Shown: positions 1 to 64,000 of the stretch, piece by piece
How positions within the stretch are numbered: position 1 is the first letter of the stretch
Layout: each line of letters starts with the position of its first letter
Assembly: GCA_018671175.1 (NCBI GenBank)
Contig: JABHIE010000003.1
Location: forward strand, 36,560 to 100,559
Reading direction: 5' to 3'
Length of the DNA: 64,000 bases
Source: Planctomycetota bacterium
GTDB lineage: Bacteria > Planctomycetota > UBA1135
Made by a program: the position numbers and the translations under genes
Notes under the pieces: generated by a model
What the model saw: only the letters and a program-made list of their open reading frames with translations
What the model was told of the DNA's origin: nothing
The model's database searches: none

Positions 1-182
1 ATGGCTTCAAGCACCTTTTCATTGCACCGCTCAGGTGCATCATCGAAATTTGGCAACGCCATGACTAAATCGCGCAAATCGGTAAAGCGCACTTCGAGAG
101 GGTTTTGTTCGGGCTGGGCCTCGAACAACTCGGCCGCGATGTCGTAAATGTCGACCCATTTGAGTGGTCTCGAATCACTCAT
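1..182 (-). CDS. iscX: Fe-S assembly protein IscX (3' end runs off the window; absent from ORF track)
   Basis: Manual translation from ATG at 182 gives MSDSRPLKWVDIYDIAAELFEAQPEQNPLEVRFTDLRDLVMALPNFDDAPERCNEKVLEA, the IscX/YfhJ pattern (KW.D..DIA..L, vRFTDL, NEK.LEA). Last gene of the isc operon. Confidence 0.92.
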   Translation of the reverse strand, partial: MSDSRPLKWVDIYDIAAELFEAQPEQNPLEVRFTDLRDLVMALPNFDDAPERCNEKVLEA

Positions 183-534
183 GGCTTTCGCTCATTAGGT
201 TGCGATTCCAGCCAGGGATTTCGACAACGACATCAGATTCGCCGCTCGGGACGGCTTGGCATGCCAGCCTACTTTGTAAGGTCAAACCTGGAGCACTGTC
301 GAGCATGTCCTCCTCTTTTTCGCTGGCTTCGTTGAGTGAATTAAAACCACTCGTCACAATCACATGGCAAGTTGAGCAAGCACCGACACCGCCGCAGGCG
401 TGGTCGATAGAGACGCCTAAATCATTGGCCGTTTGAAGAATCGATTCTGGTAGCCCATCACGGCTCCCTCCATTTTGGCCCGCGGTGAGCTCGGTGCTTT
501 CGTCGGCAGGTTGAAAAGTGATGCGGTATTTCAT
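175..534 (-). CDS. fdx: ISC-type 2Fe-2S ferredoxin
   Basis: HACGGVGACSTCHV and SRLACQ motifs; isc operon context. Confidence 0.95.
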   Translation of the reverse strand: MKYRITFQPADESTELTAGQNGGSRDGLPESILQTANDLGVSIDHACGGVGACSTCHVIVTSGFNSLNEASEKEEDMLDSAPGLTLQSRLACQAVPSGESDVVVEIPGWNRNLMSESHE

Positions 535-543
535 ATCAATCTA

Positions 544-2463
544 TTAAGACTTGTCGCCGAGTAAATCTTGCACATTCTTGTCTTTGACCGCCTGCACCGC
601 GACATCGCTCATCAAAATTTCAGCAAGAGGAAGCGATGCGGATTCGAGAGCGTCGAGTATTTCTTTTAACTTTTTTGGGTCGCGGATGCGCTCAGCGGTG
701 TCGGCCGTTTCAAGAGCAACATGCAGTGCTTCAAACGCATCGTCACTGAGGTTGTCTTCGGCCAAATCTAAATGCTTGCTAACAGCGCGGACGACATTTT
801 CGAGTTGCGATTGCGTGTCTGCGAGTTGTCGGGTTGTCATGTCGACCTCAGCATTTTCCCAAGCGTCGGTCAGCATGGTTTCGACTTCGGCATCGGTCAG
901 CCCATGTCGAGGTTGGATTTCAATTTCAGCGCTCACATCACTGCGTTGCTCACGCGCCTTAACTTTGAGCATGCCGTTGGCGTCAAGCGTGAACTGAACA
1001 GCAACTTGCGGTAAGCCAGCCGGCATGGGTGGGATGCCCCGCAAAGTAAATTCGCCAAGCTCTCGGCAATCACTCGCCATCTCGCGCTCACCTTGCACGA
1101 CTTTAAAGACAATGGCCGTCTGGCCATCCACTTGAGTGGTAAAACCGTCTTGTGCTTGCGCCGGAATCTGTGTGTTGCGCGGGATGATTTTATTTACCGT
1201 TCCGCCAAAGGCTTCCACGCCGAGGGAAAGCGGGGTTACATCGAGCAAAAGTAAATCACTAACTTTTCCACCAAGGACGCCCGCCTGGACTGCCGCGCCC
1301 AAAGCCACAACGCGGTCGGGGTCGAGGCTGTCATTGCCGGGTCGCTGGAATAATTGAGCCACGGCAGCCTTTACTAATGGCACACGGGTTGAGCCGCCGA
1401 CCAAAACAACCTCATCGACATCGCTGGCTTGCATCTCAGCATCGCGCATGACTTGTACGCAACAATCGAGTGTGCGCTTGACGAGCGGAGTCGCCCATTC
1501 TTGGAATTGCCGCCACCCGATTGTTGCCCGCCAAAATAAACCTAACTCAGGAGCGCGAAGAGAAATCTCGGCCTCTTCGGCATCGCTCAATTCGATTTTG
1601 CACTTTTCTGCAGCGATGCGCAAGGCGCTAAGGGCAGCAGCGTTTGAAGACAAGTCGATGTTGTGCGTTTCAAGAATTTGTTGAACGGCGTAGTCAACAA
1701 TGGTGCGATCTAAATCGTCACCACCCAAATAAGTGTCTCCGGAGGTCGCTAAAACGCGAAACACGCCGCCCTCAAGTTGCAGGATGCTGACATCAAAAGT
1801 CCCGCCGCCAAAATCGTAGACCACGACTCGCTCCGCGTTTTTGCGGTCAAGCCCATAAGCCATCGCCGCAGCGGTCGGTTCATTGACCATGCGGATGACA
1901 TCAAGACCCGCAAGTTTGGCCGCGTCGCGCGTCGCGGATCGTTGCGCGTCATCAAAATAAGCCGGAACTGTTATGACAGCTTTTGTAATCAGAGCGAGGT
2001 CTTTTTTGAGTGACTCACTTGCTCGTAATCGAGCAGCACTCAGGATTTGCGCAGAGATTTCTGTGGGCGAAATCAAACGGTTGTCGCTGAGCTGCACCAT
2101 CGCAACTTCACGGTCGGGAGCGTTGACAATCGTGTAGGGGAGTCGCGTAACTTCGTCTTTTAAATCACTCAACCCCTTTCCGATGAGCCGTTTTGTCGAG
2201 TGAATCGTTTGGGACGGGTCAACTTTGGCGCGCTCAAGAGCGCTTTGCCCGACAACGGGTGCGCCACCATCGGTCGGCCAAGAAACGACGGATGGTAAAA
2301 GTGCTCCTGTGCCATCGGCCGCAGTCAAAACGCGTGGCCCCCCGGCGTCATAGATGGCGACAAGGGTGTTCGTCGTGCCAAGGTCGATGCCTAAGACAAT
2401 CGTCTCTTCGGCGGGAACTGGGTCGTCTTGACCCAGCACGGTTAAGCTTGGGAAATCGCTCAT
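544..2463 (-). CDS. hscA: Hsp70-family Fe-S chaperone HscA
   Basis: GIDLGTTN, VITVPAYF, DFGGGTFD Hsp70 motifs; lies between hscB and fdx. Confidence 0.93.
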   Translation of the reverse strand: MSDFPSLTVLGQDDPVPAEETIVLGIDLGTTNTLVAIYDAGGPRVLTAADGTGALLPSVVSWPTDGGAPVVGQSALERAKVDPSQTIHSTKRLIGKGLSDLKDEVTRLPYTIVNAPDREVAMVQLSDNRLISPTEISAQILSAARLRASESLKKDLALITKAVITVPAYFDDAQRSATRDAAKLAGLDVIRMVNEPTAAAMAYGLDRKNAERVVVYDFGGGTFDVSILQLEGGVFRVLATSGDTYLGGDDLDRTIVDYAVQQILETHNIDLSSNAAALSALRIAAEKCKIELSDAEEAEISLRAPELGLFWRATIGWRQFQEWATPLVKRTLDCCVQVMRDAEMQASDVDEVVLVGGSTRVPLVKAAVAQLFQRPGNDSLDPDRVVALGAAVQAGVLGGKVSDLLLLDVTPLSLGVEAFGGTVNKIIPRNTQIPAQAQDGFTTQVDGQTAIVFKVVQGEREMASDCRELGEFTLRGIPPMPAGLPQVAVQFTLDANGMLKVKAREQRSDVSAEIEIQPRHGLTDAEVETMLTDAWENAEVDMTTRQLADTQSQLENVVRAVSKHLDLAEDNLSDDAFEALHVALETADTAERIRDPKKLKEILDALESASLPLAEILMSDVAVQAVKDKNVQDLLGDKS

Positions 2464-2969
2464 GGATTGAGTTGTTTGCGTGTGCGGCGCAAGTAAGCGG
2501 TGCGCTGAAGCCGGTCTCGTAAATCTGCAGGGGCTTCTTTTGCCAAATAGGCGTCGCCAAAGGCGTTTAATTCTTCGAACTCGCGCGCAGCGAATTTTGC
2601 ATCGAGTTGTCTGATGCGACTGGAATCGCCGCTCGCCTCTGCATCAAAGGCTTCTTCTTTGAGCTCCATCATTTCCATGAGGAACATTGGGTCGGCATTT
2701 TTGTCGGTGCCGTCTTGCATGGGTGCGCCAAGCTCTTTGAGCAAAGCCTGCGCGCGTAAGAATGGGTCGCGTAAAGTGCGCCATGCTTCGTTGATCGCCG
2801 ACATTGCGTCTTCGGCGGTTGCGCGCTCGGCATCAGTAGCAAGCGCAAATCGATCGGGGTGCCAACGCAAGCCCGCCTCGCGCAAAGCAGTATCAAGTGC
2901 AACCGTGTCAACGGCCCAGCTTTGCTCAAGCCCGAGTCGGTGCCAGAGATTTGTCGCGGATGGATTCAT
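2460..2969 (-). CDS. hscB: J-domain co-chaperone HscB
   Basis: HPD motif (WHPDRF), INEAWRTLRDP, DPMFLMEMMEL; 4-bp overlap with hscA. Confidence 0.92.
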   Translation of the reverse strand: MNPSATNLWHRLGLEQSWAVDTVALDTALREAGLRWHPDRFALATDAERATAEDAMSAINEAWRTLRDPFLRAQALLKELGAPMQDGTDKNADPMFLMEMMELKEEAFDAEASGDSSRIRQLDAKFAAREFEELNAFGDAYLAKEAPADLRDRLQRTAYLRRTRKQLNP

Positions 2970-3017
2970 AGTCGCAATGAGACGAATTCAAACTCATCAT
3001 CAATCGATGAGCCGCGC

Positions 3018-3377
3018 CTAAACGCTAAACGATTCGCCGCAGCCGCAAGTGCTGTCAGCGTTGGGGTTTTTGAATTGAAAGCCCTTGCCTTGCAAACCAG
3101 AAGTGTGGTCAAGCACGGTGCCACTTAAGTAAATAATCGACTTGGGGTCGACAAAAACGCGCACGCCATCTTGCTCGATAATGTGATCGCCCGATGCCGA
3201 ATCTTTATCAAAACTTAAGGTGTAAGTGAAGCCTGAACAACCACCACCTTGCACACCCACGCGGACGCCCGCCGTCTTGGGCAAATCGTTTTCTTGGGTC
3301 AGCCGCAAAATTTCGGCAACGGCTGCATCGGTTAATGAGAGTGCCTTTTCAATCAGAGCTTTTTGTGCTTCACTCAT
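3018..3377 (-). CDS. iscA: A-type Fe-S carrier IscA
   Basis: GGGCSGFTY and NPNA..TCGCGESF motifs. Confidence 0.95.
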   Translation of the reverse strand: MSEAQKALIEKALSLTDAAVAEILRLTQENDLPKTAGVRVGVQGGGCSGFTYTLSFDKDSASGDHIIEQDGVRVFVDPKSIIYLSGTVLDHTSGLQGKGFQFKNPNADSTCGCGESFSV

Positions 3378-3796
3378 GCGGATTCCTCGGCGGTTGCGCT
3401 TGAGTCAGCCTCAGGGGAGTAGCCGACCTTTTTTTGGTAATCATCAATCGCCTGGCGGATGGCATCTTCGGCCAAAACCGAGCAGTGGATTTTTACAGGC
3501 GGCAAGGCCAACTCATTGGCGATGTCGACATTCTTAATCTCAGTGGCCTCTTCGAGCGTGCGGCCTTTGAGCCACTCGGTCGCGAGACTTGATGAGGCAA
3601 TCGCAGAGCCGCAACCAAAAGTCTTGAACTTAGCATCAGTGATGACGCCGTCTTGGACTTGGATTTGCAGTTTCATGACATCGCCGCACTCAGGTGCGCC
3701 AACGACGCCCGTGCCGACTTCTTCGGAATCTTTGTCCATGGACCCAACATTGCGTGGGTTCTGGTAGTGGTCGATGACTTTTTCGCTGTAGGCCAT
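3374..3796 (-). CDS. iscU: Fe-S scaffold IscU (start reassigned to MAYSEKV)
   Basis: GAPECGD, KTFGCGSAIA, LPPVKIHC motifs; ATG at 3796. Confidence 0.96.
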   Translation of the reverse strand: MAYSEKVIDHYQNPRNVGSMDKDSEEVGTGVVGAPECGDVMKLQIQVQDGVITDAKFKTFGCGSAIASSSLATEWLKGRTLEEATEIKNVDIANELALPPVKIHCSVLAEDAIRQAIDDYQKKVGYSPEADSSATAEESA

Positions 3797-3809
3797 TTGA
3801 TTTTGGGGT

Positions 3810-5027
3810 TTAGTGCCCGCTCCATTCGATGGAGTTGATGTCGATGCCTTCCATGGCCATCTCGTAGAGAGGTGACATATCACGGAGGCGTTTGACCGTT
3901 GCGACTGTGGCGTCGGCGGCTAGATCGATCTCTTGAAGAGTCGAGAAACGGCCAAGGCTAAATCGCAGGGATGAATGAGCTAAGTCGTCGCCCACGCCCA
4001 TTGCGCGGAGTACATAACTAGGCTCAAGAGATGCCGAAGTGCATGCGGAGCCAGAACTTACGGCAATGTTGTCGAGGCCGAGCAGCATGGATTCGCCTTC
4101 GACATAAGCAAAGGATAAATTCAAATTACAAGCAAGGCGCTCGCTGGCATGACCATTGTGATGGACGAAATCGAGCTCGGTGTTGAGGCGATTTTGCAGG
4201 TGGTCGCGCAAGCCTGTGATATGAGCGTGATCTTTTTCGCGCTCGGCAAGGCAGATTTCGATGGCTTTGCCGAAACCAACAATGCCCGGCACATTGAGAG
4301 TGCCCGAGCGGAAACCCCGCTCATGGCCTCCGCCAAAAAAGATGGGCTCAAGGCGCACACGGGGGGAGCGGCGGCGGACATAAAGCATGCCGACCCCTTT
4401 GGGGCCGTAAAGCTTATGCGCGGATGCAGAGAGCAAATCGATTTTCATCGCGTCGACATCAATGCTTTCTTTGCCGAAGGTCTGCGTGGCGTCGGTGTGG
4501 AAAAGCACGCCCGCATCTCGGCAAATTGCGCCAATCTCAGCGATCGGGTGCAAAGTGCCGACTTCGTTGTTGCCGTGCATCAGTGAAACCAAAACCGTGT
4601 CGGGGCGGATGGCAGCCTTTAAATCGCTCAGCGAAAGGGCGCCATCGCCATCGACATCAAGGATGGTGATGCTCCATCCTTGATTCTGGAGGGCTAAAAA
4701 TGGATCGAGCACAGCCTTGTGCTCGGTCGAGGCCGTGATGATGTGCTTGCCCTTGGGGGCGTACATCTTGGCGACGCCTTGAATAGCGATGTTGTTTGAC
4801 TCGGTCGCGCCCGAAGTGAAAATGATTTCGCGCTGACTTGCGCCCACGGCCTCACCCAGAATTTGCCGCGCCTGCGTGACGCCTTTTTCAGCTTCCCAGC
4901 CGAAAGCGTGGTTGCGCGAGGCTGCGTTGCCAAAGAGGTCGCCAAAATAGGGGAGCATGGCCTCAAGCACGCGCGGGTCAACGGGCGTGGTGGCTTGGTA
5001 GTCGAGGTAAATGCGAGGTTTGGTCAT
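3810..5027 (-). CDS. iscS: Cysteine desulfurase IscS
   Basis: [19 protein letters not shown] (PLP lysine), SSGSACTS catalytic loop. Confidence 0.97.
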
Positions 5028-5049
5028 CGTTGTGGAAGAGCGGGCGGAG

Positions 5050-5499
5050 TTAAACCTGTAAAGATTTAGCGGCCGTGGCGGCGCTCATCATGTGGTCGGG
5101 GTGGCCAGGCGTGAGGTGAGCCAGCGTGAAGCCATCGAGCACGCCTTTGACTTGCTCGGCAACTTTTGAAATCGCACCGTGAATGGTGCAGGAACTCTCA
5201 CGGGTGCAAGTTAGGCCGGGGGCGCAGTTGGTGAATTGCACCTCGCCCTCGAGGATCTCGACAATGTCAAAAATCGTGAAATGCGTCGGGTCTTTTGCGA
5301 ATTGATACCCACCGTTGGGCCCGCGTTGCGAATTAATCAGCTCAGCGCGCGCCAAATCTTTGAGGACTTCCGCCAAAAGGCGAGCAGGGACGGCCATATC
5401 TTCGGCCATTTCGCGCACACTGCAAAACTCTGCCGCGCGGCTACCGAGGTAGGCGAGGGCCATGAGTCCGTATTCTGAGCGTTTGGTGAGACGAAGCAT
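5050..5499 (-). CDS. iscR: Rrf2-family regulator (IscR-like)
   Basis: Winged HTH with S.RGPNGGY, three C-terminal Cys (C-x5-C-x5-C-x2-H); heads the isc operon. Confidence 0.85.
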
Positions 5500-5506
5500 T
5501 CCCCTT

Positions 5507-5563
5507 AATTTAGCACCGACTTGGTGCTTTTAAAGGGTTAATTGCACAGAAATAGTGCTAATT
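5507..5563. promoter_or_regulatory. Two GCAC-N7-GTGC inverted repeats next to the iscR -10 box (candidate Rrf2 operators)
   Basis: GCAC cgacttg GTGC at 5513-5527 and GCAC agaaata GTGC at 5544-5558; minus-strand TAAATT at 5507-5512, 7 nt before the iscR ATG. Confidence 0.6.
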
Positions 5564-5596
5564 GCCAAGAAACCGCTAAAAACAAGGCTTTTGGGC

Positions 5597-6019
5597 TCAC
5601 TCTTGAAAAAGACTTGCCTTGCCAGCGAGCGCAAATAGCTTGGATGGAATGCGAGTCGGGCGGTGCGTCTCGCGATGAATGCAGCCTAAATCGACCTTTC
5701 CAGTCGCGCAAAGCTCGCCCGTCTCACCATTTTCAATTTGAAAGGCCCAGCAAACGCGCGCACCGCTCATTTTGGTCATCCGCGTGCGCACTTTTGCGAT
5801 GTCGTCGTATCGCAAAGAAGCGTGGTACTCGCAGCTCGCCGATGTAACGGGCAAAATGACACCCTCGCAATCTTCAAGGTCACGGTAGCGCACGCCCTCA
5901 TCGCGCATCCATTCGACGCGGCCCATTTCAAACAAAGCCAGATAACGCGCGTAATACAAAACGCCCATGGAATCAATGTCGCGGAATAAAATCCGATACG
6001 AAGAGGTGTGCTCAGCCAT
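5597..6019 (-). CDS. Acyl-CoA thioesterase, YbgC/4HBT hotdog family
   Basis: F.DIDSMGVLYYARYL..FE.GR.E motif. Confidence 0.9.
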   Translation of the reverse strand: MAEHTSSYRILFRDIDSMGVLYYARYLALFEMGRVEWMRDEGVRYRDLEDCEGVILPVTSASCEYHASLRYDDIAKVRTRMTKMSGARVCWAFQIENGETGELCATGKVDLGCIHRETHRPTRIPSKLFALAGKASLFQE

Positions 6020-6058
6020 CCCTGAAGTTTAGCGGCGGATGCCCTTATCATGCGCACT

Positions 6059-6919
6059 ATGGCGAATGCAGAAAGCCCATCAGCCAAGTTGGCTCCCCAA
6101 GATTCCACGCGCTCGGCTGTGCTCGCAGCGGTGGGGCTTTCGGTTTTGGCTCCAGGGCTAGGGCATCTCGTGATAGCTAAGCGGCAGGCCGACGCAATTT
6201 TTTGGTTTGTCATTTGCCAAGTGCTTTTATTTGGCGGCTTCTATTTAGCGGGGGGCACGCAGGGCGATTACGCGCTTGCTTTACCATTTGGCATTAAGCT
6301 CATCTTGCCAGAAGTCATTAATTTCTTAGGTGCGCAGTTCGCTTCCACTTTGATCCCGAGTCTTGAGCACCTCGGCCGCTCGCCCGAAATGATTGCTAGC
6401 CGCAATTTGGGGCATCTACTGAGTGGAGCCTCGGGCGTGCTCTCCGCCTTTGCTGCGGCCCACGCGGCTAGTTGTGTTCTTGAAAAAGAAGAGCCGCTTC
6501 AAGCGGGCCTAAAACCGATGATTCTGCCTCGTACAGCGGCTTTGCTGACTTTGCTTTGCCCTGGTCTCGGGCACGCGAAAACGGGCCGTACCTTTAAAGC
6601 AAAACTCTTTTTCGTCAGCATCATGGGCCTGTTTTTCTTAGGCATGCTACTCGGTGATTGGGCTGATTTTGACCGCCAGCGCCACGCCTACTATTGGGCG
6701 GGCCAGATGTTTATCGGCTTACCCGGCTGGTTGACGGCATGGGCCTGCAGTGGCGTTTCGATGGATGGCGTGCCGGCCTACCTTGACGCTGGCCTGTTGT
6801 TCACAACAGCCGCAGGTTTCTTTAATGCCATCGCCTCGCTTGATGCTTACCATCGCTGCGAGCAAGATTATTTGGCTTTGCGCCAGACCAAGCAAACTTC
6901 GGTTGGGGGGCAGTCATGA
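6059..6919 (+). CDS. Multi-pass membrane protein with an internally duplicated PGLGH domain
   Basis: Two similar halves each starting PGLGH followed by hydrophobic helices; start at 6059 chosen from upstream TATCAT box (6050 possible). Confidence 0.75.
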   Translation: MANAESPSAKLAPQDSTRSAVLAAVGLSVLAPGLGHLVIAKRQADAIFWFVICQVLLFGGFYLAGGTQGDYALALPFGIKLILPEVINFLGAQFASTLIPSLEHLGRSPEMIASRNLGHLLSGASGVLSAFAAAHAASCVLEKEEPLQAGLKPMILPRTAALLTLLCPGLGHAKTGRTFKAKLFFVSIMGLFFLGMLLGDWADFDRQRHAYYWAGQMFIGLPGWLTAWACSGVSMDGVPAYLDAGLLFTTAAGFFNAIASLDAYHRCEQDYLALRQTKQTSVGGQS

Positions 6920-7113
6920 CCACTCTCTTGGGTCAACTCGCCTTGCTCGTGGTTTTTAGCTTTGCCTTGAGCGCTGTTGTCTCAGCTTATCGCGATGACG
7001 AAAAATCGGTCATCCTTAAAGGGATGCTGCGCCGCGCTTTGATGTTTATGGGTACGATCTTTGCCTTTGCTGTGGTTGGCTGGGCAATCGGCAACACGCT
7101 GCTGCGGCCTTAA
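6916..7113 (+). CDS. Small two-TM membrane protein
   Basis: Two hydrophobic helices; ATGA overlap with upstream gene. Confidence 0.7.
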   Translation: MTTLLGQLALLVVFSFALSAVVSAYRDDEKSVILKGMLRRALMFMGTIFAFAVVGWAIGNTLLRP

Positions 7114-7358
7114 CCGATGAGCTCGCGCATCGCATAGGCGAGAGCGCAAACACTCGCAATATTCGCTACCCAAAAAGATGGCTTGCGGATTTTGTGCCGA
7201 AATAAAGCCATGCCCACCAGTGCGCCAGTACCACCGCCGAGTGCCGCCCACATCAAGAGCACTCGCTCGGGCACACGCTCGCGCTGCTTTTGGGCTTTCC
7301 ATTTATCGAGACCGTAAAGACAAAGTGCCACGAAATTGGCCAGAGCAAACCAGAGCAT
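7110..7358 (-). CDS. DUF1294-family membrane protein
   Basis: YGLDKWKA..RVPERVL..GG..GAL..FRHKIRK pattern. Confidence 0.88.
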   Translation of the reverse strand: MLWFALANFVALCLYGLDKWKAQKQRERVPERVLLMWAALGGGTGALVGMALFRHKIRKPSFWVANIASVCALAYAMRELIG

Positions 7359-7359
7359 A

Positions 7360-9075
7360 TTAGTAACCCAACTGTTCTAGGAATTGAGCGCCATCTTCGC
7401 CCAAGTCGGCTTCAGGACCAGTCGTGCCAAGCCCGCGGAAAGGCAGGTCAATGGTTGTGCCATCAGGATGGAAAATGCGGCCACCGCGACGCGCACGGTA
7501 TAGCGTGCCTGTGCAGGGCACCTCAGCTGGCAAACTTGCTGGCTCGAATAAATTTAAATCCCATTCGCTGGGTAACGCAATGCCGGCCAATTGGAGCATC
7601 GTTGGCCCTAAAGCCCAGGCAGGCACAGCTTTGCTGCTTGATGAAACGGGCACATGCCCAGGCCAGAGCAAAGCAATAGGCACTCGGATTACAGAGTCGG
7701 CGAAAGAATGCCCATGCTCGAAGGAGCCTTCATCCCAGAGCTCTTCGCCGTGATCGGAGTGAAAGGCAATCAACAATGGTCGCGGACCATTTGCAAGCTC
7801 AGTTAGCCAGGGGTCAAGTTGCTTGTCGAGCTCGCGGCACTCTGCGTAATAAAGAGTGCGGACATTTTGTTGTGCATGAATGTCAAGGTCGAAAAAAGCC
7901 GCCCTTTGATCTGGAGTTGCATCGCTATCAATGAATGGAGGCAAGTCAAGCTCGGCAATAGGGTCGTCTGGCAAACCCAGCACGCCAATCGGCGCATAGG
8001 GGTGATGGGGGGCAATGAATTGAGCCACCAGGAAACGCGGGCGATCAGGCGTTTGCTGCCATATGTTTTTGCTGGCCTTTATCGTGAGAGCCGTACGGTC
8101 GCGAATACGAATGGATCGATGAAACCCGCGGTGCAGCCCCGTCCATTTTTCAAGGAATGGGTTTTGGTAAACCAAGCTAGTGAAGTAACCGGCGCGTTGA
8201 AATGCTTCACTCAGCAGCGGGATGCCATCATGAATGGCGCGGTATTTTTTATTGTTGACCTTGTTTTCTACTGGAGCGAATGCCCCACGCCCAGCTCCAT
8301 GTTGTGTCGCTGGCAGAGCGCTGAAGAGTGAAGCGTAGGAAGGTAGCGTCCAGTTAGATGGCGAAATGGCTTGATGCCAAACCGCGCCCATTTTGAGCCT
8401 AGCGCTCAAGAGAGGCATATGAGCAAGCGCGTCGCTGCGTAAAGTGTCGACGGAAAGAAGCAAGACATCGGGCTTTGTCGAGGCGCTCACGAATTCTTTT
8501 TCGGCGACCAATGGAAGAGCCCAGCCTACTCTTTGCTCAGAGCTGATTGTCTGCTGATTGACAGCTCTCGTGATGCAAATCAGTTTGCCTGCAGTTTGCG
8601 GTAACGGCGCCAACATTTCTTGCCAGCCTTGATTGCCTTGCGTCTGCGTAGAGAAAATCGACTGCGGTTGGTCGCTTGAATCTTGCCAAAAGACTTCACA
8701 GTGAGCTGTTGCGTCTTGGCCAAGCGTGGGCATCACGGCAGTGCTCAAAAAACGGGTACGAGTCGTCGCGGGGAACTCGAAAACGAGCTGAGAAGGCATC
8801 GAGACTTGCCACCCAGTACGCATGTCGAAGATGCGGTCAGGGACATCGGGCTGGCCAAGGTCTTCACGACAGATAAAGGCGCTTACCCAAGTAGTTGTGG
8901 ATTCAATGGCATCACCCAAAGCCAATGTCGGCTCTAGCCCGAAGGAAAGTGAAGAACCCCGGGCTTGGTATTGCTCAGAAGGCCCAAGGCCGTCATTGCA
9001 ACTTGAAAAAAGCGCAATGGAAGTCGCGCAGAAGGCAAGCGTTGTGCGGATCAACAGAAAGTTGGATGTCATCAA
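7360..9075 (-). CDS. Sulfatase-fold (alkaline phosphatase superfamily) protein, probable lipoprotein
   Basis: VLLLSVDTLRSD, WTLPSYASL, PHHPY, HSDHGEE, HGH motifs; N-terminal FSSC lipobox-like sequence. Confidence 0.85.
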   Translation of the reverse strand: MMTSNFLLIRTTLAFCATSIALFSSCNDGLGPSEQYQARGSSLSFGLEPTLALGDAIESTTTWVSAFICREDLGQPDVPDRIFDMRTGWQVSMPSQLVFEFPATTRTRFLSTAVMPTLGQDATAHCEVFWQDSSDQPQSIFSTQTQGNQGWQEMLAPLPQTAGKLICITRAVNQQTISSEQRVGWALPLVAEKEFVSASTKPDVLLLSVDTLRSDALAHMPLLSARLKMGAVWHQAISPSNWTLPSYASLFSALPATQHGAGRGAFAPVENKVNNKKYRAIHDGIPLLSEAFQRAGYFTSLVYQNPFLEKWTGLHRGFHRSIRIRDRTALTIKASKNIWQQTPDRPRFLVAQFIAPHHPYAPIGVLGLPDDPIAELDLPPFIDSDATPDQRAAFFDLDIHAQQNVRTLYYAECRELDKQLDPWLTELANGPRPLLIAFHSDHGEELWDEGSFEHGHSFADSVIRVPIALLWPGHVPVSSSSKAVPAWALGPTMLQLAGIALPSEWDLNLFEPASLPAEVPCTGTLYRARRGGRIFHPDGTTIDLPFRGLGTTGPEADLGEDGAQFLEQLGY

Positions 9076-10133
9076 GTATCGGGGCTAGGGCATGCACCCG
9101 GGCCAGACCGATGATAAAGCCCCCCGGGCAAGCGGAGCAGGTAGCCGCTTAACTCTAGCTCGACCAGGCGCATTTGCAGCCATTCGGGCTCTTGACCAAG
9201 CTCAAGGGCCATGGCTTCAAGGCTGAGGTCGCGTTGGTTGAGAACGGCTAACTCTGGCGGCTCAGCCGTTTCTTCGCGGAGACCCATGCTGTCTAAGATG
9301 TCGAGAGGGCTTGTCACTAAATATGCGCCATCACGCAACATGCCATGGACGCCCTCGGAGACGCTGCAATCAACCGCCCCGGGCAGCCCAAATAAATCGC
9401 GCCCTAAAGATAAAGCCCAACCCGCAGTGTTGAGGCTGCCTGAGCGCTTGGTCGCTTGAACCACCAAGGTGCCATGGGATAGAGCCGCGATGAGACGATT
9501 GCGGCGCAAGAAATTTTGACGAAGTGGTTTCATGCCTGTGGGGAATTCTGTCAAAACAAGCCCGCCCTGCTCCAAAATCGCATGAAGAAGTGGAGTGACG
9601 CCAGGTGGGTAATGCTGATCAGGGCCGGCAGCCATAACGGCAATTACGGCACCACCTGCTGAAAGCGCCCCTTGCATCGCGCACTGATCAATGCCCCGTG
9701 CCGCACCTGAAATCACGACCCCGCCTGCAGAGGCCACCCCAGAGCCAAATCGTCTGGCTTGCTCACGCCCATATGGAGTGCATGAGCGAGAACCCACAAT
9801 GGCCAGCCGCAAAACCGAAGCCTCAAGCAACTGAATCTGGCCCTCAGCGATTAAAAAGGGTGGCGGGAAGTCGAGCCCTTCAAGCCAAGCAGACGGCCAT
9901 GCCTCGTGCCCAGGGTAGAGGAAAACCCCGCCACCCAATTGAATCTGCTCGAGCAGTGATTCGCCAAGGTCGTCAGGGATGAGCCCCGCATACTTTGTGG
10001 CACCTAGGCTCAGCAAGGCCTCTTTGGCACTGCCGCGATTGTGCACCATGCGCCGAATGCCCGTCACGCCAAGCCCTGGCACGGCCTGCAGAGCTAAATG
10101 CGCGATCGCCTCATCAAAAAAAGAAACCTTCAT
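9072..10133 (-). CDS. dprA: DNA processing protein DprA
   Basis: AIVGSRSCTPYG, SGAARGID, FLRRNRLIAALS, SGSLNTA motifs. Confidence 0.95.
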   Translation of the reverse strand: MKVSFFDEAIAHLALQAVPGLGVTGIRRMVHNRGSAKEALLSLGATKYAGLIPDDLGESLLEQIQLGGGVFLYPGHEAWPSAWLEGLDFPPPFLIAEGQIQLLEASVLRLAIVGSRSCTPYGREQARRFGSGVASAGGVVISGAARGIDQCAMQGALSAGGAVIAVMAAGPDQHYPPGVTPLLHAILEQGGLVLTEFPTGMKPLRQNFLRRNRLIAALSHGTLVVQATKRSGSLNTAGWALSLGRDLFGLPGAVDCSVSEGVHGMLRDGAYLVTSPLDILDSMGLREETAEPPELAVLNQRDLSLEAMALELGQEPEWLQMRLVELELSGYLLRLPGGLYHRSGPGACPSPDT

Positions 10134-10180
10134 GCCATGAAGACGGTCTCATGGCAAGAAGGTAACGCTTTAGCTAAAAA

Positions 10181-11269
10181 TTATTCGGTCGCTGTTTTGA
10201 GCATCGCCCAAAAACCATCAAGCTGTGGGTCAAGCACATCAGATGGGGCAACCCATTTCACGAAAATGGGACCTTGCGAAGTCATTACGGCGCCAACGGC
10301 CATCGTCCAGCCCTCGGCCTGTGCACCAGAAACCTTTTCGTTACGGCCGCGGAGCATCATGGTGTGTACCGGCAAAGTGCTGCCTTCAATCTCGCCCTTT
10401 TCGATTTTTCCGTCAACCTGAAACGAGCCAAGGAAATAATTGAAGGTCATCTCAACCTTTTCTTTTTCAGGGCCGGTGTAGCTCATTGTGACTAAACCGC
10501 CGTTTGGAGTCTGCCATTTGCCCAAGTAGTAGGCCGGGTTGAAGTCGATGCTCTCCCAGTTGCTGAAGCCCTTGAGGTGCAAACTAGGGGCGCCACGAGC
10601 GGGTGCAGCCTTGGGCTTAGAAGCCTGATTCTTGCTTGGTGCTGGAGTGGCGGAAGAACCCGCGTTTGCCTGACGCATTGCGTTCCAGAAATCTTCGAGT
10701 TGGCCGTCAATTGCACTAGAAGCACCGACCCATTTCACGAAGATTGGGCCCAGATGAGTAACCACGGCCGCAACAGCCAAGGTCGCCTCAGCTTCGCCAC
10801 CAAATTGGCCGTGTGCGACCATTGTGTGCACAGGCAAAAGCCCGCCTTCTAGTTTGGCGCGATTGATTTCGCCTTGAACCTGGAATGAATTTAGGTAGTA
10901 ATCAAAAGTCATCTCAATCTTAGACAGCTCAGGGCCGGTGTAAGACATATTGACTGCACCACCATTTGGAGTCGCCCATTTGCCAAGGTAGTAGCCCGAG
11001 TTGAACTCAATGGCTTTCCAACCAGCAGGAGCCGGGAAAGTTAGCCCTGGTTTATCGCTCGGCGCACTTGCGTTGCTGGGGCCAGCTTGCGCCTCGCCCG
11101 TTGCGGCATGCTGCGCATGGTCGTGATCACTCTCGCCCTCATGTTGAGTCTGAGACTGAGTGCCCATAGCCAAGTTGGGGTCGGGAGCCTTGACGCAGGC
11201 GACCAACGAGAAAAGGGCGCAGCCAGACAAGCAAGCTAGCGCAGAGAACAAGGGTGATGAGTGGCGCAT
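10181..11269 (-). CDS. Hypothetical lipoprotein with two tandem homologous domains
   Basis: LVAC lipobox; duplicated segment YYLGKW.TPNGG.V.MSYTGPE..K.EMTF.Y.L.SFQV...GPIFVKWV. Confidence 0.8.
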   Translation of the reverse strand: MRHSSPLFSALACLSGCALFSLVACVKAPDPNLAMGTQSQTQHEGESDHDHAQHAATGEAQAGPSNASAPSDKPGLTFPAPAGWKAIEFNSGYYLGKWATPNGGAVNMSYTGPELSKIEMTFDYYLNSFQVQGEINRAKLEGGLLPVHTMVAHGQFGGEAEATLAVAAVVTHLGPIFVKWVGASSAIDGQLEDFWNAMRQANAGSSATPAPSKNQASKPKAAPARGAPSLHLKGFSNWESIDFNPAYYLGKWQTPNGGLVTMSYTGPEKEKVEMTFNYFLGSFQVDGKIEKGEIEGSTLPVHTMMLRGRNEKVSGAQAEGWTMAVGAVMTSQGPIFVKWVAPSDVLDPQLDGFWAMLKTATE

Positions 11270-11293
11270 GGCCGAAGATTGTAACCTGCCTTC

Positions 11294-12649
11294 ATGGCGA
11301 TTCCTTTGACAACCCCATGGTTTCGCAGGGCACCTTGCGCCCTGTTATTTCTGTTATTGAGCCTCGGTTCATGCCGCGAAACCTTGATCGCAGTTGAGAC
11401 CATTGTTGCCCAAGGTGGGTCGGCCACTCGCACAATGACTGTCACATCACACGATTTATCTGAAAGCGACCAACCACTCACTTCTCACCCCGAAGATCTC
11501 CGTCTGCCCGTAGCGGGCTGGTCCCTTGAAAAGCAAGAAGTGGGCGAATTCCGGGCAAGCTCATACATCGCCGATCTCAATCAATCTGGTTCCCCGCTCT
11601 CCTTTCAATCTAGGGGTCAATCCACTCGCTGGAATACGACTTACAAAGAGCAAGACTGGGTGTTGTTCCGCCGCATTCTTTATCAAGAGAGTGTGCGCGA
11701 TGTCATCGATCCGACAACTGTAAAAGGTGCTATCGACGAGGCCTCACAAGTCGCCGCGGAAGTTATGTCAGATGTCTTCCATAATCTCATTGGTGCTGGC
11801 TTTGAAGACAGTGTGCTTTTTACTCGTCTAAAGAAAGACTTGCCTGCGTTCTTCCGAGATGCCGGTTTTATTGTCTGGCAAGAAATGTCTCGTACAGCGC
11901 ATCAATCCAGAAAAGATGAGCAAAAGCGTCTCGAGCGCCGCATTTTATTGCTGGCCATTGATTATGGTTTGCCTCTCAGCCCCAAGTGGGTCACCAGCCT
12001 TAAGACCAACCCCGGTGATGACACAGATCATAAAATCGAACAATCCATTTTGCTTTGGGTGGAAGAGTTGCTCCAACCAACAGAGATTCAAGAAGGGCGA
12101 CAGGCGATTTATCCCGACCTAAAAGCCATGCTCTTTGACGGCCCATTCGAGCAGGCTGTTTCTGATGCTGCCAAGGATAAATTCGGTGGCGAAGAGGGGC
12201 TTGATGATTGGGTCAAAGATATCGAAAGTCGTCTTTTCGGCGCTTTTGGTCCGAGCCGAGATGATGTCCGCTTCCGCCTCACCGTAAAACTCCCAGGCAC
12301 CTTGTTGCGCAGTAACGGCTGGCTTCAAGAAGATGGTCGTACCTTTCATGAGTTTCTTGCGGGCGAGGTCTTCCCTGATGGCAGTGGTCTAGAAGCCGAG
12401 AGTATCGTCTGGGATTTCAATGCTCTATCTGCGTTGGGCGCGGGCTCGCTGATTCCAAATAACCAAACAGTGCTTGCTTGGATGACTCTGTTGGGCGATA
12501 AAGAGTCCCCATTGTCTACTAGATTAAGAGGCCGTTTAGACGAGGTGTTAAAAGTATGTATCCAAGATCGCTCACTCGATGAGTTGGAAGAAAAACTCCC
12601 CCAAGATTTTGAAGCCATCGAGTCTTTTCTTGCTGCTGAGAAACTTTAA
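11294..12649 (+). CDS. Hypothetical lipoprotein
   Basis: 451-aa ORF with LGSC lipobox; no recognised domain. Confidence 0.75.
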   Translation: MAIPLTTPWFRRAPCALLFLLLSLGSCRETLIAVETIVAQGGSATRTMTVTSHDLSESDQPLTSHPEDLRLPVAGWSLEKQEVGEFRASSYIADLNQSGSPLSFQSRGQSTRWNTTYKEQDWVLFRRILYQESVRDVIDPTTVKGAIDEASQVAAEVMSDVFHNLIGAGFEDSVLFTRLKKDLPAFFRDAGFIVWQEMSRTAHQSRKDEQKRLERRILLLAIDYGLPLSPKWVTSLKTNPGDDTDHKIEQSILLWVEELLQPTEIQEGRQAIYPDLKAMLFDGPFEQAVSDAAKDKFGGEEGLDDWVKDIESRLFGAFGPSRDDVRFRLTVKLPGTLLRSNGWLQEDGRTFHEFLAGEVFPDGSGLEAESIVWDFNALSALGAGSLIPNNQTVLAWMTLLGDKESPLSTRLRGRLDEVLKVCIQDRSLDELEEKLPQDFEAIESFLAAEKL

Positions 12650-12672
12650 CTGAGTTCCAGAGCAACGCTCCC

Positions 12673-14049
12673 TTGCCGCAGACTCGCATCCTCAAACTAA
12701 CCGGCCCGCTGGTTATTTCGTTCTGGCTTCGCTCAGCCTTTGCGTGGGTCGACACCATTTTCGCGTCAGTTTTGCACGACGCGCAGGGGCAAGCACTTGG
12801 TGATGCATCCATCGCCGCAATTGGCCTGACTTTGCCATTTATGTTTGTGCAGACGGCTGTTTGGGTTGGCACATCAAATGGGCTTACTGCACGGCTGGCT
12901 GCCGCGATGGGAGCCGGCGAGTCTGGCAAAATTGAGCAACTTAAGCGAGCTGGCATCCACCTGATTTGGGGCTTAAACGGGCTATTCGCGCTCTTTGCTG
13001 TTGCTGTTTGGTTTCTTTCGCCACATGTCGGTTTGCCGAGCTTGGTGGCTCAGCAGTTTCAGATTTACGCCACCGTGATGGTTGCGGGCGCGGCATTGAC
13101 CTCTTTCTGGAGCATCCTGCCTGATTCACTGGTCAAGGCACATCACGACACACGCGGCACGATGTGGGCGGGTTTGTTTTCGGCGACGGCCAATGTCATC
13201 TTGAATGCAGTTTTCGTTTTCGTTTTCGGCTGGGGGATTTTTGGTATCGCTTTTTCCACCGTGATTGGGCGCTTGGCTGGTTTGTTTTTTGCGTTGCTGC
13301 GAGCTCGTGGGCATGAACGACTCCGAATTGCAGCTGAGTCAGCCCAGGCAACTTTGGCCACGGGGTCAGCGGCCTTCGCAAAACCGGTTGCCGCAATTTT
13401 GGTTTTGGCCGGCCCATCCATGATGACTTATTTGCTGATGGCTGTTGAATCTTTGGCGATTAATGGCATCCTTGCCAATGAGAGTGAGTCGGTGAGTTTG
13501 CTTGCGGCTTGGTCATTGTTTGACCGTGCAGTGCGTTTCTTGTCGATGCCTTTGATTGCTGCGGGGGTTGCGATGTTGCCACTTGCCGCTCGATTGAGTG
13601 GCGAAAAAAACTGGCATGCCTTGCATGAAGAGCTGCGCACACTTTGGCGTGCGGGAGGGCTTTATCTGATCGCTTTCGTGACCCCGCTTGCGGTTCTTTT
13701 GAGCCCACATCTTGCGAGATGGCTCACCGATGAGCCCGCTACATTTGAGCATGTCAATCAAGCCTTGCGGCTCATCCCAATTGGCGTGGCGGCGCTTTTG
13801 CCCTATTTGGTGAGTCGCTCGGCCTTCGAAGGAATCCAACTTCCACGCCCTGCACTTTGGGTCGCTCTCTTGCGAGCTTTCGTTCTCGTTGTCCCGCTAT
13901 CTTGGCTAGGTTTGCGCTTCCACCAAGAAATCGGCTATGCACCCATGCAAGGTGTGTGCGCTGGCTTTGCGCTTGGCACTTTTGCCGCTGGGGTTTTGCT
14001 AAATCGAATGCTCCGAAAACAACTGCGGCAACGCATGACAGCGGCCTAA
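12673..14049 (+). CDS. MATE-family efflux transporter
   Basis: About 12 TM; DTIFAS..G..SIAAIG and NVILN.VF.FGWGI.G.AFST motifs. Confidence 0.9.
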   Translation: MPQTRILKLTGPLVISFWLRSAFAWVDTIFASVLHDAQGQALGDASIAAIGLTLPFMFVQTAVWVGTSNGLTARLAAAMGAGESGKIEQLKRAGIHLIWGLNGLFALFAVAVWFLSPHVGLPSLVAQQFQIYATVMVAGAALTSFWSILPDSLVKAHHDTRGTMWAGLFSATANVILNAVFVFVFGWGIFGIAFSTVIGRLAGLFFALLRARGHERLRIAAESAQATLATGSAAFAKPVAAILVLAGPSMMTYLLMAVESLAINGILANESESVSLLAAWSLFDRAVRFLSMPLIAAGVAMLPLAARLSGEKNWHALHEELRTLWRAGGLYLIAFVTPLAVLLSPHLARWLTDEPATFEHVNQALRLIPIGVAALLPYLVSRSAFEGIQLPRPALWVALLRAFVLVVPLSWLGLRFHQEIGYAPMQGVCAGFALGTFAAGVLLNRMLRKQLRQRMTAA

Positions 14050-14068
14050 ACTCTGCTAGGATGGGAAG

Positions 14069-15292
14069 TTGCTTTTAAACAGCATGGCGTTCCCCCTTTC
14101 ACCCCTCTTTGCTTTTTTGTTGTGCGTTGGGCCTTTGCTGGCTCAGGGCAATGAGATCGTTGCATGGGGTTCTAATGACCACCAACAGGTTAGCCAGGCT
14201 CCGAGCACGGCTGAGTTCATTCAAGTTAGCGGCGGTTGGGAGCATGCGCTCGCCCTCAAAACTGATGGCAGTATCGTTTCTTGGGGCTGGGACAACTACG
14301 GTCAAGTCGCTCAAACACCTACGGGCACGGGCTTCAACATGGTGGCCGGCGCCATGTACCACTCACTTGCCGTCCACAGCGACGGAACTCTTCGCGCTTG
14401 GGGCTACGATGTCCATGGTCAGGTGAGCAATGCACCTCTGACGGCTGATTTTGCCCTAGCAGATGGTGGGCTGAACCATTCCTTCGCGCTCAAGAGTGAT
14501 GGCTCACTCGTTTCATGGGGAAGTGATGCGGTGAACCAGATAACCAATACGCCCGCGGGGTTTGATTACACTCAAATTGCGGCGGGTGCGGAATTTTCTT
14601 TAGCCCTGCGCAATGACGGCAGCATCGCGGCTTGGGGCTGGGACGGCTACAACCAGATTTCTGCAGCACCCGCCGGCGTGGGCTTTACTCAAATCGCTGC
14701 TGGTTGGAATCACGGCATGGCTTTGCATAGCGACGGCAGTTTGACCTCTTGGGGTGCTGACACATACGGCGCTGTAAGCCAGACTCCCATCGGAAATGAC
14801 TTTGTTTCCATCGCCTGTGGTGCCGAGCATTCATTTGCAATTAAAACGGATGGCACCATCGTTTCATGGGGGCAAGACTTTTTCCAACAAGTCACGGATT
14901 CCCCAGCGGGCTCTGATTTCGTCCAGCTCGCAGGCGGATGGAATCACTCCCTGGCTCTACGCTCGGCAGCTAGTGGGCCCATTTACAACATTTCCAATCT
15001 AATCGTTGGAATGGTCGCGACCGTAGAGGTTTCAAATTGCCCAGCGGGAAGCCAGGTCGTTTTTGCCTATTCCTTTGCAGGCCCTGGCCCGACTTCGACT
15101 GTTTACGGAGATGTCGAAATGAGCCTGCCCATTAACCACCTCGGGCCTTTCCCTGAGGTGGCGGGGCTTGCTTCGATTCAGGTCTTAATCCCAGGCTCTT
15201 TAGCAGGCAATATGGTGCATACGCAGAGTCTTGTGTTGCAGGGTGGTGGTGTGTCGACTTTGACTAATGCGTTGCACTTGAGCGTTCTGTAA
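14069..15292 (+). CDS. Secreted RCC1/BLIP-II-type repeat protein
   Basis: Signal peptide; about 7 repeats of G..H.LAL.SDG.I.SWG.D; C-terminal ~105-aa domain. Confidence 0.88.
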   Translation: MLLNSMAFPLSPLFAFLLCVGPLLAQGNEIVAWGSNDHQQVSQAPSTAEFIQVSGGWEHALALKTDGSIVSWGWDNYGQVAQTPTGTGFNMVAGAMYHSLAVHSDGTLRAWGYDVHGQVSNAPLTADFALADGGLNHSFALKSDGSLVSWGSDAVNQITNTPAGFDYTQIAAGAEFSLALRNDGSIAAWGWDGYNQISAAPAGVGFTQIAAGWNHGMALHSDGSLTSWGADTYGAVSQTPIGNDFVSIACGAEHSFAIKTDGTIVSWGQDFFQQVTDSPAGSDFVQLAGGWNHSLALRSAASGPIYNISNLIVGMVATVEVSNCPAGSQVVFAYSFAGPGPTSTVYGDVEMSLPINHLGPFPEVAGLASIQVLIPGSLAGNMVHTQSLVLQGGGVSTLTNALHLSVL

Positions 15293-15315
15293 TAACGGTT
15301 TTTTTACTAGAAAGG

Positions 15316-15343
15316 GTGTCCCATTCGCCCAGTTTTTCCTCTT
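15316..15343 (+). promoter_or_regulatory. Candidate alternative (ECF-type) sigma promoter GTGTCCC-N15-CCTCTT
   Basis: Same bipartite motif with identical spacing recurs at 62624-62651. Confidence 0.45.
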
Positions 15344-15410
15344 ATTCTTATGGAGGGTCTTTTTTCTCCACTCCATACCACTTTTCATCCCCTCATCCTC
15401 TCATCCTCTC

Positions 15411-18400
15411 ATGAGCCACTTCGTTCGTTCCTGTGCGGCATTCGCCGTTGCCACTTTTTGCGTTTCATTTCCCGTCTCCGCCCAATCAGGGCCCATTTTC
15501 GCTTGGGGTGACGATACATATCAGCAAATTTCTGAGAGCCCTTTGCATACTGATTTCACTCACCTTTCTGGTGGCCGGCATTTTGCACTTGCGCTTCGTG
15601 AAAATGGATCAATCGTGGCTTGGGGTGATGATTCCTTTGGGCAAGTTGCTGACACACCCAACGGCACTGGCTTCTATGAGCTTGCTGCCGGCGATCGACA
15701 TGGGTTAGCCCTCAAGACGGATGGCAGCCTCCGTTCATGGGGTTACAACGATCAGTCTGTTGTATCCGATACTCCTCTAGGCATCGGTTTCGCTCAAGTT
15801 GCATCTAGTGCCGGCTATTCCTTGGCTAGACTAGCCTCTGGCTCCCTCGTGATTTGGGGCAACACCCTTGGGCATCTTGATGTTGACTTGCCGAGCGAGA
15901 CCGATTTTATTCAGATTTCGGCTGGGCCAAGATACGCCCTCGCTCTTCACGCTGACGGCCGAATCGAGGCTTGGGGAGATGACCTCGGTATGGGTGTTGT
16001 TGCTGACGCGCCGCTCGGTTCCGGTTTTGTAGCTATTTCTGCAGGCGAGTCTCATGCGCTGGCAATCCGATCTGATGGTTCGTTGGTGGCTTGGGGTCGA
16101 GATACATTTGGGCAGATTTCAAATATGCCTTCAGCGGGGTTCTTTACAGACATTGCAACGGGGCAAGCTCATTCCGTTGCCCTAGACCGTGACGGCTTGG
16201 TGCATACTTGGGGCAAAGACAATTACGGCCAAGTTTCAGGTGTCTCCACTGTGTCAGATGTCATTTATATATCAAGTGGGCTTAACTTTTCCCTTTCAAT
16301 CGTCGGGAAATATGCACCCGTCGCAAATGATGATTCAGGTCAAGTCGATGAAGATCAATCCATTTTGATTGATGTCATGGCAAATGATACAGACCGTAAT
16401 CAAACCGAAATCGCAATCATTGATGTCCAAAATGGTGCAAATGGTTCCGCCGCTCTAGAGAGCGGGCAAATTCGGTACACGCCTAACGCCGATTGGAATG
16501 GCAGTGACTCCTTTACCTATACGATTAGTGATTCACTTGGTTTGACTTCGACTGCAACGGTTAACGCCCTTGTCAATTCCATCGAAGATCCACCTCTTGC
16601 CGTTAAAGATTCGTTTGCCATCGCTGAAGACTCAGCTTCCACCCAGCTCAATGTCTTGGCCAATGACATTGATGTTGACGGTCATCTCTTGACGGTCGTT
16701 GAAATAGGTGCTGCTGATTTCGGCACATCCTTATTGCAAGCGGGGCTTGTCAGTTACCAGCCCGTTGCGGATTGGTTTGGCGAGGCTACTTTTTTCTATA
16801 CCTGCGAAGACCCAACGGGCCTGCGTTCGACGGCAACAATTACCGTGACCGTTGACCCTGTCAATGATGCGCCCGTTTCCCTCGATGACGCCGCCGCAAC
16901 TCTCGAAGATACCCCACTTACGATTGATGCCCTAGCAAATGACTTTGATGTCGATGACACAGTACTCGTCATCTCTCAAGTCGGTTCTCCAGGCCATGGT
17001 CAAGTTTCAAACCTTGGCGGTGCAGAAATCCTCTATACACCTGATCAGCATTGGTTTGGCACAGATTCTTTCAGCTACACCATCGTCGACCCTCATGGGT
17101 TAAGCTCAAGTTCTACAGTCGTTGTTACTGTGTCGCCTGTCGAAGACACACCCATCGCCAATGATGACTCATTCACTTTAGCTGAAGATTCAGGCTATGA
17201 AATTTTAAGCGTCCTGGGAAATGACACAGATGGTGATGGGCATGTTTTGACTGTTGTTGAAGTGTCCGCAGCAGATTTTGGTCGATCCGTTTTGCAAAAT
17301 GGCGTCGTGGCTTATAAGCCAGATGCTGACTGGTTTGGTTCCGCGACATTTTCTTATACCTGCCAAGATCCAACGGGCCTGCAAGCCTCAGCAGTCATTT
17401 CCATAACAGTTGATCCTGTCAATGACCCACCCGTTTCCAACGATGATTCTGAATCTACGACAGAAGATGTGCCTGTCCTCATTGATGTTCTTTCTAACGA
17501 CACCGATGTCGATGAAGATCTTCTTCTTGTCACAGCTGTAGGCGCAGCCTCGCACGGAGAGGTCATTATTGTTAGCGCAGGTGCGGGCGTCCGTTATTCT
17601 CCAGAAGCTCATTGGTTCGGCTCTGATAGCTTTACTTATCTTTGCTCAGATGGGGCCGGTGGCGAGAGTCAATCTACGGTTTTTGTCTCAGTGTCGAGTG
17701 AAAATGATGCAGCGGTGCCCGAAGATGATCACTATCAGATGCAAGAGGGCGTCACCCCTGACTACATTCTCATTGACCCATTAAGCAATGACTGGGATCC
17801 AGAAGACGATGCCTTCTTCTTGGTTTCTATCACAAGCCCCAATTATGGAAACAGCCTGAATCACTCCACTGCTGGGGTGGTTTATCAGGCACCTGATTCT
17901 AATTGGTACGGAGAAGATGAATTCACTTATACGATCGAAGAAGCAAACGGATTGCAATCTGTGGGCACAATCCGCATCTCAATCGCCAATGTAAATGATG
18001 CACCTAATGCTCAAGATGATCAGGCACTAACACCTGAAGATGTTTTTGTCGCAATCCCAGTTTTAGATAATGATCTAGACGCTGACTTGGATTACCCATG
18101 GTCGACAGAACAGTTGACGATTAAGATCAAATCCGCTCCAGCTCATGGCTTGGCCACGGTCAATGGTGCTTCGATTACTTACTTGCCAGAGCCTGATTGG
18201 TCTGGGGCAGACAGCTTCGATTACTCAATTACCGACAGCGGCGGCCTCATATCTACAGCGACCGTCATGGTGACGGTTTCGCCTGTAAATGATCTGCCCG
18301 TGGCTTCAGATGACTTTGCTGAAATGGACGAAGATGGCGCGCAACCCCTGATTGATGTTCTCAGCAACGACTCTGACCCCGTTGAGCAATCTCCTCTTTC

Positions 18401-20003
18401 AGTGAAATCCGTATCAACACCATCGCACGGCGTTGCGCAAATTGTAAATGGCATGGTTTCCTATAAACCCGATGCAGACTGGAACGGTACAGATGATTTC
18501 ACCTACATTTGCAGCGATGCTGACGGCGGAGAGGCTACAGCTTCAGTTCAAATCATCGTCAGCCCGGTCAATGATGACCCCGTCGCTGAGCCAGACTTTG
18601 TCGAAATGGACACCAACTCCGGCCCGGTGCCCATTGATGTTGTGCTGAATGACACCGATATTGATGAAGACACGCTTTCTCTTGAAAGCGTGGTCGAGCC
18701 GCCCTTCCACGGCTCAGCCATCAAGAATGCCTTAGGTGGTGTCGACTACACCCCAGCACTGAATTACTTTGGTGTTGATTCCTTCCGTTATGAAATTTCA
18801 GACGGCCAAGGCGGCACCGCAGAAGGGGTCGTTACCGTGATAGTCGTGAAGCCAGCATCGATTGTTTCTTGGGGTTATGACTTCCATAGCCAAGTCGCTG
18901 ACACGCCTACGGATCAGTACATGGAACGCGTCGCTTGTGGTGCAGATCACACCTTGGCACTCGACGAAAGTGGCAACCTTTACTCTTGGGGATACGACGG
19001 TTTTAAACAAGTTTCAGAAGCCCCTGTGGGTTTGAGCTTTACCGAAATCGCCGCAGGAAAAAGCCATTCCTTAGCGATTGATCTTGCGGGCAAGTTGCAC
19101 GCATGGGGAGATAACAGCGAAGCCCAAACAACCGTTGACCTCCTTGGCTCAGATTATGTCCAGGTTTCAGCCGGTGGGATGCATTCTGTTGCCCGAGATT
19201 CTTCCGGCACGATTCAAGGGTGGGGCTCTGATGCTGCGGGGCAACTCCCCCAAGGCAATGGGGGCTACTCAGATGTCAGCGCGGGTTTCGACTTCACGCT
19301 GGCGATTGACGACCTTGGCGCAATTCATCACTTTGGCTTTAGTGGTTCTGAAGTTGGGGCCATCCTGCCTGCTGGCACTGATTTCATCAAGGTTGCTGCC
19401 GGTTTTGCTCACGGGTTGGCGTTGCGCAATGACGGTACTCTTGTTTCATGGGGGAATGATGATTTCAGGCAAGTCTCCGATACCCCATCTGATGATTTCT
19501 TCGTTGAAATCGGTGTCGGCTGGCATCACTCTTTTGCTATTACTACCGCGGGTCGCATGTACAGCTGGGGCCGCGATGATTTTGGACAACAATCTGATTC
19601 TCCTATTCGTCTGGGTTTCCTTGCTGTCTCTGGTGGCCGTGCTCACTCGGCGAGTGTCGCGCGCGTTACATTCCCGATATTGAGTGCGACTCCGTTTGTC
19701 GCAGGCCAGACGGCGACTTTAGAGTTGTCCGAGGCGGTTCCGGCAACGGAAGCATACTTCGTGTATTCGACGGCGGGGCCTGGTCCATGGGATACGCCTT
19801 ATGATTTTACGCTCGATCTCACTCCGCCGATTCATGGCGCGCCCGATCCGCTCTGGGTGCATCTCGTTGACAATCAAGGCAAGGCCTTTCAATTGATGCC
19901 CATCCCCCTTTCTTGGGTAGGAGCGCAAGTTTGGCTGCAAGTCGCTCTTCTTGAAGATGGCTTTTACCGTGTGAGTAATTTCATCGAAGAGACGGTTCAA
20001 TAG
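15411..20003 (+). CDS. Large secreted protein: RCC1 repeats, about 9 cadherin/Ig-like repeats, second RCC1 block, C-terminal domain
   Basis: Signal peptide; repeats P.A.DD...ED....IDVL.ND.D.D...Y.P..DW.G.DSF.Y flanked by RCC1 repeats. Confidence 0.9.
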   Translation: MSHFVRSCAAFAVATFCVSFPVSAQSGPIFAWGDDTYQQISESPLHTDFTHLSGGRHFALALRENGSIVAWGDDSFGQVADTPNGTGFYELAAGDRHGLALKTDGSLRSWGYNDQSVVSDTPLGIGFAQVASSAGYSLARLASGSLVIWGNTLGHLDVDLPSETDFIQISAGPRYALALHADGRIEAWGDDLGMGVVADAPLGSGFVAISAGESHALAIRSDGSLVAWGRDTFGQISNMPSAGFFTDIATGQAHSVALDRDGLVHTWGKDNYGQVSGVSTVSDVIYISSGLNFSLSIVGKYAPVANDDSGQVDEDQSILIDVMANDTDRNQTEIAIIDVQNGANGSAALESGQIRYTPNADWNGSDSFTYTISDSLGLTSTATVNALVNSIEDPPLAVKDSFAIAEDSASTQLNVLANDIDVDGHLLTVVEIGAADFGTSLLQAGLVSYQPVADWFGEATFFYTCEDPTGLRSTATITVTVDPVNDAPVSLDDAAATLEDTPLTIDALANDFDVDDTVLVISQVGSPGHGQVSNLGGAEILYTPDQHWFGTDSFSYTIVDPHGLSSSSTVVVTVSPVEDTPIANDDSFTLAEDSGYEILSVLGNDTDGDGHVLTVVEVSAADFGRSVLQNGVVAYKPDADWFGSATFSYTCQDPTGLQASAVISITVDPVNDPPVSNDDSESTTEDVPVLIDVLSNDTDVDEDLLLVTAVGAASHGEVIIVSAGAGVRYSPEAHWFGSDSFTYLCSDGAGGESQSTVFVSVSSENDAAVPEDDHYQMQEGVTPDYILIDPLSNDWDPEDDAFFLVSITSPNYGNSLNHSTAGVVYQAPDSNWYGEDEFTYTIEEANGLQSVGTIRISIANVNDAPNAQDDQALTPEDVFVAIPVLDNDLDADLDYPWSTEQLTIKIKSAPAHGLATVNGASITYLPEPDWSGADSFDYSITDSGGLISTATVMVTVSPVNDLPVASDDFAEMDEDGAQPLIDVLSNDSDPVEQSPLSVKSVSTPSHGVAQIVNGMVSYKPDADWNGTDDFTYICSDADGGEATASVQIIVSPVNDDPVAEPDFVEMDTNSGPVPIDVVLNDTDIDEDTLSLESVVEPPFHGSAIKNALGGVDYTPALNYFGVDSFRYEISDGQGGTAEGVVTVIVVKPASIVSWGYDFHSQVADTPTDQYMERVACGADHTLALDESGNLYSWGYDGFKQVSEAPVGLSFTEIAAGKSHSLAIDLAGKLHAWGDNSEAQTTVDLLGSDYVQVSAGGMHSVARDSSGTIQGWGSDAAGQLPQGNGGYSDVSAGFDFTLAIDDLGAIHHFGFSGSEVGAILPAGTDFIKVAAGFAHGLALRNDGTLVSWGNDDFRQVSDTPSDDFFVEIGVGWHHSFAITTAGRMYSWGRDDFGQQSDSPIRLGFLAVSGGRAHSASVARVTFPILSATPFVAGQTATLELSEAVPATEAYFVYSTAGPGPWDTPYDFTLDLTPPIHGAPDPLWVHLVDNQGKAFQLMPIPLSWVGAQVWLQVALLEDGFYRVSNFIEETVQ

Positions 20004-20007
20004 CGAG

Positions 20008-22572
20008 TTACTCGATGTCAGGGTCTGAACCGGCCACTGCTGGTGCAGTAGGCGCATCGCCGCCGATTCCATCATTCGGCTTGTCGCCGTCTTCTGGGTT
20101 GGCGGCCTCAGCCTTAAAACTCAACTTCTCAGCCCCTGCTTCGTAATCGAGCTCAATTAAAGAGTTGTTGGGCAGGTGGCCCCGAAGCATCTCTTCGGCC
20201 ATTGGGTCTTCGACGAACCGCTCAATCGCACGACGCAAGGGGCGCGCACCGTATTGCGGATTGAAGCCATTATCGATGAGGAAATCACGCGCCTTGTCAG
20301 ACAGGTGCAAGACCAAACCACGGCTGCGAATGCGCTCTTCGACCTTGGCCATCTCGATGTCAATAATCCGGAAGAGATCACTGCGCTCAAGTGGGTTGAA
20401 GTTGATGATTTCATCCATGCGGTTGAGAAATTCAGGGCGGAAGAAGCGGTTGACCTCGTCCATGATGCCAGTCTTGATCTTTTTAGAAATCTCGTCTTCA
20501 CTCGTATGGAAGCCAACACCGCCGCCACCCATAGTGACCGTGGCGCCAACATTTGAAGTCATGATGACAATCGAGTTGCGGAAGTCGATATGGCGGCCAA
20601 ACGAATCGGTTAGGCGACCTTCTTCCATAATTTGCAAGAGCATGTTGTAGACATCTGGGTGAGCCTTTTCGATCTCGTCGAAGAGAATCACGGAGTAGGG
20701 GCGGCGACGCACCTGCTCGGTCAATTGACCACCCTCTTCGTAGCCGACATAGCCCGGAGGCGAGCCGACGAGGCGCGAGGCGTTATGCTTTTCCATGTAT
20801 TCCGACATGTCAAAAACTAGCATTGACTCTTCGGATCCAAACATAAACTTGGAGAGCTGCTTGCTCATCCAGGTTTTGCCCACGCCAGAAGGGCCGAGGA
20901 ACAAAAAGCTACCTGTTGGGCGATTGGGGTCTTTCAGGCCAGAGCGCGAGCGACGGACGGCACGCGCAACTGCGCTAATCGCCTCGTCTTGATGAATCAC
21001 TGTTTTCGCGAGCTCATCTTCCATTTGGAGCAGACGCTCCGCTTCCTCGGCGGCAATGCTCGTCACCGGAATGCCTGTCATCTTGGAGATGGTCTCGGCA
21101 ATGATTTCAGTGTCAACGACTGGGCGCTCAGTCTTCTCCGACTCGCTTTCGCGCCATTCTTTCATTTTTTCTTCGACCTGGTTGCGCAACTGGTAAATCT
21201 CATCACGCTTTTTGCTGGCCGCTTCGAAATCTTGGTCACCGACAAGCAGCTCTTTCTCTAGCTCAAGTTCAGTAATTTTCTCTTCGATTATGTTTAGGTC
21301 GGGCGGTGGGGTCGTAGAGCGCAAACGCAGGCGCGCACCGGCTTCATCAATTACATCAATCGCCTTGTCGGGCAAGAAGCGGTTGTTGATGTACTTAATG
21401 CTCATGTCAACCGCTGCGGCCAAAGCCTCGTTGGTGTAGATGACCTTGTGGTGGTCAGCGTATCGGCTTGAAAGCCCAAGCATGATGTCAACGGCGTCGT
21501 CGCGGCTTGGTGGCTCAACGATGACCGACTGGAAGCGTCGCTCAAGTGCGCCGTCTTTTTCGATATTTTTGCGGTACTCGTCAAGGGTAGTTGCACCGAT
21601 AACTTGCAGCTCGCCACGAGAAAGTGCCGGCTTGAGGACATTTGCAGCGTCAATGGCGCCCTCGGCACCACCCGCGCCGACGAGAGTGTGGATCTCGTCA
21701 ATAAAGAGCACAACATTGCCAGCCCGTTGCACCTCAACCATCACGGCTTTGATGCGCTCTTCGAATTGGCCACGATATTTTGTACCCGCAATCATTCCAG
21801 CGAGATCAAGTGACACGATGCGACGGTCGCGCAGCAATTCAGGAACTTTGCCATTGATGATGCATTGAGCCAAGCCCTCAACAATGGCTGTTTTGCCAAC
21901 GCCTGCTTCGCCAAGCAACACGGGGTTGTTTTTGGTGCGACGGGACAAGACCTGCACCACGCGCTCAATTTCGTCGGCGCGGCCAATAACGGGGTCGAGC
22001 TCATCGCGTCGAGCGGCTTCGGTCAAGTCGCGGCCGAATTGGTCAAGCGATGGCGTGCGTGATTTACCACTAGCAGCACCCTCAATAGGATCATCACCTT
22101 GGAAGCTTTCGGCGGGGTCGCTGTCAGTTTCTGCCGTACCACCCAAAAATTCAATGACTTCTTGGCGGACGGAATCAAGCTGAATGTCAAGCGACATCAA
22201 AACATGTGCGGCCAAACCCTCTTGCTCTCGGAGCAAGGCTAAAAGCAAATGCTCGGTGCCCACATAATTGTGATGAAGATTTTGCGCCTCAGCGCCAGCA
22301 AGCTCAAGCACCTTTTTTGCGCGTGGCGTAAAAGGGATCTGAACCGGCGACTCAGTCTGCGCACCAGGCTTGAGGATTTTTTCAACCTCTTGGCGGATGC
22401 TAGTCAGGTCGCAACCTGTTGAAACCAAAACATTAGCGGCTACACCTTGACCCTCGCGAATCAAGCCAAGCAGGATGTGCTCGGTGCCAATGTACTCATG
22501 GTGGAAACGGTGAGCTTCGCTACGAGCGAAACCAATCACCTTGCGGGCGCGTTCTGTGAAGCGGTCAAACAT
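20008..22572 (-). CDS. clpC: ATP-dependent Clp protease ATPase subunit ClpC
   Basis: [11 protein letters not shown]-domain, two AAA+ modules ([16 protein letters not shown]), UVR-type middle domain, VGF ClpP loop. Confidence 0.96.
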
Positions 22573-22610
22573 GTAAGTTCCTATCGGGCACTTCTTGTGC
22601 CAAAGTTAAA

Positions 22611-23138
22611 TTAATCTAGAACTGGGTCGTCGCCAAGGCTGGACTCAAGCTCTTTGATGCGGTCACGCAGGCGAGACGCCGTTTCGTAATCTTCGCGAGA
22701 GACGGCTTCTTGCATCTCGTCTTGAAGGCGCTCAATCGTCGTATCTGCTGATATATCAGGATGTTGCGCGTAACCATGGATGCGATTTAGTACCCCAGAA
22801 ACAAAATCTGAAAACAGATCGTAATCGTTTGGGCAGCCCAAACGGCTAGTCTTTCGGAAATCTTCGAGCGTCCAGCCGCAGGAAGGGCAACTGCCCTTTT
22901 CCGACGCCGTCTTATCGCCTTGCTCTGCCGAAATGGCAGTTGGCTGGCCTGAGAAGGCCTTACTCAACATACTGACTAATTTAGGGAAATCAGCCGCACC
23001 CGCAATCGGGATGCCCGCTGACTTGGCGCAAGGCGCGCATAAATGCACCTCGCCCACGCGCGGCTCACCGGCTGCGTCGTAGCGGACTTCGGTTTGATGA
23101 ACCGTCGCCTCGTGTTTTTGGCAAGATTGACAAATCAT
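22611..23138 (-). CDS. mcsA: McsA-like protein (CxxC motifs plus UVR domain)
   Basis: CQSC, CAPC, CPSC, RLGCPNDY; C-terminal EDYETASRLRDRI UVR motif. Confidence 0.88.
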   Translation of the reverse strand: MICQSCQKHEATVHQTEVRYDAAGEPRVGEVHLCAPCAKSAGIPIAGAADFPKLVSMLSKAFSGQPTAISAEQGDKTASEKGSCPSCGWTLEDFRKTSRLGCPNDYDLFSDFVSGVLNRIHGYAQHPDISADTTIERLQDEMQEAVSREDYETASRLRDRIKELESSLGDDPVLD

Positions 23139-23172
23139 GGATACCCTTTTTTAGTGCATTAGCAGCTGGAAG

Positions 23173-24504
23173 TCACTGAACTTCTAGCCAATTTTGATAT
23201 AGCTTATGAAAAAGCTTCGCGCGATCGGCAAAATTCCGAAATTCGTCAAAGCTAGAAAAAGTGGGGGAGTAAAGGAGTGTTTCATCCGTGCTCAAGTCTT
23301 CAAGCGCCCCCTGCATCGCTGTAGCGGTATCGGCATGGAAGCGAACTGGGCAGCCAGCCGCCGAAGCCTCAACGGCAAGCCGCTTTCCGCCAGGCCCATG
23401 CAGATGAGCCACGCGCAAGCCCAACATCGCCGCAACCAAGTCATCAAGCGGCAAGCCTTTGTCGTAGCCACCCGCAAGGAGCAGCACGGGGCCATCCAGA
23501 GCGAGCAAGGCCGCAGCGGTCGGTTCAGGGTGAGTCGCGACGGCATTGTCTAAAACACGCATGCCAGCAGGCGCTTCAAGGGCCATCATGCGGTGCGGCA
23601 GGCCCGGGAAATCGCGCAAACGATGCAACACCTCTTGATTATTTGCCCCCAGTTGCCGAGCCGCGACAATAGCCGCCAACAAGGATGGCATCCGGTATTT
23701 CTCGTGAAACGGGAGGTCATCTTCGGTCGCACCAATATCTTGCAGTAACTGCTCTGAAAGCCATGCAATGCCACCATTTGAGAGGCTCTGCCAGCTTGTA
23801 CCAACAGCAGACTCAGGTAAAAGCAGAGTGCATCCGCCGTGCTGATGGGCGGTGATGCGTTGTTTGGCTTTGTGGTAGGACTCAAGTGATTCGTGCCAAT
23901 CGAGATGATCGGCGCCGAGGCTGGTGAGGCTGGCAATGTGGGGCCATCCGTCAGGGGCAACGAGTCGCTCAAGCTGAAACGATGAAAGCTCAACGATCAG
24001 GCGGTCATTTTTGGTTAAGCCTGCTGTGGACTCAAGCATTGAGCCACCCAAGTTGCCGGCGAGCACCACTCGGCCATCATGCCCACTTAGCAAATGTGCC
24101 GTTAGGGCCACGCAAGTTGATTTGCCATGTGTGCCCGTTACTGCAAATGCCGGGGTTGATGAGCATTGAGCAATCGCCAAGTTGACCTCCGTGGTTAAAA
24201 CGCAGCCATGCTCACGAGCGATTGCCAGCCATTTGGCGCGCGGGGGGACGGCCGGGTTGACCACCACGACATCGGCTTCTTCGAAGAGGGCCTCGGAGTG
24301 CCCACCGAGTGCCCATTTGACGCGGACGCCCGCAAGCATCGCTAGAGCCTCGTCGAGGCGGTCGGCATCGCGCAGGTCGGTTACGGTGACATCGGCGCCG
24401 AGTTTGGACAAGTAACGCGCGCATCCAGCCCCACCGCCGAATGAACCAAGGCCCAGAACTAATACGGAGCGGCCGCGCAGGTCGTGAGGGTGGAGCACGG
24501 GCAT
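23173..24504 (-). CDS. murD: UDP-N-acetylmuramoyl-L-alanine--D-glutamate ligase
   Basis: VLGLG, VTGTHGKST, ELSSFQL, DHLDWH, GLPHR, GGYDKG, SFDEFRNF..R motifs; start moved to ATG 24504 because the longer ORF overlaps a tRNA. Confidence 0.9.
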   Translation of the reverse strand: MPVLHPHDLRGRSVLVLGLGSFGGGAGCARYLSKLGADVTVTDLRDADRLDEALAMLAGVRVKWALGGHSEALFEEADVVVVNPAVPPRAKWLAIAREHGCVLTTEVNLAIAQCSSTPAFAVTGTHGKSTCVALTAHLLSGHDGRVVLAGNLGGSMLESTAGLTKNDRLIVELSSFQLERLVAPDGWPHIASLTSLGADHLDWHESLESYHKAKQRITAHQHGGCTLLLPESAVGTSWQSLSNGGIAWLSEQLLQDIGATEDDLPFHEKYRMPSLLAAIVAARQLGANNQEVLHRLRDFPGLPHRMMALEAPAGMRVLDNAVATHPEPTAAALLALDGPVLLLAGGYDKGLPLDDLVAAMLGLRVAHLHGPGGKRLAVEASAAGCPVRFHADTATAMQGALEDLSTDETLLYSPTFSSFDEFRNFADRAKLFHKLYQNWLEVQ

Positions 24505-24531
24505 GCGCCCAGAATAGCGTGCCAAAACGAG

Positions 24532-24623
24532 TGGCGGAGAGAGAGGGATTCGAACCCTCGGTACCGACAAATCGGTACAATGGCTTAGCAAGCCATCGCA
24601 TTCGGCCACTCTGCCATCTCTCC
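24532..24623 (-). tRNA. tRNA-Ser(GCT)
   Basis: Reverse complement GGAGAGATGGCAGAGTGG...ATGGC-TT-GCT-AA-GCCAT, long variable arm, GGTTCGAATCC, CCA end. Confidence 0.97.
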
Positions 24624-24731
24624 GTGCGACTCGCGGCCGAAAAATGTACTTGAGCGGTGGCTATGGCGCAAGACAAACGGCATTTTTCGTTTTGATGAAG
24701 CTCAAAAAGAGCCAACCACCTCAAAAAAAGG

Positions 24732-24821
24732 TGGCGGAGAAAGAGGGATTCGAACCCCCGGTGGGTTGCCCCACGCTGGTTTTCAAAACCAGTGCATTCA
24801 GCCAGGCTCTGCCATTTCTCC
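24732..24821 (-). tRNA. tRNA-Ser(TGA)
   Basis: Reverse complement GGAGAAATGGCAGAG...CTGGT-TT-TGA-AA-ACCAG, long variable arm, GGTTCGAATCC, CCA end. Confidence 0.97.
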
Positions 24822-24884
24822 GACCAAGCCGCATAGGATAACGGTGCGTGAGTCTGAGGTCATGCAGAGTTATGATATTCGACC

Positions 24885-26819
24885 ATGCGTGACTGGATTC
24901 GACACCTCTTTTTACTTTTGTCAGGCGCCGGCTTAATAGCCGTCGTGGCTACGGGCGAGTATTTTTTCATTCCACAGGATCTTCTTGATGCGGGTGTCTT
25001 GCTTCCGGTCGATGTGTTTATCGCCCACTGGTATGGCAATGCCATGATTGCGTTTTGCATTTCTCTTCTCGTTTCGCTACTGCCATTCCTGAAGTTTCTC
25101 CGCCGTCCGCATGCCCTTTTTCATCTTGGTTGCGTGATTGGCCTGATTCCGCTGGCCCTCTCGCATACGGCCGTTTTCTGGTTTGCCCTAATTTTGCTGG
25201 TGGTTTCTTTAAAGAAAAAGGTCTCTTCCTCGCATCGACTAGCCTTTATTTTTCCTGTCTTGCTGACGCTAGTCAGCTTTGGCTTGGTCTTGTTCAATGC
25301 CACCTCTTCCAAGATATCTGCCATTGTCGCTTTTGATGTGCCTGTCCGCGCCGACGCTGTGCCGGAAGGCCCTGACATCGTCCTGATTTCTTTTGACACC
25401 TTTCGCGCCGACGCGCTTTTTTCAGACTACCCGCTTCATGAGGGCGAGACAGCCATCCCGTTGCCACATTTTCAGCGATTGCGTGAGCAGGGGCTTTGGG
25501 CGACTCATGCCCTTTCGTCAGGCGGCCAGACTGTGCCAGGTCATGTGGGCATGCTGACGGGGCTTGATTCGATGAGCCATGGGGTTCGTTTTAATGAAGA
25601 CCCTGTCCCGCAAGGCCTCACTTGGCTGGCTGAGCGATTTACAGACTCAGGATGGAATTCGGCAGCCGTGATCTCAAACGGCCTTCTTTCGCCCGGTATG
25701 GGCTTCGGTGAGGGCTTTGCGCTTTTTGACATCAACACCGTCCCGCGCTCTGATGTGGCCTATCGTTGGGCGACTCATTTGCAAAAACAAACTTGGTTGG
25801 GCTTGAGCTTACCGAAGGCACTTTCTTATTTCATCGTAAGCAAAGCCATTTTGCGCCCGACTCGGATGGCACCTGCGGCGAAAGTCCAACTAAAAAAGCA
25901 TACTTTGCGTGGGCGTGGGCGAGTTACGACCAATCAGGTTTTCGACATGATGTCGGTACTTGAAAAAGATGTCCGTCCGTATTTTCTGTTCGTGAATTAC
26001 ATGGATGCTCATCAGCCATATGGTGCGCCGGATGGTTTTCGAGATCGCATCGTGGGGCATGACACCGCGCCCGTGGGCGGCTATGCAGCCACCCATTCTC
26101 TTGGCATGATTGACTTGCCTGAATTGCGGCGCGTGCAAAAGGGTTTGGCGTCTCAAGATCCAGCAGCCATTGCGGCGGCAGAATATGCGCATCGCAATTA
26201 CGCTGAGAGCGTGCTCTATTTAGATTCGCTCTTAGGCGAAATCCTTGCAAAAGTTGAGGCTAATGGCCGCCCCACGGTTATTTTGCTCACGGGCGATCAT
26301 GGTGAGCATTTTGGTGAACACGGTTTGATGCTTCATGCAAATTCTCTCTATCATGAGCTGCTTGCCGTACCGTTTGTCTTGTGGGGTGACGGCGTGCCAG
26401 CAAGGGGCCAGATCGAAAACGATGTCTATTTGCGCGATGTTGCGCCCACGCTAGCCGCCTTAGCCGGTTTGCCCATGGACGGCCTCGAGGGCGTCGCTGT
26501 GCAATATGGTGCGCCAAATAACCGTAGCCACATTTCGGCTGACGGCGATTTCGTCGCGGTGCGTAAAGACGGCTGGCTCTTGTTGGGGCGGTGGGTGCGC
26601 GGTGCCGAGCCAGAAGCTATCGGTCTTTATCACACTGCTATTGACCCTGCCGAACAAGACAATCTTTTGGGCAAAGTCAAAACTCCCGAATCGCTTCACG
26701 AGGCTCTAATTGAGGGTTTGGCGCGTGACAAGCACACGGCAAGCCAAGAAGAAACGCCTGATTGGCTGCAAGAGCGACTCACCCAATTGGGTTATGTCGA
26801 CGACAGCCACGACCACTAA
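24885..26819 (+). CDS. Membrane-anchored sulfatase-fold protein (N-terminal TM bundle)
   Basis: 4-5 N-terminal TMs, then ISFDTFRAD, QTVPGHVGMLTG, YMDAHQPY, TGDHGE, LHA motifs. Confidence 0.85.
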   Translation: MRDWIRHLFLLLSGAGLIAVVATGEYFFIPQDLLDAGVLLPVDVFIAHWYGNAMIAFCISLLVSLLPFLKFLRRPHALFHLGCVIGLIPLALSHTAVFWFALILLVVSLKKKVSSSHRLAFIFPVLLTLVSFGLVLFNATSSKISAIVAFDVPVRADAVPEGPDIVLISFDTFRADALFSDYPLHEGETAIPLPHFQRLREQGLWATHALSSGGQTVPGHVGMLTGLDSMSHGVRFNEDPVPQGLTWLAERFTDSGWNSAAVISNGLLSPGMGFGEGFALFDINTVPRSDVAYRWATHLQKQTWLGLSLPKALSYFIVSKAILRPTRMAPAAKVQLKKHTLRGRGRVTTNQVFDMMSVLEKDVRPYFLFVNYMDAHQPYGAPDGFRDRIVGHDTAPVGGYAATHSLGMIDLPELRRVQKGLASQDPAAIAAAEYAHRNYAESVLYLDSLLGEILAKVEANGRPTVILLTGDHGEHFGEHGLMLHANSLYHELLAVPFVLWGDGVPARGQIENDVYLRDVAPTLAALAGLPMDGLEGVAVQYGAPNNRSHISADGDFVAVRKDGWLLLGRWVRGAEPEAIGLYHTAIDPAEQDNLLGKVKTPESLHEALIEGLARDKHTASQEETPDWLQERLTQLGYVDDSHDH

Positions 26820-27232
26820 TCTTTCGGCTTGGTCGCAGTTTCCCAGACATTTTCGGTGACGAAAATAGGGGCTTTCATGCGCAAGCAAAGCGCGATGGCG
26901 TCGCTCGGGCGGCAGTCGATAATCTGAGGTAACTTCCCGTCGCTGGTCGTAATCGTAAGCTGAGCCTTGAAAGTGCCTTTGCTCAAATAATGGATGCAAG
27001 CGTCTGCGAGTTGGATTGCCCCAGCATTCATTAATAACGCAGTCAGCTCATGAGTGAGCGGGCGCGGCGTTTCTTTTTGCTTAAGGCAGCGTTGGATTTC
27101 TTCCGCCTCGCTTCGAGCAATAACCATAGTAAGCACTCGCTTTGAGTCGCCAGACTCGCGCAACTCAAGAAATTGCTGAGGTGTTTTCTCGACCAAAACG
27201 AGACGAGTGACGCGGACTTGGGTGCGTTTCAT
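26816..27232 (-). CDS. Bifunctional nuclease (DUF151) family protein
   Basis: PRPLTHEL and IDCRPSDAIAL.LR..APIFV motifs. Confidence 0.9.
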   Translation of the reverse strand: MKRTQVRVTRLVLVEKTPQQFLELRESGDSKRVLTMVIARSEAEEIQRCLKQKETPRPLTHELTALLMNAGAIQLADACIHYLSKGTFKAQLTITTSDGKLPQIIDCRPSDAIALCLRMKAPIFVTENVWETATKPKD

Positions 27233-27254
27233 TACAAGAGGTTATCCTGTCTGG

Positions 27255-27767
27255 ATGGCATCCGTCTACGCTGTGGTGGTTTCTTCTGCAATTGGGCGGG
27301 TGCGATTTTCTTTTGATTCTCAAGGGTGTTTGCAAAGAGTCGATTTATGCGTGCGCGCTGCCTTGGGTTGCCGAGGATTACCCCCTCAAGGCACTCCTGA
27401 TTCTGCGAGTCTTGAGAAATGGTTATCTCATTATTTCGCTGGCTCAACGACGAGCTTTCCGGGGCGTTGGCAAATACTGACAGGCTCTGCTTTTCGCAAA
27501 TCCGTTTACCAAACCGTTGTTGATATTCCAATGGGGCAAACAATGACCTATGGAGAGGTCGCGGTGATGTGTGGGTCTCCAGGTGCAGCACGAGCTGTAG
27601 GGTCGGCTATGGCACAGAATCCGATACCGCTTGTTGTGCCATGCCATCGAGTTTTGGCCGCTAATGGCTTAGGCGGTTTTACGAGCCCATCTGGCGTGAA
27701 GCTCAAGATCGAATTGCTGGCTTTTGAGGCTCGACCAAGTTTGTCAAGCGTTCGTACTAAAGTCTAA
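27255..27767 (+). CDS. ogt: Methylated-DNA--protein-cysteine methyltransferase
   Basis: TYGEVA..G.PGAARAVG..NPIPLVVPCHRV active site; start at ATG 27255. Confidence 0.92.
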   Translation: MASVYAVVVSSAIGRVRFSFDSQGCLQRVDLCVRAALGCRGLPPQGTPDSASLEKWLSHYFAGSTTSFPGRWQILTGSAFRKSVYQTVVDIPMGQTMTYGEVAVMCGSPGAARAVGSAMAQNPIPLVVPCHRVLAANGLGGFTSPSGVKLKIELLAFEARPSLSSVRTKV

Positions 27768-29047
27768 GCAAGCCCAATCAGTTGCCCAAGAGTAAAGGCG
27801 CCGAGCAAGCTCGTTGCATAAAGAACGGCCTTGGCTCCGAATGCGTGTCTCGAGCCCTTTCCCGGGAGGCGCATGAGCAAAGTTGCAGCAAGCCCCGCCC
27901 AAATGAAAATGCCGAGAGCGCTTGGAATGGGTAATTGGAGGCTGTCTTGGGCATAAGAGCCAAACTGATAAAGGCCTATAAAGGCAACCCCTTGAGCCAT
28001 GATAAGTCTGGCGGCTTCAGACACATTTTGTAAAGCCGGAGCGCGTCGCAGTTGATGCAAGAAAACGAGGAAGGCGCTTGAACCAAGAAACCAAACCGCT
28101 GCTCCAATGGAAAAACCAATGGAACTTTCAAAAAGAAATTCGCGCTCCAAACTTACAGCACCACCTAGCAGAAGCGCGCCTAAAAACAATACACCGTGCC
28201 AACTCATCATGCTCGCCGTATTGGAATGAGTGTTCAGTCGGATGCCCGCAGCTGCCGCAAGGGAAAGAAGCGCGAGACTGAGGCTTGCAGATTGAGGACT
28301 CAAGACATCCCCGATGTTGGCGAGCATGGCTGCAAGATTTAGGCCGACTAGAAGTAAAATAAAACTCAGTAAGCTAAAGCTAAATGACTCTGCGCAAAAA
28401 GCCGCAGCCACGACAAGAGCAATCAGCGGGAGGTGCTTAAGCGATTCTGAAAACGCCAATTTGCCTGCGAGCAAACCCGGAGGTGCAGAATGAATCGGCG
28501 CCTGAAAAACCGCATCTCGCGCTTTCGCGCTCATCAAATATTGAAGTGCCTCATCATCGGGCGTTAATCCAGAAACGGAAACATGCATGCGGTGGATGGG
28601 ATTGCCGCGCGCATAAAACAAATCAGAATGCACGGCCAATTCTTGCAAAGGCTCATCTAGATGGAAAGCATCGCCGACTACCAAATGCGTGTAAAACATC
28701 GAATCGGGCGCGTTGTGGCCACTTGCCGTCTCATAGGCCAAGAAGTTTGGCGAGGGTCTCCAGATTGTGCCATTGATTTCAAACCACAAATCGGTGGCGA
28801 GATAATCAAGAAACTCGCCCATAGCGAGATCGCTTTCATCGCGTGTGACAGCGTTGTCAAAGTTAAGATCAAGCTCCCAGTCGAGTGTGTCTGCGAGTGT
28901 TAAATCTTGGATGCGCAACTCAAAGCGCACTTCAGTATCAGAACACTCAATCGCAAGTTTGGCAAAACTCAGCGGATGGATTTTTTCTGCGGGCGCAAAA
29001 TCGCCTGCTCCGGCCAAATGCGCCAGCAACAGAAAGAGTGCAATCAT
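27764..29047 (-). CDS. Membrane protein: signal peptide, periplasmic domain, multi-TM C-terminus (HupE/UreJ-like architecture)
   Basis: Hydropathy pattern only; family assignment tentative. Confidence 0.65.
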   Translation of the reverse strand: MIALFLLLAHLAGAGDFAPAEKIHPLSFAKLAIECSDTEVRFELRIQDLTLADTLDWELDLNFDNAVTRDESDLAMGEFLDYLATDLWFEINGTIWRPSPNFLAYETASGHNAPDSMFYTHLVVGDAFHLDEPLQELAVHSDLFYARGNPIHRMHVSVSGLTPDDEALQYLMSAKARDAVFQAPIHSAPPGLLAGKLAFSESLKHLPLIALVVAAAFCAESFSFSLLSFILLLVGLNLAAMLANIGDVLSPQSASLSLALLSLAAAAGIRLNTHSNTASMMSWHGVLFLGALLLGGAVSLEREFLFESSIGFSIGAAVWFLGSSAFLVFLHQLRRAPALQNVSEAARLIMAQGVAFIGLYQFGSYAQDSLQLPIPSALGIFIWAGLAATLLMRLPGKGSRHAFGAKAVLYATSLLGAFTLGQLIGLA

Positions 29048-29056
29048 GCGGGCGGA

Positions 29057-30082
29057 TTAAGCGCGAGGCGCCGGAAGGTCAGCAAGCACGCAATCAAAAA
29101 CGGGCACTAAATCAGGGTCGAACTGACTGCCTGCACCCTCAAGGATGATGTCGCGCGCCTCTTCTTTTGATCGAGCCTTTCGATAAGGTCGAGTCGAGCA
29201 GATCGCATCGTAAGTGTCGGCAATCATGATGAGCCGCGAACCAAGCGGGATATCTGTGCCCGAAATGCCGTCTGGGTAGCCCCGGCCATCCCAACGCTCG
29301 TGTTCATGCAAAACGATGCGCTGAACTTCGGGGTATTTTTTTGACAAGGGTTCAAGAATGCGCGCACCATAACCAGGGTGCCGCTTAATCTCATCCCATT
29401 CGTTGTCGTCGAGCGGCCCATCTTTGTGCAAGATTTCAAGAGGCACACCAATCTTGCCGATGTCGTGCAGCATTGAGCCAATGCGAATCTCACGCATGGC
29501 ATTGGAATCCATGCCAGGGATTTGCCGCGCCATCAGCATCGAAACCTCGGCCACCGATGCGCTGTGATCGCGCGTGTATTGGTCTTTGGCCTCGAGCGAA
29601 TTGACAAGCGCCTGAACGCCGCGCAGGAAACCCTCAAGCTGCGCCTTGTCTGCATCAAGCACGGCTTTGTGTTGCGCGAATTTCAGCTTGCGGCTTTCGA
29701 CGGCGGCATGAATGCGCGCGTGAAGAGTCGAAGGGCTTGCTGGCTTGAGCATGTATTCGTCAGCGCCGTCTTGCATACTTTGCACGGCAATATTGACATC
29801 GTTGACGCCCGTGAGCATCACGAAGGGGATCTCTTCGTTGTACATGCGCACATGGCGCAAAAACTCGTCGCCGTTCATGCCGGGCAGGCCGAGGTCAGAA
29901 ACAATGACCTGAAAACGCTCAAGTGTCATGCGATGTAAAGCCGCTCGCGCGTCACCAACCGCGCAAACACGAAAGCCTTTTTGGCCCAATGCCGTTTGCA
30001 GGAGAGTGCGCTGATCGACATCGTCTTCGACGAGAAGAATGCTGGGGCCCGTTGGTTGCTTCTGAATCACAGGGAACAGCAT
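29057..30082 (-). CDS. Response regulator with HD-GYP phosphodiesterase domain
   Basis: REC domain (LLVEDD, SDLGLPGMNG, KP) plus HDIGK, ERWDGRGYP, ADTYDA, RPYR, GSQFDP. Confidence 0.93.
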   Translation of the reverse strand: MLFPVIQKQPTGPSILLVEDDVDQRTLLQTALGQKGFRVCAVGDARAALHRMTLERFQVIVSDLGLPGMNGDEFLRHVRMYNEEIPFVMLTGVNDVNIAVQSMQDGADEYMLKPASPSTLHARIHAAVESRKLKFAQHKAVLDADKAQLEGFLRGVQALVNSLEAKDQYTRDHSASVAEVSMLMARQIPGMDSNAMREIRIGSMLHDIGKIGVPLEILHKDGPLDDNEWDEIKRHPGYGARILEPLSKKYPEVQRIVLHEHERWDGRGYPDGISGTDIPLGSRLIMIADTYDAICSTRPYRKARSKEEARDIILEGAGSQFDPDLVPVFDCVLADLPAPRA

Positions 30083-30114
30083 ACAAAAAGGGGATGTTGC
30101 AATAGAATAGGCAA

Positions 30115-30753
30115 ATGGAACGATACCGCAGACGCTTGCTGATGAGTCGGCAGGACCTTGAAGCCGGCCTAAAGGGCATGGCGGAGAGATTAGCCCCCGT
30201 TTTAGGCGACGACGAAGTTACCGCCATCCCTGTATTAGGTGGTGCGATGTTTTTTGCCGCCGATTTGGTGCGGCATATGCCCTCTGGTTTGGTGATGGAT
30301 TTCATCCGCATTCAAACTTATGGCGACTCGACTTCGCCTCAAAGCGAGGCAAAGGCCGATTGGGTGCCGCATGAGAGCAATGTGCGAGGCAAGCATGTTT
30401 TGCTTTTAGATGACATCCTTGACACGGGGCGCACGCTTTTTGAGGCTAAGCGTTATCTGCTTGACGAGATGGGTGCGGCCAAAGTGACGATTGCTGTTTT
30501 GATTGATAAGCCCATTCGCCGCTCAGCTGATGTCTCGGCTGACTGCTCGGTCTTATTGATGGAAGACGATGCTTTTTTAGTCGGCTATGGGCTTGATTTT
30601 GCGGGCCGTTTTCGCAATGTGCCTGATGTTTACGCGCTCGAAACGGGGCCTGACGGGCTTCCGTTGCTCGCCGAAGAAGCCCGTGACTCCATTTCATCTC
30701 GTGCACGAGGGCCTGTTGTGCCCGACGGTTCGCAAACTGCGAGTGGAGCATGA
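30115..30753 (+). CDS. hpt: Hypoxanthine phosphoribosyltransferase
   Basis: VLLLDDILDTGRTL PRPP-binding loop, FLVGYGLD. Confidence 0.92.
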   Translation: MERYRRRLLMSRQDLEAGLKGMAERLAPVLGDDEVTAIPVLGGAMFFAADLVRHMPSGLVMDFIRIQTYGDSTSPQSEAKADWVPHESNVRGKHVLLLDDILDTGRTLFEAKRYLLDEMGAAKVTIAVLIDKPIRRSADVSADCSVLLMEDDAFLVGYGLDFAGRFRNVPDVYALETGPDGLPLLAEEARDSISSRARGPVVPDGSQTASGA

Positions 30754-31763
30754 GTCAATCGGAGCCCGTCCCTGTAATCGCTGAAAAGTGGATTGCCGTC
30801 GCCGATGATATGGCGCGCATGCCCGTCGATGAATTTTTGTCGATGCATTGGCCAGGCGTGTCAAAGGGGCGTATCCGTGAAATGATTCGCGCAGGTCGCG
30901 CCACAGTAGATGGCATGCGAGTCTTGCCGGGGCAGCGTTTGAGCGCGGGTGAAATCGTGCTTTATGATTTTGATCCGACAACTCTTCCGCAGGCTAAGGC
31001 GCAGAAAATTGATCTCGAAATCCTTTACCAAGATGACGACATTGTTGCTGTAAATAAGCCGCCTGGCATTCCTGTCGAGCCAAGTCGATGGGGGGAACAC
31101 CCCTTGCATTTGACGGGTGGGATGCTCCATTGGGCTGAGGGCTCAGTGCGCGAAGATGGTGCCGTGGCTCAACGCCCCCGCGCTTTGCATCGCATCGATT
31201 TGGGCACTTCAGGCGTGCTGCTTTACGCACTGAACCTTGATGCCGAGCGATACTATCGCGAGTTGTTTTCGAGCGGTGGCATCAAGAAAATCTATCACGC
31301 TCTCATTATCGGAGAGATGCATGACCCAGTTGTTGTTGATGAGCCGATTGGCCCAGCTCGCGGTCAAAATGGGCAAATGGGCGTCGTCCCTAAAGGCGGG
31401 AAGCCAAGTTTGACTGAGTTTGTGCCGTTGAAGCGATGGCAAGGTTACACGCTTGTTGAAGCGCGTCCACAGACGGGGCGCACGCATCAGATTCGGGTGC
31501 ACGCCGCTTGGCTCGGGCACCCTCTGGTGGTGGATACTCGCTATGGCGGCGCTGATCGCCTGAATTTAAGCCACCTCAAGCGCAGTTATCGCCCCAAGCC
31601 GGGGCAGGAAGAGCGACCGTTAATTGGGCGTCTTACTTTGCACGCCAAATCAGTTTCATTCGTTGACCGTCAGGGGGCTGAGCGTACGATTGAAGCGAGC
31701 ATCCCCAAGGATTTTTTGGTGGTGATGAAAAAGCTTGATCGCTGGTTGCGAGTCAAAAGATAG
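30750..31763 (+). CDS. RluA/RluD-family pseudouridine synthase with S4 domain
   Basis: VNKPPG, HRIDLGTSG, TGRTHQIRVH, GHPLV.D.RYG, LHA motifs. Confidence 0.93.
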   Translation: MSQSEPVPVIAEKWIAVADDMARMPVDEFLSMHWPGVSKGRIREMIRAGRATVDGMRVLPGQRLSAGEIVLYDFDPTTLPQAKAQKIDLEILYQDDDIVAVNKPPGIPVEPSRWGEHPLHLTGGMLHWAEGSVREDGAVAQRPRALHRIDLGTSGVLLYALNLDAERYYRELFSSGGIKKIYHALIIGEMHDPVVVDEPIGPARGQNGQMGVVPKGGKPSLTEFVPLKRWQGYTLVEARPQTGRTHQIRVHAAWLGHPLVVDTRYGGADRLNLSHLKRSYRPKPGQEERPLIGRLTLHAKSVSFVDRQGAERTIEASIPKDFLVVMKKLDRWLRVKR

Positions 31764-31888
31764 TGGCATTTCGAGTTGCGCGGGGCTGGCCTCTATCGCA
31801 TTTGAAGTAAACGAGTTAAACTATGCGCCTCCGACGCGAGTGACCCGAGGTGGGTTAGCGTCATCACCAGCATAATGAGGCTAGAAAC

Positions 31889-34801
31889 ATGCGCTTAAAG
31901 CGTTTGACTCCAGATTTCCGCGTTACCGAACTCATCAACGAAGAAGAGTTACTCGGCAACGGTCCCTACACCATTTATCGTGTCACCAAGCGTGGCCTGA
32001 CCACCTTTGAGGCGGTCGATTTACTCCGCTCCGCTGCGGGCGTTGAGCGCGAAGACATTTCCTTCGCGGGTCTAAAAGATAAAGATGGCATTACCGGGCA
32101 GTTCCTGTCTGTGAAAGGTGGCAAGCCTGTTAACTTGCGCCAAAAGGCGATTACGATTCGGGCCATTGGCAAGGCGCCCCGCCCAATCGAGACAACCGAT
32201 TCCAACGGCAATGCTTTTGAAATTGTTCTGCGTGACATGGTCGCTGACGACATGCGTCGCGTTCGGGTTCACCTGAACCGCGTGAAAGACCTAGGCTTGG
32301 TCAACTACTTTGACGACCAACGCTTTGGCTGTTTGCGTCACGGTCAGGGCTTTATCGTGCGAGATTTGCTCGCGGGTCGCCCAGAAGATGCGCTCAAAAA
32401 CTTACTTGCCGCACCTTCGCCATTTGGTTCAGAAGAAGTCGAAAAGTTTAAAGCTTATTTGATGCGCTATTGGGGTGATTGGGCTAAATTGGCCAGTTAT
32501 TGCCGCGCACGGCGTGGGCATTCGGTTTTCCAGCATTTGGCTGAAAACCCAGAAGATTACCTTGGTGCACTTGAGCGCGGCGTATCAACACGCGAGCGCA
32601 CGATTCACTTGTTTGCCTATCAATCACACCTCTGGAACCGCGCTGCATCGCGTTTGGTCGAAGACATCCTCGGGCCTGAACAGTTGGCCTATCTACCTGG
32701 CGATGCCGGTTCGATGGCCGTTTGGCGCGATTTGAGTGCCGAACAGCAGGCAGAATTGGCCGCTATCGAGTTGCCTTTGCTCGGCCCAGATATGCAAGCC
32801 AGCGAAAAAGTGATGGCTGCCTATCAATCCGTCATGACCGCTGAGGGGCTTTCGATTGACGATTTTGTCCAACTCGACTTGTCTGGTTTCCGCCCTAAGG
32901 CTGACGCCCGCGCTTTCTTGGTCAATCCTGAATTCTTGCGTGCGGCTCCCGCTGAGCGAGATGAGGTTTATCGCAAGTCACGCAAAATGCGGTTGCGCTT
33001 TTCGTTGCCTCGTGGGCATTACGCCACATTGGTTGTTAAGCGTTTGTTGATGCCGACCGATTTGGTCGAAGATGGGCCTCAATTACGCATCTGGATTGCG
33101 CGACATGCGCTTGAGTGGCCCGACGCTCAGGGCAATATGCTCGTTTCCAACACCGAAGATCAACGCAATTGGGGTGATCGCGCTGGTGGCCCATGGGCGC
33201 GTCGTTCCAACGAAGATTATGGCGACAACCCACGAGGTGAGCGTCATGGTCGCGAGGACCGTTTCGGTCGCGAAGGTCGTGATGACCGCGGTGGTCGTGA
33301 TGACCGCTACGGGCGCGATGACCGCTCAGGTTTTGACCCAGTTGAGCGTCACCACGAAGACGACGAAAAGCCAAACATCCGTGTCGCGGGTGGTGTGGCC
33401 GCTAAAGTGCAGACCGATGATGGGCGCACGAGTTTGGTCGCTGGCGGAGATTATGTCCATGAGACATTTGAGCAACGGCAAGAGCGCGCCGAAGAGAAAA
33501 AGGCGGCTGCAGAGCGCAAAGCTGAAAAGGCCGCGCGTAAGGCTGAGTATGAATCGAAGTTTTCAATAGACCCTGGCGTGACGATTGGCGAACGCTTTGA
33601 AGGCCGTGTGACGGGCATTCAGAATTTTGGCATTTTTGTTGATATTGGTTTCGGCCAAGAAGGCATGTGCCCAAGCTCTGAGTTGGCCGAAGAATACACT
33701 CAAGACCCAAACACCGTAGTGAGCCTTGACGATGTGTTCGAGGTCATCATTGTTTCGGTTGATAAAGAAAAGGGTCAATTCAAAGTGTCCAAACGCATGG
33801 GTGAGCTTGAGGATTCTGAAATCCCAGCTGCTCTTGAGGCGCGTGACGCCGAGTTTGTTGCGCGTGCTGCTGAAAAAGAAGCGCGTACTCAAGGCCGTGA
33901 CACCATCGAGGAAATCGATGCGAAGGTTGGTGACCGCCTCAAAGGGCAGGTGCTTACGATTCGCGATTTCGGTGTTTTCTGTGATGTTGGTTTGTCGGTT
34001 GACGCGATGATTCCTGTTGCCGAGTTGTCATCCGAATGGGTCGAGCGCCCCGAAGATGTCGTTGCCATTGGCGATACCCTTGAGGTCGTGGTTTTGGGTG
34101 TTGACCCCAAACGCGGGCGTCTGCGCACATCCGTAAAGGCGGGCAATATGAGCGAAGGCGACCTGAATGCTTTGCTTGACGAAGTGCGCGCTCAAGAGGC
34201 CGAATATTCTGCTCGTCGTGAGCGGAAAGACAGTGGCGCTGATTTGGGCGCTGAGCTTGGCCAACGCATGAAGGGCAAAGTTACGGGCGTGCAAGATTTT
34301 GGTGTGTTTATCGACTTGGGTTTAGACAGCGATGGCATGTGCCCAACTTCCGAGCTCGATGAAAAATGGATTTCGCACCCTACTGATATTTGCGATGTGG
34401 GCGATGAAATTGAAATCGTTGTAATTGCACTTGATGGCAGTCGCGGGCGGATTAAGTGCTCGCGCAAAGTGGCCCTTGGCCCTGAGCGTGGTATTGCCAA
34501 GGCGATCGAGACCGAGAAACGATTTGCCGAGCGCCGGCAAGAAGGCGGTGGCGGCGGCCGTGGTCGCGGTCGTGATGACGATCGTCGCGGAGGCGGCGGT
34601 GGTGGCGGTGGCGCATATCGAGGTGGCGGCGGTGGCGGATACCGAGGCGGCGGCGGAGGCCGTAGCCGTGATGACGATCGCCGCGGAGGCAGCGGTGGTG
34701 GTGGCGGATACCGAGGCGGCGGAGGCCGTGGCCGTGATGACGATCGCCGCGGAGGCGGCGGCGGCGGCAACTCCGGCGGCTCCAGTCCTTGGGGGCGCTA
34801 A
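31889..34801 (+). CDS. truD: TruD-family pseudouridine synthase fused to three S1 domains and Gly/Arg-rich tails
   Basis: DFRVTE, AGLKDK, NYFDDQRFG, LFAYQSHLWN, FSLPRGHYAT TruD motifs; three G.V..I.DFG.F.D.G...G S1 repeats; C-terminal RGGGG/RDDDRR repeats. Confidence 0.9.
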   Translation: MRLKRLTPDFRVTELINEEELLGNGPYTIYRVTKRGLTTFEAVDLLRSAAGVEREDISFAGLKDKDGITGQFLSVKGGKPVNLRQKAITIRAIGKAPRPIETTDSNGNAFEIVLRDMVADDMRRVRVHLNRVKDLGLVNYFDDQRFGCLRHGQGFIVRDLLAGRPEDALKNLLAAPSPFGSEEVEKFKAYLMRYWGDWAKLASYCRARRGHSVFQHLAENPEDYLGALERGVSTRERTIHLFAYQSHLWNRAASRLVEDILGPEQLAYLPGDAGSMAVWRDLSAEQQAELAAIELPLLGPDMQASEKVMAAYQSVMTAEGLSIDDFVQLDLSGFRPKADARAFLVNPEFLRAAPAERDEVYRKSRKMRLRFSLPRGHYATLVVKRLLMPTDLVEDGPQLRIWIARHALEWPDAQGNMLVSNTEDQRNWGDRAGGPWARRSNEDYGDNPRGERHGREDRFGREGRDDRGGRDDRYGRDDRSGFDPVERHHEDDEKPNIRVAGGVAAKVQTDDGRTSLVAGGDYVHETFEQRQERAEEKKAAAERKAEKAARKAEYESKFSIDPGVTIGERFEGRVTGIQNFGIFVDIGFGQEGMCPSSELAEEYTQDPNTVVSLDDVFEVIIVSVDKEKGQFKVSKRMGELEDSEIPAALEARDAEFVARAAEKEARTQGRDTIEEIDAKVGDRLKGQVLTIRDFGVFCDVGLSVDAMIPVAELSSEWVERPEDVVAIGDTLEVVVLGVDPKRGRLRTSVKAGNMSEGDLNALLDEVRAQEAEYSARRERKDSGADLGAELGQRMKGKVTGVQDFGVFIDLGLDSDGMCPTSELDEKWISHPTDICDVGDEIEIVVIALDGSRGRIKCSRKVALGPERGIAKAIETEKRFAERRQEGGGGGRGRGRDDDRRGGGGGGGGAYRGGGGGGYRGGGGGRSRDDDRRGGSGGGGGYRGGGGRGRDDDRRGGGGGGNSGGSSPWGR
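34543..34790 (+). repeat. Low-complexity GGC/GGT repeats encoding (GRDDDRRGGGG / YRGGGG)n
   Basis: gccgtgatgacgatcgccgcggaggc and gataccgaggcggcgg units repeated. Confidence 0.9.
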
Positions 34802-34804
34802 ACC

Positions 34805-35668
34805 ATGCCTGCCCTCTCGCCCGCGCGCATTGGAATCATTGGTGGTTCCGGTGTCTATGGGCTTGAGGGCTTAAATGACATCCAGAGCGTTGCGATTGAC
34901 ACTCCGTGGGGCGCGCCGAGTGATGAACTGCTGCTCGGCACTCTTGATGGCATCCCTGTTGCATTCTTGCCTCGGCATGGGCGCGGCCATCGCGTAACGC
35001 CGAGCGAGGTTCCCTACCACGCCAACATCTATGCCTTGCGCTCTCTTGGTGTTCAGCGCGTGCTTTCCGTGAGCGCGGTTGGTTCTCTTTGCCACGAATA
35101 TGCCCCTGGCGATTTTGTCATGGTGGATCAATTCATCGATCGCACTTTGCGTCGTGGAGCCACTTTCTTCGGAGATGGCATCGTTGCGCATGTGCCTCTA
35201 GCTGATCCTGTTTGTGCCGAGATGGCCGCTGCCGTGATGCGGTCCGGTTCAGATTTACCGGTCAAAATATTCTCAGGCGGTGCATATGTTTGCATCGAAG
35301 GGCCTCAGTTTTCGACCCGCGCTGAGAGTGAGCTTTACCGCTCGTGGGGCGCAAAAATCGTGGGCATGACCAATGCCACAGAAGCTCGGCTCGCGCGCGA
35401 GGCAGGCATGAGTTTTGCCTGTATTGCGATGGTCACCGATTTCGATTGTTGGCATCCTGAGCACGATGATGTTGATGTCGCCGCTGTTGTTGCAACCGCA
35501 AAACAAAATGCATCCGCGGTGCGTGAGCTGGTTACTCGCAGTATTCCCGTGCTTGACGCACTCGGGCCATCGCCTTGGCGTGGGGTCCTCGATAGTGCCG
35601 TCATGACAGCTCATGATTGCATCACCACGGCGGCAATAGAGCGGACGGCCGCCTTGTTTTCGGATTAA
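34805..35668 (+). CDS. mtnP: S-methyl-5'-thioadenosine phosphorylase
   Basis: IGIIGGSG, FLPRHG, EGPQFSTRAES, GMT..EA.LARE, VTDFDCW motifs. Confidence 0.93.
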   Translation: MPALSPARIGIIGGSGVYGLEGLNDIQSVAIDTPWGAPSDELLLGTLDGIPVAFLPRHGRGHRVTPSEVPYHANIYALRSLGVQRVLSVSAVGSLCHEYAPGDFVMVDQFIDRTLRRGATFFGDGIVAHVPLADPVCAEMAAAVMRSGSDLPVKIFSGGAYVCIEGPQFSTRAESELYRSWGAKIVGMTNATEARLAREAGMSFACIAMVTDFDCWHPEHDDVDVAAVVATAKQNASAVRELVTRSIPVLDALGPSPWRGVLDSAVMTAHDCITTAAIERTAALFSD

Positions 35669-35686
35669 CGGGCCCGTTCTTTTCGC

Positions 35687-36292
35687 ATGAGCGACTCGCA
35701 TCTTTGGGTTCCAAAAGCCGACGGCCTCGGTGAGCACGAAGACCGCGGCTCTCGATTTTTGTCGGTTGTTTTTCATATGCCCGACGATGAAACTTTTCAA
35801 AATCGTCTGCTGCAGGTAAAAAACGAGCACTCCAAAGCGAGGCATTGGTGTTGGGCTTGGCGTATGCGTGGGGCGTATCGTTTTTTTGATGACGGTGAGC
35901 CGGGTGGCACTGCGGGTCGCCCGATGTTGCAGGTGCTTGACGGCTCGGGCCTAGATGAGGTCGCCGCAATTTGCGTCCGTTATTTTGGTGGTGTCAAATT
36001 AGGCACGGGTGGTTTGGCGCGTGCATACGGTGGGGCAACGGCTCGCGCAATCGATGTTACCCCGCGATTTGAAGTCGTCCCGCAAGTTGTGTTGGCTATG
36101 ACTTTGCCTTTTGATTTGCTTGGCTTGCGTGATGAGCTAACGGCTAAATTTACATCAATGCAACTGGCCGGAGATTACACCGATGCTGGCTGGCAGGGTG
36201 AAGTCACGCTTGCTGCACCAGAGGCCGGTGCCTTTCAGCGTTTTTTGTGCGACCGCAGCTCAAACCGCGCGCGCTGCGAGCCCTTGAGCTAA
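35687..36292 (+). CDS. YigZ/IMPACT-family protein
   Basis: SRF, ARHWCWAWR, DDGEPGGTAG.P, RYFGGVKLGTGGL.RAY motifs. Confidence 0.93.
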   Translation: MSDSHLWVPKADGLGEHEDRGSRFLSVVFHMPDDETFQNRLLQVKNEHSKARHWCWAWRMRGAYRFFDDGEPGGTAGRPMLQVLDGSGLDEVAAICVRYFGGVKLGTGGLARAYGGATARAIDVTPRFEVVPQVVLAMTLPFDLLGLRDELTAKFTSMQLAGDYTDAGWQGEVTLAAPEAGAFQRFLCDRSSNRARCEPLS

Positions 36293-36317
36293 CCCTAGGG
36301 CGTGGCTCAGCGGTGGG

Positions 36318-36863
36318 CTAAGCGAGCCAGTCTTCTGCATCTACGCCAAGGCCGTCTGCGAGACGATTGACATAATTAAAATAGGCCACAACTTGGCAAG
36401 CATCGTGGATTTCGCGATCACTCCAGCCAACGGCTCGCAATTGGTCGGCATCCGAGCGAGTCATGGCTTGAGGGCTGGTTGTCAGTTTGTCGGCCCAGGC
36501 GCAAAGAGCCTTTTCGGCTTCATTTATAGGCGCGTCTTGCCAGCCATGAGCGACTAGATGGTCGGCGAGTTTGGGTTCGTTGGCCTCATCACGGAGGTCA
36601 TGCTCATGCGCTTTGATTCAGTAATGGCACTCGTTGATGCGGCTCGTCACCACGGCCAAGAGCTCACGCACTCGCTGAGAGAGCGCTGAATCAGCGCTCA
36701 TGACAGACCCATACATCATGCCGAAAGCGCGCATTTGCTTTGGGTTGATGCTAAGTAATTTACGAATATTCCAGACACGCCCTGTGCGCCGAATGGAATC
36801 TTGATACATGCGGTCGAGCAAGCCACTCGCCTCTTCGATTTCTATCTGATGAATCCAAGCCAT
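36318..36863 (-). CDS. AhpD-like/CMD-family peroxidase-related protein, probable selenoprotein (in-frame TGA at 36620-36618)
   Basis: RELLAVVTSRINECHY-TGA-IKAH continues in frame through WADKLT..P, GWSDREIHD..VVAYFNYVNRLADGLG to TAG at 36318. Confidence 0.85.
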
Positions 36864-36883
36864 CTGTCCATTATGGTATGGCC

Positions 36884-38005
36884 ATGGCATCTGACACAAC
36901 TCGACGGGATTTTTTGCGACAAACGGGGCTAGGCCTAACTGCCGCAACTCTGGGCGGTTCGCTCACGGCAGCTTCGGCTCAACAATTACAGGCTACTCAG
37001 CAATCCATACGCGCGGCATCGAGCGGCCTCAGTCAGCCGGGGCATCCCATCGCGATATCTTCGGCAAATGGTTTAGCCGCCGTGGCGGAAGCCGTCCGTC
37101 TGATGAAGGAATCACAAGTGCGAGCCGTGAGTGCGGCCGTGCGCGGAGTGGCCATCGTTGAGGCTGATCCTGACGATTTGAGCGTCGGTCTTGGTGGTCT
37201 ACCTGATGAAAGTGGTGAGGTTACGCTCGATGCGGCCTGCATGGACGGCCCGAGTCACAATGCCGGTAGCGTGGGTTGCCTCAAACGAATCATGCACCCC
37301 GCTGCTGTTGCTGAGCGCGTCATGGATCGCACCGATCACATTAATTTGGTGGGTGTAGGTGCGCTTGCTTTTGCGAAAGAGCAAGGTTTTGAAGAGGCCG
37401 ATTTATTGACGGATCGCGCAAAAGGCATTTGGGAAAAGTGGCTGAAAAACCGAGAGCCTGATGATCGACTTTGGCCACTCAATGACACGCTACCCGCCGA
37501 CCCGATTCTGCAAGGTGAGCCACGACCTTGGGGTACGATTCATTGCTCCGCGCTGGCTCCGGACGGCACGCTGGGGTGCTGCACGACCACAAGTGGATTG
37601 GCCTTTAAAATCCCGGGGCGTATCGGCGATTCGCCGTTGATCGGCTGCGGCCTTTATTGCGATAACTCTGTGGGCTCAGCAGGCGCGACTGGCCGCGGTG
37701 AAGCGGCGATTCTGTCGGGTGGCTCATGGCTGGTCGTCGAGCGGATGCGTGCGGGCGATACGCCAACCGAGGCTTGTCTTTATGCCTTACGCCGCGTAGC
37801 GGAGCAAACGGAGCGATCTGCAAAATGGCAGCCAGCACTTTGGAAAGATGGCCAGCCCAACTTTGGGTTAACTTTTTATGCTGTGCGTAAAGACGGTCTT
37901 TACGGGTCAGCATCGATGCGCGGCGCAAAGGGCTCGCGCAAGTTCGCCATATGTGACGAAAAGGGTGCACGGCTGGAGCCGTGCACCCTTTTATTTGAAA
38001 GCTAG
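36884..38005 (+). CDS. Tat-exported glycosylasparaginase / asparaginase type 2 (Ntn hydrolase)
   Basis: TRRDFL twin-arginine signal; SVG.GG.PD, LDAACMDG, GTI cleavage site, TTSGL.FKIPGRIGDSP, ATGRGE. Confidence 0.9.
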   Translation: MASDTTRRDFLRQTGLGLTAATLGGSLTAASAQQLQATQQSIRAASSGLSQPGHPIAISSANGLAAVAEAVRLMKESQVRAVSAAVRGVAIVEADPDDLSVGLGGLPDESGEVTLDAACMDGPSHNAGSVGCLKRIMHPAAVAERVMDRTDHINLVGVGALAFAKEQGFEEADLLTDRAKGIWEKWLKNREPDDRLWPLNDTLPADPILQGEPRPWGTIHCSALAPDGTLGCCTTTSGLAFKIPGRIGDSPLIGCGLYCDNSVGSAGATGRGEAAILSGGSWLVVERMRAGDTPTEACLYALRRVAEQTERSAKWQPALWKDGQPNFGLTFYAVRKDGLYGSASMRGAKGSRKFAICDEKGARLEPCTLLFES

Positions 38006-38008
38006 CCG

Positions 38009-38833
38009 TTAGTCTTTTGCGACGTAGAGGTGATCTTCGCTCAAGACATGGTATTGATCGACAGATTTGGTCAGCAAGTCGCTCATGCTTTCGCGGAACG
38101 CGCAGCACTCAAACTTACAGCCCTTGGCTTTGATCAATGGGGCCACATCAGCGAAAACACCATTGCCTGAGACGGCGATGATCACATCAACTTTGTCAGC
38201 GATGCGGATCATGTCCATGGCGATGCCTGTTTCCCACTCTGCTTTACGCGAGCCGTCGGCACGCTCGATGACCTCGCGCTTGCGGACTTCGAAGCCGCAG
38301 TAACGCAGGTGATCGGTGAAAGAGATTTGGTCGATACCCTCGCGCTCAATGACATATGCAATGGAGCGAACCAAGCGACGATTACGCACGCAAGCACGCA
38401 ACATTTTGGAGTAGCTCAGGTTTGCACCGTAGCATTTTTTCGCAGAGTGGTACATGTTTTGTACATCTACAAAAACGGCAACGCGCTGACGCTTCAGGAA
38501 GCCACCTTGTGAGCAGTAGCCGCCATTATTAGGCAAGGCCCCTGTCGTAGGGTTGAGGTTGAGTTGACGACGCAAGCGCCAGACCTCATCTTTAAGATCG
38601 AGGTAATTTTCCTCGAGGTCTTCGCGTTCGATAGCCGCTGCATCTTCATGGGGATCAAGAATGATGGTCGGGTTATCTGGAAAGTAGTGGGGAATCCGCT
38701 CGAAAGTTGGCTCTTCGGAAGTTTGATCTTCTTTAGAGTTTTCGGTTTCTTCTACAGAATCGGTTTCTTCCACGGAAGTGGCTTCAACATCAGTTTCTTC
38801 GATGTCGCTGGAGGTGTTTTCGGTGTCGGTCAT
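38009..38833 (-). CDS. NYN/LabA (DUF88) domain protein with acidic N-terminal extension
   Basis: RVAVFVDVQNMY, RSIAYV, K.EWETGIAMD, VSGNGVF motifs. Confidence 0.85.
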   Translation of the reverse strand: MTDTENTSSDIEETDVEATSVEETDSVEETENSKEDQTSEEPTFERIPHYFPDNPTIILDPHEDAAAIEREDLEENYLDLKDEVWRLRRQLNLNPTTGALPNNGGYCSQGGFLKRQRVAVFVDVQNMYHSAKKCYGANLSYSKMLRACVRNRRLVRSIAYVIEREGIDQISFTDHLRYCGFEVRKREVIERADGSRKAEWETGIAMDMIRIADKVDVIIAVSGNGVFADVAPLIKAKGCKFECCAFRESMSDLLTKSVDQYHVLSEDHLYVAKD

Positions 38834-38948
38834 GACTCCGTTAGGGTTAAGGTGAAAAGGGAGGGCCTAAAACGAACCACATGAGAATAGGCCTTGAATG
38901 GCTCGTGTGTGACGATATTGTAACCGCCCACAGCAAGCGTAGCGTTGA

Positions 38949-39785
38949 TTAGCTGAGTTTTCGAGTCAGAGTTATAGGCGGTGCTTCGGCCGCCAAGCGA
39001 GTCGCGGCAATGCAGTCGAGGCGGTAGCTTTTCATGTGCAATGAGCGGTGGCAAACGGCGTCCATGTAAAGGGTTTCTTTGCGTCGGAAAAAGAAACGCG
39101 GGCTGACTCTTAAGTCGGCGACTGCGCCATTACGAAACTTGTAAACTATGTCAACGACAGTGCTTGCGTCGGCAGCGTCTTTGAGCATCTGCCGGTTGTC
39201 GGGCAGTTTGACCGCGTCGTGCTGATAGCGAAAAACCTCGCGGCCACGACCAAAAGGAGACAATCTGTCGCCTGCACCGCCTTCGTTTTGCAAGTATTGA
39301 ATCAAGCCGAGCGTATGGATGGCATCCGCCGAAGCTCGGTGGAAGGGCCCCTCTGGCAAGTTGAGATCGCGGACGAGGTTTTCAAGCGAGTGAGAGCGCC
39401 TGCCTTTGAGCAATTTGCGAGATGCGGCTAATGAGCAATAGACCGGATTGCTTGGTGGCTCAATGCCGCTGCGCTGACACTCAACAGCCAACATCGAAGC
39501 ATCAAAAGCCACATTGTGGCCAAAGAGGGGAAGCTTGCCGACCCAACGCAAAAATTCTGGGATGGCTTCTTTGCTGCTTGGCTCATCAGCAACATCAGAA
39601 TCTTTGATTCCATGAATCGCAACAACCGATGCTGGAATAGGGCACTCGGGGAAAAGTAATTGCTCGTATCGATCTGTAATACTGCGACCTCGAACTTTGA
39701 CAGCCCCAATTTCAACCAGTCGCGCCGAAGGTGGCATGCCTGTTGTTTCTGTATCAAAGACAACAAATTCAGAGGGGAAGCTCAT
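38949..39785 (-). CDS. DEDDh 3'-5' exonuclease with C-terminal WYL-like domain
   Basis: VFDTETTG, GHNVAFD, HRASADA exonuclease motifs; C-terminal IVY..RVSP..YMDAVCH..KSYRLDCI. Confidence 0.85.
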   Translation of the reverse strand: MSFPSEFVVFDTETTGMPPSARLVEIGAVKVRGRSITDRYEQLLFPECPIPASVVAIHGIKDSDVADEPSSKEAIPEFLRWVGKLPLFGHNVAFDASMLAVECQRSGIEPPSNPVYCSLAASRKLLKGRRSHSLENLVRDLNLPEGPFHRASADAIHTLGLIQYLQNEGGAGDRLSPFGRGREVFRYQHDAVKLPDNRQMLKDAADASTVVDIVYKFRNGAVADLRVSPRFFFRRKETLYMDAVCHRSLHMKSYRLDCIAATRLAAEAPPITLTRKLS

Positions 39786-40428
39786 TTTCTTTAATGAATC
39801 GGCGCGTGGCCCAAGTGCCAAGGTAAAAGAGTGGTGTGTCTGCGAGAGCGATTAGCGTTTTGAATAACCAAAGATCAATAATCAATTCAATCATGCCGGC
39901 AGGCTCTCGCACACCCCAAAACAAAACCACAACTACAAGAATTGAATCGACGAGTTGTGAAACGAGTGTCGAAGCATTATTTCTGAGCCAGAGGTGCCGC
40001 CCATGCGTGAGTCGTTTCCAAAAATGGAAAAGGCGGATGTCAATAAATTGCGCCGTCAAATAGGCCAGCATCGATGCCAAAATCACGCGCCATGCGTTGT
40101 GGAAGACCGCATCGTAAGTGGAGTCGCCGACGGGAGAATCGGCAATCGCCGGGAATTGACCACCAAGCCATAAAATGCCCATAACTAGCGCAGATGCCCC
40201 AAAACCGGCCCAAACCACCGCATTGGCGCGTTGTTTGCCCCAAATTTCTGAGAGCAAATCGGTCACGAGAAAAGTAAGCGGATAAGCCAGAGCGCCCGCC
40301 GATAAAACGAAAACGCGAAAACCAAGGTCAACCGTTAAGAATTTATTTGCAATCAAATTCGTCACGACCAAGGCTGCGATAAACAATGCAGCTAGGAACA
40401 GGTAGAGACGGTCAGAACGCGACATCAA
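39769..40428 (-). CDS. Queuosine precursor transporter (YhhQ/VUT family)
   Basis: YPLTFLVTDLLSEIWG, AS.LAYL.AQFID, LWLRNNAST..SQLVD motifs. Confidence 0.92.
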   Translation of the reverse strand: MMSRSDRLYLFLAALFIAALVVTNLIANKFLTVDLGFRVFVLSAGALAYPLTFLVTDLLSEIWGKQRANAVVWAGFGASALVMGILWLGGQFPAIADSPVGDSTYDAVFHNAWRVILASMLAYLTAQFIDIRLFHFWKRLTHGRHLWLRNNASTLVSQLVDSILVVVVLFWGVREPAGMIELIIDLWLFKTLIALADTPLFYLGTWATRRFIKENELPL

Positions 40429-40429
40429 A

Positions 40430-41743
40430 TCACTTTACGGGATAGGTGGCTAAGACCCATGCTTTCCATGCTTCTTCGGCTTGGATTAAAGTCCAGCCAT
40501 AGGCACTCTTCATGGATTTTCGTTGAACGCTTAAATTTCCTGATTGGCTGGGGTCAAGTTTGAGAGCTAAGACATAATTCGAAAAGCTCTCGGCGTTGTG
40601 GAGTGAAAGGAACTGTACTTTTGACCATGAAACTAAATGTGCATCAAAGTCTAAATGTGAAAACTGAGTAGCCCGCCCCAATTCTGCAAACGAAATCGCA
40701 CGATCTTTTTGCACAAGTTTTCGTACAACGGGCGCCCAATTCGAAACATCTTTCGCAACTGAGGCTTGGCCTTCGCCGAGAGTGAAAAAGTTATAAACCT
40801 CAGAATTATTGCGGCACTGCAAATGCCCCCAGCCCGCGTCAAGCCAACTAGGCAAATCGATGCGGTAAAGCATGAAAGCGTTGAGCATGTTACTGCCGAC
40901 ATTATTCAGCAAAGCGTTGTGCATGTGCTGATCGTGCTTGATTGGTGTTTCGCCGCCTGTAGCACTAATTCCAAACCACAAAGATCGCGATGGAGTCGTG
41001 CCATCGGCTGCGCGAAAGCGGACATGGTGTCGCTGCGGGTAATCGTTTTTAAAACCAAGGTAATGATCTTTGACCGTAAGGAAGTCACGATCATGTTGAA
41101 GCATTAAAACCTCAAAGCGAAAGGGTGAGCCTAGATATTTGCCCAAGCCGACCTCTTGTGGAAACCGCTCAGGCCAGGGACCTTCCTTTAAGAATTGCTC
41201 TTTAAGTGGCTCAAAGAAATCGGGGCCTTGGATGCACTGCTCAAAAAGGCTTTCGCCAGGAAGTGCGCCGAAGTCTTGGTCTTCAAAGCCCATCGCCTGG
41301 AGGAAGCGCTGGTAAAAGGCTTCCATGCGCTCGGCGAATAAGTGCAAACGCAGCCAACGATCGAGAGTCTTGGTTTTTTTGGGGTTAATTGCAGGGAATT
41401 TTTCCGCCAAAGCAGAAAGCTCATTGAAATAATTTTCTTTATCTGCGAGTGGGATTTTCCATTTTTTCAAATCACATCCGATGCGAAAGTGCTTGGTTTC
41501 AATCCACAATATTTGTTGATTGTCGATGTGATTCGTAAGGGCTTCATTGTCAGCCGTCAAGAAAGGAAACTTGCCATGGTGAAAGGCAAAATCTTCCATT
41601 AACTTTGGGTGATGCAAGCAAACCGTGCAGCGGTTTTTCTTTTTTTCAGGTCGAGGTCCGGCTTGCCCAAGTGCAAGCGTTGAAGACAAACTGAACGCCA
41701 AGAAAATGCAAATCACGCGCGAGGATAAAGGCATTAAATTCAT
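40430..41743 (-). CDS. Secreted hypothetical protein
   Basis: Signal peptide, 437 aa, co-oriented with neighbours. Confidence 0.75.
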   Translation of the reverse strand: MNLMPLSSRVICIFLAFSLSSTLALGQAGPRPEKKKNRCTVCLHHPKLMEDFAFHHGKFPFLTADNEALTNHIDNQQILWIETKHFRIGCDLKKWKIPLADKENYFNELSALAEKFPAINPKKTKTLDRWLRLHLFAERMEAFYQRFLQAMGFEDQDFGALPGESLFEQCIQGPDFFEPLKEQFLKEGPWPERFPQEVGLGKYLGSPFRFEVLMLQHDRDFLTVKDHYLGFKNDYPQRHHVRFRAADGTTPSRSLWFGISATGGETPIKHDQHMHNALLNNVGSNMLNAFMLYRIDLPSWLDAGWGHLQCRNNSEVYNFFTLGEGQASVAKDVSNWAPVVRKLVQKDRAISFAELGRATQFSHLDFDAHLVSWSKVQFLSLHNAESFSNYVLALKLDPSQSGNLSVQRKSMKSAYGWTLIQAEEAWKAWVLATYPVK

Positions 41744-42642
41744 GGCTGAATTTTCTTTTTCCAGTTTTCGCCTTCTTCGACTAATTGGGTCATTGAAGGT
41801 CGTTCAAGCGGCTCACTGCCGTCAAGGGTTATGCGGCAGGCGTTGATTGCAGCGAGGCGAATCTGACTGCGATTGTCGCGCAAGGCGGGCAAAAGTAAGG
41901 CGGCGTCTCGTGGTCGTCCGCAAAAGGAATAGAGGCGCAAGCCGGCAAGTAAATCATCATAAATCGGAGAAGACAGATAGGGCTCAAGGCTGGCACCAAG
42001 TGCTTCGCGCGGCAGGCCGGTCAAATCAGCACGCAACAGTTCCGACTCTTTTGTCCAGCGCGCTTTAAGCTGAACATGCAACTCAGGGATCGCTTTGACT
42101 TCACCTCGGAAAGCTAGACCGCGCGCCACTTCAAATCTCTCAGCGCTTGACTCGTTTTTAAGCTGAGTGAGTAAAAATTTTGCAGCATCTTTTCGTTTGC
42201 TGTCTGCCCAGCGCCGAAGCAGGTAAACGCGAGCTGATGGAGCGGTCTTTTTTGTTAATTTGGCCCAAACCAAATCTAGATCTTCATCTGGCAGAATCTC
42301 AGCAAGCACACTCAAGAGCAATGGCAAACGCTCGGCCTTTTCGATATTGGCAAAGACCCGGATGCACTCAAGAGACGCCGCCCGCCCGACTTCTCGCACC
42401 TCTTCTGCCGCCTCAGCGGCCGTGACCTCTTTTTTTGCGCGCCCCATCACCCCAAGGGCTTTGGTGACAATCTTCTTTTTGGAAGATTTCAAACGCGGAA
42501 GCTTTCGTTTTTCTTTTTTAGTTTCTGCTGCCGCTTGTTTGGTCTCTTCTTGTTCGAGATTGTGCCGTTGAGCTACTTGAATCGGCAAACTCAAGGCGCA
42601 TGAAGAAGCGGGTAAAGCCACGAGGAGGGAGAGGAGCAGCAT
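41740..42642 (-). CDS. Exported HEAT-repeat protein
   Basis: Signal peptide; HEAT-like helices (L..L..E...R..A..L). Confidence 0.7.
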   Translation of the reverse strand: MLLLSLLVALPASSCALSLPIQVAQRHNLEQEETKQAAAETKKEKRKLPRLKSSKKKIVTKALGVMGRAKKEVTAAEAAEEVREVGRAASLECIRVFANIEKAERLPLLLSVLAEILPDEDLDLVWAKLTKKTAPSARVYLLRRWADSKRKDAAKFLLTQLKNESSAERFEVARGLAFRGEVKAIPELHVQLKARWTKESELLRADLTGLPREALGASLEPYLSSPIYDDLLAGLRLYSFCGRPRDAALLLPALRDNRSQIRLAAINACRITLDGSEPLERPSMTQLVEEGENWKKKIQP

Positions 42643-42716
42643 TACTGCAGTCTAATCCCTTTCGTCGATGGGGGGCAGGTCGTAGAATTCTCTTTCCGTC
42701 ACCTAAGACTAACCTC

Positions 42717-44453
42717 ATGAAATCAAACCTTTTCCTCTCCGCCCTACTCCTTCTCGCTGCCACGGCATGCTCAGAGGGGGTTGATTCTTCTACACCTACT
42801 GAGACCCCAACGACTGAAACCCCAACGGCCTCAGCGCATATCGCAAGTGCGACTCCGGTGCCTGCCGCAGCCACTGCAGATAGATCAGACGCTTCGTTGC
42901 AAGAGACTGCACCTGACGACAGCACCCCCGAAGCCGATTCATTATTTGGCGCACCAAAGAAAACAAAGCCGATTAAAATCCGCAAGCCACCGGTCTTAAT
43001 CGAAGTCAGCCATGACGAGCAAGTCGCTCGCACTTTGATTCACGGCCGCGGCTCAGCCTTGGTCTTCCAGCATCTCAAGCAGATGGCGTTTGACGCCGAG
43101 ATCGAGCGCCGCAAAATTGCAGGCGAGCCCTGGGAACGCGCCATGGTTTCAGAAGAAGAAGCACAGGTCAAAATCGATGCCACTATGGCGACCTTTGCAG
43201 ATAAAAACCCCACCATCGATTTCGCAGACGCTGTGGCGGCATCGGGCTACACCATGGCCGCATACAAAAAAGAAATCCGTCGCGGGATGGGCATCCAACG
43301 CTTGTTCTTCCCGACTGACCCTGAGCTATGGCAACTTGATTTGCTAAAAGAAGTTTTCGGCACAGGTAGCGAGCAGGCACCTTATGACGCTTGGGTGCTT
43401 CCGACTCATACGGCTCAAATGGAGCTAAAAGCCAAGGGCGAAGAGATTACGCCAATGAATGACCAAAGTCTGCAAATGTTCTTCATGCCACCCGTCTGGC
43501 GATGGATGTTTGCCTCGACCGATGTGCGCTACCCATTTGATGGCCTCCCTGAAGGCGTTGCTCTCGAAGTCAATGGGGTACAAGCCATGACCGCCGACTT
43601 AATGGCCGAGCTTGCCCCAAATCTGAGCGCGGTCGATCGCAAATTTGCCGAGAACTGGGTTCACAACATTGAGCGCCTCGATGCCGCATTGGCCAAGTCA
43701 GGCCATTTGCTCTCACCCGTTGCCGCTCGCGAAATCATTGATGTCGAAGCCGCAAAGTATGTGGGCACCATCATCACTCATGAGCAAATGGTTTTGCAGT
43801 TCTATGGCTTCCCAAGCATGGATTTGTTCCATCACTACACGCGCATGCGCGAGAGTTTCCGCTCGACTTTGCCTGATGAGATTCCGATTGCTGACCTGGA
43901 AGAGCACCTCTTGGGGCACGGCTCTTACCTGACCGCAGGTAAAGTGAATGCTGAAATTTTGTTGCTAACGGCAAAAAACCTCTTAACAAACAGTTACTCG
44001 CTCGATACAGATTCATTTGCGCTCGCAAAAATCCGAGCAGATGAAGTGTCGGCATTGCTCGCCGCTGAAGGTGCCGATTTCGGAGCCATCCTTGATGAGC
44101 ACAGCGACTACCCAGATGTCGTCCCTGGTCAAAACCCGCAAATTGCTCAACCTCATAAGGGGCGTTTGGGTGCGCAAAGCCGTAATGACTTGCGCGGTTT
44201 CTGTGCTGAAAACGATTACCACGATTTCATTTTTGGCGCTTCACTCGCTGATACGGTATTCAACCAAAAAGAGCTTAATCAGGTGTTTGGGCCCGTCCAA
44301 ACGCCTTTGGGTTATAGCTTTTATCGAGTCCTCGGTCATGTCGAAGGTGAAAGTGTCCTTGATCTTGATGGCGACGAGAATCATCGCTTGATGGTCACGG
44401 AAGACTATGTGACCACTGAATTCTTGGCCTACTTGGCAAGTCTGCAAGAGTAG
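42717..44453 (+). CDS. Lipoprotein with SurA/parvulin-like chaperone domain
   Basis: ATAC lipobox after ATG 42717; C-terminal DFGAILDEHSD..GRLG..FGPVQTPLGY parvulin-like pattern. Confidence 0.7.
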   Translation: MKSNLFLSALLLLAATACSEGVDSSTPTETPTTETPTASAHIASATPVPAAATADRSDASLQETAPDDSTPEADSLFGAPKKTKPIKIRKPPVLIEVSHDEQVARTLIHGRGSALVFQHLKQMAFDAEIERRKIAGEPWERAMVSEEEAQVKIDATMATFADKNPTIDFADAVAASGYTMAAYKKEIRRGMGIQRLFFPTDPELWQLDLLKEVFGTGSEQAPYDAWVLPTHTAQMELKAKGEEITPMNDQSLQMFFMPPVWRWMFASTDVRYPFDGLPEGVALEVNGVQAMTADLMAELAPNLSAVDRKFAENWVHNIERLDAALAKSGHLLSPVAAREIIDVEAAKYVGTIITHEQMVLQFYGFPSMDLFHHYTRMRESFRSTLPDEIPIADLEEHLLGHGSYLTAGKVNAEILLLTAKNLLTNSYSLDTDSFALAKIRADEVSALLAAEGADFGAILDEHSDYPDVVPGQNPQIAQPHKGRLGAQSRNDLRGFCAENDYHDFIFGASLADTVFNQKELNQVFGPVQTPLGYSFYRVLGHVEGESVLDLDGDENHRLMVTEDYVTTEFLAYLASLQE

Positions 44454-44476
44454 TTACCCGGGCTCTGCCCATCGCT

Positions 44477-46324
44477 TTGTCTAAGCAAACAAAATCGATT
44501 TCAAGTCTTCGTCGCCTGCTCCCGTATTTGAAAAAATATAAGGGGCAGGCGGTGGCGATTGTTTTGCTGGGGGCCGTGTCGGCGGTTGGCTCCAAAATAA
44601 CTCTTGTGTTGCTTAAGCCTTTGATGGGCTTGCTCTTTCAAGAAGACCAAGAAGATCTAGGCAATTCAATCCTTGATCATTATGTCCGCGATACGCTCGA
44701 CCCTTGGTTGCAGCAGCTTGATTGGTTTGGGTGGGGGCCGCAAGTTTCTTCTGCCGTGGCGCTGATGCTGGCGATGATTGCTGTTGGCGCAGTTTTTTCT
44801 GTGACCCATTATTTCTTCTTGTTGATTTCGCGCATGTTGGGTGTCCGCATGATTACTGATTTGCGCCAAGACTTAGCCGAGCATGTGATGTCGCTAGATA
44901 TGCGCTACCACTCGGGGCGTAGCATGGGCGATTTGCTCTCTCGCATCACCAATGATGTCGGCACCAGTTTGCGCGTGCTCAGCATTTTGGTCGAAGAACT
45001 TATTCAAGACCCCTTTCACATCATCGCGCTCTTAGTCGTTGCATACGCTGCGGCGCCTACCGCAACGATTGGCATGCTTGTCTTTCTGCCGTTGTTGGCT
45101 TGGCCGGTTATCAAGCTCGGCCCCAAGGTGCGCACACGCAGTAAATTGTCGCAAGAGTCTCTTGGCGACACGACGCATTCTTTGATGCAAATTCTTTCTG
45201 GCATTCGCGTAGTAAAATCTTTTCGTGCCGAGGCGCGTGAGGCCGCTCGCTACCGCAAGGCCAATGATGAATTCCTCCATCAAACCAAGCGCATGGTGCG
45301 TGCGCAGGCGTTAACCCTCGGCATTTCATCTTTCTTGTCCCAAGGCGGGCTTGGGCTAATCTTCGGTCTGATGGTTTTGGTTAGCGCACTCTTTACACCA
45401 CTATTCCAGAGTGCCAGTTCCATGATGGTCTTCTTGGTCGCAATAGGCACCCTGTTCGCCCATGTGAAGCGCGTCACCAAGGCGATTTCGATTGTCTATT
45501 CGTCAAGCGGGGCGGCGGTTCGGGTGTTTGATATCCTCGACATGCAAGGTGGAGTTCCCGACTCTCCACAGGCCTTGTCTTGCGCGCCACTAACCGATTC
45601 GATTGAGTTCGATCAAGTCGTTTTCGATTACGGCGTGGGCGAAGGCCCTGCGATTAACGGCGTCTCTTTTACAGTCAAGCGAGGCGAGCGCATCGCCTTT
45701 GTTGGCGCATCTGGCTCAGGTAAAAGTACGCTTCTCGATTTGGTTGCGCGTTTCTACGACCCCACTCAAGGCGTCGTCCGTATTGACGGGCACAATTTGC
45801 GTGACTTGGCTAAAAACGATTGGCTCGATCAGCTGGCTGTGGTGCAGCAGTCTCCCTTTCTTTTCCAGACCACGCTTCGAGAAAATATCCGATATGGCCG
45901 CCCCGATGCAAGTGACCAAGAGGTCCTCCTCGCTGCGAAACGCGCCAATCTCGATTCCTTTTTGGCTGAGCTGCCCCAAGGCCTTGAGACACCTGTTGGC
46001 GATGACGGAGCGCGCCTCTCAGGTGGTCAGGCGCAGCGAGTTACGATTGCCCGTGCTTTGCTAAAAGATGCCGAGGTTCTTCTGCTCGATGAAGCCACGA
46101 GCGCGCTTGATTCGGAAAGCGAAAAAAATGTCCAGTCGGCTCTCGAAGAGCTGATGCGTGGTCGCACGGTGTTTTGCATCGCGCATCGCCTTTCTACGAT
46201 TCGTTCGGCCGACCGCATTTTGGTTTTTGACCGTGGCAAAATCGTCGAAGATGGTTCTCATGATGCTTTGGTCGAGTTGGGCGGCGTTTATGCCAATCTC
46301 TGGGCTTTGCAGGCTGGCTCTTAA
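44477..46324 (+). CDS. ABC exporter, fused TMD-NBD (MsbA-like)
   Basis: GASGSGKST, LSGGQ, LLLDEATSALD, IAHRLST; N-terminal TM domain. Confidence 0.93.
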   Translation: MSKQTKSISSLRRLLPYLKKYKGQAVAIVLLGAVSAVGSKITLVLLKPLMGLLFQEDQEDLGNSILDHYVRDTLDPWLQQLDWFGWGPQVSSAVALMLAMIAVGAVFSVTHYFFLLISRMLGVRMITDLRQDLAEHVMSLDMRYHSGRSMGDLLSRITNDVGTSLRVLSILVEELIQDPFHIIALLVVAYAAAPTATIGMLVFLPLLAWPVIKLGPKVRTRSKLSQESLGDTTHSLMQILSGIRVVKSFRAEAREAARYRKANDEFLHQTKRMVRAQALTLGISSFLSQGGLGLIFGLMVLVSALFTPLFQSASSMMVFLVAIGTLFAHVKRVTKAISIVYSSSGAAVRVFDILDMQGGVPDSPQALSCAPLTDSIEFDQVVFDYGVGEGPAINGVSFTVKRGERIAFVGASGSGKSTLLDLVARFYDPTQGVVRIDGHNLRDLAKNDWLDQLAVVQQSPFLFQTTLRENIRYGRPDASDQEVLLAAKRANLDSFLAELPQGLETPVGDDGARLSGGQAQRVTIARALLKDAEVLLLDEATSALDSESEKNVQSALEELMRGRTVFCIAHRLSTIRSADRILVFDRGKIVEDGSHDALVELGGVYANLWALQAGS

Positions 46325-46381
46325 CCGACGCTCAGCCCTTATGTGAGCCACTCGCGAGCCCTCACATGCGCTCGTTGACGA

Positions 46382-47587
46382 TTAAGCTTGTGGGCTTAAC
46401 TGCACAAGAGCAGTGGCTTCCACCGTTTCGACCCCGCCTATATTTTCGGTGGTTTTGCCCTTAATATTGACACAACTCACATCGATTTTGAGCCAGTTGG
46501 CTAGTCGTGCCCGCATCACCGCCCGATAAGGGCCAATCTTGGGTCGATCACAAACCAAAACAAGATCGACACCCTGCACATCCCAGCCCGCGTCAGAGGC
46601 CTGCTGAGTCGCGGCATGCAAAAAAGTCGCCGAATCAGCGCCTTCCCAGCGTGGGTCGGTATCAGGGAAAAGCGTGCCTAAGTCATCTAGACCCGCCGCG
46701 CCAAGGATGGCGTCGGTCAAAGCGTGGAGTGCCGCGTCTGCATCGGAGTGCCCCATTGGGCCAACGGGGCAATCAATCAAAATACCGGCCAAGATGCATG
46801 GCCGCCCCTCAACTAAACGATGTCGATCCCAGCCAAGCCCCGTGCGGTGCGCGCATGGCTTGAGACCGCAGATGGCCGTCGTCGATTGACCCGCGTCTGG
46901 CTCGGTGGATTGCAGCAGGGCTTCCGCCAAATCAAAATCGCTGGATTGCGTGATTTTGAAGTTGTGCTCGCTGCATGCCACAAGAGTAGGAGCATGCCCC
47001 GCTGCCTCGAGCAGCATGGCTTCATCGGTCGGCAAAGTGGGGGCTTGCCACGAGGCAAAGGCGGCGAGCATCCAGTCGCGGCGGCCACCTTGTGGCGTCT
47101 GTGCGCGCCAAAGTCGTTGGCGGTCGATGGTCTCTTGGACGCAACCATCAACGCTCGATTTTTTGAGCGTGTCGGCAAGAGGCGTAGCCGCAAGTGCGCA
47201 GCCTTTTTCTCGTGCGGCCTGGGCGACAGCTTCAATATCGGCAATCGTGAGTAGCGCGCGCGCGACATCGTGAACGAGCAAAATCGGCATCGCACCAGTC
47301 GAAGCCTCGCACCCCGCACGACTCGAAAGCCATCTTTCTTTTCCGCCCGACACAATCTGGTCGGCCCCGTTTTCGGCAGGATGAAAACCCCAATTATGAG
47401 CGAGACTGTCGATGTCGGAAGAGTTCATGACTACGATGATTTCGCCTACGGATGGTGCGTTGCGGCAAGTGCGCATCACGCGAGCGAGTAGAGGCTCGCC
47501 AGCCAAATCGAGCAACGCTTTGTTGCCGCGCCCCAGCCTTTTGCCCTGGCCGGCCGCGAGTAGAACCATCGTCGTGTCAACGGACAT
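46382..47587 (-). CDS. ispDF: Bifunctional IspD/IspF
   Basis: LAAGQG.R..K, HDVAR, QTPQ, TDEA, NFKIT (IspD); G.GWD.H, GHSDAD..HA..DA.LGA, PKI, NIKGKTTE (IspF). Confidence 0.93.
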   Translation of the reverse strand: MSVDTTMVLLAAGQGKRLGRGNKALLDLAGEPLLARVMRTCRNAPSVGEIIVVMNSSDIDSLAHNWGFHPAENGADQIVSGGKERWLSSRAGCEASTGAMPILLVHDVARALLTIADIEAVAQAAREKGCALAATPLADTLKKSSVDGCVQETIDRQRLWRAQTPQGGRRDWMLAAFASWQAPTLPTDEAMLLEAAGHAPTLVACSEHNFKITQSSDFDLAEALLQSTEPDAGQSTTAICGLKPCAHRTGLGWDRHRLVEGRPCILAGILIDCPVGPMGHSDADAALHALTDAILGAAGLDDLGTLFPDTDPRWEGADSATFLHAATQQASDAGWDVQGVDLVLVCDRPKIGPYRAVMRARLANWLKIDVSCVNIKGKTTENIGGVETVEATALVQLSPQA

Positions 47588-47609
47588 GGGCAGAGGTTAG
47601 CATGAGCGC

Positions 47610-48170
47610 ATGTCGGTCGCGCGCATCCTCGGCGTTGACCCAGGCACCCGCAAGGCTGGCTGGGCGGTGCTTGATGTTTTCAAGGGCGGCCAGTTGAGCT
47701 TGGTCGCGAGTGGCACCTGGCGGCTCGGCGATTCTCGAGTTGCTGTTGGGCAGCGGCTTTACAAATTGCAGGTCGAAATGGCAGCAGTCATGGGTGAGTT
47801 TCAGCCCACTCAGGTTGCGCTTGAGTCAGCCTTTTTCGGGCAAAACGCAAAGACGGCGCTGCGCATCGGTGAGGCTCGCGGTTTGGTGCTTGCCGCAGCT
47901 GCAGGGCGAGATTTGCCGCTTCAAGAGTTACCTCCGGCTTTGGTTAAGCGGCGGGTGGCGGGTGCGGGCGCGGCGTCAAAAGAGCAGATTGCGGCTTATG
48001 TGCGGGTGCATTTGCAATTGCCTTCTGATCATGCTTTCGACAGCGAAGATGCATCTGATGCCTGCGCCGTTGCGCTTTGCATGGCTTTTTCACTCGACGC
48101 TAACGGCATATCGCCCGCCCAAAATGCAAAAAAAGGGTGTAAACTTCCTCCTGGGGCACGGTTTCAGTAA
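47610..48170 (+). CDS. ruvC: Holliday junction resolvase RuvC
   Basis: ILGVDPG, ALESAF, GEARG, G.GAASKEQ, DASDA.AVA motifs. Confidence 0.95.
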   Translation: MSVARILGVDPGTRKAGWAVLDVFKGGQLSLVASGTWRLGDSRVAVGQRLYKLQVEMAAVMGEFQPTQVALESAFFGQNAKTALRIGEARGLVLAAAAGRDLPLQELPPALVKRRVAGAGAASKEQIAAYVRVHLQLPSDHAFDSEDASDACAVALCMAFSLDANGISPAQNAKKGCKLPPGARFQ

Positions 48171-48191
48171 TCGCCGCTCCCGTTTGCGATT

Positions 48192-48950
48192 GTGCAGACG
48201 CATCCCCTCATGAATCCAAGCCATCCACCCTTTTCGGGGGACGACATCCTCCGCTGGCTCGCTCGACATCCTGCCGCGCTTGAGCCGGGCATTGTGTTTT
48301 TTGACAGCCCCTTGGCGCTTGATGCTGACTTGTCTATTCCGCTTTGGGGCGCCGATCCGCTAGGCCGACCATGCTTGGTGCTCTGGTTTCAAGAGTGGGG
48401 GCCAACCGCATTCGATTTGCTCATGGATTGCGTGACGCGTCTTCGCTCTGAGGGCGACCGCTTGGCCAAGTCTTGCGCGCGCCCACTTGAGCCACGAGTT
48501 TTCGTTATGGCGCCTCAATATTCGCGCTCGGTTTTGCAGCGCTTGCTCTTGCTTGGCGACGCTTTCCCCTTGCGTGCTTTTTCGGTTGATGCCGATACAA
48601 CGATTGACCCACCCGAGCCAACCTTGACCATCGAAAGCGCGGTAGCATTTTCTTCGACGGACGACCTGCTCGATGTCTTAAATGCCTCGTGCCGCTCCAA
48701 TGCCAACCGCTTGCTGCAATCCGCCGCCGCTCTTCGCCCGGCTGTTCAGGTGCAAGCCGCAGCCTGGCCGATTGTTTTTCGCAGTCAGCACGGCCCTTGC
48801 GCCTCGCTCTATCACGATGGCGATCAGTTGGTGTTGGCTTGCCGTGTCGAGCAGGGCATAGACAGCTTTCTCCTTGACGAAGACGAGCAGGTTGACCGCG
48901 CAATCGACGCTTTAATGCGCGAACAATGGAATTTACGGATGACCCCGTAA
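48192..48950 (+). CDS. Hypothetical protein (start could be 48210)
   Basis: 252-aa ORF co-oriented within the ruvC-purB run. Confidence 0.65.
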   Translation: MQTHPLMNPSHPPFSGDDILRWLARHPAALEPGIVFFDSPLALDADLSIPLWGADPLGRPCLVLWFQEWGPTAFDLLMDCVTRLRSEGDRLAKSCARPLEPRVFVMAPQYSRSVLQRLLLLGDAFPLRAFSVDADTTIDPPEPTLTIESAVAFSSTDDLLDVLNASCRSNANRLLQSAAALRPAVQVQAAAWPIVFRSQHGPCASLYHDGDQLVLACRVEQGIDSFLLDEDEQVDRAIDALMREQWNLRMTP

Positions 48951-48980
48951 CCATTTGCCTCTTCATCCGTCTACACAAAG

Positions 48981-49328
48981 ATGGATGCCCCTTCGCGCTC
49001 TACGCTCCTCTTCAGTTTGCTTTTTTGTTGGGTCAGTGGCCGCATGGTCTTGAGCGAGTTGCTGCCTAACCGTGGCGTGCCGCAGCAGTCTGTCCCTGAT
49101 TTGGCTTGCGGTGGGTGGCGTGAGCTGGCTCTGCTGCCTGGCGTCGGCGAATCGCAGGCAAAAGAGATGGTGCGCTCCCGGGCGAAACTCGGCTTGCCTC
49201 TGACGGCCGACCGCTTGGTGCTGCTCCCGGGTTTGGGGCCCGCTGGGGTGCTAGAAGTCAAGGCTTGGCTCCGTGAATGCGAGATGCGCCATTCCAAAGA
49301 GCCGGCTTCGGTCGACCCGATAGAATAG
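48981..49328 (+). CDS. ComEA-like helix-hairpin-helix protein
   Basis: N-terminal TM, then ELALLPGVG..A and L.LLPGLGP HhH pair. Confidence 0.75.
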   Translation: MDAPSRSTLLFSLLFCWVSGRMVLSELLPNRGVPQQSVPDLACGGWRELALLPGVGESQAKEMVRSRAKLGLPLTADRLVLLPGLGPAGVLEVKAWLRECEMRHSKEPASVDPIE

Positions 49329-49332
49329 GGCG

Positions 49333-50208
49333 ATGGAATTGACGCCGAGTGCCATTCGCGACCAGGTTCGAGCTGCTTTAAGCGAAGATTGCGCCTGCAG
49401 TGATGCGACATCCTTGGCGGTGGTCCCTGAGCTTGCTCTTGCTACGGGGCGAGTCGTTGCAAGAGCCCACGGCGTGTTGTCGGGGCGTTCCTTTGCCGAG
49501 GCCGCTTTTCAGCTATGCGATTCAGCCGTCGAGCTCACTTGGCTCAAGTCTGATGGCGCCCGCGTCGCCCCGAATGAAGAAATCTTGCACTGCGCAGGCA
49601 CAGCGCGAGGTTTGCTCGCAGCTGAGCGCACCGCCTTGAACTTTATGCAGCAATTGGGCGGCGTGGCCACACTTACGGCAAAGGCTGTCGCCGCTGCGGG
49701 CGAGGTCTTGGTGCTCGACACTCGCAAAACAGTTCCGGGTTTGCGAGACGCACAAAAGGCGGCCGTCGTGCATGGCGGTGGTGTCAATCATCGGCGCGAT
49801 CTGCAAGACCAACTCTTACTCAAAGAGAATCACTTTTCGCTCTCTGGGCTCGATTACGCAGCCACAGTTACCAAAGCTATTGAGCAGTCTGAGGGCCGCC
49901 CTGTCGGCATTGAGGCCGAGACCATCGAGCAGGCCGAGTGGGCGCTTCATGCGGGCGCACATTTCGTGATGCTCGACAATTTTCATGGTCAGGCGCTGAT
50001 TGATGCGGTGGCGCATTTGCGTTCTCAATTCCCTGATGCCGTGCTTGAAGCGAGTGGGGGCTATACCGTTTCTACGGTTGCTGATTTGGTCAATTCTGGG
50101 GTGACTCGGGTTTCTCTTGGCGCTTTCACCCACTCGGCACCCGCGCTTGATTTATCGTTTTACCTGACGCCCGTCATCCCTGGCGGTACGACCCCACTCC
50201 ATGGCTAA
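49333..50208 (+). CDS. nadC: Quinolinate phosphoribosyltransferase
   Basis: ERTALNF, DTRKT.PG.R, HR.DL...L.KENH, MLDNF, EASGG, HSA.ALD motifs. Confidence 0.96.
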   Translation: MELTPSAIRDQVRAALSEDCACSDATSLAVVPELALATGRVVARAHGVLSGRSFAEAAFQLCDSAVELTWLKSDGARVAPNEEILHCAGTARGLLAAERTALNFMQQLGGVATLTAKAVAAAGEVLVLDTRKTVPGLRDAQKAAVVHGGGVNHRRDLQDQLLLKENHFSLSGLDYAATVTKAIEQSEGRPVGIEAETIEQAEWALHAGAHFVMLDNFHGQALIDAVAHLRSQFPDAVLEASGGYTVSTVADLVNSGVTRVSLGAFTHSAPALDLSFYLTPVIPGGTTPLHG

Positions 50209-50704
50209 GTGGGAGCGCTTGCGTCGGTTGCCTGCAAGTATGCGGGTGTTTTTGTTGGTCCTGACAACGGCCTTGTTCGCTCTGGCAACTTTTCATAACA
50301 GCGACGCCGTGGGGCCGGGGCCGGTGCGTTCTGATCTTTATAACTACGCATCCAATTACGCCCATCAAGTGTTGTTTTTCGCGATGAGCTTTTCTTGGCT
50401 TTTGGCTCGAGGTGCCGCTCGCCCAGGCAAACTTGTTTCCCTCCTGGTTGTTTTGTCTCTCGCGCTGGCTTTTGGTTATCTCGACGAATGGAATCAATCC
50501 GCCAGCCCCGCGCGCCTCGCTTCCCTCTGGGACATCGTCAGTGATCTTTTCGGCGCAACCCTCGGCTGGTCGTTCGCCCGCGCGCTCAATCAAACTCCTG
50601 GCGCAATGCGCTGGCGCCATCCTGCCCTCTTGTGGGGCGTAGGCCTTTTCTGGGGGCTTATCCCCGCAACCTCTGAATACCCCGTTCCGTTTCTGTCGTC
50701 ATGA
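50201..50704 (+). CDS. VanZ-family membrane protein
   Basis: N.AH..FF, GYLDE.NQ..P.R.AS.WD..D..G motifs. Confidence 0.85.
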   Translation: MAKWERLRRLPASMRVFLLVLTTALFALATFHNSDAVGPGPVRSDLYNYASNYAHQVLFFAMSFSWLLARGAARPGKLVSLLVVLSLALAFGYLDEWNQSASPARLASLWDIVSDLFGATLGWSFARALNQTPGAMRWRHPALLWGVGLFWGLIPATSEYPVPFLSS

Positions 50705-52140
50705 CTGACCCACACGCCACTTACTCTTCGCCGCTAGCCTCGCGCTATGCCAGCCCAGAGATGCAGTCGATTTTTTCTTATCGCGCCCGCACTTTGGTTT
50801 GGCGCGATCTCTGGATTCATCTCGCCGAATGCGAGCGCGAGCTGGGGCTTGATATTTCTGAGGCTCAAATCGCCGAGCTCAAGACCGCACGCAATGACAT
50901 TGATTTTGACCGTGTTGCTGAGCTTGAGCGCGAGCTGCGCCACGATGTCATGGCTCATGTTCATGCCTTTGGCGAAAAGGCTCCCAGTGCAAAGGGCATC
51001 CTGCATTTGGGCGCGACTTCTTGTTTTGTTGCCGATGGTGCAGATTTGGTTTCGATGCAGCGGGGCCTTGAAGTCTTGCGCGCTCGTCTCGTCGGCGTGA
51101 TTCGCGCCTTCGCAGGTTTTTGCCATGAGCAACGCGCCCAGGCCGCTTTGGGGTTCACTCATTTTCAATCGGCTCAGCCCACAACGATGGGCAAGCGGGC
51201 TACGCTTTGGCTGCAAGATTTCCTCCTCGATCTCGAAGAAGTCGAAGACGCACTCGCCCGTCTGCCGTTCCGCGGAGTCAAAGGTACGACAGGCACCCAA
51301 GCCAGTTTTCTGCAACTTTTTGACGGCGATCACAGCAAAGTGCGGCAGCTTGACAAGATGCTGACCGAGCGCATGGGTTTCGCCCGCATGGTTTCTGTTT
51401 GCGGTCAAACCTACCCCCGCAAATGGGATGGCGTCGTCCTCGCAGCCGTTTCGGGTATCGGTGCGTCGGCGGCCAAGTTCGCAGGGGATGTCCGGCTTCT
51501 GGCCCACCGCCGCGAGCTCGAAGAGCCATTCGGCAAAAAGCAAATTGGCTCATCGGCGATGCCTTACAAGCGCAATCCGATGCGCAGCGAGCGCGTGGGC
51601 GCTTTGTCGCGCTACTTGCTCAACCTAGCGCCAAACGCTCTCGATACCGCAGCGAATCAATGGCTCGAGCGCACCCTTGATGATTCTGCAAATCGTCGCA
51701 TTGCCATCCCAGAGAGTTTCTTGGCGGCGGATGCCATTTTGCAGTTGGTTCAAGATGTCGCTTCAGGTTTGGTCGTCTACCCCAAAGTGCTCGAAGGCAA
51801 TTTAAATCATGAATTGCCTTTCATGGCCACAGAGACAATTCTCATGGCCGCCGTCCAAAAGGGTGGCGATCGCCAAGATTTGCATGAGCGCATTCGCGTC
51901 CATAGCCATGAAGCAGCGTATCGTCTGAAAGCTGGCGATGGGCGAAATGATTTGCTTGAGCGCATCACGGCTGATGAGGCTTTTGCAGCCATCGTCGACG
52001 ATTTGCCGACTCTGCTTGACCCTATGAAATTTGTGGGCCGCGCTCCGCAGCAAGTCGATGAGTTCCTTGAAGAAGTCGTCCGACCCATTCTTGATGCCAG
52101 GGCAGATGTCGCTGTGCCTGCTGGCGAGATTAAGGTTTAG
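50701..52140 (+). CDS. purB: Adenylosuccinate lyase
   Basis: SPLASRY, RHDVMAH, HLGATS, GFTHFQ.AQ, GSSAMPYKRNP motifs. Confidence 0.97.
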   Translation: MTDPHATYSSPLASRYASPEMQSIFSYRARTLVWRDLWIHLAECERELGLDISEAQIAELKTARNDIDFDRVAELERELRHDVMAHVHAFGEKAPSAKGILHLGATSCFVADGADLVSMQRGLEVLRARLVGVIRAFAGFCHEQRAQAALGFTHFQSAQPTTMGKRATLWLQDFLLDLEEVEDALARLPFRGVKGTTGTQASFLQLFDGDHSKVRQLDKMLTERMGFARMVSVCGQTYPRKWDGVVLAAVSGIGASAAKFAGDVRLLAHRRELEEPFGKKQIGSSAMPYKRNPMRSERVGALSRYLLNLAPNALDTAANQWLERTLDDSANRRIAIPESFLAADAILQLVQDVASGLVVYPKVLEGNLNHELPFMATETILMAAVQKGGDRQDLHERIRVHSHEAAYRLKAGDGRNDLLERITADEAFAAIVDDLPTLLDPMKFVGRAPQQVDEFLEEVVRPILDARADVAVPAGEIKV

Positions 52141-52150
52141 CCCCAAGTGC

Positions 52151-52189
52151 TAAAAAGAATCGGCGGCGACCCTGAGGTCGCCGCCGATT
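52151..52189. terminator. Intrinsic terminator between convergent purB and the Cys-rich gene
   Basis: 14-bp perfect stem AATCGGCGGCGACC/GGTCGCCGCCGATT, CTGA loop; U-tract on the minus strand. Confidence 0.88.
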
Positions 52190-52206
52190 GTCATTGAGCT
52201 CTAAAG

Positions 52207-53070
52207 TTACTTCTTTGCAGGAGTTTCTTCAGCTTTGCCTTCTTCGCAGCAAGAGCCTGCTTCTGCACCATCTTTCTTTGGAAGGTACTTGGCAGCAGCA
52301 TCAGCTTTGTTGCAGGCACCGCCTTCGCAGTCGCCGTCACAGTTTTCCTCTTCGAGGCAAACTTCGCCATCTTTGCTATCGCAAGATTTTGCGTCAGCGG
52401 TGGAAGGGCAGGCTGCGGTACCCATAGAGGAGCACTCGCTGTCTTTGCCCATGGAAGAGCATTCGCCACCTTTGGCGGCCATCATTTTTTTCATTCTTTC
52501 CATGCGTGCAGCGCGCTGCTCTGGAGTCATGTCAGCCATCATCTTTTGCATCATGGCCATGCGCTCGGTGCGCTGCTCGGCAGTCATTTGACCACCCATT
52601 TTGCCGCCCATCATGTCGCAGCCTTCCATTTTCTTGCCAGGGCCCTCGTCGTCACACTCAGGCTTGTCGCAGCAAGCAGGTGCTTCGGTGCCGGCAGCTT
52701 TTGCAGCCATCGTGGGGCAGGCAGCCATGCCTTTGGCGCAGGAGTCGTTGTCGACACATTCTTCAAGCTTCATGTCGCAACCTTCGTCGCCACATGCGTT
52801 AGCACAAGCTTCGGCTGCACCGCCTTTGGCATCCATTGGGCAAGAGTCTTTGCCCATGTCGCAACCGCCTTTGGCGTCGCAATCGGCTTTCATCGAGGCG
52901 CAGGCCTCGGTGCCCATCATGTCGCAGCTTTCGTCACCTTCGCAGGCGTTTGGCGCGGCAGTGATAGCAGCAGAATCAGTGGCACAGCAATCAGAAGCGG
53001 CGTCGCCCTGAGTCTGAATTGGTTGGCATGAGCACAGCAAGAGCAGTGCAGGAATGAGGTAGCGGATCAT
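52207..53070 (-). CDS. Cys/Met-rich putative lipoprotein (metallothionein-like composition)
   Basis: Hydrophobic signal ending LLCSC; 30 Cys and about 26 Met in 287 aa; no Trp, Phe or His. Confidence 0.8.
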   Translation of the reverse strand: MIRYLIPALLLLCSCQPIQTQGDAASDCCATDSAAITAAPNACEGDESCDMMGTEACASMKADCDAKGGCDMGKDSCPMDAKGGAAEACANACGDEGCDMKLEECVDNDSCAKGMAACPTMAAKAAGTEAPACCDKPECDDEGPGKKMEGCDMMGGKMGGQMTAEQRTERMAMMQKMMADMTPEQRAARMERMKKMMAAKGGECSSMGKDSECSSMGTAACPSTADAKSCDSKDGEVCLEEENCDGDCEGGACNKADAAAKYLPKKDGAEAGSCCEEGKAEETPAKK

Positions 53071-53163
53071 CGTTTTTTTTGGGGGTCTAAAGTGCGTTGA
53101 ACAGAATCAACGAAAAGTGGGGGAAGATTATAACTTCCCCCGGGATTTGTGTGAAGCGTCGGT

Positions 53164-54057
53164 TTAGCGGCCGCCTCGGTTACGCAAGAGTCGCTCGATG
53201 CGATCGAGTTGGTCTTGCATGTCTTCGATGCGATCTTCGAGATCGTCCATCTGGTCTTCGAGGTCTTCGAAAGCCTCTGGGGCTTCCATCAGAATCTCGA
53301 AAGCTTCGTGCATGCCATCAACGCCGTGGCGCATGCTCTGCATCATGCCGCCCATCATTGGGACGCCACGCATGCCGTGCATCTCTTGCATGCCACGCAT
53401 GCCGTGCATCTCTTGCATGCCACGCATGCCGTGCATCTCTTGCATGCCACGCATGCCGTGCATCTCTTTGCCACCATGGCCCTGCATCTTGCCGTGCATG
53501 CTTTGACCACCATGGCCCTTTGATTCGCCGCACTCTTGGTCGCTATCACAACCCGAAGGCTTGCGAGAAGCGCCATGGCACTCTTGGCCTTTGTCGCCAT
53601 TCCAAGAAAACTGCATGGTGTGTGGGCCTTCGCTGACTTGGGCTTGAATCATGGCGTTGAGGTCAAGACCCTCAAGGTCGAGGCCCTCTACCTTTTCAAG
53701 GATGGCATGAATGTCAATGTCGCCAGGCTCGCCAGCAATCATGAATGCATGCGCGCCATCACCCATTTTCATCATTTTGGCGCCAGAAAACGGCATCGCC
53801 ATCCTGCGCTTAATCCGGTGGGGCTTTTTCCCGCTTTCTTGAATTTCAGCGATGACCTGAATCTCGCATTCGCCCGATTCTGGGCAAACAGCATCTTTGG
53901 TGCCTTCTTCGCAGCATGAAGTCTCGGCTTCTGCTTGCTCGATGCCCGTTGAAGTGATGACAACCTGAATCTCTTTTGGAGCTTCAGGGGAAGGTGCGTC
54001 TTGCAGCAAAAATGCTGCCGGTGTGGCCGCAAGGGCCAGGAGTGTGAGTTTAATCAT
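53164..54057 (-). CDS. Secreted His/Met-rich repeat protein with acidic C-terminal coiled coil
   Basis: Signal peptide; EMHGMRG x4; EDLEDQMDDLEDRIEDMQDQLDRIE heptads. Confidence 0.8.
   Translation of the reverse strand: MIKLTLLALAATPAAFLLQDAPSPEAPKEIQVVITSTGIEQAEAETSCCEEGTKDAVCPESGECEIQVIAEIQESGKKPHRIKRRMAMPFSGAKMMKMGDGAHAFMIAGEPGDIDIHAILEKVEGLDLEGLDLNAMIQAQVSEGPHTMQFSWNGDKGQECHGASRKPSGCDSDQECGESKGHGGQSMHGKMQGHGGKEMHGMRGMQEMHGMRGMQEMHGMRGMQEMHGMRGVPMMGGMMQSMRHGVDGMHEAFEILMEAPEAFEDLEDQMDDLEDRIEDMQDQLDRIERLLRNRGGR
53365..53468. repeat. 27-bp perfect tandem repeat, about 3.9 copies
   Basis: Unit gccacgcatgccgtgcatctcttgcat; encodes MQEMHGMRG on the minus strand. Confidence 0.95.
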
Positions 54058-54215
54058 GGTTCCAGAGTTTGGTCTTCAGGGAGATCGGGGCGGGAAAGCC
54101 CCAGTTTGCTGAAGGAACTTACTATTTACCCCAAGTTTTGTTTGGGGATTTCGTTTTCTTGCAGTTTTTTTTGGGTTTTCTAAAGTAGTTTTAGCTTTTC
54201 GTTGCTAACCCGCCC

Positions 54216-55241
54216 TTGAACCACCCCGATTTCGCTTCCTTTGCCGCCGCGCTGCCCTCTGAGGGCAAGCTCGTTTTGTGCACTCACCGCCACCCAGACC
54301 CTGATGGATTGGGGGCTTTGGTCGGTGTGCAGCAGCTGCTCCTAGAAAAATTTGACATTCAATCCGATCTCGTCCTTGAAGGGCGCATTCGTCGTGCTGA
54401 AAATGTGGCCATGCGCCGTATGCTCCGAATCGAGGCATTGCCAAAAGGCGCGGTTGACCCGGCGGTCTATTGTGGCGCGATTGTGGTTGACGCTCAGCCG
54501 GCGTTCAGCCACACGCACCCACCGGGTGGCATCCCTATTTTGGGCGTCATTGACCATCATGACGCTAGCGAAAAATCCGAAGACGATGAAAGCAATGCTT
54601 TTCGCTGGGTAGATTCTAATTTTGGTGCGACATCGACCATGATCTGGAGCCTAATGCGCGCTTTTGAGATCGAGCCGAATGAGCGCACTGCGACAGCTCT
54701 TTTTTGCGGCATCCGGTATGACACCAATGATTTAGCGCGTGATTCGACCGAGCTTGACGAAACGGCTTACTTCTCACTGCAACGACTCGCGAATCGCGCA
54801 TGGATCGGTGCGATCGACCACCCGCCTCTACCTCGAGATTATTTTCGGCAGATGGCGAGGGCGATTGACAGTTGCGAGGTCTCAGGCATTGTGCTGCTGA
54901 CTTTGCTTGGCGAGGTGGATAGCCCAGAAACGGTTGCTGAAGTCGCCGATTGGTTTGTGAGGCTTGAGGGCCAGCAATGGTCACTCGCTGGTGGTGCCTG
55001 CGATGGGCGCTACCAAGTCTCACTGCGCACTGATTTGCCTGGCGCCGATGCTTACCCCGCTTTGCGCTACATTTTAGGTCGTGAGGGCTCTTGTGGCGGT
55101 CACGGTCGCATGGCAGGTGGGCAAATCCCTGTTGGCGAAATGAGCGTCGGAGAGATTGAATCACTCATCTCACGGCGGGCTCGTGAGTTGTTTGGCGTGA
55201 CCGATGAGACCCGTGAGCCACTGAGCTCAACGCGCTCTTAA
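54216..55241 (+). CDS. DHH/DHHA1 phosphoesterase (NrnA-like)
   Basis: H.HPDPDGLG, VVD, VIDHH, GATST, GIRYDT, SLR, GGH..MAGG motifs. Confidence 0.9.
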   Translation: MNHPDFASFAAALPSEGKLVLCTHRHPDPDGLGALVGVQQLLLEKFDIQSDLVLEGRIRRAENVAMRRMLRIEALPKGAVDPAVYCGAIVVDAQPAFSHTHPPGGIPILGVIDHHDASEKSEDDESNAFRWVDSNFGATSTMIWSLMRAFEIEPNERTATALFCGIRYDTNDLARDSTELDETAYFSLQRLANRAWIGAIDHPPLPRDYFRQMARAIDSCEVSGIVLLTLLGEVDSPETVAEVADWFVRLEGQQWSLAGGACDGRYQVSLRTDLPGADAYPALRYILGREGSCGGHGRMAGGQIPVGEMSVGEIESLISRRARELFGVTDETREPLSSTRS

Positions 55242-55260
55242 TCTTTTTTCGCACTATTGA

Positions 55261-55289
55261 TTGACAGCCCGCCTGCTCAAGGGTATCTT
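55261..55289 (+). promoter_or_regulatory. Sigma70-type promoter of tRNA-Gly
   Basis: TTGACA-N17-TATCTT. Confidence 0.8.
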
Positions 55290-55303
55290 TTTCGCCCTAC
55301 AAC

Positions 55304-55378
55304 GCGGCCGTAGCTCAGTGGTAGAGCACGACCTTGCCAAGGTCGTTGTCGTGAGTTCGAATCTCATCGGCCGCTCCA
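55304..55378 (+). tRNA. tRNA-Gly(GCC)
   Basis: GCGGCCG TAGCTCAGTGGTAGAGC, CGACC-TT-GCC-AA-GGTCG, GTTCGAATC, CCA end. Confidence 0.97.
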
Positions 55379-55383
55379 ATTAC

Positions 55384-55420
55384 ACCCCAAGTCCTTTCGA
55401 GGGCTTGGGGTTTTTCTTTT
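55384..55420 (+). terminator. Intrinsic terminator after tRNA-Gly
   Basis: ACCCCAAGTCCT-TTCG-AGGGCTTGGGGT followed by a T-tract. Confidence 0.88.
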
Positions 55421-55434
55421 GCCGGCGATGAGAC

Positions 55435-55469
55435 AAAAAGATAGCCCCCGTGCCGAAGCAAGGGGGCTA
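55435..55469 (-). terminator. Intrinsic terminator after the ferredoxin gene
   Basis: Minus strand TAGCCCCCT-TGCTTCGGCAC-GGGGGCTA-TCTTTTT. Confidence 0.8.
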
Positions 55470-55485
55470 AACCGAAATGACTGAC

Positions 55486-55749
55486 TTAGCAGTGAATCTC
55501 AGCGAGGTCGGCGTTGGCCTGGATGAAAGGCTGCCATTTGTCAGGCACATCATCTTCTTCGAAGATAGCGTCGACAGGGCACTCTGGCTCGCAGGCACCG
55601 CAATCGATGCACTCATCAGGGTTGATGAACATAGGAAGGTTCAGCGTGCCTTCTTCAGGCTCGCTTTCGATAATGCATTCGGTGGGGCAAACATCGACAC
55701 AGGCAGTGTCTTTTGTGTTTACGCAAGGCTCGGCAATGACGTGAGGCAT
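55486..55749 (-). CDS. Dicluster (7Fe-type) ferredoxin
   Basis: C..KD.ACVDVCP and INPDECIDCGACEPECPV motifs. Confidence 0.93.
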   Translation of the reverse strand: MPHVIAEPCVNTKDTACVDVCPTECIIESEPEEGTLNLPMFINPDECIDCGACEPECPVDAIFEEDDVPDKWQPFIQANADLAEIHC

Positions 55750-55886
55750 GGTTTCGTTTGTTTGGGCTAATCTTGGGCAATAATGACCCTGAGAGGGGGC
55801 GGTTCGCCCCGTGGCTTAGGCAGATAGATAACGGCGCATTTCTATAGGTCAAGTATTTTCCTGAATCAACTCGCTAAACTTCAGGC

Positions 55887-56486
55887 ATGAACATCCAAAC
55901 AGCCCTAGTTGCCGCGCTTTTCGGCTATCTCCTAGGCTCCATTTCTTTTTCACTTTTGTTGGCGCGCTTCAAAGGAATTGACCTTCGAGGGGTCGGCTCT
56001 GGCAATTTGGGTGCAACCAACGCGAGCCGTGCTTTGGGCAAATGGGGTGGGCTTACGGTCTACCTTTTAGATGCTGCCAAGGGCTTTTTCCCAGCTTGGG
56101 CAACCCTGGTTTACTTCGAACAACTTGACCTTGCCGTCCTTGCGGGGATGGCGGCCTACGCGGGGCACATCTGGCCGGTTTACTTTGGCTTTCGCGGTGG
56201 CAAGGGCGTTGCAACTTTGACGGGTGTCGTTTTGGCTTTTCACCCACTAAGTTTGGCCTGGGCTGCACTTGCTTTGCTCGTTACAGTCATCCCGACGCGA
56301 TGGATGTCTTTGGGTTCACTTGCCATCGGAGTCAGTTTGCCCATTTCGGCCTGGCACTATTCTTTGGATAAGCCCATTTTTTACGGTTTCCTTGTTGCGG
56401 GGCTTTTTCTATTCTGGACGCATCGTTCCAACATTGGCCGCATCCTTGCCGGTACCGAGCGTCGCATCGGCGAGAAAAAATCATGA
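55887..56486 (+). CDS. plsY: Glycerol-3-phosphate acyltransferase PlsY
   Basis: GYLLGSI, GSGNLGATN, D..KG, GH.WP...FRGGKGVAT, HRSNI.R motifs. Confidence 0.96.
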   Translation: MNIQTALVAALFGYLLGSISFSLLLARFKGIDLRGVGSGNLGATNASRALGKWGGLTVYLLDAAKGFFPAWATLVYFEQLDLAVLAGMAAYAGHIWPVYFGFRGGKGVATLTGVVLAFHPLSLAWAALALLVTVIPTRWMSLGSLAIGVSLPISAWHYSLDKPIFYGFLVAGLFLFWTHRSNIGRILAGTERRIGEKKS

Positions 56487-57481
56487 TTACACGCACCCTT
56501 GTTATTGGAGACGGCGGATGGGGCACAGCCATTGCCACCGCTTTGCATCGAGCGGGCCGAGCCGTCACGCTCTGGTCTGTTGACAACGAATACGCCAAGC
56601 AGGTGGCTGCGACTCGCGAAAACATTAAGTTTTTGGCTGGTGTTGAGATCCCGCAAGAGATTCGCTGGACGGGCGACATAGAGGCTGCTCTCGACGGCGC
56701 CGACGAGTATTATTCCGTTGTCCCTACGCAGTTTTTGCGCGCGACAATTGAAAAATTTGAGGGTCGCCTGTCGCATCTGCCTGCGGTCTCGGCCACAAAG
56801 GGGCTTGAGCTTGACACTTTGCGCCGACCGACTGAGATTTTGTTCGAGGCTGCTGGCGCTCAGGCCGGTATGAGCATCCTGAGCGGCCCTTCGCATGCCG
56901 AAGAAACTGCACGAGGGTTGGCTACATCTATCGTGGTTGGCTCAGATGACCCCGCTCAAGCCAATCGGGTACAAGAGCGGCTTGGCTCGGCCTCGATGCG
57001 CGTCTACACATCTTCCGACCCGATTGGGGTTGAGCTGGGTGGTGCACTCAAAAACATTATTGCTGTGGCTGCGGGGCTTGCCGACGGCATTGGCCTCGGG
57101 GATAACGCAAAGGCCGCTTTGGTGGCGCGTGGTTTGGTCGAAATGGGTCGCTATGGCAAGGCGTGTGGTGCAGAGCGAGATACCTTTTTTGGTCTATCGG
57201 GCTCTGGCGATTTGATGGTGACTTGTTATTCGCGCCATTCTCGCAACCGCTCTTTAGGCGAGCGCATTGGCAAAGGCGAGAGTCTCGATGACATCCTTGC
57301 AGCGACGGAAAAGGTGGCGGAAGGCGTCTGGACTTGCAAGGCCATTCACGCACCGGCAAGTCAAATGGGTATCGATATGCCGATTACTGAGCGACTTCAT
57401 GCCATTTTGTTTGGTGGGGTTGACCCTAAAGATGCAGTCCGTGATTTGATGCTGCGACCGGTTCGTGCGGAAACAGAATGA
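56483..57481 (+). CDS. gpsA: NAD(P)H-dependent glycerol-3-phosphate dehydrogenase
   Basis: GDGGWGTA, TKGLE, SGPSHAEE, GGALKN, GDL..TC.S..SRN motifs. Confidence 0.96.
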   Translation: MITRTLVIGDGGWGTAIATALHRAGRAVTLWSVDNEYAKQVAATRENIKFLAGVEIPQEIRWTGDIEAALDGADEYYSVVPTQFLRATIEKFEGRLSHLPAVSATKGLELDTLRRPTEILFEAAGAQAGMSILSGPSHAEETARGLATSIVVGSDDPAQANRVQERLGSASMRVYTSSDPIGVELGGALKNIIAVAAGLADGIGLGDNAKAALVARGLVEMGRYGKACGAERDTFFGLSGSGDLMVTCYSRHSRNRSLGERIGKGESLDDILAATEKVAEGVWTCKAIHAPASQMGIDMPITERLHAILFGGVDPKDAVRDLMLRPVRAETE

Positions 57482-59196
57482 GTTTTTCTGACCGCTACCC
57501 AGCGCCTTCGCGGCGTTACTTGCCCTCTGATTTTGAGGTCTTAGATTGGTCGAATGCGCAGCCTTTTTACACCGAGCTCACAGATCGTCCACTCGACACG
57601 CTTGATGCTCTCGAAACTTGGGTTTTTGATCGTTCTGAATTAGATGCCTATGTCGGGGCAGAGGCCTCGCGTCGCATGATTCGTGCCGCTCGTTTTACGG
57701 ATGATCAAGAGGCCGAAGAAAAGTGGCTCGCCTTCGAGACCGAATTCATTCCGCAATTGTCTCCCGTCTCTGACGCGCTGGACCACCGCTTCTTGGATTG
57801 CCCATTTCGGCATGATTTAGATAACCATAAATGGGAAATCTATGTCCGCGATTCTGAATTGGCCGTTGAGCTTTTCTGCCAGGAAAACATCCCCTTGGCT
57901 GCAGAAGAGGCCAAACTTGCTAATCGTTTTGGACAAATTGCAGGGGCTATGACGGTCCTTTATCAAGGCAAAGAGTTGACCCTTGCTGCGCTTGGCACTT
58001 ATGCCGAAAGCCCTGATCGCTCCATTCGTGAAGAGACCTGGCGCCTTGCGACGCAGCGTCGCGGTCAAGACAAAGAGACCCTCGAATCACTCTTTGAAGA
58101 AATGTTGGCTTTGCGGGCTCAAGAGGCCAAGAATGCCGGTTTTGACAACTACCGCGATTACAAACATCGCGCATGGGGGCGTTTTGATTACAGCCCAGCC
58201 GATTGCGAGGCCTTCCATAAAAATGTAGAGCGATTCGTTTTGCCCGCACTTGAGCGAATGCGCACCCATCGTAAAAAATGTTTAAGGCTTGAGTCTCTAC
58301 GCCCCTGGGATCTCGCGGTCGATCTTGATCAGGCCGAGGCCTTTGAGCCTTTTCAAAATGAAGCCGAGCATGTTTCAGTTGCTGCGTCATTACTAGAAAA
58401 AATCCATTCGCCTTTCGCGGATGATTTGCGCTGGATGCAAGAAAGTGATTTGCTCGATTTGGCAACTCGTCCGCACAAACGGCCAGGCGGGTTCATGGAC
58501 ACTTTCGCTGATGTTCGCGTGCCCTTTATCTTTGCGAATTCGGGCACAACTCACTCCGATGTTGAGACTCTCATCCATGAGGTGGGGCACGCGGTGCATG
58601 CTTTGGCCGCACGCGAAATGGAGCCATCCGATTATCACGACGCGCCACTTGAGTTTGCAGAAGTCGCATCGATGGCCATGGAATCAATGGCCATGGAGCA
58701 CCTTGACTCGGTTTACCCTGAGCAAGAAGCGCGTCGCGCGACACGGGCGTCTTTAGAGTCGTGCGTGTCGACTTTTGCTTGGGTAGCGACGATTGATGCT
58801 TTTCAGCATTGGCTCTACACCCACGAGCAGCATACTCGCGAAGAGCGTGCCGAGGCTTGGGTGGAAACGCGTGCGCGGTTTTCGGCGGGCATCGATTGGT
58901 CTGGCTTAGAGGCCGAGCGAGTTTATGAGTGGCAAAAGCAGCTGCACCTTTTTGAAGTGCCGTTTTATTACATCGAATATGGCATCGCTCAAAATGGCGC
59001 TTTGCAGGTCTGGAAAAGCTATCTAGATGACCCCAAGGCTGCGATTGAACGATATCGCCAAGGCCTCGCGCTCGGCGGAAGTCGCCCCTTGCCTGAGTTG
59101 TACGATGCTGCGGGTATTCGCTTTGACCCTCAAGGGGCTTGTCTAGAAGATTTAATTCCTGCTCTCGAAAAAGCATGGCGGGCGGTCAATAAATAG
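57478..59196 (+). CDS. M3-family oligoendopeptidase (PepF-like)
   Basis: HEVGHAVH zinc motif, AEVAS, PFYYIEY. Confidence 0.93.
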   Translation: MSFSDRYPAPSRRYLPSDFEVLDWSNAQPFYTELTDRPLDTLDALETWVFDRSELDAYVGAEASRRMIRAARFTDDQEAEEKWLAFETEFIPQLSPVSDALDHRFLDCPFRHDLDNHKWEIYVRDSELAVELFCQENIPLAAEEAKLANRFGQIAGAMTVLYQGKELTLAALGTYAESPDRSIREETWRLATQRRGQDKETLESLFEEMLALRAQEAKNAGFDNYRDYKHRAWGRFDYSPADCEAFHKNVERFVLPALERMRTHRKKCLRLESLRPWDLAVDLDQAEAFEPFQNEAEHVSVAASLLEKIHSPFADDLRWMQESDLLDLATRPHKRPGGFMDTFADVRVPFIFANSGTTHSDVETLIHEVGHAVHALAAREMEPSDYHDAPLEFAEVASMAMESMAMEHLDSVYPEQEARRATRASLESCVSTFAWVATIDAFQHWLYTHEQHTREERAEAWVETRARFSAGIDWSGLEAERVYEWQKQLHLFEVPFYYIEYGIAQNGALQVWKSYLDDPKAAIERYRQGLALGGSRPLPELYDAAGIRFDPQGACLEDLIPALEKAWRAVNK

Positions 59197-62100
59197 ATGT
59201 CAACCCCTTTCTCTGGGCCACTTCCTGATGATGTCCGTATTGGCGAGCTCGTCAATGAAGGTGGCGTTGGCCTAGTACACCATGTCACTCTCCCTGATGG
59301 CACCCCCGCGATTTTGAAGCGTCTGCCGAAGTCGGCAGTTTCTTTAGAGAGCAGCATTCGTTTTGAGCGCGAGGTGGCGTTAATGAGCACAATGGACTTG
59401 CCCGGAGTGCCTGAAGTGACGCATTACAACTCCGACCCAAGCGATTTATACATCGTAATGTGCCATGCGCCGGGGGTGTTTTTTCAAGATTGGCAACTTC
59501 CTCAAGGCGCCGTTTGGGCGCGGTCTTTGGCCGAGATTATGCAGCGCGTTTTGCGCGTTTTGCATACCGTGCATAAAGAGGGCATCATGCATCGTGATTT
59601 AAGCCCGACCAATCTTAAAATTGATCCGCGCGGCCAACCATGGCTGCTAGATTTTGGCTTGGCAGTCATGCAAGACTCGGCGGATCTTACGGGTACATCT
59701 GAGGCCCGCGGCACGCCGCGCTATATGAGCCCAGAGCAAGCGCGTGGCGAGTCGCATCGCATCTTGACGCCCTCGACAGATTTGTATTCATTGGCGCTGA
59801 TGTTTTTAGGCAAGGCTATGGGGCGTCCTGTTCGCAAGGGCGATAATTCGCATCAAATCCAGCAAGGGATCATCCGTCGCGACCCTGATGCTGCGGCCCG
59901 ACTTGCGCCAAACTTACCCAAGGGCCTGGCCGCTATTTTCGATGTCATGCTTGCGCATCATCCTTCAGACCGTTTCGATTCTGCGCTTACCGCCGCCGAA
60001 GCGCTCCAAGCTTGGATGAGCGGCAAAACGGTGAGCCTGCCCTCAATGCCTCTGGGGCGCCGCATGGTGCGTGCATGTCGTCGCCCCGTCAGTCGCGGGC
60101 TCTTGACTGGTGCGTTTGTGCTTCTCTCTTTCTCAGCGCTTTCATGGCGAGCTTGGGGTCATTTTGCTCAAGCTCCGCTGCGTGCTGAAATCGAGTCAAT
60201 GACTTTGCCCTCTGGTCCTCAACGCTTGGCGTCGCTTCGAGCTAAGCTAGAGGAGTGGCCCGATTCAGAGTCGCTGAAACAACGCTTGGCCGACCAGACC
60301 CTTTTGTATCAACTCGATATGAGTCAAACAAACGAGGCCTACGAAGCGGCTTGGGAGACACTGCAGATGTTGCCAGAGCATCATGCCTTGCAGCAGGCTT
60401 TTCTTTCGGAAGCCATTTTCCATGAGGCATCCTTTCCAGACCCATACGACGCTCTCGATGGTTTGCGCATCCTCGCGCTTGATTACCCCAATTCTGTCGA
60501 GCTGCGGTTAGCAATCGAGACATCTCTCCAGTCGCTACTCACTTGCAAGGAGGGCCCCCTCTCGATCGAAGCCTTGGCCCTAATCGAAGAGATTCTTGGC
60601 CCCAACCCTGAATCGCCTTTGACCGAGCCTCTGCTCGCTATTTGGTCGAGCCGACTCATGGGTGTCGCAAGCGCAAAGTACCCCAATTGGGGCTCGATGG
60701 TCGAGCTTTGCCTCAACCGCGTTTCTTTTGGCCAAGCCTATTCTGATGCGTTTTACCCGAATCTGCTCGACCTCATTCACCTTGATCTCAATTCCATTTA
60801 CCGCATAGAGCAATTGCCCGCTCGTTTGCGTTTGTGGTCGAGCCGTGAGCCACGCTTGGCAAGCCTCTGGTTGATGGTCGCACACCGCTTTTTCATGGAC
60901 GGCCAGATTTCGGCGTCCCTTGCCATTTTGTCTGAGCTCGAATCCATCGAGTCTGTGCCCCAAGCTCATCATGATTTGGCAAGCGTCTTGGAACGCTGGC
61001 TTTTGGAGACGAGAGATGGCTACGGTCGTAACTTAGAAACGGGTTGGGCAACTTCACCGCGAGAGAATGAGAAGTGGTTTGCATTCCTCAAAGAGGCGAG
61101 CGCGCTGTCGTCTGCAAACAAGAAAGATGGCTGTGTGTTTATGTGGCTTGCCCAGCTCGATAAACGAAATGCTGTCAGCGGGCGATACACCATTATCGAT
61201 CATGCGGCCAAACTGCAACCTCGGTCACGCTTTGCGCCAGCATCCAATACGGTGCGAGCGCGTTTGCTCTATGAAGAGGTCGAAGACGCGCGTGAGAAAT
61301 GGTCTGTTTTGAGTGCGCGCCATAAGCCCTACCCTGGCTGGCAAGGGCTTGAGGCCGAGCTCTTTTACGCCGAGGGTGACTTCCATGGGCTCAAGAAGGC
61401 GGCCATTCTTTCACGCGAAGAGGGCTCTGATTCTCTCCGCCTTGATGTGCTCGACGCCCTTGCTTCTGCGCACCTGCAAGAGCCGGGCGCTCTTGAAACT
61501 CTGAGCGAATTCCTGAAACCGGGCAGCCTTGTTGATGGCGTTGACCCGAATGCGCCTTTCCGTGAAGACCCCGCCTTTTTGCTCTGGCTTGCTGAAGGTT
61601 TGACAACCTCGGGGCTTTCTCAGGACGACTCGCGCTGGCAAGAGGTTGAGCGGCGCTGGGCGCAAATCGCAGGTGGGCCATCCGGTAATTTGTTGCCAGT
61701 GATGCAATTCGAATCGGCTCGCCGTTGGGGTTTGACAGAGAATTCGCCTCTGCAATATGCTCCTGAGCCTGAGTGGCTTGCGCCAGTTGTCGCTGGTTTT
61801 GAGCCGATTGAGGTTTTGCTCGTGCCGCAAGAATACGACACCATTCAGGCCGCCATTGACGCAGCGCCGAATCAATCGCAGGTGCGTGTGCAGGCAGGCG
61901 AGTATTCCGAAAATTTGTGGGTGCACCACAAGTCGATTCAATTAGTGGCTGATGGCGAAGTCGTCATCCGCGCGGCAGGTGGGCAGGCTCCCGTCCTCGC
62001 ACTTACGGGCTGCCCTCAAGTCGAAGTGATTGGCTTCAAATTGCTCATGGGCGGTGGCACAAAAATGACTCGGGTCGACGGCGGTGGGTTGGCGCTAAGT

Positions 62101-62571
62101 CAGCTGCCTCAGGTGTCATCAGGCGGTGGAGCCTATCTCTGGCGGACGACCTGCGTTTTTCACGAGTGCTCATTTATCGGCAATGGTGGCGACAAGACTA
62201 ATTTTGGCGGTGGCCTTGCCGTCCTTGATTCGAGTCGTGCTTATTTGGTCGGTGGCACCATCCTTGGCAATACGGCAACGAGCTCGGGTGGTGGGCTCAT
62301 TGTGGCTGAATTAAGCCAGGCCGTTTTGCGCGGTGTGCAGATTCGTGAAAACCACTCATCGACTCTTTACGGACGCCAATCATGTGTGTCAGTTGGCCTA
62401 GACGCTGCTCTGTGGCTCGACCATTGTGTCTTAGACGCCGCGGCGGGCTTGCCGATTGCCACTTATCGCAATTTCATTAATCCGCTTGGGCGCAATGGTC
62501 GATGGTATCTGCGAGATTGCCAAGTGCGTGGGGGCTATGTTGGCCCGAATAATCAGGCTTTATTCGACTAA
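59197..62571 (+). CDS. Ser/Thr protein kinase with TM, helical region and C-terminal right-handed beta-helix domain
   Basis: HRDLSPTN, DFG, GTPRYMSPEQ, TDLYSL kinase motifs; TM near aa 300-320; C-terminal VPQEYDTIQAAIDAA..V.AGEY.E and F.GN...GGG repeats. Confidence 0.88.
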   Translation: MSTPFSGPLPDDVRIGELVNEGGVGLVHHVTLPDGTPAILKRLPKSAVSLESSIRFEREVALMSTMDLPGVPEVTHYNSDPSDLYIVMCHAPGVFFQDWQLPQGAVWARSLAEIMQRVLRVLHTVHKEGIMHRDLSPTNLKIDPRGQPWLLDFGLAVMQDSADLTGTSEARGTPRYMSPEQARGESHRILTPSTDLYSLALMFLGKAMGRPVRKGDNSHQIQQGIIRRDPDAAARLAPNLPKGLAAIFDVMLAHHPSDRFDSALTAAEALQAWMSGKTVSLPSMPLGRRMVRACRRPVSRGLLTGAFVLLSFSALSWRAWGHFAQAPLRAEIESMTLPSGPQRLASLRAKLEEWPDSESLKQRLADQTLLYQLDMSQTNEAYEAAWETLQMLPEHHALQQAFLSEAIFHEASFPDPYDALDGLRILALDYPNSVELRLAIETSLQSLLTCKEGPLSIEALALIEEILGPNPESPLTEPLLAIWSSRLMGVASAKYPNWGSMVELCLNRVSFGQAYSDAFYPNLLDLIHLDLNSIYRIEQLPARLRLWSSREPRLASLWLMVAHRFFMDGQISASLAILSELESIESVPQAHHDLASVLERWLLETRDGYGRNLETGWATSPRENEKWFAFLKEASALSSANKKDGCVFMWLAQLDKRNAVSGRYTIIDHAAKLQPRSRFAPASNTVRARLLYEEVEDAREKWSVLSARHKPYPGWQGLEAELFYAEGDFHGLKKAAILSREEGSDSLRLDVLDALASAHLQEPGALETLSEFLKPGSLVDGVDPNAPFREDPAFLLWLAEGLTTSGLSQDDSRWQEVERRWAQIAGGPSGNLLPVMQFESARRWGLTENSPLQYAPEPEWLAPVVAGFEPIEVLLVPQEYDTIQAAIDAAPNQSQVRVQAGEYSENLWVHHKSIQLVADGEVVIRAAGGQAPVLALTGCPQVEVIGFKLLMGGGTKMTRVDGGGLALSQLPQVSSGGGAYLWRTTCVFHECSFIGNGGDKTNFGGGLAVLDSSRAYLVGGTILGNTATSSGGGLIVAELSQAVLRGVQIRENHSSTLYGRQSCVSVGLDAALWLDHCVLDAAAGLPIATYRNFINPLGRNGRWYLRDCQVRGGYVGPNNQALFD

Positions 62572-62623
62572 TTTCGACTAATTTGGGCAAAAGCGGCTCA
62601 TTTGTGAAGTTTTCTGATTTTTA

Positions 62624-62651
62624 GTGTCCCGTAGGGAGCCGTTTTCCTCTT
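62624..62651 (+). promoter_or_regulatory. Candidate ECF-type promoter GTGTCCC-N15-CCTCTT
   Basis: Matches 15316-15343 in both boxes and spacing. Confidence 0.45.
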
Positions 62652-62769
62652 GGTTAAGTGAGCGGTTGGGTTTTCCTCTGGAGGGGAGGTCAACAACTCA
62701 TTTATCCAACGGGTGCAGAGTGGTGTGAAGTCTGGAGGGCTGATCACCACACTGCATTCATTTTTTTTT
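62650..62769 (+). ncRNA. Candidate structured RNA: two long hairpins followed by a T9 tract
   Basis: Hairpins at 62650-62709 and 62711-62759 rely on G-U pairs on the plus strand; both apices carry TCTGGAGGG. Confidence 0.5.
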
Positions 62770-62796
62770 GAGTGATTGAGCTACAATCTGCGCCAC

Positions 62797-64000
62797 ATGG
62801 CTAAGCCCGCACCTTCTGTAATGGACAAGATTGTCTCCCTGTGCAAGCGCAGGGGTTTCGTTTTCCCCGCGTCCGAGATTTATGGCGGCCAGGGGTCGAC
62901 CTACGATTGGGGGCCACTTGGTGTCGAGCTCAAAAAACGAGTCAAAGACGCTTGGTGGGGGGCATTGGTTTACGACCGCCAAGATGTCGTCGGTCTTGAT
63001 TCGGCCATCATTCAGTCACCTGAGGTTTGGCGCACATCCGGCCATGTCGGAGGCTTTTCTGACCCGCTAATCGACAACAAGACTTCCAAGCAGCGTTATC
63101 GCGCCGACCATTTGGTCGAAACCAAAATCGCCAAGTACGAGAAAAAGGGCAAGACGCAAAAGGCCGAGGCTCTACTCGCCAAACTCAATGTGGCCGTTGG
63201 TGATAATGATGTCTTGCGTCAGCTTATTCTAGATGAAGGGATTAAATGCCCCGTATCTGGCACCGACGACTGGACGGATGTCCGCCAATTTAATCTCATG
63301 TTCGAGACTCATGTCGGCGCAATGAAAGATTCGGCATCGGTCGCATATTTGCGCCCCGAAACGGCTCAGGGCATTTTTATCAATTTCAATAATGTCGTCG
63401 AATCTTCGCGGAAGAAATTGCCTTTCGGTATTGCGCAGATAGGGAAAAGTTTCCGCAATGAAATCACGCCGGGCAATTTTGTTTTCCGCACGCGTGAGTT
63501 TGAGCAAATGGAAATGGAGTTTTTCTGTCATCCCGCTGAGGCGCAAACTTGGTATGAGTTCTGGCAGAAAGAGCGTTTCCAGTGGTATCTCAAATACGGT
63601 GTCGATGTCGAAAAATTGCGTATGCGCGAGCATGCGGCCGACGAATTGGCGCACTACGCCGACGCTTGTTCGGATGTCGAATATCTCTTCCCCTTTGGCT
63701 GGTCTGAGCTTGAAGGCGTAGCCAATCGCACCGATTATGATTTGACCAAGCATTCTGAGGCGAGCGGCAAAAAGTTGGCTTGGTTCGACCAAGAGGCCGG
63801 CGAGTGGGTGACGCCTTATGTCATCGAGCCCGCGGCAGGCTGTGATCGCACGGCCATGACTTTCTTGGTTGACGCTTACGACGAAGAGGGCGAGGGCAAG
63901 AATCAGCGCGTCGTGTTGCGCTTTCACCCCAAAATCGCGCCGATTACGGTGGCCGTTTTCCCTCTCGTTAAGAAAGAGGGCATGCCCGAAAAGGCCGAGG
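62797..64000 (+). CDS. glyQS: Glycine--tRNA ligase, homodimeric type (runs off the window; absent from ORF track)
   Basis: MAKPAPSVMDKIVSLCKRRGFVFPASEIYGG..YDWGPLG; LRPETAQGIF; IGKSFRNEITPGNF.FRTREFEQME; ELAHY; PYVIEP. Confidence 0.97.
   Translation, partial: MAKPAPSVMDKIVSLCKRRGFVFPASEIYGGQGSTYDWGPLGVELKKRVKDAWWGALVYDRQDVVGLDSAIIQSPEVWRTSGHVGGFSDPLIDNKTSKQRYRADHLVETKIAKYEKKGKTQKAEALLAKLNVAVGDNDVLRQLILDEGIKCPVSGTDDWTDVRQFNLMFETHVGAMKDSASVAYLRPETAQGIFINFNNVVESSRKKLPFGIAQIGKSFRNEITPGNFVFRTREFEQMEMEFFCHPAEAQTWYEFWQKERFQWYLKYGVDVEKLRMREHAADELAHYADACSDVEYLFPFGWSELEGVANRTDYDLTKHSEASGKKLAWFDQEAGEWVTPYVIEPAAGCDRTAMTFLVDAYDEEGEGKNQRVVLRFHPKIAPITVAVFPLVKKEGMPEKAE

Follow-up and report, generated by a model that had tools for sequence, protein, structure and literature searches.

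The closest described relatives of the protein examined here are the TruD pseudouridine synthases of E. coli (1si7, 1sb7 and 1szw), M. mazei (1z2z) and T. thermophilus, with which it shares the fold and the catalytic residues, and UNUAR-type tRNAs are present in its genome. Pus7/PUS7 (yeast 7mzv, human 5kkp) likewise combines a TruD-family core with added nucleic-acid-binding parts, and it modifies mRNA opportunistically (PMC8794802, PMC12710931); access and localisation limit its targets (PMC8794802). According to PMC12710931, targeting by pseudouridine synthases is shaped by accessory RNA-binding domains, and the RluC/RluD/RsuA-type (S4-like), TruB/PUA and Pus10/THUMP enzymes each join a synthase core to such a domain, as the present protein does. 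Literature searches found no S1-type accessory domain on these enzymes in the portions of the sources that were available, and a mostly open-access search found neither a TruD-S1 fusion nor a tailed planctomycete TruD.

The window is a 64,000-nt stretch of DNA from a marine Planctomycetota bacterium, in which positions 31889-34801 of the + strand form a single uninterrupted frame for a 970-aa protein, here called TruD-S1x3, the sole TruD match of the genome. The domain order runs from TruD (aa 1-388) through an R/G/D linker, a helix and three S1 domains to a G/R tail; relative to known TruDs, this adds ~580 C-terminal residues made up of an ordered extension, two disordered regions and the three S1 units. 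Whereas the additions of Pus7 are inserted in the core (ID-I/R3H-like), those of TruD-S1x3 are S1 barrels appended by way of a flexible arm; activity on mRNA is only predicted here.

The catalytic and TRUD domain (31889-33052, + strand) is of the long, archaeal-like type by Pfam, NCBIfam and predicted structure, and its long TRUD insertion is shared with M. mazei TruD. An earlier note on this DNA had described an intact TruD module, and this holds: Pfam TruD (PF01142) covers aa 2-385 (E 6e-61, 206.9 bits against a cut-off of 27, profile positions 17-411 of 412), with GLKD at aa 61-64 (Asp64 codon 32078-32080) and NYFDDQRFG at aa 139-147. F10, E14, K63, D64, Q71, N139 and F141 correspond, with equal spacings, to F27, E31, K79, D80, Q87, N129 and F131, the catalytic residues listed for E. 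coli TruD (PMC12084886). The closest PDB sequence is 1z2z, the catalytic set aligns to both 1z2z and 5kkp, and the predicted fold (pLDDT 93-98 per block) has Foldseek matches to 1z2z (E 2e-22), 5kkp (1.6e-21) and 7mzv. The NCBIfam TruD equivalog scores lie below cut-off (229 of 428 for NF002160, 138 of 172 for TIGR00094), and homologues are nevertheless labelled TruD by their source databases; the protein is a TruD-family member and not a scored equivalog. Candidate substrates are encoded in the genome: two of its 39 tRNAs, tRNA-Glu(UUC) and tRNA-Gln(UUG), have UNUAR at positions 11-15, and the anticodon loop of tRNA-Tyr contains UGUAA. With its catalytic residues intact, TruD-S1x3 is likely an active U13/UNUAR pseudouridine synthase.

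Beyond the core, a family-specific extension (aa 389-420, 33053-33148, + strand), whose W-[IV]-[SA]-R-H core motif is found in 45/47 family loci, is predicted to be ordered, with two short strands at aa 400-409 and block pLDDT values of 92 and 89. It is followed on the same strand by the first disordered region (aa 430-524, 33176-33460), assigned from pLDDT, composition and family tails and richest in R/G/D over aa 430-495 (the linker being centred around aa 454), and by a long charged helix (aa 527-558, 33467-33562) found in both predicted models. At the other end, after the S1 units, a G/R/D/Y repeat tail (aa 886-970, 34544-34798, + strand) comprises 47 G, 17 R, 9 D and 3 Y in 85 aa and carries the terminal SPW motif of the family. 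Both regions are predicted to be disordered (pLDDT <50) and are R/G/aromatic-rich and multivalent, a feature of condensate-scaffold IDRs of the RNase E and DEAD-box type. The two RG-rich disordered regions reported earlier are present, but they are less distinctive than they seemed, an RG/RD tail being common among family TruDs and only the S1 insertion rare: a disordered R/G/D tail is usual across this Planctomycetota family, frequently with an S/T-P-W end, and among 138 full-length representatives of TruD, 68 extend into a tail of at least 60 aa, which in 49 of those 68 is at least 40% R/G/D. The first disordered region is likely a remnant of the ancestral TruD tail. The repeat tail of about 85 aa is also where it was said to be, but its true length is uncertain, as the repeat number varies among assemblies. 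Contigs of three runs branch at 34636 into a different repeat unit, one of them stepping back 72 nt there, and cluster members with terminal SPWGR range from 940 to 1013 aa, so that the 85-aa tail of the window may be a collapsed or allelic form.

The charged helix is borne out by the predicted models, and the three S1 repeats that follow in the same frame by both the models and Pfam. Pfam S1 (PF00575) matches in three stretches (envelopes aa 566-637, 679-751 and 789-861; 63.4, 63.7 and 58.9 bits against a cut-off of 22; protein E 6e-49). Taken with their following helices, the repeats span aa 563-667 (33575-33889), aa 677-782 (33917-34234) and aa 787-885 (34247-34543), all on the + strand; repeats 1 and 3 are PNPase-like, repeat 2 is the most diverged and repeat 3 the most conserved, at 97% to the sister species. 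The S1 part of the full-length AlphaFold model was unusable (pLDDT <50) because the alignment there is made of unrelated tails. Folded apart from the rest of the protein, the region gives three five-strand OB barrels separated by helical spacers like beads on a string (mean pLDDT 84.5, pTM 0.46), in agreement with known S1 folds in a structure search. Of the five RNA-face residues of the PNPase S1 domain (F19, F22, H34, D64 and R68; PMC6705787), repeats 2 and 3 retain four (F, F, P, D, R in each) and repeat 1 retains three (F, F, P, D, Q). The conserved His is replaced by Pro in all three repeats and likewise in the sister species, and RpsA domain 2 also has Pro at this position. The barrels carry net charges of -7, -3 and -5, the PNPase S1 also being at -7. 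Being net acidic and having lost the His, the barrels may bind RNA weakly, or may bind protein instead.

The frame is supported from outside the window's own assembly. Contigs from two runs (X5 and X12) of other studies, not flagged as possible sources of the window, cover 30000-34636 and 31522-34636 with one mismatch each and no gaps, reaching from TruD through the third S1 without indels, and the genome of a sister species (G001) has a 959-aa open frame of identical architecture that is 89% identical. The missed stop or misassembly that had been raised as a possibility was accordingly not found, the contigs crossing the junctions and the sister frame being alike. The 90% cluster of the protein has 15 members. 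Across aa 563-885 dN/dS is ~0.065, versus 0.047 in the TruD part, which places the S1 region under purifying selection.

Searches of related genomes returned the architecture rarely. S1 units lie within the TruD tail in 2/47 family genomes, where 8 of 46 family truD loci end at contig boundaries, and the S1 triple is found at E <=1e-25 in 2/251 genomes of the order. Since the other 45/47 family genomes have no S1 in the TruD frame, the S1 arm must be dispensable for the core job of the family. A separate S1 gene beside truD, the arrangement that would have pointed to two genes, was found in none of 160 related loci. Repeats 1 and 3 score best against PNPase (77 and 82 bits, versus at most 53 for Tex and RpsA), and with their helices they reach 45% and 52% identity to the family PNPase C-terminus (S1, helix, RG tail), versus at most 37% elsewhere; the helix after S1 can be aligned with the post-S1 helix of PNPase, and both proteins have an RG-rich end. 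For repeat 2 the near-equal scores of PNPase (54 bits), RpsA (52) and Tex (50) do not decide the donor. From these alignments, repeats 1 and 3 were likely copied from the PNPase C-terminal S1 and helix. Compared with PNPase, which is intact in the genome, TruD-S1x3 has the S1 tripled, His34 changed to Pro and the module joined to a modifying enzyme. That the S1 units are a displaced or damaged rpsA, pnp, tex or nusA was rejected, all of these frames being intact.

Two other lineages have S1 in the same TruD tail, P0003 with four and P0051, represented by one contig only, with two, so that copy number (2, 3, 4) differs among S1-bearing TruDs, as does spacing. The window, P0003 and P0051 are set apart in the TruD tree, and AU tests, run on quick LG+G4 trees with five long-branch rows dropped (47/52 rows used), reject both a clade of all four S1-bearing TruDs (p 0.00018) and a clade of the window with P0003 (p 0.03). 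S1 trees by themselves do not settle the origins, a single fused-S1 clade not being rejected (p-AU 0.82 and 0.74 with six RpsA rows dropped, and 0.155 in another tree). The S1 domains of P0003 cluster with PNPase from the sister genus of P0003 (97/90), with which they also have a one-residue insertion in common. In related lineages the S1 domains were likely acquired separately. A Triparma protein (P0116) with two N-terminal S1 domains and a Pus7-like part was not counted as a further case, its domains being in another order and the gene model eukaryotic.

The truD gene likely has its own promoter. A likely -10 element, TAAACT, lies at 31817-31822 (+ strand; inferred start ~31829); this hexamer peaks 12 nt 5' of long ORF starts genome-wide (22/427 sites), and a -10-like hexamer occurs 35-85 nt upstream of truD in 23/45 family loci. 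A consensus promoter scanner did not call TAAACT at 31817-31822. RNA-run contigs begin at 31839-31841 in three of six runs and cross through in two others, at the level of contigs only. The conserved 5' leader (31829-31888, + strand) has a hairpin at 31833-31862 (-17 kcal/mol, z -1.9) followed by a mostly unpaired GCAUAAUG at 31870-31877 before the start codon. This motif is present in 20/23 promoter-bearing family loci versus 0/22 others, and a 78-nt run of identity with the sister genome (31809-31886) is the longest within a 10.7-kb alignment. Rfam returned no match for the leader, and the 16S 3' end was not found in the assembly. Two roles for GCATAATG found no support: as a second promoter, CATAAT showing no 12-nt peak genome-wide, and as a regulon signal, since of 30 loci from a family pattern search three are truD leaders and the rest have no common gene set. 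In the same genome GCATAATG also stands 5' of two start codons, one belonging to a DEAD-box helicase gene and the other to a permease-like gene. On the same strand, truD is preceded by its conserved neighbour, an rluA/rluD-type pseudouridine synthase gene (30750-31763), and followed by mtaP (methylthioadenosine phosphorylase, 34805-35668), which is conserved whether S1 is present or absent. The RluA-family synthase noted directly upstream is confirmed, with an S4-like domain, but the adjacency is ancestral (rluA-family matches in 53/60 more distant truD loci, S1 in none of them) and is uninformative on the S1 gain.

We suggest, with about even confidence for and against, that TruD-S1x3 is a likely active synthase whose S1/tail arm would tether long ssRNA and so widen its targets from tRNA to UNUAR exposed in other transcripts, mRNA among them. 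The truD tail would have received a duplicate of a PNPase 3' segment (S1, helix and perhaps RG tail), which then multiplied to three copies; other lineages presumably acquired their S1 domains in separate events. Through low-specificity RNA binding, the S1 barrels and RG tail would concentrate the catalytic core locally, leaving the core to select those UNUAR motifs that are accessible, in the manner of Pus7 and Thermus TruD. The arm would not be required for mRNA activity as such, because the stand-alone TruD of Thermus acts on UNUAR in mRNA fragments in vitro (PMC12084886). Counting against the suggestion, a mapping study in E. coli found the TruD-dependent sites to have no consensus (PMC13062092). 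The mRNA targeting and condensate formation proposed in the earlier note are plausible for this protein; its ribosome targeting is less favoured, since the S1 units are PNPase-like and RpsA is intact elsewhere in the genome. A bolder version, which we regard as clearly unlikely, is that a dedicated mRNA pseudouridine writer evolved more than once as marine planctomycetes with neither RNase R nor an RNase E scaffold grafted the PNPase RNA-capture module on the condensate-forming TruD tail; the enzyme would meet the transcripts of the decay machinery, mark them against cleavage and autoregulate via the conserved unpaired leader CAUAA.

Somewhat unlikely, yet of real weight, is that TruD-S1x3 is an ordinary tRNA U13/U35 synthase whose tail and S1 units only raise its overall affinity for tRNA or pre-tRNA, or act as a tRNA chaperone, with the target set unchanged. 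It would fit the only TruD of a genome with canonical tRNA substrates, the lack of S1 in most relatives, and a disordered tail that easily accepts insertions and whose repeat numbers vary freely. It sits less well with purifying selection on the ~320-aa S1 region close to that on the enzyme, with the likely repeated gain of S1, and with the size of the substrate, as a ~76-nt tRNA would scarcely require a long arm bearing three S1 barrels at intervals.

The chief role of the arm could instead be to scaffold an RNA condensate or decay hub, modification taking second place and pseudouridine perhaps shielding U from RNase E-type cleavage, which we consider decidedly unlikely. No other segment in genome ORFs of at least 150 aa is as rich in R/G/D as the TruD tail (fraction 0.925; next 0.725; PNPase 0.625), the RNase E/G frame of 564 aa has no long scaffold tail and the RNB family (RNase II/R) occurs in 0/49 family genomes, so that the TruD tail would serve as the main multivalent RNA scaffold of the family; IDRs promote BR-body phase separation (10.1101/2023.01.18.524314) and pseudouridine impedes RNase E (PMC8522691). 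However, RNase R is missing and RNase E/G short throughout the family, irrespective of the S1 gain, and the BR-body study finds that composition alone predicts phase separation poorly and, in the main text on the proteome, mentions no pseudouridine synthase (10.1101/2023.01.18.524314).

It is improbable that the protein is an assembly factor or modifier of the ribosome or pre-rRNA whose His-to-Pro S1 domains bind a ribosomal protein or rRNA and not free mRNA. One mitoribosome assembly factor, mt-LAF4, belongs to the TruD family (PMC7957421), and Foldseek gives matches to trypanosomatid assembly intermediates, but mt-LAF4 is described as an enzyme that has likely lost activity, and the active site here is intact. 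The tandem S1 barrels do resemble those of bS1 (RpsA), the top database and fold match for the whole triple, and domain 2 of RpsA shares the Pro at the RNA face; yet identity is only 22-29%, the spacers here are long and helical, the NCBIfam rpsA score is 139.8 of a 577 cut-off, the S1 domains resemble those of PNPase instead, and RpsA has its own intact gene. The rRNA-type synthase gene upstream is offset by the ancestral rluA adjacency and the likely separate truD promoter. An assembly artefact or read-through of two neighbouring genes, despite a tail repeat that differs from assembly to assembly, is hardly credible given the indel-free junctions, the fused architecture of the sister species (whose fusion is the sole S1 ORF in the 160 related loci), the terminal SPW of the family TruD tail 3' of the S1 units and the absence of a stand-alone S1 triple from 249 other genomes of the order.

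The S1 insertion into the TruD tail is real, rare and under selection. Were the arm to have no targeting effect, it would be a minor decoration limited to its lineage. The locus bears on two open questions, the existence of dedicated mRNA pseudouridine writers in bacteria and the choice of UNUAR sites by TruD/Pus7 enzymes. Within the family, a single core comes in a natural series, from near-tailless forms through an RG/RD tail only to a tail with two, three or four S1 domains, which allows a direct test of whether RNA-tethering arms widen the TruD target set, and the locus is a clear example of a modifying enzyme that has, probably on more than one occasion, taken up a module of a decay enzyme.

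The TruD-S1 gene (31889-34801, forward strand) runs for 970 codons without a stop, and Pfam places on its product a TruD domain (aa 2-385) followed by three S1 domains (envelopes aa 566-637, 679-751, and 789-861), as expected of the single fused frame described in the earlier note. The possibility of a missed stop or misassembly, raised in the same note, was checked by comparing the window with contigs from two DNA sequencing runs. The contig of run X5 covers 30000-34636 and that of X12 covers 31522-34636; each differs in one letter and is gap-free, including over the junction, and a sister species (G001) has the same architecture at 89% identity. The fusion is no assembly artefact, and an artefactual frame is extremely improbable. 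The tail is the sole unstable part of the protein: contigs diverge or loop at 34636, and those members whose sequence extends to the C-terminus measure 940-1013 aa, the 90% cluster having 15 members. Homologues carry Planctomycetota as their source label, and the listed runs with window DNA are all from seawater or marine samples (20/20). The 2.39-Mb, 89%-complete genome has one TruD match, the fusion itself, and encodes RpsA, PNPase, Tex, and NusA in intact separate frames. Parts of the gene appear in 6/6 RNA runs, with contigs of five crossing the TruD/tail junction at 33052, those of two entering S1 repeat 1, and none of the six runs giving a contig that spans the whole gene; judged from these contigs, the gene is likely transcribed.

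The TruD module proved intact, as had been claimed. Residues F10, E14, K63, D64, Q71, N139, and F141 are spaced as the catalytic residues of E. coli TruD (listed in PMC12084886), the core is modelled with block pLDDT of 93-98, and M. mazei TruD, human and yeast Pus7, and E. coli TruD are its matches in both fold and sequence. Domain, residues, and fold all place the protein in the TruD family, at a score below the TruD equivalog cut-offs. (In the N-Y-F motif, Ala replaces the Asn that corresponds to E. coli N129 in family loci L007, L009, L010, L012, L015-L017, L064, L067, L070, and L074, and also in P0051, a cluster discussed below.) A 30-aa family-specific extension with a W-[IV]-[SA]-R-H centre follows the core (33053-33148); it is predicted to be ordered and occurs in 45/47 family loci and in none of the more distant TruD tails inspected. 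In the model, aa 430-524 and 886-970 are disordered. A separate model of aa 524-884 shows three OB barrels with long helices between them (mean pLDDT 84.5, pTM 0.46), for which S1 folds are the best structural matches. Simple codon counting against G001 gives a dN/dS of 0.052/1.11 for the TruD part and 0.077/1.18 for aa 563-885, dS being close to saturation.

TruD is present in 47/49 family genomes, and when all 47 loci are taken in, S1 lies within the TruD frame only in the window's genome and G001. With the window's locus excluded, the 3' end is closed in 38/46 loci; 37 of these 38 have an S1-less tail of 25-321 aa, and 23/38 have S/T-P-W within the last 45 aa, a motif that the window's protein also has, C-terminal of its S1s. 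R/G/D tails extend beyond the family: in the top 150 of the 50%-identity representatives, 138 reach the core end, 68 of them have at least 60 aa past it, and 49 of those 68 are at least 40% R/G/D. Thus, of the architecture singled out earlier, the TruD-S1 combination is rare (2/47) but the R/G/D tail is widespread. Of 57 proteins scanned with Pfam, 55 were long TruDs without any further domain. The S1 triple was matched in 2/251 order genomes, and across 160 further loci the sister's fusion was the sole S1 ORF, with no separate S1 gene next to truD. By these comparisons the tail is evidently old and S1 insertion rare. Four order-level genomes (G025, G031, G034, and G038) each have two to three TruD paralogues, some with long R/G tails and others lacking them. 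The rluA-family gene noted upstream is indeed there, but it has no tie to S1, being found at 53/60 more distant truD loci (mtaP at 42/60); the neighbours are kept irrespective of S1.

Family PNPases terminate in an S1 and a helix followed by an RG-rich tail, and PNPase is the likely donor of the S1s. Against its best S1 unit, repeat 1 shows 45% and repeat 3 52% identity (77 and 82 bits), with RpsA and Tex at no more than 37% and 53 bits; repeat 2 is ambiguous (54, 52, and 50 bits to PNPase, RpsA, and Tex). In the S1 tree the window's repeats fall inside the PNPase group (87/91, unstarred). Mutual identity among them is just 31-38%, so their amplification is old. At the five RNA-face positions (F19, F22, H34, D64, and R68 in PNPase numbering; PMC6705787) the three repeats read F, F, P, D, and Q/R; Pro replaces the His in each of them, as also in G001, while 20/20 family PNPases retain it. 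We also note a GmrSD-type protein with nine S1 domains (P0322, 1421 aa) and a 12-S1 protein (P0301, 1194 aa).

TruD + S1 clusters make up 3/120 among the proteins listed, the window's included. The others, from two other bacterial lineages, are P0003 (874 aa with four S1; 7 members, four of them full-length) and P0051 (690 aa with two S1; known from one contig). The three lineages lie apart in the TruD tree, where AU tests, with five long rows left out, reject a single clade of all four TruD-S1 sequences (p 0.00018) as well as one joining P0003 to the window's genus (p 0.03). The P0003 repeats resemble one another at 66-84%, begin ~50 aa past the core as against ~175 in the window, group with the PNPase of P0003's sister genus (97/90), and have a one-residue insertion in common with it; those of P0051 are strongly diverged and lean to Tex. 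S1 was probably gained separately two or more times. On S1-only trees, however, shared ancestry of the fused S1s is not rejected, and a single gain followed by many losses is formally conceivable. A eukaryotic gene model (P0116, Triparma retinervis) has two N-terminal S1s ahead of a Pus7-like region and possibly merges two genes.

The rluA-truD gap holds a 78-nt stretch identical in G001, the longest of the 10.7-kb alignment. By the genome-wide pattern, TAAACT at 31817 is the likely -10 element; within the 60-nt leader inferred from it lie a hairpin (z -1.9) and, directly before the start, GCAUAAUG. This arrangement of -10 hexamer, variable hairpin, and GCAUAAUG (31809-31888) is listed for L001-L008, L014, and L053-L071; the motif lies at most 32 nt from the start in 20/23 family loci with the hexamer and in 0/22 without. 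It occurs where truD stands apart from rluA, and where rluA overlaps, the site is rluA's last codons. The leader has no Rfam match. Its CAUAA conforms to N-N-U-A-R, and GCAUAAUG is a possible TruD autoregulatory site, only a lead because Thermus TruD, which accepts C at -2 in tRNA, refuses it in an mRNA fragment (PMC12084886); alternatively, the motif is a short upstream ORF. Genome-wide, TAAACT and TAGAAT peak 12 nt upstream of long ORF starts, which suggests that many mRNAs are leaderless.

UNUAR stands at positions 11-15 in 2/39 tRNAs of the genome (Glu-UUC and Gln-UUG) and UGUAA in the anticodon loop of tRNA-Tyr; the TruD core likely forms pseudouridine at tRNA U13 and U35. (The window has two tRNA-Ser at 24532-24821 and tRNA-Gly at 55304, and a selenocysteine tRNA is called at C23:327380-327476 of the genome.) TruD may act on tRNA only, the arm giving a general boost in affinity, a reading we regard as less likely. 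Thermus TruD also modifies UNUAR of mRNA fragments in vitro (PMC12084886), Pus7 is described as modifying any accessible motif within limits of localisation and competition (PMC8794802; motif in PMC12716993), and an E. coli mapping study is reported to give truD-dependent sites without a consensus (PMC13062092).

That the arm is a condensate or decay-hub scaffold (10.1101/2023.01.18.524314; PMC8522691) is unlikely. It is thinkable because RNase II/R (PF00773) has no match in the 49 family genomes (most <90% complete; 0/5 of high quality), RNase E/G, present in 48/49, is in the window's genome a 564-aa frame with no RG tail, and the TruD tail has the highest R/G/D content of any segment in that genome's ORFs of at least 150 aa; yet the RNase facts are family-wide and do not track S1 gain. 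Given the missing RNase II/R matches, the family's chief 3'-5' exoribonuclease may be PNPase. At 38009-39821 (reverse strand), an NYN-domain gene adjoins one for a WYL-containing DEDDh exonuclease. A role in ribosome assembly, paralleling mt-LAF4 (PMC7957421), is quite improbable.

Accessory RNA-binding domains are usual in pseudouridine synthases (S4-like, PUA, THUMP, and R3H-like; PMC12710931); in the literature searched, no S1-bearing synthase was found. The reading we prefer, at about even chances, is that this several-hundred-residue arm of RG repeats and S1 barrels would tether the TruD core to long single-stranded RNA and, by keeping it there, would raise the rate at which such RNA is modified.

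What the first reader, a model, noticed from the sequence alone, without database searches (positions are those of the whole stretch)
36318..36863. Hidden selenoprotein: AhpD-like peroxidase with a CxxU motif
Seen: the ORF track stops at ...SRINECHY*, but after the TGA (36620-36618) the frame stays open for 99 more sense codons of AhpD/CMD-like sequence (IKAH...WADKLT..P...GWSDREIHDACQVVAYFNYVNRLADGLG). The TGA sits exactly where the second Cys of the CxYC...H motif belongs. A small hairpin CCUC-CGUGAU-GAGG has its loop about 24 nt downstream, a position compatible with a bacterial SECIS. Known: CxxU AhpD-like selenoproteins have been reported from marine metagenomes. Inference: this organism decodes Sec, and automated annotation would split or miss the gene.
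Basis: partly seen in the sequence, partly recalled or inferred. Interest (0 to 1): 0.7.

Follow-up and report, generated by a model that had tools for sequence, protein, structure and literature searches.

The report
Known-family AhpD-like selenoprotein gene
The apparent stop codon in the middle of this small gene of a marine bacterium is very likely read as the rare amino acid selenocysteine, giving a likely antioxidant enzyme of a family described in 2005, so the find is real but ordinary.

Summary
Observation confirmed. 36863-36318 (-) is one 181-codon frame with a single TGA at codon 82 (C79-H-Y-U82). Read through, it passes TIGR01926 (141.7 bits, cut-off 81.8) and models onto Deinococcus DR1765 (TM 0.91); the TGA aligns with the second Cys of CxxC. 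The genome has selA, selB, selD (itself with TGA) and tRNA-Sec, plus RF2. TGA sits at this codon in 30 of 30 orthologue loci. The hairpin alone is no better than chance (z 0.3), but its codons are frozen across orthologues (Leu CTC 30/30) and the same loop follows the TGA of two unrelated genes in this genome. Databases hold the gene in pieces. It is a new member of the AhpD-like CxxU family (TIGR01926/COG2128), known since 2005; this scan has noted it five times on other DNA. Likely mechanism: a Sec82/Cys79 antioxidant redox centre; substrate untested. In passing, the genome carries about nine more selenoprotein candidates, two from families absent from the 2026 inventory I read (secreted U-C/U-U thioredoxin-like; FG-GAP/ASPIC-UnbV); earlier scan notes on other genomes already flagged both.

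The parts
36318..36863 (-). Gene for a 181-aa AhpD-like (TIGR01926) selenoprotein, ATG to TAG
36618..36620 (-). In-frame TGA, codon 82, predicted selenocysteine (second position of CxxU)
36627..36629 (-). Cys79 codon, first position of CxxU (predicted resolving thiol)
   Evidence: Cys in 30 of 30 orthologues
36663..36665 (-). Glu67 codon, predicted proton-relay Glu
   Evidence: Glu in 29 of 30; same spacing as PA0269 Glu36
36606..36608 (-). His86 codon, predicted proton-relay His
   Evidence: His in 30 of 30; same spacing as PA0269 His55
36584..36597 (-). Predicted bacterial SECIS core: 4-bp stem and 6-nt loop CGUGAU starting 24 nt after UGA. Orthologues extend it to 6 bp (36599-36582); this genome has an A-C mismatch there.
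36870..36875 (-). Predicted -10 element (CATAAT) 6 nt before the ATG, with a -35-like hexamer at 36897-36892; suggests a leaderless mRNA
   Evidence: genome-wide TAnnnT peak 6 nt before first ATGs, 146 of 1662 vs 6 of 1593 internal ATGs; CATAAT is one mismatch from that pattern

Best explanation
This is one 181-codon reading frame whose internal UGA is very likely read as selenocysteine, giving a CxxU AhpD-like protein that likely works as a cytoplasmic selenol/thiol antioxidant enzyme. Decoding (inferred, about 97%): SelB with Sec-tRNA(UCA) binds the stem-loop 24 nt past the UGA and outcompetes RF2. Catalysis (inferred, about 80% for a redox role): Sec82 takes the place of the exposed attacking Cys (Cys133 of M. 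tuberculosis AhpD) in a Glu67-Cys79-Tyr81-Sec82-His86 relay. It reduces a hydroperoxide, Cys79 resolves the oxidised selenium as a selenenyl-sulfide, and lipoamide/Lpd-NADH or thioredoxin regenerates it. I put direct hydroperoxide reduction first (about 45%) and reduction of the genome's own AhpC-type peroxiredoxin second (about 25%). Shown: frame, codon position, conservation, Sec machinery, predicted fold. Not shown: selenium in the protein, activity, substrate, electron donor.
For: selA 380 bits, selB 293, selD 286 with its own in-frame TGA, tRNA-Sec 77.7 bits, all over cut-off. selA matches in 40 of 41 genomes and tRNA-Sec in 40 of 41. TGA at codon 82, and as the only stop inside the tblastn match, in 30 of 30 best loci from 30 genomes at 41-99% identity, this genome included. 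Of 16 further hits, 8 have TGA there, 6 TGC/TGT and 2 did not align. Hairpin codons are frozen: Asp GAC 28/28, Leu CTC 30/30, Glu GAG 28/28, Arg CGT/CGG 30/30, against 65%, 33%, 60% and 36% elsewhere in the same genes. 92.9% of 210 cells pair, against 22-51% for slid partners, and 2 of 6 pairs have changes on both sides. The same register holds in 28 of 30 orthologues and 0 of 6 Cys homologues. Of 85,243 TGA triplets, 36 are followed by a C[CGTGNN]G hairpin; the 3 that score as coding on both sides are this gene, a PrxQ-like TxxU gene and a UxxC gene. AlphaFold pLDDT 96.3; TM 0.91 and Z 25 to 6K40. DR1765 (6K40) protects against H2O2 and needs its CxxC (review passage); PA0269 is a weak peroxidase with the same relay spacing; Mtb Cys133 is the exposed, interacting Cys. 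Lpd and TrxR are present and AhpF is not found over cut-off. One RNA-library contig spans the TGA with no differing letter.
Against: No proteomic or 75Se evidence. In this genome the hairpin is weak: -5.1 to -7.8 kcal/mol by window, borderline against the -7.5 criterion, z about 0. The orthologues are kin, so frozen codons and the shuffle control overstate significance; only 4 cells change on both sides. Sec machinery is near-universal in the sampled order, so no Sec-minus contrast was possible. The gene has no conserved redox neighbour (no flanking family in more than 6 of 30 loci). In Burkholderia AhpD the first Cys matters more than the second, so the role given to Sec82 is not universal. 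Activity of Cys homologues is weak or indirect. RNA contigs cannot prove transcription, and no silent control stretch was laid.
Confidence: 0.8

Rival explanations
1. The protein is a selenoprotein, but its job is to reduce the genome's AhpC-type peroxiredoxin (itself a TxxU candidate) in place of AhpF, as AhpD does in M. tuberculosis and Burkholderia.
For: AhpC-type Prx with TGA at G000:C29:117037; no AhpF over cut-off but Lpd present; known AhpD-AhpC chemistry.
Against: Fails the canonical AhpD model TIGR00777 (23.2 vs 191.95 bits); no peroxiredoxin among the recurring neighbours; TrxR is present and could serve the Prx; the genome is 89% complete, so a missing ahpF is not proven.
Confidence: 0.25
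2. The TGA is a true stop: a nonsense mutation, an assembly error, or a gene split into two peptides.
For: TGA is an ordinary stop here (RF2 present; 277 of 1224 long ORFs end in TGA); gene callers split the gene.
Against: TGA is the only stop inside the match, at the same codon, in 30 of 30 loci down to 41% identity; the downstream half is conserved; the called C-terminal fragments start at inconsistent places (48, 69, 80, 83, 102 aa); an RNA-run contig carries the same letters.
Confidence: 0.02
3. UGA is reassigned genome-wide to Trp or Gly, so residue 82 is not Sec.
For: One full-length database homologue (P0122, 46% identity) has Trp at this position; I could not see its DNA.
Against: RF2 is present; TGA ends 277 of 1224 long ORFs; the only UCA-anticodon tRNA found is tRNA-Sec; the in-frame TGAs that I followed up fall mostly at redox-Cys positions.
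Confidence: 0.01
4. It is a Sec-dependent reductive dehalogenase, or a reductase of another electrophile, in the manner of the AhpD-fold debrominase Bmp8.
For: Bmp8 shares the fold (Z 18.8, E 6.9e-9 by profile) and is a marine dehalogenating enzyme (review passage); the organism's DNA occurs in marine metagenomes; no substrate has been tested for the Sec form.
Against: Bmp8 is much more distant (19% identity, Z 18.8) than five TIGR01926-type structures (26-32%, Z 25); no recurring halogenase-cluster neighbours; by the end offsets of the structural alignment, Bmp8 Cys82 falls on Cys79 rather than Sec82 (inference, not checked residue by residue).
Confidence: 0.05

Closest known systems
AhpD-like selenoprotein family (COG2128 / TIGR01926, CxxU; 'AhpD-like 1' of the GOS survey; PMC1088965, PMC2398784, PMC13188914)
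   Same: Passes TIGR01926; CxxU at the same motif; in-ORF SECIS; marine source (27 Sargasso and 299 GOS sequences reported).
   Different: Nothing of substance. It is a Planctomycetota member that the databases I searched hold in pieces; the 2026 review text does not mention Planctomycetes.
Deinococcus radiodurans DR1765 (PDB 6K40) and structural-genomics relatives 2OYO, 2PFX, 3C1L, 2PRR
   Same: 26-33% identity, TM 0.87-0.91, Z about 25; same RE-x11-C-x-Y-C-x3-H motif.
   Different: They carry Cys where this gene has TGA.
M. tuberculosis AhpD (TIGR00777) and P. aeruginosa PA0269
   Same: Same Glu-Cys-x-Cys-His relay spacing; shared fold, Z 12.5 and 17.6.
   Different: Fails TIGR00777; different topology in Mtb AhpD; not next to ahpC.
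Other AhpD-related selenoprotein models (NF041238 CFYUT, NF053654, NF041047)
   Same: CxxU in an AhpD/CMD fold.
   Different: Far below their cut-offs or no hit.

Membership tests
AhpD-like selenoprotein (TIGR01926/COG2128, CxxU) | Score above the TIGR01926 cut-off over the full length | tested here: met
   141.7 vs 81.8 bits, residues 6-176
AhpD-like selenoprotein (TIGR01926/COG2128, CxxU) | In-frame UGA at the second Cys of CxxC, with Cys in homologues (Sec/Cys pair) | tested here: met
AhpD-like selenoprotein (TIGR01926/COG2128, CxxU) | selA, selB, selC, selD in the genome | tested here: met
AhpD-like selenoprotein (TIGR01926/COG2128, CxxU) | bSECIS geometry: 3-9 nt loop, 4-16 bp stem, G in the first two loop positions, 16-37 nt spacing | tested here: met
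   6-nt loop C-G-U, 4 bp, 24 nt (criteria)
AhpD-like selenoprotein (TIGR01926/COG2128, CxxU) | bSECIS energy at or below -7.5 kcal/mol | tested here: inconclusive
   -5.1 to -7.8 by window in this genome; 26 of 30 orthologues pass on a 33-nt window; bSECISearch itself was not available
AhpD-like selenoprotein (TIGR01926/COG2128, CxxU) | Assignment to COG2128 | not tested
   No COG library here; the closest solved relative DR_1765 is called COG2128 in PMC6300522
AhpD-like selenoprotein (TIGR01926/COG2128, CxxU) | Selenium in the expressed protein | not testable with these tools
   needs MS or 75Se
AhpD-like proton-relay peroxidases (PA0269, DR1765) | Glu, Cys, Cys/Sec, His relay at spacing -15, -3, 0, +4 | tested here: met
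   E67 29/30, C79 30/30, U82 30/30, H86 30/30 (reference)
AhpD-like proton-relay peroxidases (PA0269, DR1765) | Peroxide reduction | not testable with these tools
   needs an assay
Canonical AhpD (TIGR00777, AhpC reductant) | Score above the TIGR00777 cut-off | tested here: not met
   23.2 vs 191.95 bits
AhpD-related CFYUT selenoprotein (NF041238) | Score above cut-off, about 357 positions | tested here: not met
   64.9 vs 175 bits; matches only model positions 151-338
YciW-related (seleno)protein NF053654 | Score above cut-off | tested here: not met
   18.2 vs 310 bits
Bmp8-type debrominase | Bmp8 active-site residues and a bmp gene cluster | tested here: inconclusive
   fold shared, 19% identity; no recurring cluster within about 1.5 kb; active site not compared residue by residue

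The most novel reading that the evidence does not exclude
This clade of Sec-containing AhpD-fold proteins is not a peroxidase but a selenium-dependent reductive dehalogenase of marine organohalogens, a Bmp8-like bacterial counterpart of the animal Sec deiodinases, kept across a whole order of marine Planctomycetota whose selenoproteome gene callers cut in pieces.
Probability: 0.05. Interest if true: 0.7.

Novelty: new member of a known kind. Interest (0 to 1): 0.2.

Why it matters
It corrects an annotation: the gene is intact, yet of 45 database hits only one was full length, and that one had Trp at the Sec position. It shows Sec decoding is near-universal in this uncultured Planctomycetota order, and gives a clean case of a SECIS that freezes the codons it overlaps. 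It does not change what is known about selenoproteins. The better leads are the two uncatalogued candidate families elsewhere in the genome (see Noticed in passing).

Tried and rejected
Folding the hairpin alone: not significant. Simple SECIS rule as a genome filter: too permissive, 45 of 277 long ORFs ending in TGA pass; most rows of the liberal list look like gene junctions and were not followed up. Sec-minus contrast: impossible, 40 of 41 genomes have the machinery. Functional clue from neighbours: none; a divergent asparaginase-2 gene recurs in 6 of 30 loci, a downstream DUF2064-like gene (name recalled) in 6, YigZ in 5, a phosphorylase in 4. The primary Bmp8 paper was not held and the search Bmp8/debrominase/AhpD gave 0 papers, so its mechanism is not cited. 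The search for the S. pneumoniae AhpD structure paper did not list it. Genome-wide Trp/Gly recoding and a nonsense mutation were rejected (see rivals). No complex was predicted. The language-model atlas gave no result for the secreted side family, so remote look-alikes remain open. In alignment A3 one of 31 rows, L119, was given a start too far upstream; this affects only the side family's unstructured N-terminus.

Full report
Observation. The minus strand from 36863 to 36318 is one frame of 181 codons with a single internal stop, TGA at 36620-36618 (codon 82), followed by 99 sense codons and TAG. With TGA read as U the protein hits Pfam CMD and passes NCBIfam TIGR01926 at 141.7 bits against a cut-off of 81.8.

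Sec machinery. The genome (G000, 2.39 Mb, 89% complete) has selA, selD and tRNA-Sec within 4.5 kb on contig C23 and selB on C18, all over their cut-offs; selD itself has an in-frame TGA. RF2 is present, 277 of 1224 ORFs of 300 codons or more end in TGA, and the only UCA-anticodon tRNA found is tRNA-Sec, so UGA is not reassigned genome-wide. Named relatives are Planctomycetota, one labelled UBA1135; I infer the same phylum for the window. The stretch is held at 0.96 of sampled words by 14 marine DNA runs from 12 studies, one of which may be the source.

Conservation. 32 of 41 genomes of the same order, this one included, have a match. The best hits from 30 genomes were returned as loci; all 30 have TGA at codon 82 and no other stop inside my tblastn match, at 41-99% identity. 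I fetched 16 of the remaining 19 hits: 8 have TGA there, 6 have TGC or TGT, 2 did not align. selA matches in 40 of 41 genomes (one only as a short fragment, one split) and tRNA-Sec in 40 of 41, so no Sec-minus comparison was possible. One contig from an RNA run spans 36518-36750 with no differing letter; contigs cannot prove transcription.

SECIS. Alone, the hairpin is unremarkable: z 0.30 and -0.14, -5.1 to -7.8 kcal/mol by window against a published criterion of -7.5, and 9.3% of synonymous recodings pass my rule. Across the 30 orthologues, however, the codons under it are frozen: GAC 28/28, CTC 30/30, GAG 28/28, and Arg only CGT or CGG (30/30), while these codons make up 65%, 33%, 60% and 36% elsewhere in the same genes; 21 of the other 24 conserved columns tabulated have a top-codon share under 0.8 and none exceeds 0.87. 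CGT/CGG gives the N-G-[G/U] loop start of the published bSECIS model. On 35 sequences 92.9% of cells pair, against 22-51% for slid partners, with 4 cells changed on both sides; kinship inflates the shuffle control. The register holds in 28 of 30 orthologues and 0 of 6 Cys homologues. Independently, of 85,243 TGA triplets in the genome 36 are followed by a C[CGTGNN]G hairpin, and the three with coding-like sequence on both sides are this gene, a PrxQ-like TxxU gene with the identical loop, and a UxxC gene.

Structure and mechanism. AlphaFold2 on 36 sequences gives pLDDT 96.3, all-helical; the best matches are 6K40, 3C1L, 2PFX, 2PRR and 2OYO (TM 0.87-0.91, Z 25), then streptococcal AhpD (22), Bmp8 (19), PA0269 (17.6), sestrin 2 (15) and Mtb AhpD (12.5). 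Glu67, Cys79, Tyr81, Sec82 and His86 have the spacing of the PA0269 relay Glu36, Cys48, Tyr50, Cys51, His55 and are conserved in 29-30 of 30 orthologues. Sec occupies the Mtb Cys133 position, the exposed Cys that contacts AhpC, although in Burkholderia AhpD the first Cys matters more. A DR1765 mutant is H2O2-sensitive and complementation needs the CxxC; PA0269 reduces H2O2 weakly. The genome has Lpd and TrxR but no AhpF over cut-off. I therefore infer a cytoplasmic Sec/Cys redox cycle in oxidant defence, most likely direct hydroperoxide reduction with lipoamide- or thioredoxin-dependent recycling; reduction of the genome's AhpC-type peroxiredoxin is the main rival. Neighbours give no clue: no flanking family recurs in more than 6 of 30 loci.

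Annotation. Of 21 database hits of 99-317 residues, 20 are 99-103-aa fragments and one is full length, with Trp at position 82; all 24 shorter hits are fragments, including an 81-aa N-terminal piece ending at CHY and 69- and 48-aa C-terminal pieces nearly identical to this gene.

What is known. The AhpD-like CxxU family (COG2128) was reported from the Sargasso Sea with 27 sequences and a predicted SECIS (PMC1088965; passages), had 299 members in GOS (PMC2398784; passages), and is listed under TIGR01926 in the 2026 inventory of 119 families (PMC13188914; passages and parts 1-2 of 3 of section 7, which hold all of Table 1). Sec use in other Planctomycetes is reported in PMC4807772 (passages; its S9 Table of candidates was not read and may bear on the side families). 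Also seen as passages only: PMC3141380, PMC8945050, PMC6300522, PMC6626918, PMC7918430, PMC10543277 (99, nothing relevant). The DR1765 and Mtb AhpD primary papers were not read. Five earlier notes of this scan describe the same family in other genomes; my reading was set before I saw them.

Side results. A scan for read-through genes found ten further candidates counting selD: SelD, AhpC-type and PrxQ-type peroxiredoxins, three UxxC TlpA-like proteins (one without any family hit), MsrB/A, DsbD-like, and two absent from the inventory. One is a secreted protein with TGA just after the predicted signal peptide in 20 of 20 loci (U-C 13, U-U 4, other 3), Cys at that place in 5 of 17 further loci, no meaningful Pfam or NCBIfam hit in 31 members and a weak thioredoxin-like fold match (best E 0.011). 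The other is an FG-GAP/ASPIC-UnbV/thioredoxin protein with TGA in 15 of 21 loci examined (20 picked from the 67 hits, plus this genome) and Cys at that place in only 6 of 120 full-length homologues. Searches 'selenoprotein/ASPIC/UnbV' and 'selenoprotein/Planctomycet/selenocysteine' listed no paper describing them (listings only). Earlier scan notes on other genomes already report both.

Verdict. Observation confirmed, interpretation supported, Sec decoding about 97% likely, antioxidant redox role about 80%. A new member of a family known for two decades; interest 0.2.

Noticed in passing
L084 (G000:C3:36685-37668, - strand); relatives L085-L103, L104-L120: Candidate selenoprotein family not in the 119-family inventory read: predicted signal peptide, then TGA (U-C 13, U-U 4, other 3 of 20 loci), a Pro/Gly/Ala linker, a CxxC thioredoxin-like domain and long helices; 5 of 17 further loci have Cys at the same place; hairpin with a G-containing loop about 21 nt after the TGA here; no meaningful Pfam/NCBIfam hit. 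The tethered U-C could be a redox arm served by the protein's own CxxC (inference). Earlier scan notes e1-5027937 and e1-4521576 report it elsewhere.
   Followed up: partly
L082 (G000:C31, TGA at 22429, - strand); relatives L121-L140: 1055-aa FG-GAP/ASPIC-UnbV/thioredoxin-like protein with in-frame TGA and a conserved hairpin 17 nt downstream; TGA in 15 of 21 loci; full-length homologues mostly have Asn, Glu, Ser or Asp there and Cys in 6 of 120. Not in the inventory read; 34 earlier scan notes match these words.
   Followed up: partly
L075-L081, L010 (G000 contigs C29, C27, C30, C15, C23): Further selenoprotein candidates of known types: PrxQ-like TxxU, AhpC-type TxxU, three UxxC TlpA-like proteins (L077 has no family hit), MsrB/A, DsbD-like UxxC, SelD. 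About 11 candidates in a 2.4-Mb genome.
   Followed up: partly
L051, L052, L054, L055, L057, L059: A second clade of TGA-containing TIGR01926-like paralogues uses a different hairpin: loop CGGUCUG at +17 in 5 of these 6, instead of CGUGNN at +24. Possibly a separate gain of Sec or a moved SECIS; no tree was built.
   Followed up: partly
window 36863-36897: The gene is head-to-head with a predicted Tat-exported asparaginase-2 gene (36878/36884-38005). Overlapping -10-like hexamers on opposite strands (36870-36875 and 36872-36877) each lie 6 nt from an ATG. Genome-wide, TAnnnT peaks 6 nt before first ATGs (146 of 1662 vs 6 of 1593 internal), suggesting common leaderless mRNAs.
   Followed up: partly
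L074:2812-3273: An Actinomycetota homologue keeps the TGA and the hairpin (with changes on both sides of the stem) but has Ser in place of Cys79, i.e. SxxU.
   Followed up: no
P0122: The one full-length database homologue has Trp at the Sec position, probably a gene call made with TGA=Trp; its DNA could not be checked.
   Followed up: no
window 31889-34801 (+): 970-aa ORF that looks like a TruD-type pseudouridine synthase fused to several S1-like repeats and a Gly/Arg/Asp-rich tail (family names recalled from motifs, not scanned).
   Followed up: no

Follow-up and report, generated by a model that had tools for sequence, protein, structure and literature searches.

An undescribed, family-wide pair of exported-type sulfur-rich proteins encoded between purB and a DHH phosphoesterase gene in uncultured Planctomycetota

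Two adjacent genes on the minus strand of a 64,000-nt stretch of planctomycete DNA (hereafter, the window) encode a real, undescribed, family-wide pair of exported-type sulfur-rich proteins. Gene A (P0001; 52207..53070) encodes a Cys-rich, acidic, lipoprotein-type protein of 287 aa that is predicted to be disordered, and gene B (P0002; 53164..54057), an exported-type, Met/His-rich acidic protein of 297 aa with a C-terminal coiled coil. We tentatively favor, at a little short of an even chance, the interpretation that these proteins are a constitutive, Sec-exported, metallothionein-like metal buffer, in which A is lipid-anchored, B is probably trimeric, and metal binding is a prediction. A description of this family was not found in a literature search that covered mostly open-access texts, with supplements outside its scope, so that the supplements of MAG studies may mention it.

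The host genome of the window (G000) is 2.39 Mb in size and 89% complete; according to a preprint (10.1101/817700), its GTDB taxon, UBA1135, belongs to the proposed Saltatorellota/OM190 group. A single-sequence search with A returned only its own fragment, and one with B returned B itself and 3 close relatives; direct searches for A and B in 41 genomes yielded strong matches only in a same-genus relative (G001). The impression of a genus-level orphan pair given by these searches is false. When purB and the DHH gene were located in the 41 genomes and the intervals between them were read, synteny showed a family-wide slot, making this a case of a protein family missed by ordinary homology search and revealed through gene order. 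The conserved borders of the slot are purB, encoding adenylosuccinate lyase (50701..52140, plus strand), on the left and the gene of the DHH/DHHA1 phosphoesterase (54216..55241, plus strand) on the right. The conserved order in this family (f1) is purB, the antisense slot, an unannotated gene of ~290 aa, and DHH, with the ~290-aa gene missing from the loci of G000, G001 and genus g15.

Among the 29 genomes of this single uncultured Planctomycetota family in which both flanks are on one contig, the slot, tallied by hand, contains a Cys-rich exported-type gene in 26: A alone in 8 (one of these retaining a remnant of the B tail), B alone in 12, and both genes in 6. The homology and synteny check in relatives that was proposed in the first-pass annotation was thus positive for the slot, whereas the two-part system that it envisaged is not obligate. 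Other genes fill 1 of the 3 remaining slots, and 2 are empty; in 2 genomes of another family, the purB and DHH flanks are adjacent, with nothing between them. Slot proteins span ~80 to >800 aa, and A and B are mostly single-copy genes. A profile of 12 A proteins matched 16 of the 42 other family genomes (one match being marginal and probably unrelated) and none of 108 genomes outside the family. The profile of the B tail matched 24 of the 42 family genomes, mostly once each, and gave 15 weak matches among the 108 outside genomes, of which the 6 viewed were not Cys-rich; one weak outside match is a PDZ protein. In genus g5, the B-tail profile matched 0 of 9 genomes, and A is present in all 9. 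In a quick IQ-TREE phylogeny of DHH (40 rows; G012 and other loci lacking a DHH sequence were left out), B occurs on branches throughout the family and is apparently ancestral, genus g5 having lost it. On the same tree, A is found in G000 and G001 and in a clade (SH-aLRT 99) of G002, g15 and g5.

Comparison with G001 indicates that A and B are real genes under purifying selection. A simple counting method gives dN/dS values of 0.105 (A), 0.143 (N-terminal part of B) and 0.29 (B tail, 58 codons), with 0.015 for purB as a comparison; of the 24 Cys aligned in A, 21 are retained. Of the 1890 non-overlapping genome ORFs with 100 aa or more, the highest Met fraction belongs to B and the next highest to A, which also leads in Cys+Met, bearing out the extreme composition for which the two co-oriented minus-strand genes were originally singled out.

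The A protein contains 30 Cys (10.5%; Cys+Met, 19.5%), 26 Met and no Trp, Phe or His, has a net charge of -23 and includes three CC pairs, which reproduces the earlier counts; the Cys-Cys spacing of 3-7 residues applies to 16 of 29 intervals. The mature chain contains 28 Cys, the other two (C13 and C15) being located in the signal peptide and lipobox, and 1 aromatic residue. The putative lipoprotein signal peptide (residues 1-15; 53026..53070, minus strand) ends in the lipobox Cys15, followed by Gln; all 12 A orthologs have Cys15, at least 90% have Gln16, and Lgt and LspA are encoded in the host genome. B starts with a probable Sec signal peptide (approximately residues 1-20; 53998..54057, minus strand) without a twin arginine, and its orthologs have similarly hydrophobic N-termini. 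Read in this way, from sequence and conservation, the export signals previously noticed on both proteins stand. The 12 aligned A proteins are 105-382 aa long in total, with 14-46 mature Cys and, frequently, a CC pair at the end; genus g15 has shorter forms of ~80-105 aa. Pooled A bodies consist of 11% Cys, 21% Ala and 19% Glu+Asp, with less than 0.5% aromatics. Neither the number nor the positions of the body Cys are conserved, with one body Cys alone reaching 90%, and a high Cys content is retained in very divergent orthologs, chains in this family carrying as many as 64 Cys. Cys-x-Cys is nearly missing, accounting for 1 of 293 intervals in A and 3 of 312 in B.

The only confidently modeled part of A is a Met-rich helical hairpin (residues 162-197, two 57-nt units; 52480..52587, minus strand), for which AlphaFold predicts helices at 164-180 and 183-200 with pLDDT of ~90-96, the rest of the chain being of low confidence; a Foldseek search with this low-confidence model gave 0 matches. 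The hairpin is present in G000, G001, G015 and P0016 and missing from the aligned A proteins of genus g5, and thus appears to be accessory and lineage-specific. In a PDB sequence search, it matched a DNA-binding repeat protein from silkworm (E 0.0003), which we read as a generic resemblance between helix repeats.

The B protein contains 31 Met, 14 His and 7 Cys (Met+His, 15%) and has a net charge of -23. A 27-nt tandem repeat (3.9 copies, 100% match; 53365..53468, minus strand) encodes MQEMHGMRG units, with 3 exact copies and 4 copies of EMHGMRG; the repeat, present in 4 copies here, occurs in 2 copies in P0004, and a same-genus protein has a different repeat, so that it seems to be a lineage-specific element and not a feature of the family. 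Hence the Met hairpin of A and the 9-mer repeat of B, both highlighted in the first-pass annotation, are present as described and not conserved in the family. The complete B proteins range from 297 to 834 aa, with a hypervariable body, and the sole part conserved family-wide is the acidic C-terminal coiled coil (residues 259-295; 53173..53283, minus strand), which includes one invariant Glu. It is also the only confident element of the B model, whose mean pLDDT of 47.6, obtained from a single sequence, indicates disorder only weakly. Within the last 40 aa, 10 of the 11 complete B proteins carry the motif R-h-x-x-h-E (where “h” is a hydrophobic and “x” any residue), with Gln in place of Arg in the B of the window; the background is 17 of 1890 genome ORFs with the motif in the last 30 aa. 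This motif favors parallel trimers, yet some dimers carry it too (PMC3653964).

The tail of B is not confined to B. It also ends exported PDZ proteins, with a PDZ_2 match in 5 of the 5 such candidates scanned, and is therefore best regarded as a borrowed oligomerization module and not a family signature. Searched over 1.84 billion proteins, the tail profile retrieved mostly generic coiled coils; among the 149 matching proteins that were read, 9 had more than 4% Cys, all of these with the tail at the C-terminus and family-B-like, and no wider Cys-rich family was found among the 149. The shared tail is one reason to consider a holdase or spacer, namely a disordered acidic protein of the envelope derived from the exported PDZ proteins, with incidental Cys and Met richness. 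The hairpin of A also includes two MTxEQ motifs reminiscent of the LTxxQ motifs carried by Spy, CpxP and ZraP, and gives a weak Metal_resist match (E 0.041). However, this match is far under the cut-off (14.5 vs 29.2 bits) and is seen in 1 of 12 orthologs, and high Cys is maintained across very divergent orthologs; we consider this explanation very improbable.

The metal buffer is favored, above all, by the way Cys, Met and His trade places among the slot proteins. In the 11 B proteins that occur without A, Cys makes up 4.4-12.6% and Met+His 1.3-15%; in the 6 B proteins encoded beside A, Cys falls to 0-3.6% and Met+His is 9.3-16.1% (the composition of gapped proteins was counted on gap-free stretches, and G009 was left out). 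At the extreme, the mature B proteins of G104 and G150 are devoid of Cys and contain 33-38 Met+His, which leaves an A of ~80-105 aa as the sole Cys-rich product of these loci. In G012, where the contig ends before DHH, a 69-aa lipoprotein with 9 His is encoded at the position of A. The pattern suggests that the Cys load was moved from B to the lipoprotein A where both occur, with one format or the other providing a Cys-rich chain; the A+B cases represent three lineages (two or three independent events), and this is a pattern without a statistic attached. The soft-ligand theme of the first-pass annotation thus fits the orthologs as well. Cys, Met and His are established ligands of soft metals. 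Met/His Cu(I) sites and thiolate clusters have both been described (PMC7558416). Given that Met and His cannot cross-link and that His is no oxidant sink, this trade argues for a metal buffer, which alone among the readings explains the replacement of these residues by one another, including the Cys-free B and the His-rich stand-in for A. The metallothionein-like make-up and predicted disorder of A count in the same direction.

Under this interpretation, A and B would be a standing, high-capacity buffer for soft metals (copper, zinc, possibly, silver and cadmium) outside the cytoplasm. Both proteins would exit unfolded via Sec; A would be lipidated at Cys15 and tethered to the membrane, and B would be soluble and trimerize through its coiled coil, presenting three ligand-rich arms. 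The thiols would stay mostly reduced, with folding around metal in the manner of metallothioneins, the Met/His tracts would provide weaker, oxidation-proof Cu(I)/Zn sites, and repeat expansion would tune the capacity, under constitutive rather than metal-induced expression.

Several observations count against the buffer. The neighbors of A and B in the window are of the housekeeping type (purB, DHH, VanZ-like and ferredoxin by Pfam, the others named by eye). No transporter, oxidase or metal-sensor gene was recognized near A and B in the window, and no metal gene in the 13-kb loci of 10 relatives, read by eye from ORF starts, in agreement with the earlier remark that no transporter or oxidase adjoins the pair. 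Two CusA/CzcA-type pumps score above the cut-off in G000, both on other contigs. The sole heavy-metal P-type ATPase is encoded within an apparent cbb3 oxidase assembly cluster (genes named by eye), and given this location, it was not regarded as linked efflux. The missing linkage to metal genes, the lack of a recognizable operator (see below) and the placement of the pumps all weigh against a buffer, as do the unconserved Cys positions, the near absence of Cys-x-Cys and the B proteins that are poor in Met and His (merely 1.3-3.3% in G013, L070, G011 and G023).

The main competing explanation is a structural mesh, in which intermolecular disulfides would link membrane-anchored A and B, the latter as a trimeric node, into a gel within the periplasm or at the surface, as an independent analogue of the chlamydial OmcA/OmcB and the planctomycete YTV wall proteins. 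OmcA/OmcB, which are heavily disulfide cross-linked, pair a small Cys-rich lipoprotein with an exported Cys-rich protein of larger size (PMC6752827, PMC2811131), the arrangement to which A and B are compared. There is also PVC precedent in that Cys-rich YTV proteins have been found in planctomycete wall preparations (PMC8567305). With such Cys-rich envelope proteins in the superphylum (PMC6752827, PMC8567305), the disulfide-bonded structural role is a stronger alternative than originally implied. The mostly single-copy genes, their housekeeping neighborhood and ribosomal-like codon use are compatible with a mesh, and free repeat expansion and odd Cys counts would suit intermolecular links. By contrast, the B proteins of G104 and G150 have no mature Cys to link, 3 of 29 family slots dispense with both genes, there is no Pfam likeness to Omc or YTV, and the Met/His tracts are left unexplained. 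The YTV repeats (PF07639) are found in 7 of 121 genomes of the phylum and not in G000, and murA is present in G000, so that a protein wall need not replace peptidoglycan. We regard the mesh as rather unlikely overall, if close behind the buffer on account of the missing metal-gene linkage, the lack of Cys-x-Cys, Cys positions that are not conserved and the PVC precedent. If correct, it would be the third independent Cys-rich envelope system of the PVC superphylum, after OmcA/B and YTV, and in cells without DsbB or VKOR.

The redox genes do little to separate the two. DsbB, VKOR and a periplasmic-type DsbA (Thioredoxin_4/DSBA) were not found in G000, and the reducing DsbD is present. Among the 41 relatives, DsbB is above the cut-off in 2 and VKOR in 1; VKOR occurs in 24 of 121 genomes of the phylum. 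DSBA-family matches were obtained in 20 of 49 family genomes, the proteins being signal-less in 7 of the 7 examined. An excess of even Cys counts in exported proteins generally goes together with DsbA plus DsbB or VKOR (PMC12453122). Even and odd counts are 7 and 5 for A, and 4 and 7 for B, with no even bias; in the exported set of G000 with Cys, delineated by a crude heuristic classifier without a positive control, there are 108 even and 154 odd counts. We count the lack of an even bias and the combination of DsbD with no DsbB, VKOR or periplasmic DsbA for the metal buffer, the Dsb argument being weak. Indeed, 3 of the 5 near-complete genomes of a YTV-bearing family have neither VKOR nor DsbB, so that the lack of both oxidases is compatible with Cys-rich wall proteins. 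The argument that thiols stay reduced without a Dsb system was downgraded accordingly, and a mesh is compatible with the missing DsbB and VKOR.

A further possibility, which we hold to be improbable, is that exposed Met and Cys serve as a sacrificial sink for peroxide or hypohalite at the cell surface and are re-reduced (by DsbD or Msr) or replaced, as in MrpX, a Met-rich periplasmic scavenger that sets a precedent. For such scavenging, Cys and Met would be interchangeable, and DsbD is available. However, MsrP is above the cut-off in 0 of 49 family genomes (21 of the 49 have only sub-threshold relatives), and there is no MsrP match whatsoever in G000 or G001; no sigma/anti-sigma or msr gene was recognized in the neighborhood of A and B, and the enrichment in His is left unexplained. 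The buffer, mesh and oxidant-sink roles are not mutually exclusive.

Between convergent A and purB, there is an intrinsic-terminator-like hairpin with a 14-bp stem (52158..52189, minus strand), and strong hairpins are found downstream of most orthologs; RNA-library contigs from two studies stop at 52180-52182, a weak hint of a terminator. The first-pass annotation overlooked a stem-loop and a sigma70-like -35/-10 pair between the two genes (53119..53155, minus strand): an inverted repeat (53141-53119) with TATAAT in the loop overlaps TTCACA-17-TATAAT (53155-53127). This element might combine a terminator for B with a separate promoter for A. By itself, the sigma70-like match is weak (1 found vs 0.9 in shuffles); a TAnAAT-like hexamer can be seen by eye ~50-65 nt upstream of most A genes, and no conserved operator was detected by eye upstream of the orthologs.

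Codon scores relative to 19 ribosomal genes place A at rank 54, B at 148, purB at 255 and DHH at 727 of 1669, a ribosomal-like codon use that fits high expression of A and B, with a possible bias of the scores by composition. The A/B stretch was recovered in 18 marine metatranscriptome runs from 15 studies as assembled contigs, which attest to presence, not level or strand, with DNA carry-over possible; none of the RNA data come from metal treatments. Parts of both genes are covered in 8 of 8 runs examined, and a contig clearly crosses the A-B intergenic region in 7 of the 8, which does not by itself prove a single transcript. Contig depth peaks over A and B in the runs examined (contig depth cannot rank genes), and two low-share RNA runs contain A/B contigs only. 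With 19.5% Cys+Met, A could, if abundant, also be a sulfur store, degraded when reduced sulfur is scarce, and sat- and cysC-like genes (named by eye) rank 2 and 5 by codon score. Export and lipidation would, however, hamper recovery of the sulfur, the His tracts and the conserved coiled coil would be left unexplained, and seawater is rich in sulfate; we consider this the least probable of all the readings.

Returning to the metal buffer, a broader and more doubtful version is that the whole family maintains a constitutive extracytoplasmic thiolate reservoir consisting of giant, repeat-expandable, exported metallothionein analogues in two interchangeable formats, soluble and trimeric or lipid-anchored, with Cys moved from the trimer to the lipoprotein where the two coexist. 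Bacterial metallothioneins have been described as rare and small, and the exported copper stores covered in the same review are either folded proteins exported by Tat or Met/His sponges under metal induction (PMC7558416). If true, this would be a metallothionein-like protein deliberately exported and tethered to the membrane, in cells without a known disulfide-forming pathway, and a thiolate buffer that is constitutive, Sec-exported and lipid-anchored would add a new format of trace-metal handling in widespread marine bacteria.

By the tests run, A and B are outside the metallothionein, SilE/PcoE, Csp1, OmcA/B, YTV, MrpX and Spy/ZraP families. Scans of A, B and their orthologs against Pfam and NCBIfam gave nothing above the cut-off, including no metallothionein family match and no homology to the OmcA/OmcB or YTV families, and the ESM Atlas gave unnamed clusters only, under 0.9, which are leads at most. 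None of the 3 PDB sequences matching the hairpin is a Spy, CpxP or ZraP sequence. The hypochlorite scavenger MrpX, which is recycled through YedY/MsrP (PMC4436054), resembles A and B as a Met-rich periplasmic protein; here, however, there is no linked msrP or sigma factor, no MsrP in G000, and Cys predominates in most orthologs.

The likeness to OmcA/OmcB and YTV consists in the PVC superphylum and the combination of a Cys-rich lipoprotein with a Cys-rich exported envelope partner. However, only A matches on the lipoprotein feature, B is Cys-poor whenever A is present, the A/B proteins are acidic, hypervariable and of low complexity, and loci with A alone or B alone occur. Chlamydia, furthermore, has DsbA/DsbB (PMC6752827), which were not found in the host genome. 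Csp1 is likewise exported, with many Cys, and oligomeric (for A and B, a presumed trait), but is a Tat-exported rigid four-helix bundle (PMC7558416), whereas A and B lack a twin arginine, are predicted to be disordered and show no bundle in the models.

SilE and PcoE are Met/His-rich and disordered, and the exported B, with 15% Met+His, resembles them in these respects, its signal being read from the sequence and its disorder from a weak single-sequence model. In the periplasm, PcoE serves as a Cu/Ag sponge with multiple sites (PMC7558416). The original proposal that B is a SilE/PcoE-like sponge partner holds with respect to Met/His richness; the 9-mer repeat is not conserved, and there is no sequence match. 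Also unlike SilE/PcoE, A and B have housekeeping neighbors instead of a pco/sil cluster, and B ends in a coiled coil and, in most relatives, is rich in Cys; PcoE is induced by CusRS, and no regulator was recognized at A/B.

Metallothioneins (SmtA/BmtA, MymT, PmtA) are a close parallel to A, being Cys-rich, nearly free of aromatics and unstructured without metal, as predicted for A. Metallothioneins often use Cys-x-Cys, which A and B almost lack, and A and B, moreover, are strongly acidic and carry Sec or lipoprotein signals, whereas PmtA is surface-exposed yet without a signal peptide (PMC11237414). Finally, the difference in size is striking, with A of 105-382 aa and B of up to 834 aa, compared to 4.9 kDa for MymT (PMC7558416).

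Several small exported proteins of the genome that contains the window (C23:83508-83846, C27:145447-145731 and C22:36839-37135) carry regular cysteine patterns and, judging by these patterns, look disulfide-bonded. Given that no DsbA, DsbB or VKOR, components of the disulfide-forming pathway, were found in this genome, these proteins hint at an unrecognised oxidation route. Neither DsbB nor VKOR was seen in three near-complete planctomycete genomes (G159, G197 and G243) encoding the Cys-rich YTV wall proteins. Another exported protein of the window's genome, a strongly basic low-complexity sequence of 180 aa rich in Gln, Arg, Gly and Met (C29:33522-34064), ends in a CxxC motif.

The sulfate adenylyltransferase-like and APS kinase-like genes of the same genome (C10:42931-45702), which are surrounded by sulfatase-like genes, rank 2 and 5 among 1669 genes in ribosomal-like codon use; the flux through sulfate activation is possibly unusually heavy in this organism. 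Several exported, CxxCH-rich multiheme cytochrome-like proteins (C5:1969-2847, C27:149117-150742, C33:48612-50252 and C36:87403-89025), together with a narH-like gene (C20:22876), all named by eye, suggest anaerobic respiration.

The acidic C-terminal coiled coil of B, the Met/His-rich exported protein, also closes a set of exported PDZ proteins (L103:1492-2472, P0075, P0085, P0112 and P0155), so that B could possibly derive from such a protein through loss of the PDZ domain. Between the DHH gene and the slot that holds A, B or both, most relatives encode a conserved protein of ~290 aa (plus strand, L026:3046-3900, and equivalents), which matched nothing in Pfam or NCBIfam; its gene is absent from the window's genome, from G001 of the same genus and from genus g15 of the same family.

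Both CusA/CzcA-type pump clusters of the window's genome are headed by small exported Cys-rich and His-rich ORFs (C18:48198-48599 and C13:2757-3164). In G012, the position of A, the Cys-rich lipoprotein-type protein, is occupied by a lipoprotein of 69 aa that contains 9 His and, in its mature part, a single Cys (minus strand, L016:8025-8234); it is encoded behind its own terminator. A second Cys-rich lipoprotein besides A, small at ~75 aa and with 13 Cys, is encoded in G087 (plus strand, L144:3970-4197), convergent with a DsbA-family gene without a signal peptide and close to a COG0523/CobW GTPase-like gene (named by eye). The window's genome encodes a relative of 66 aa (C32:9066-9266) that shares its C-terminal motif, which contains CCKDAA. 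At ~75 aa, the G087 lipoprotein comes nearer to the size of classical metallothioneins.
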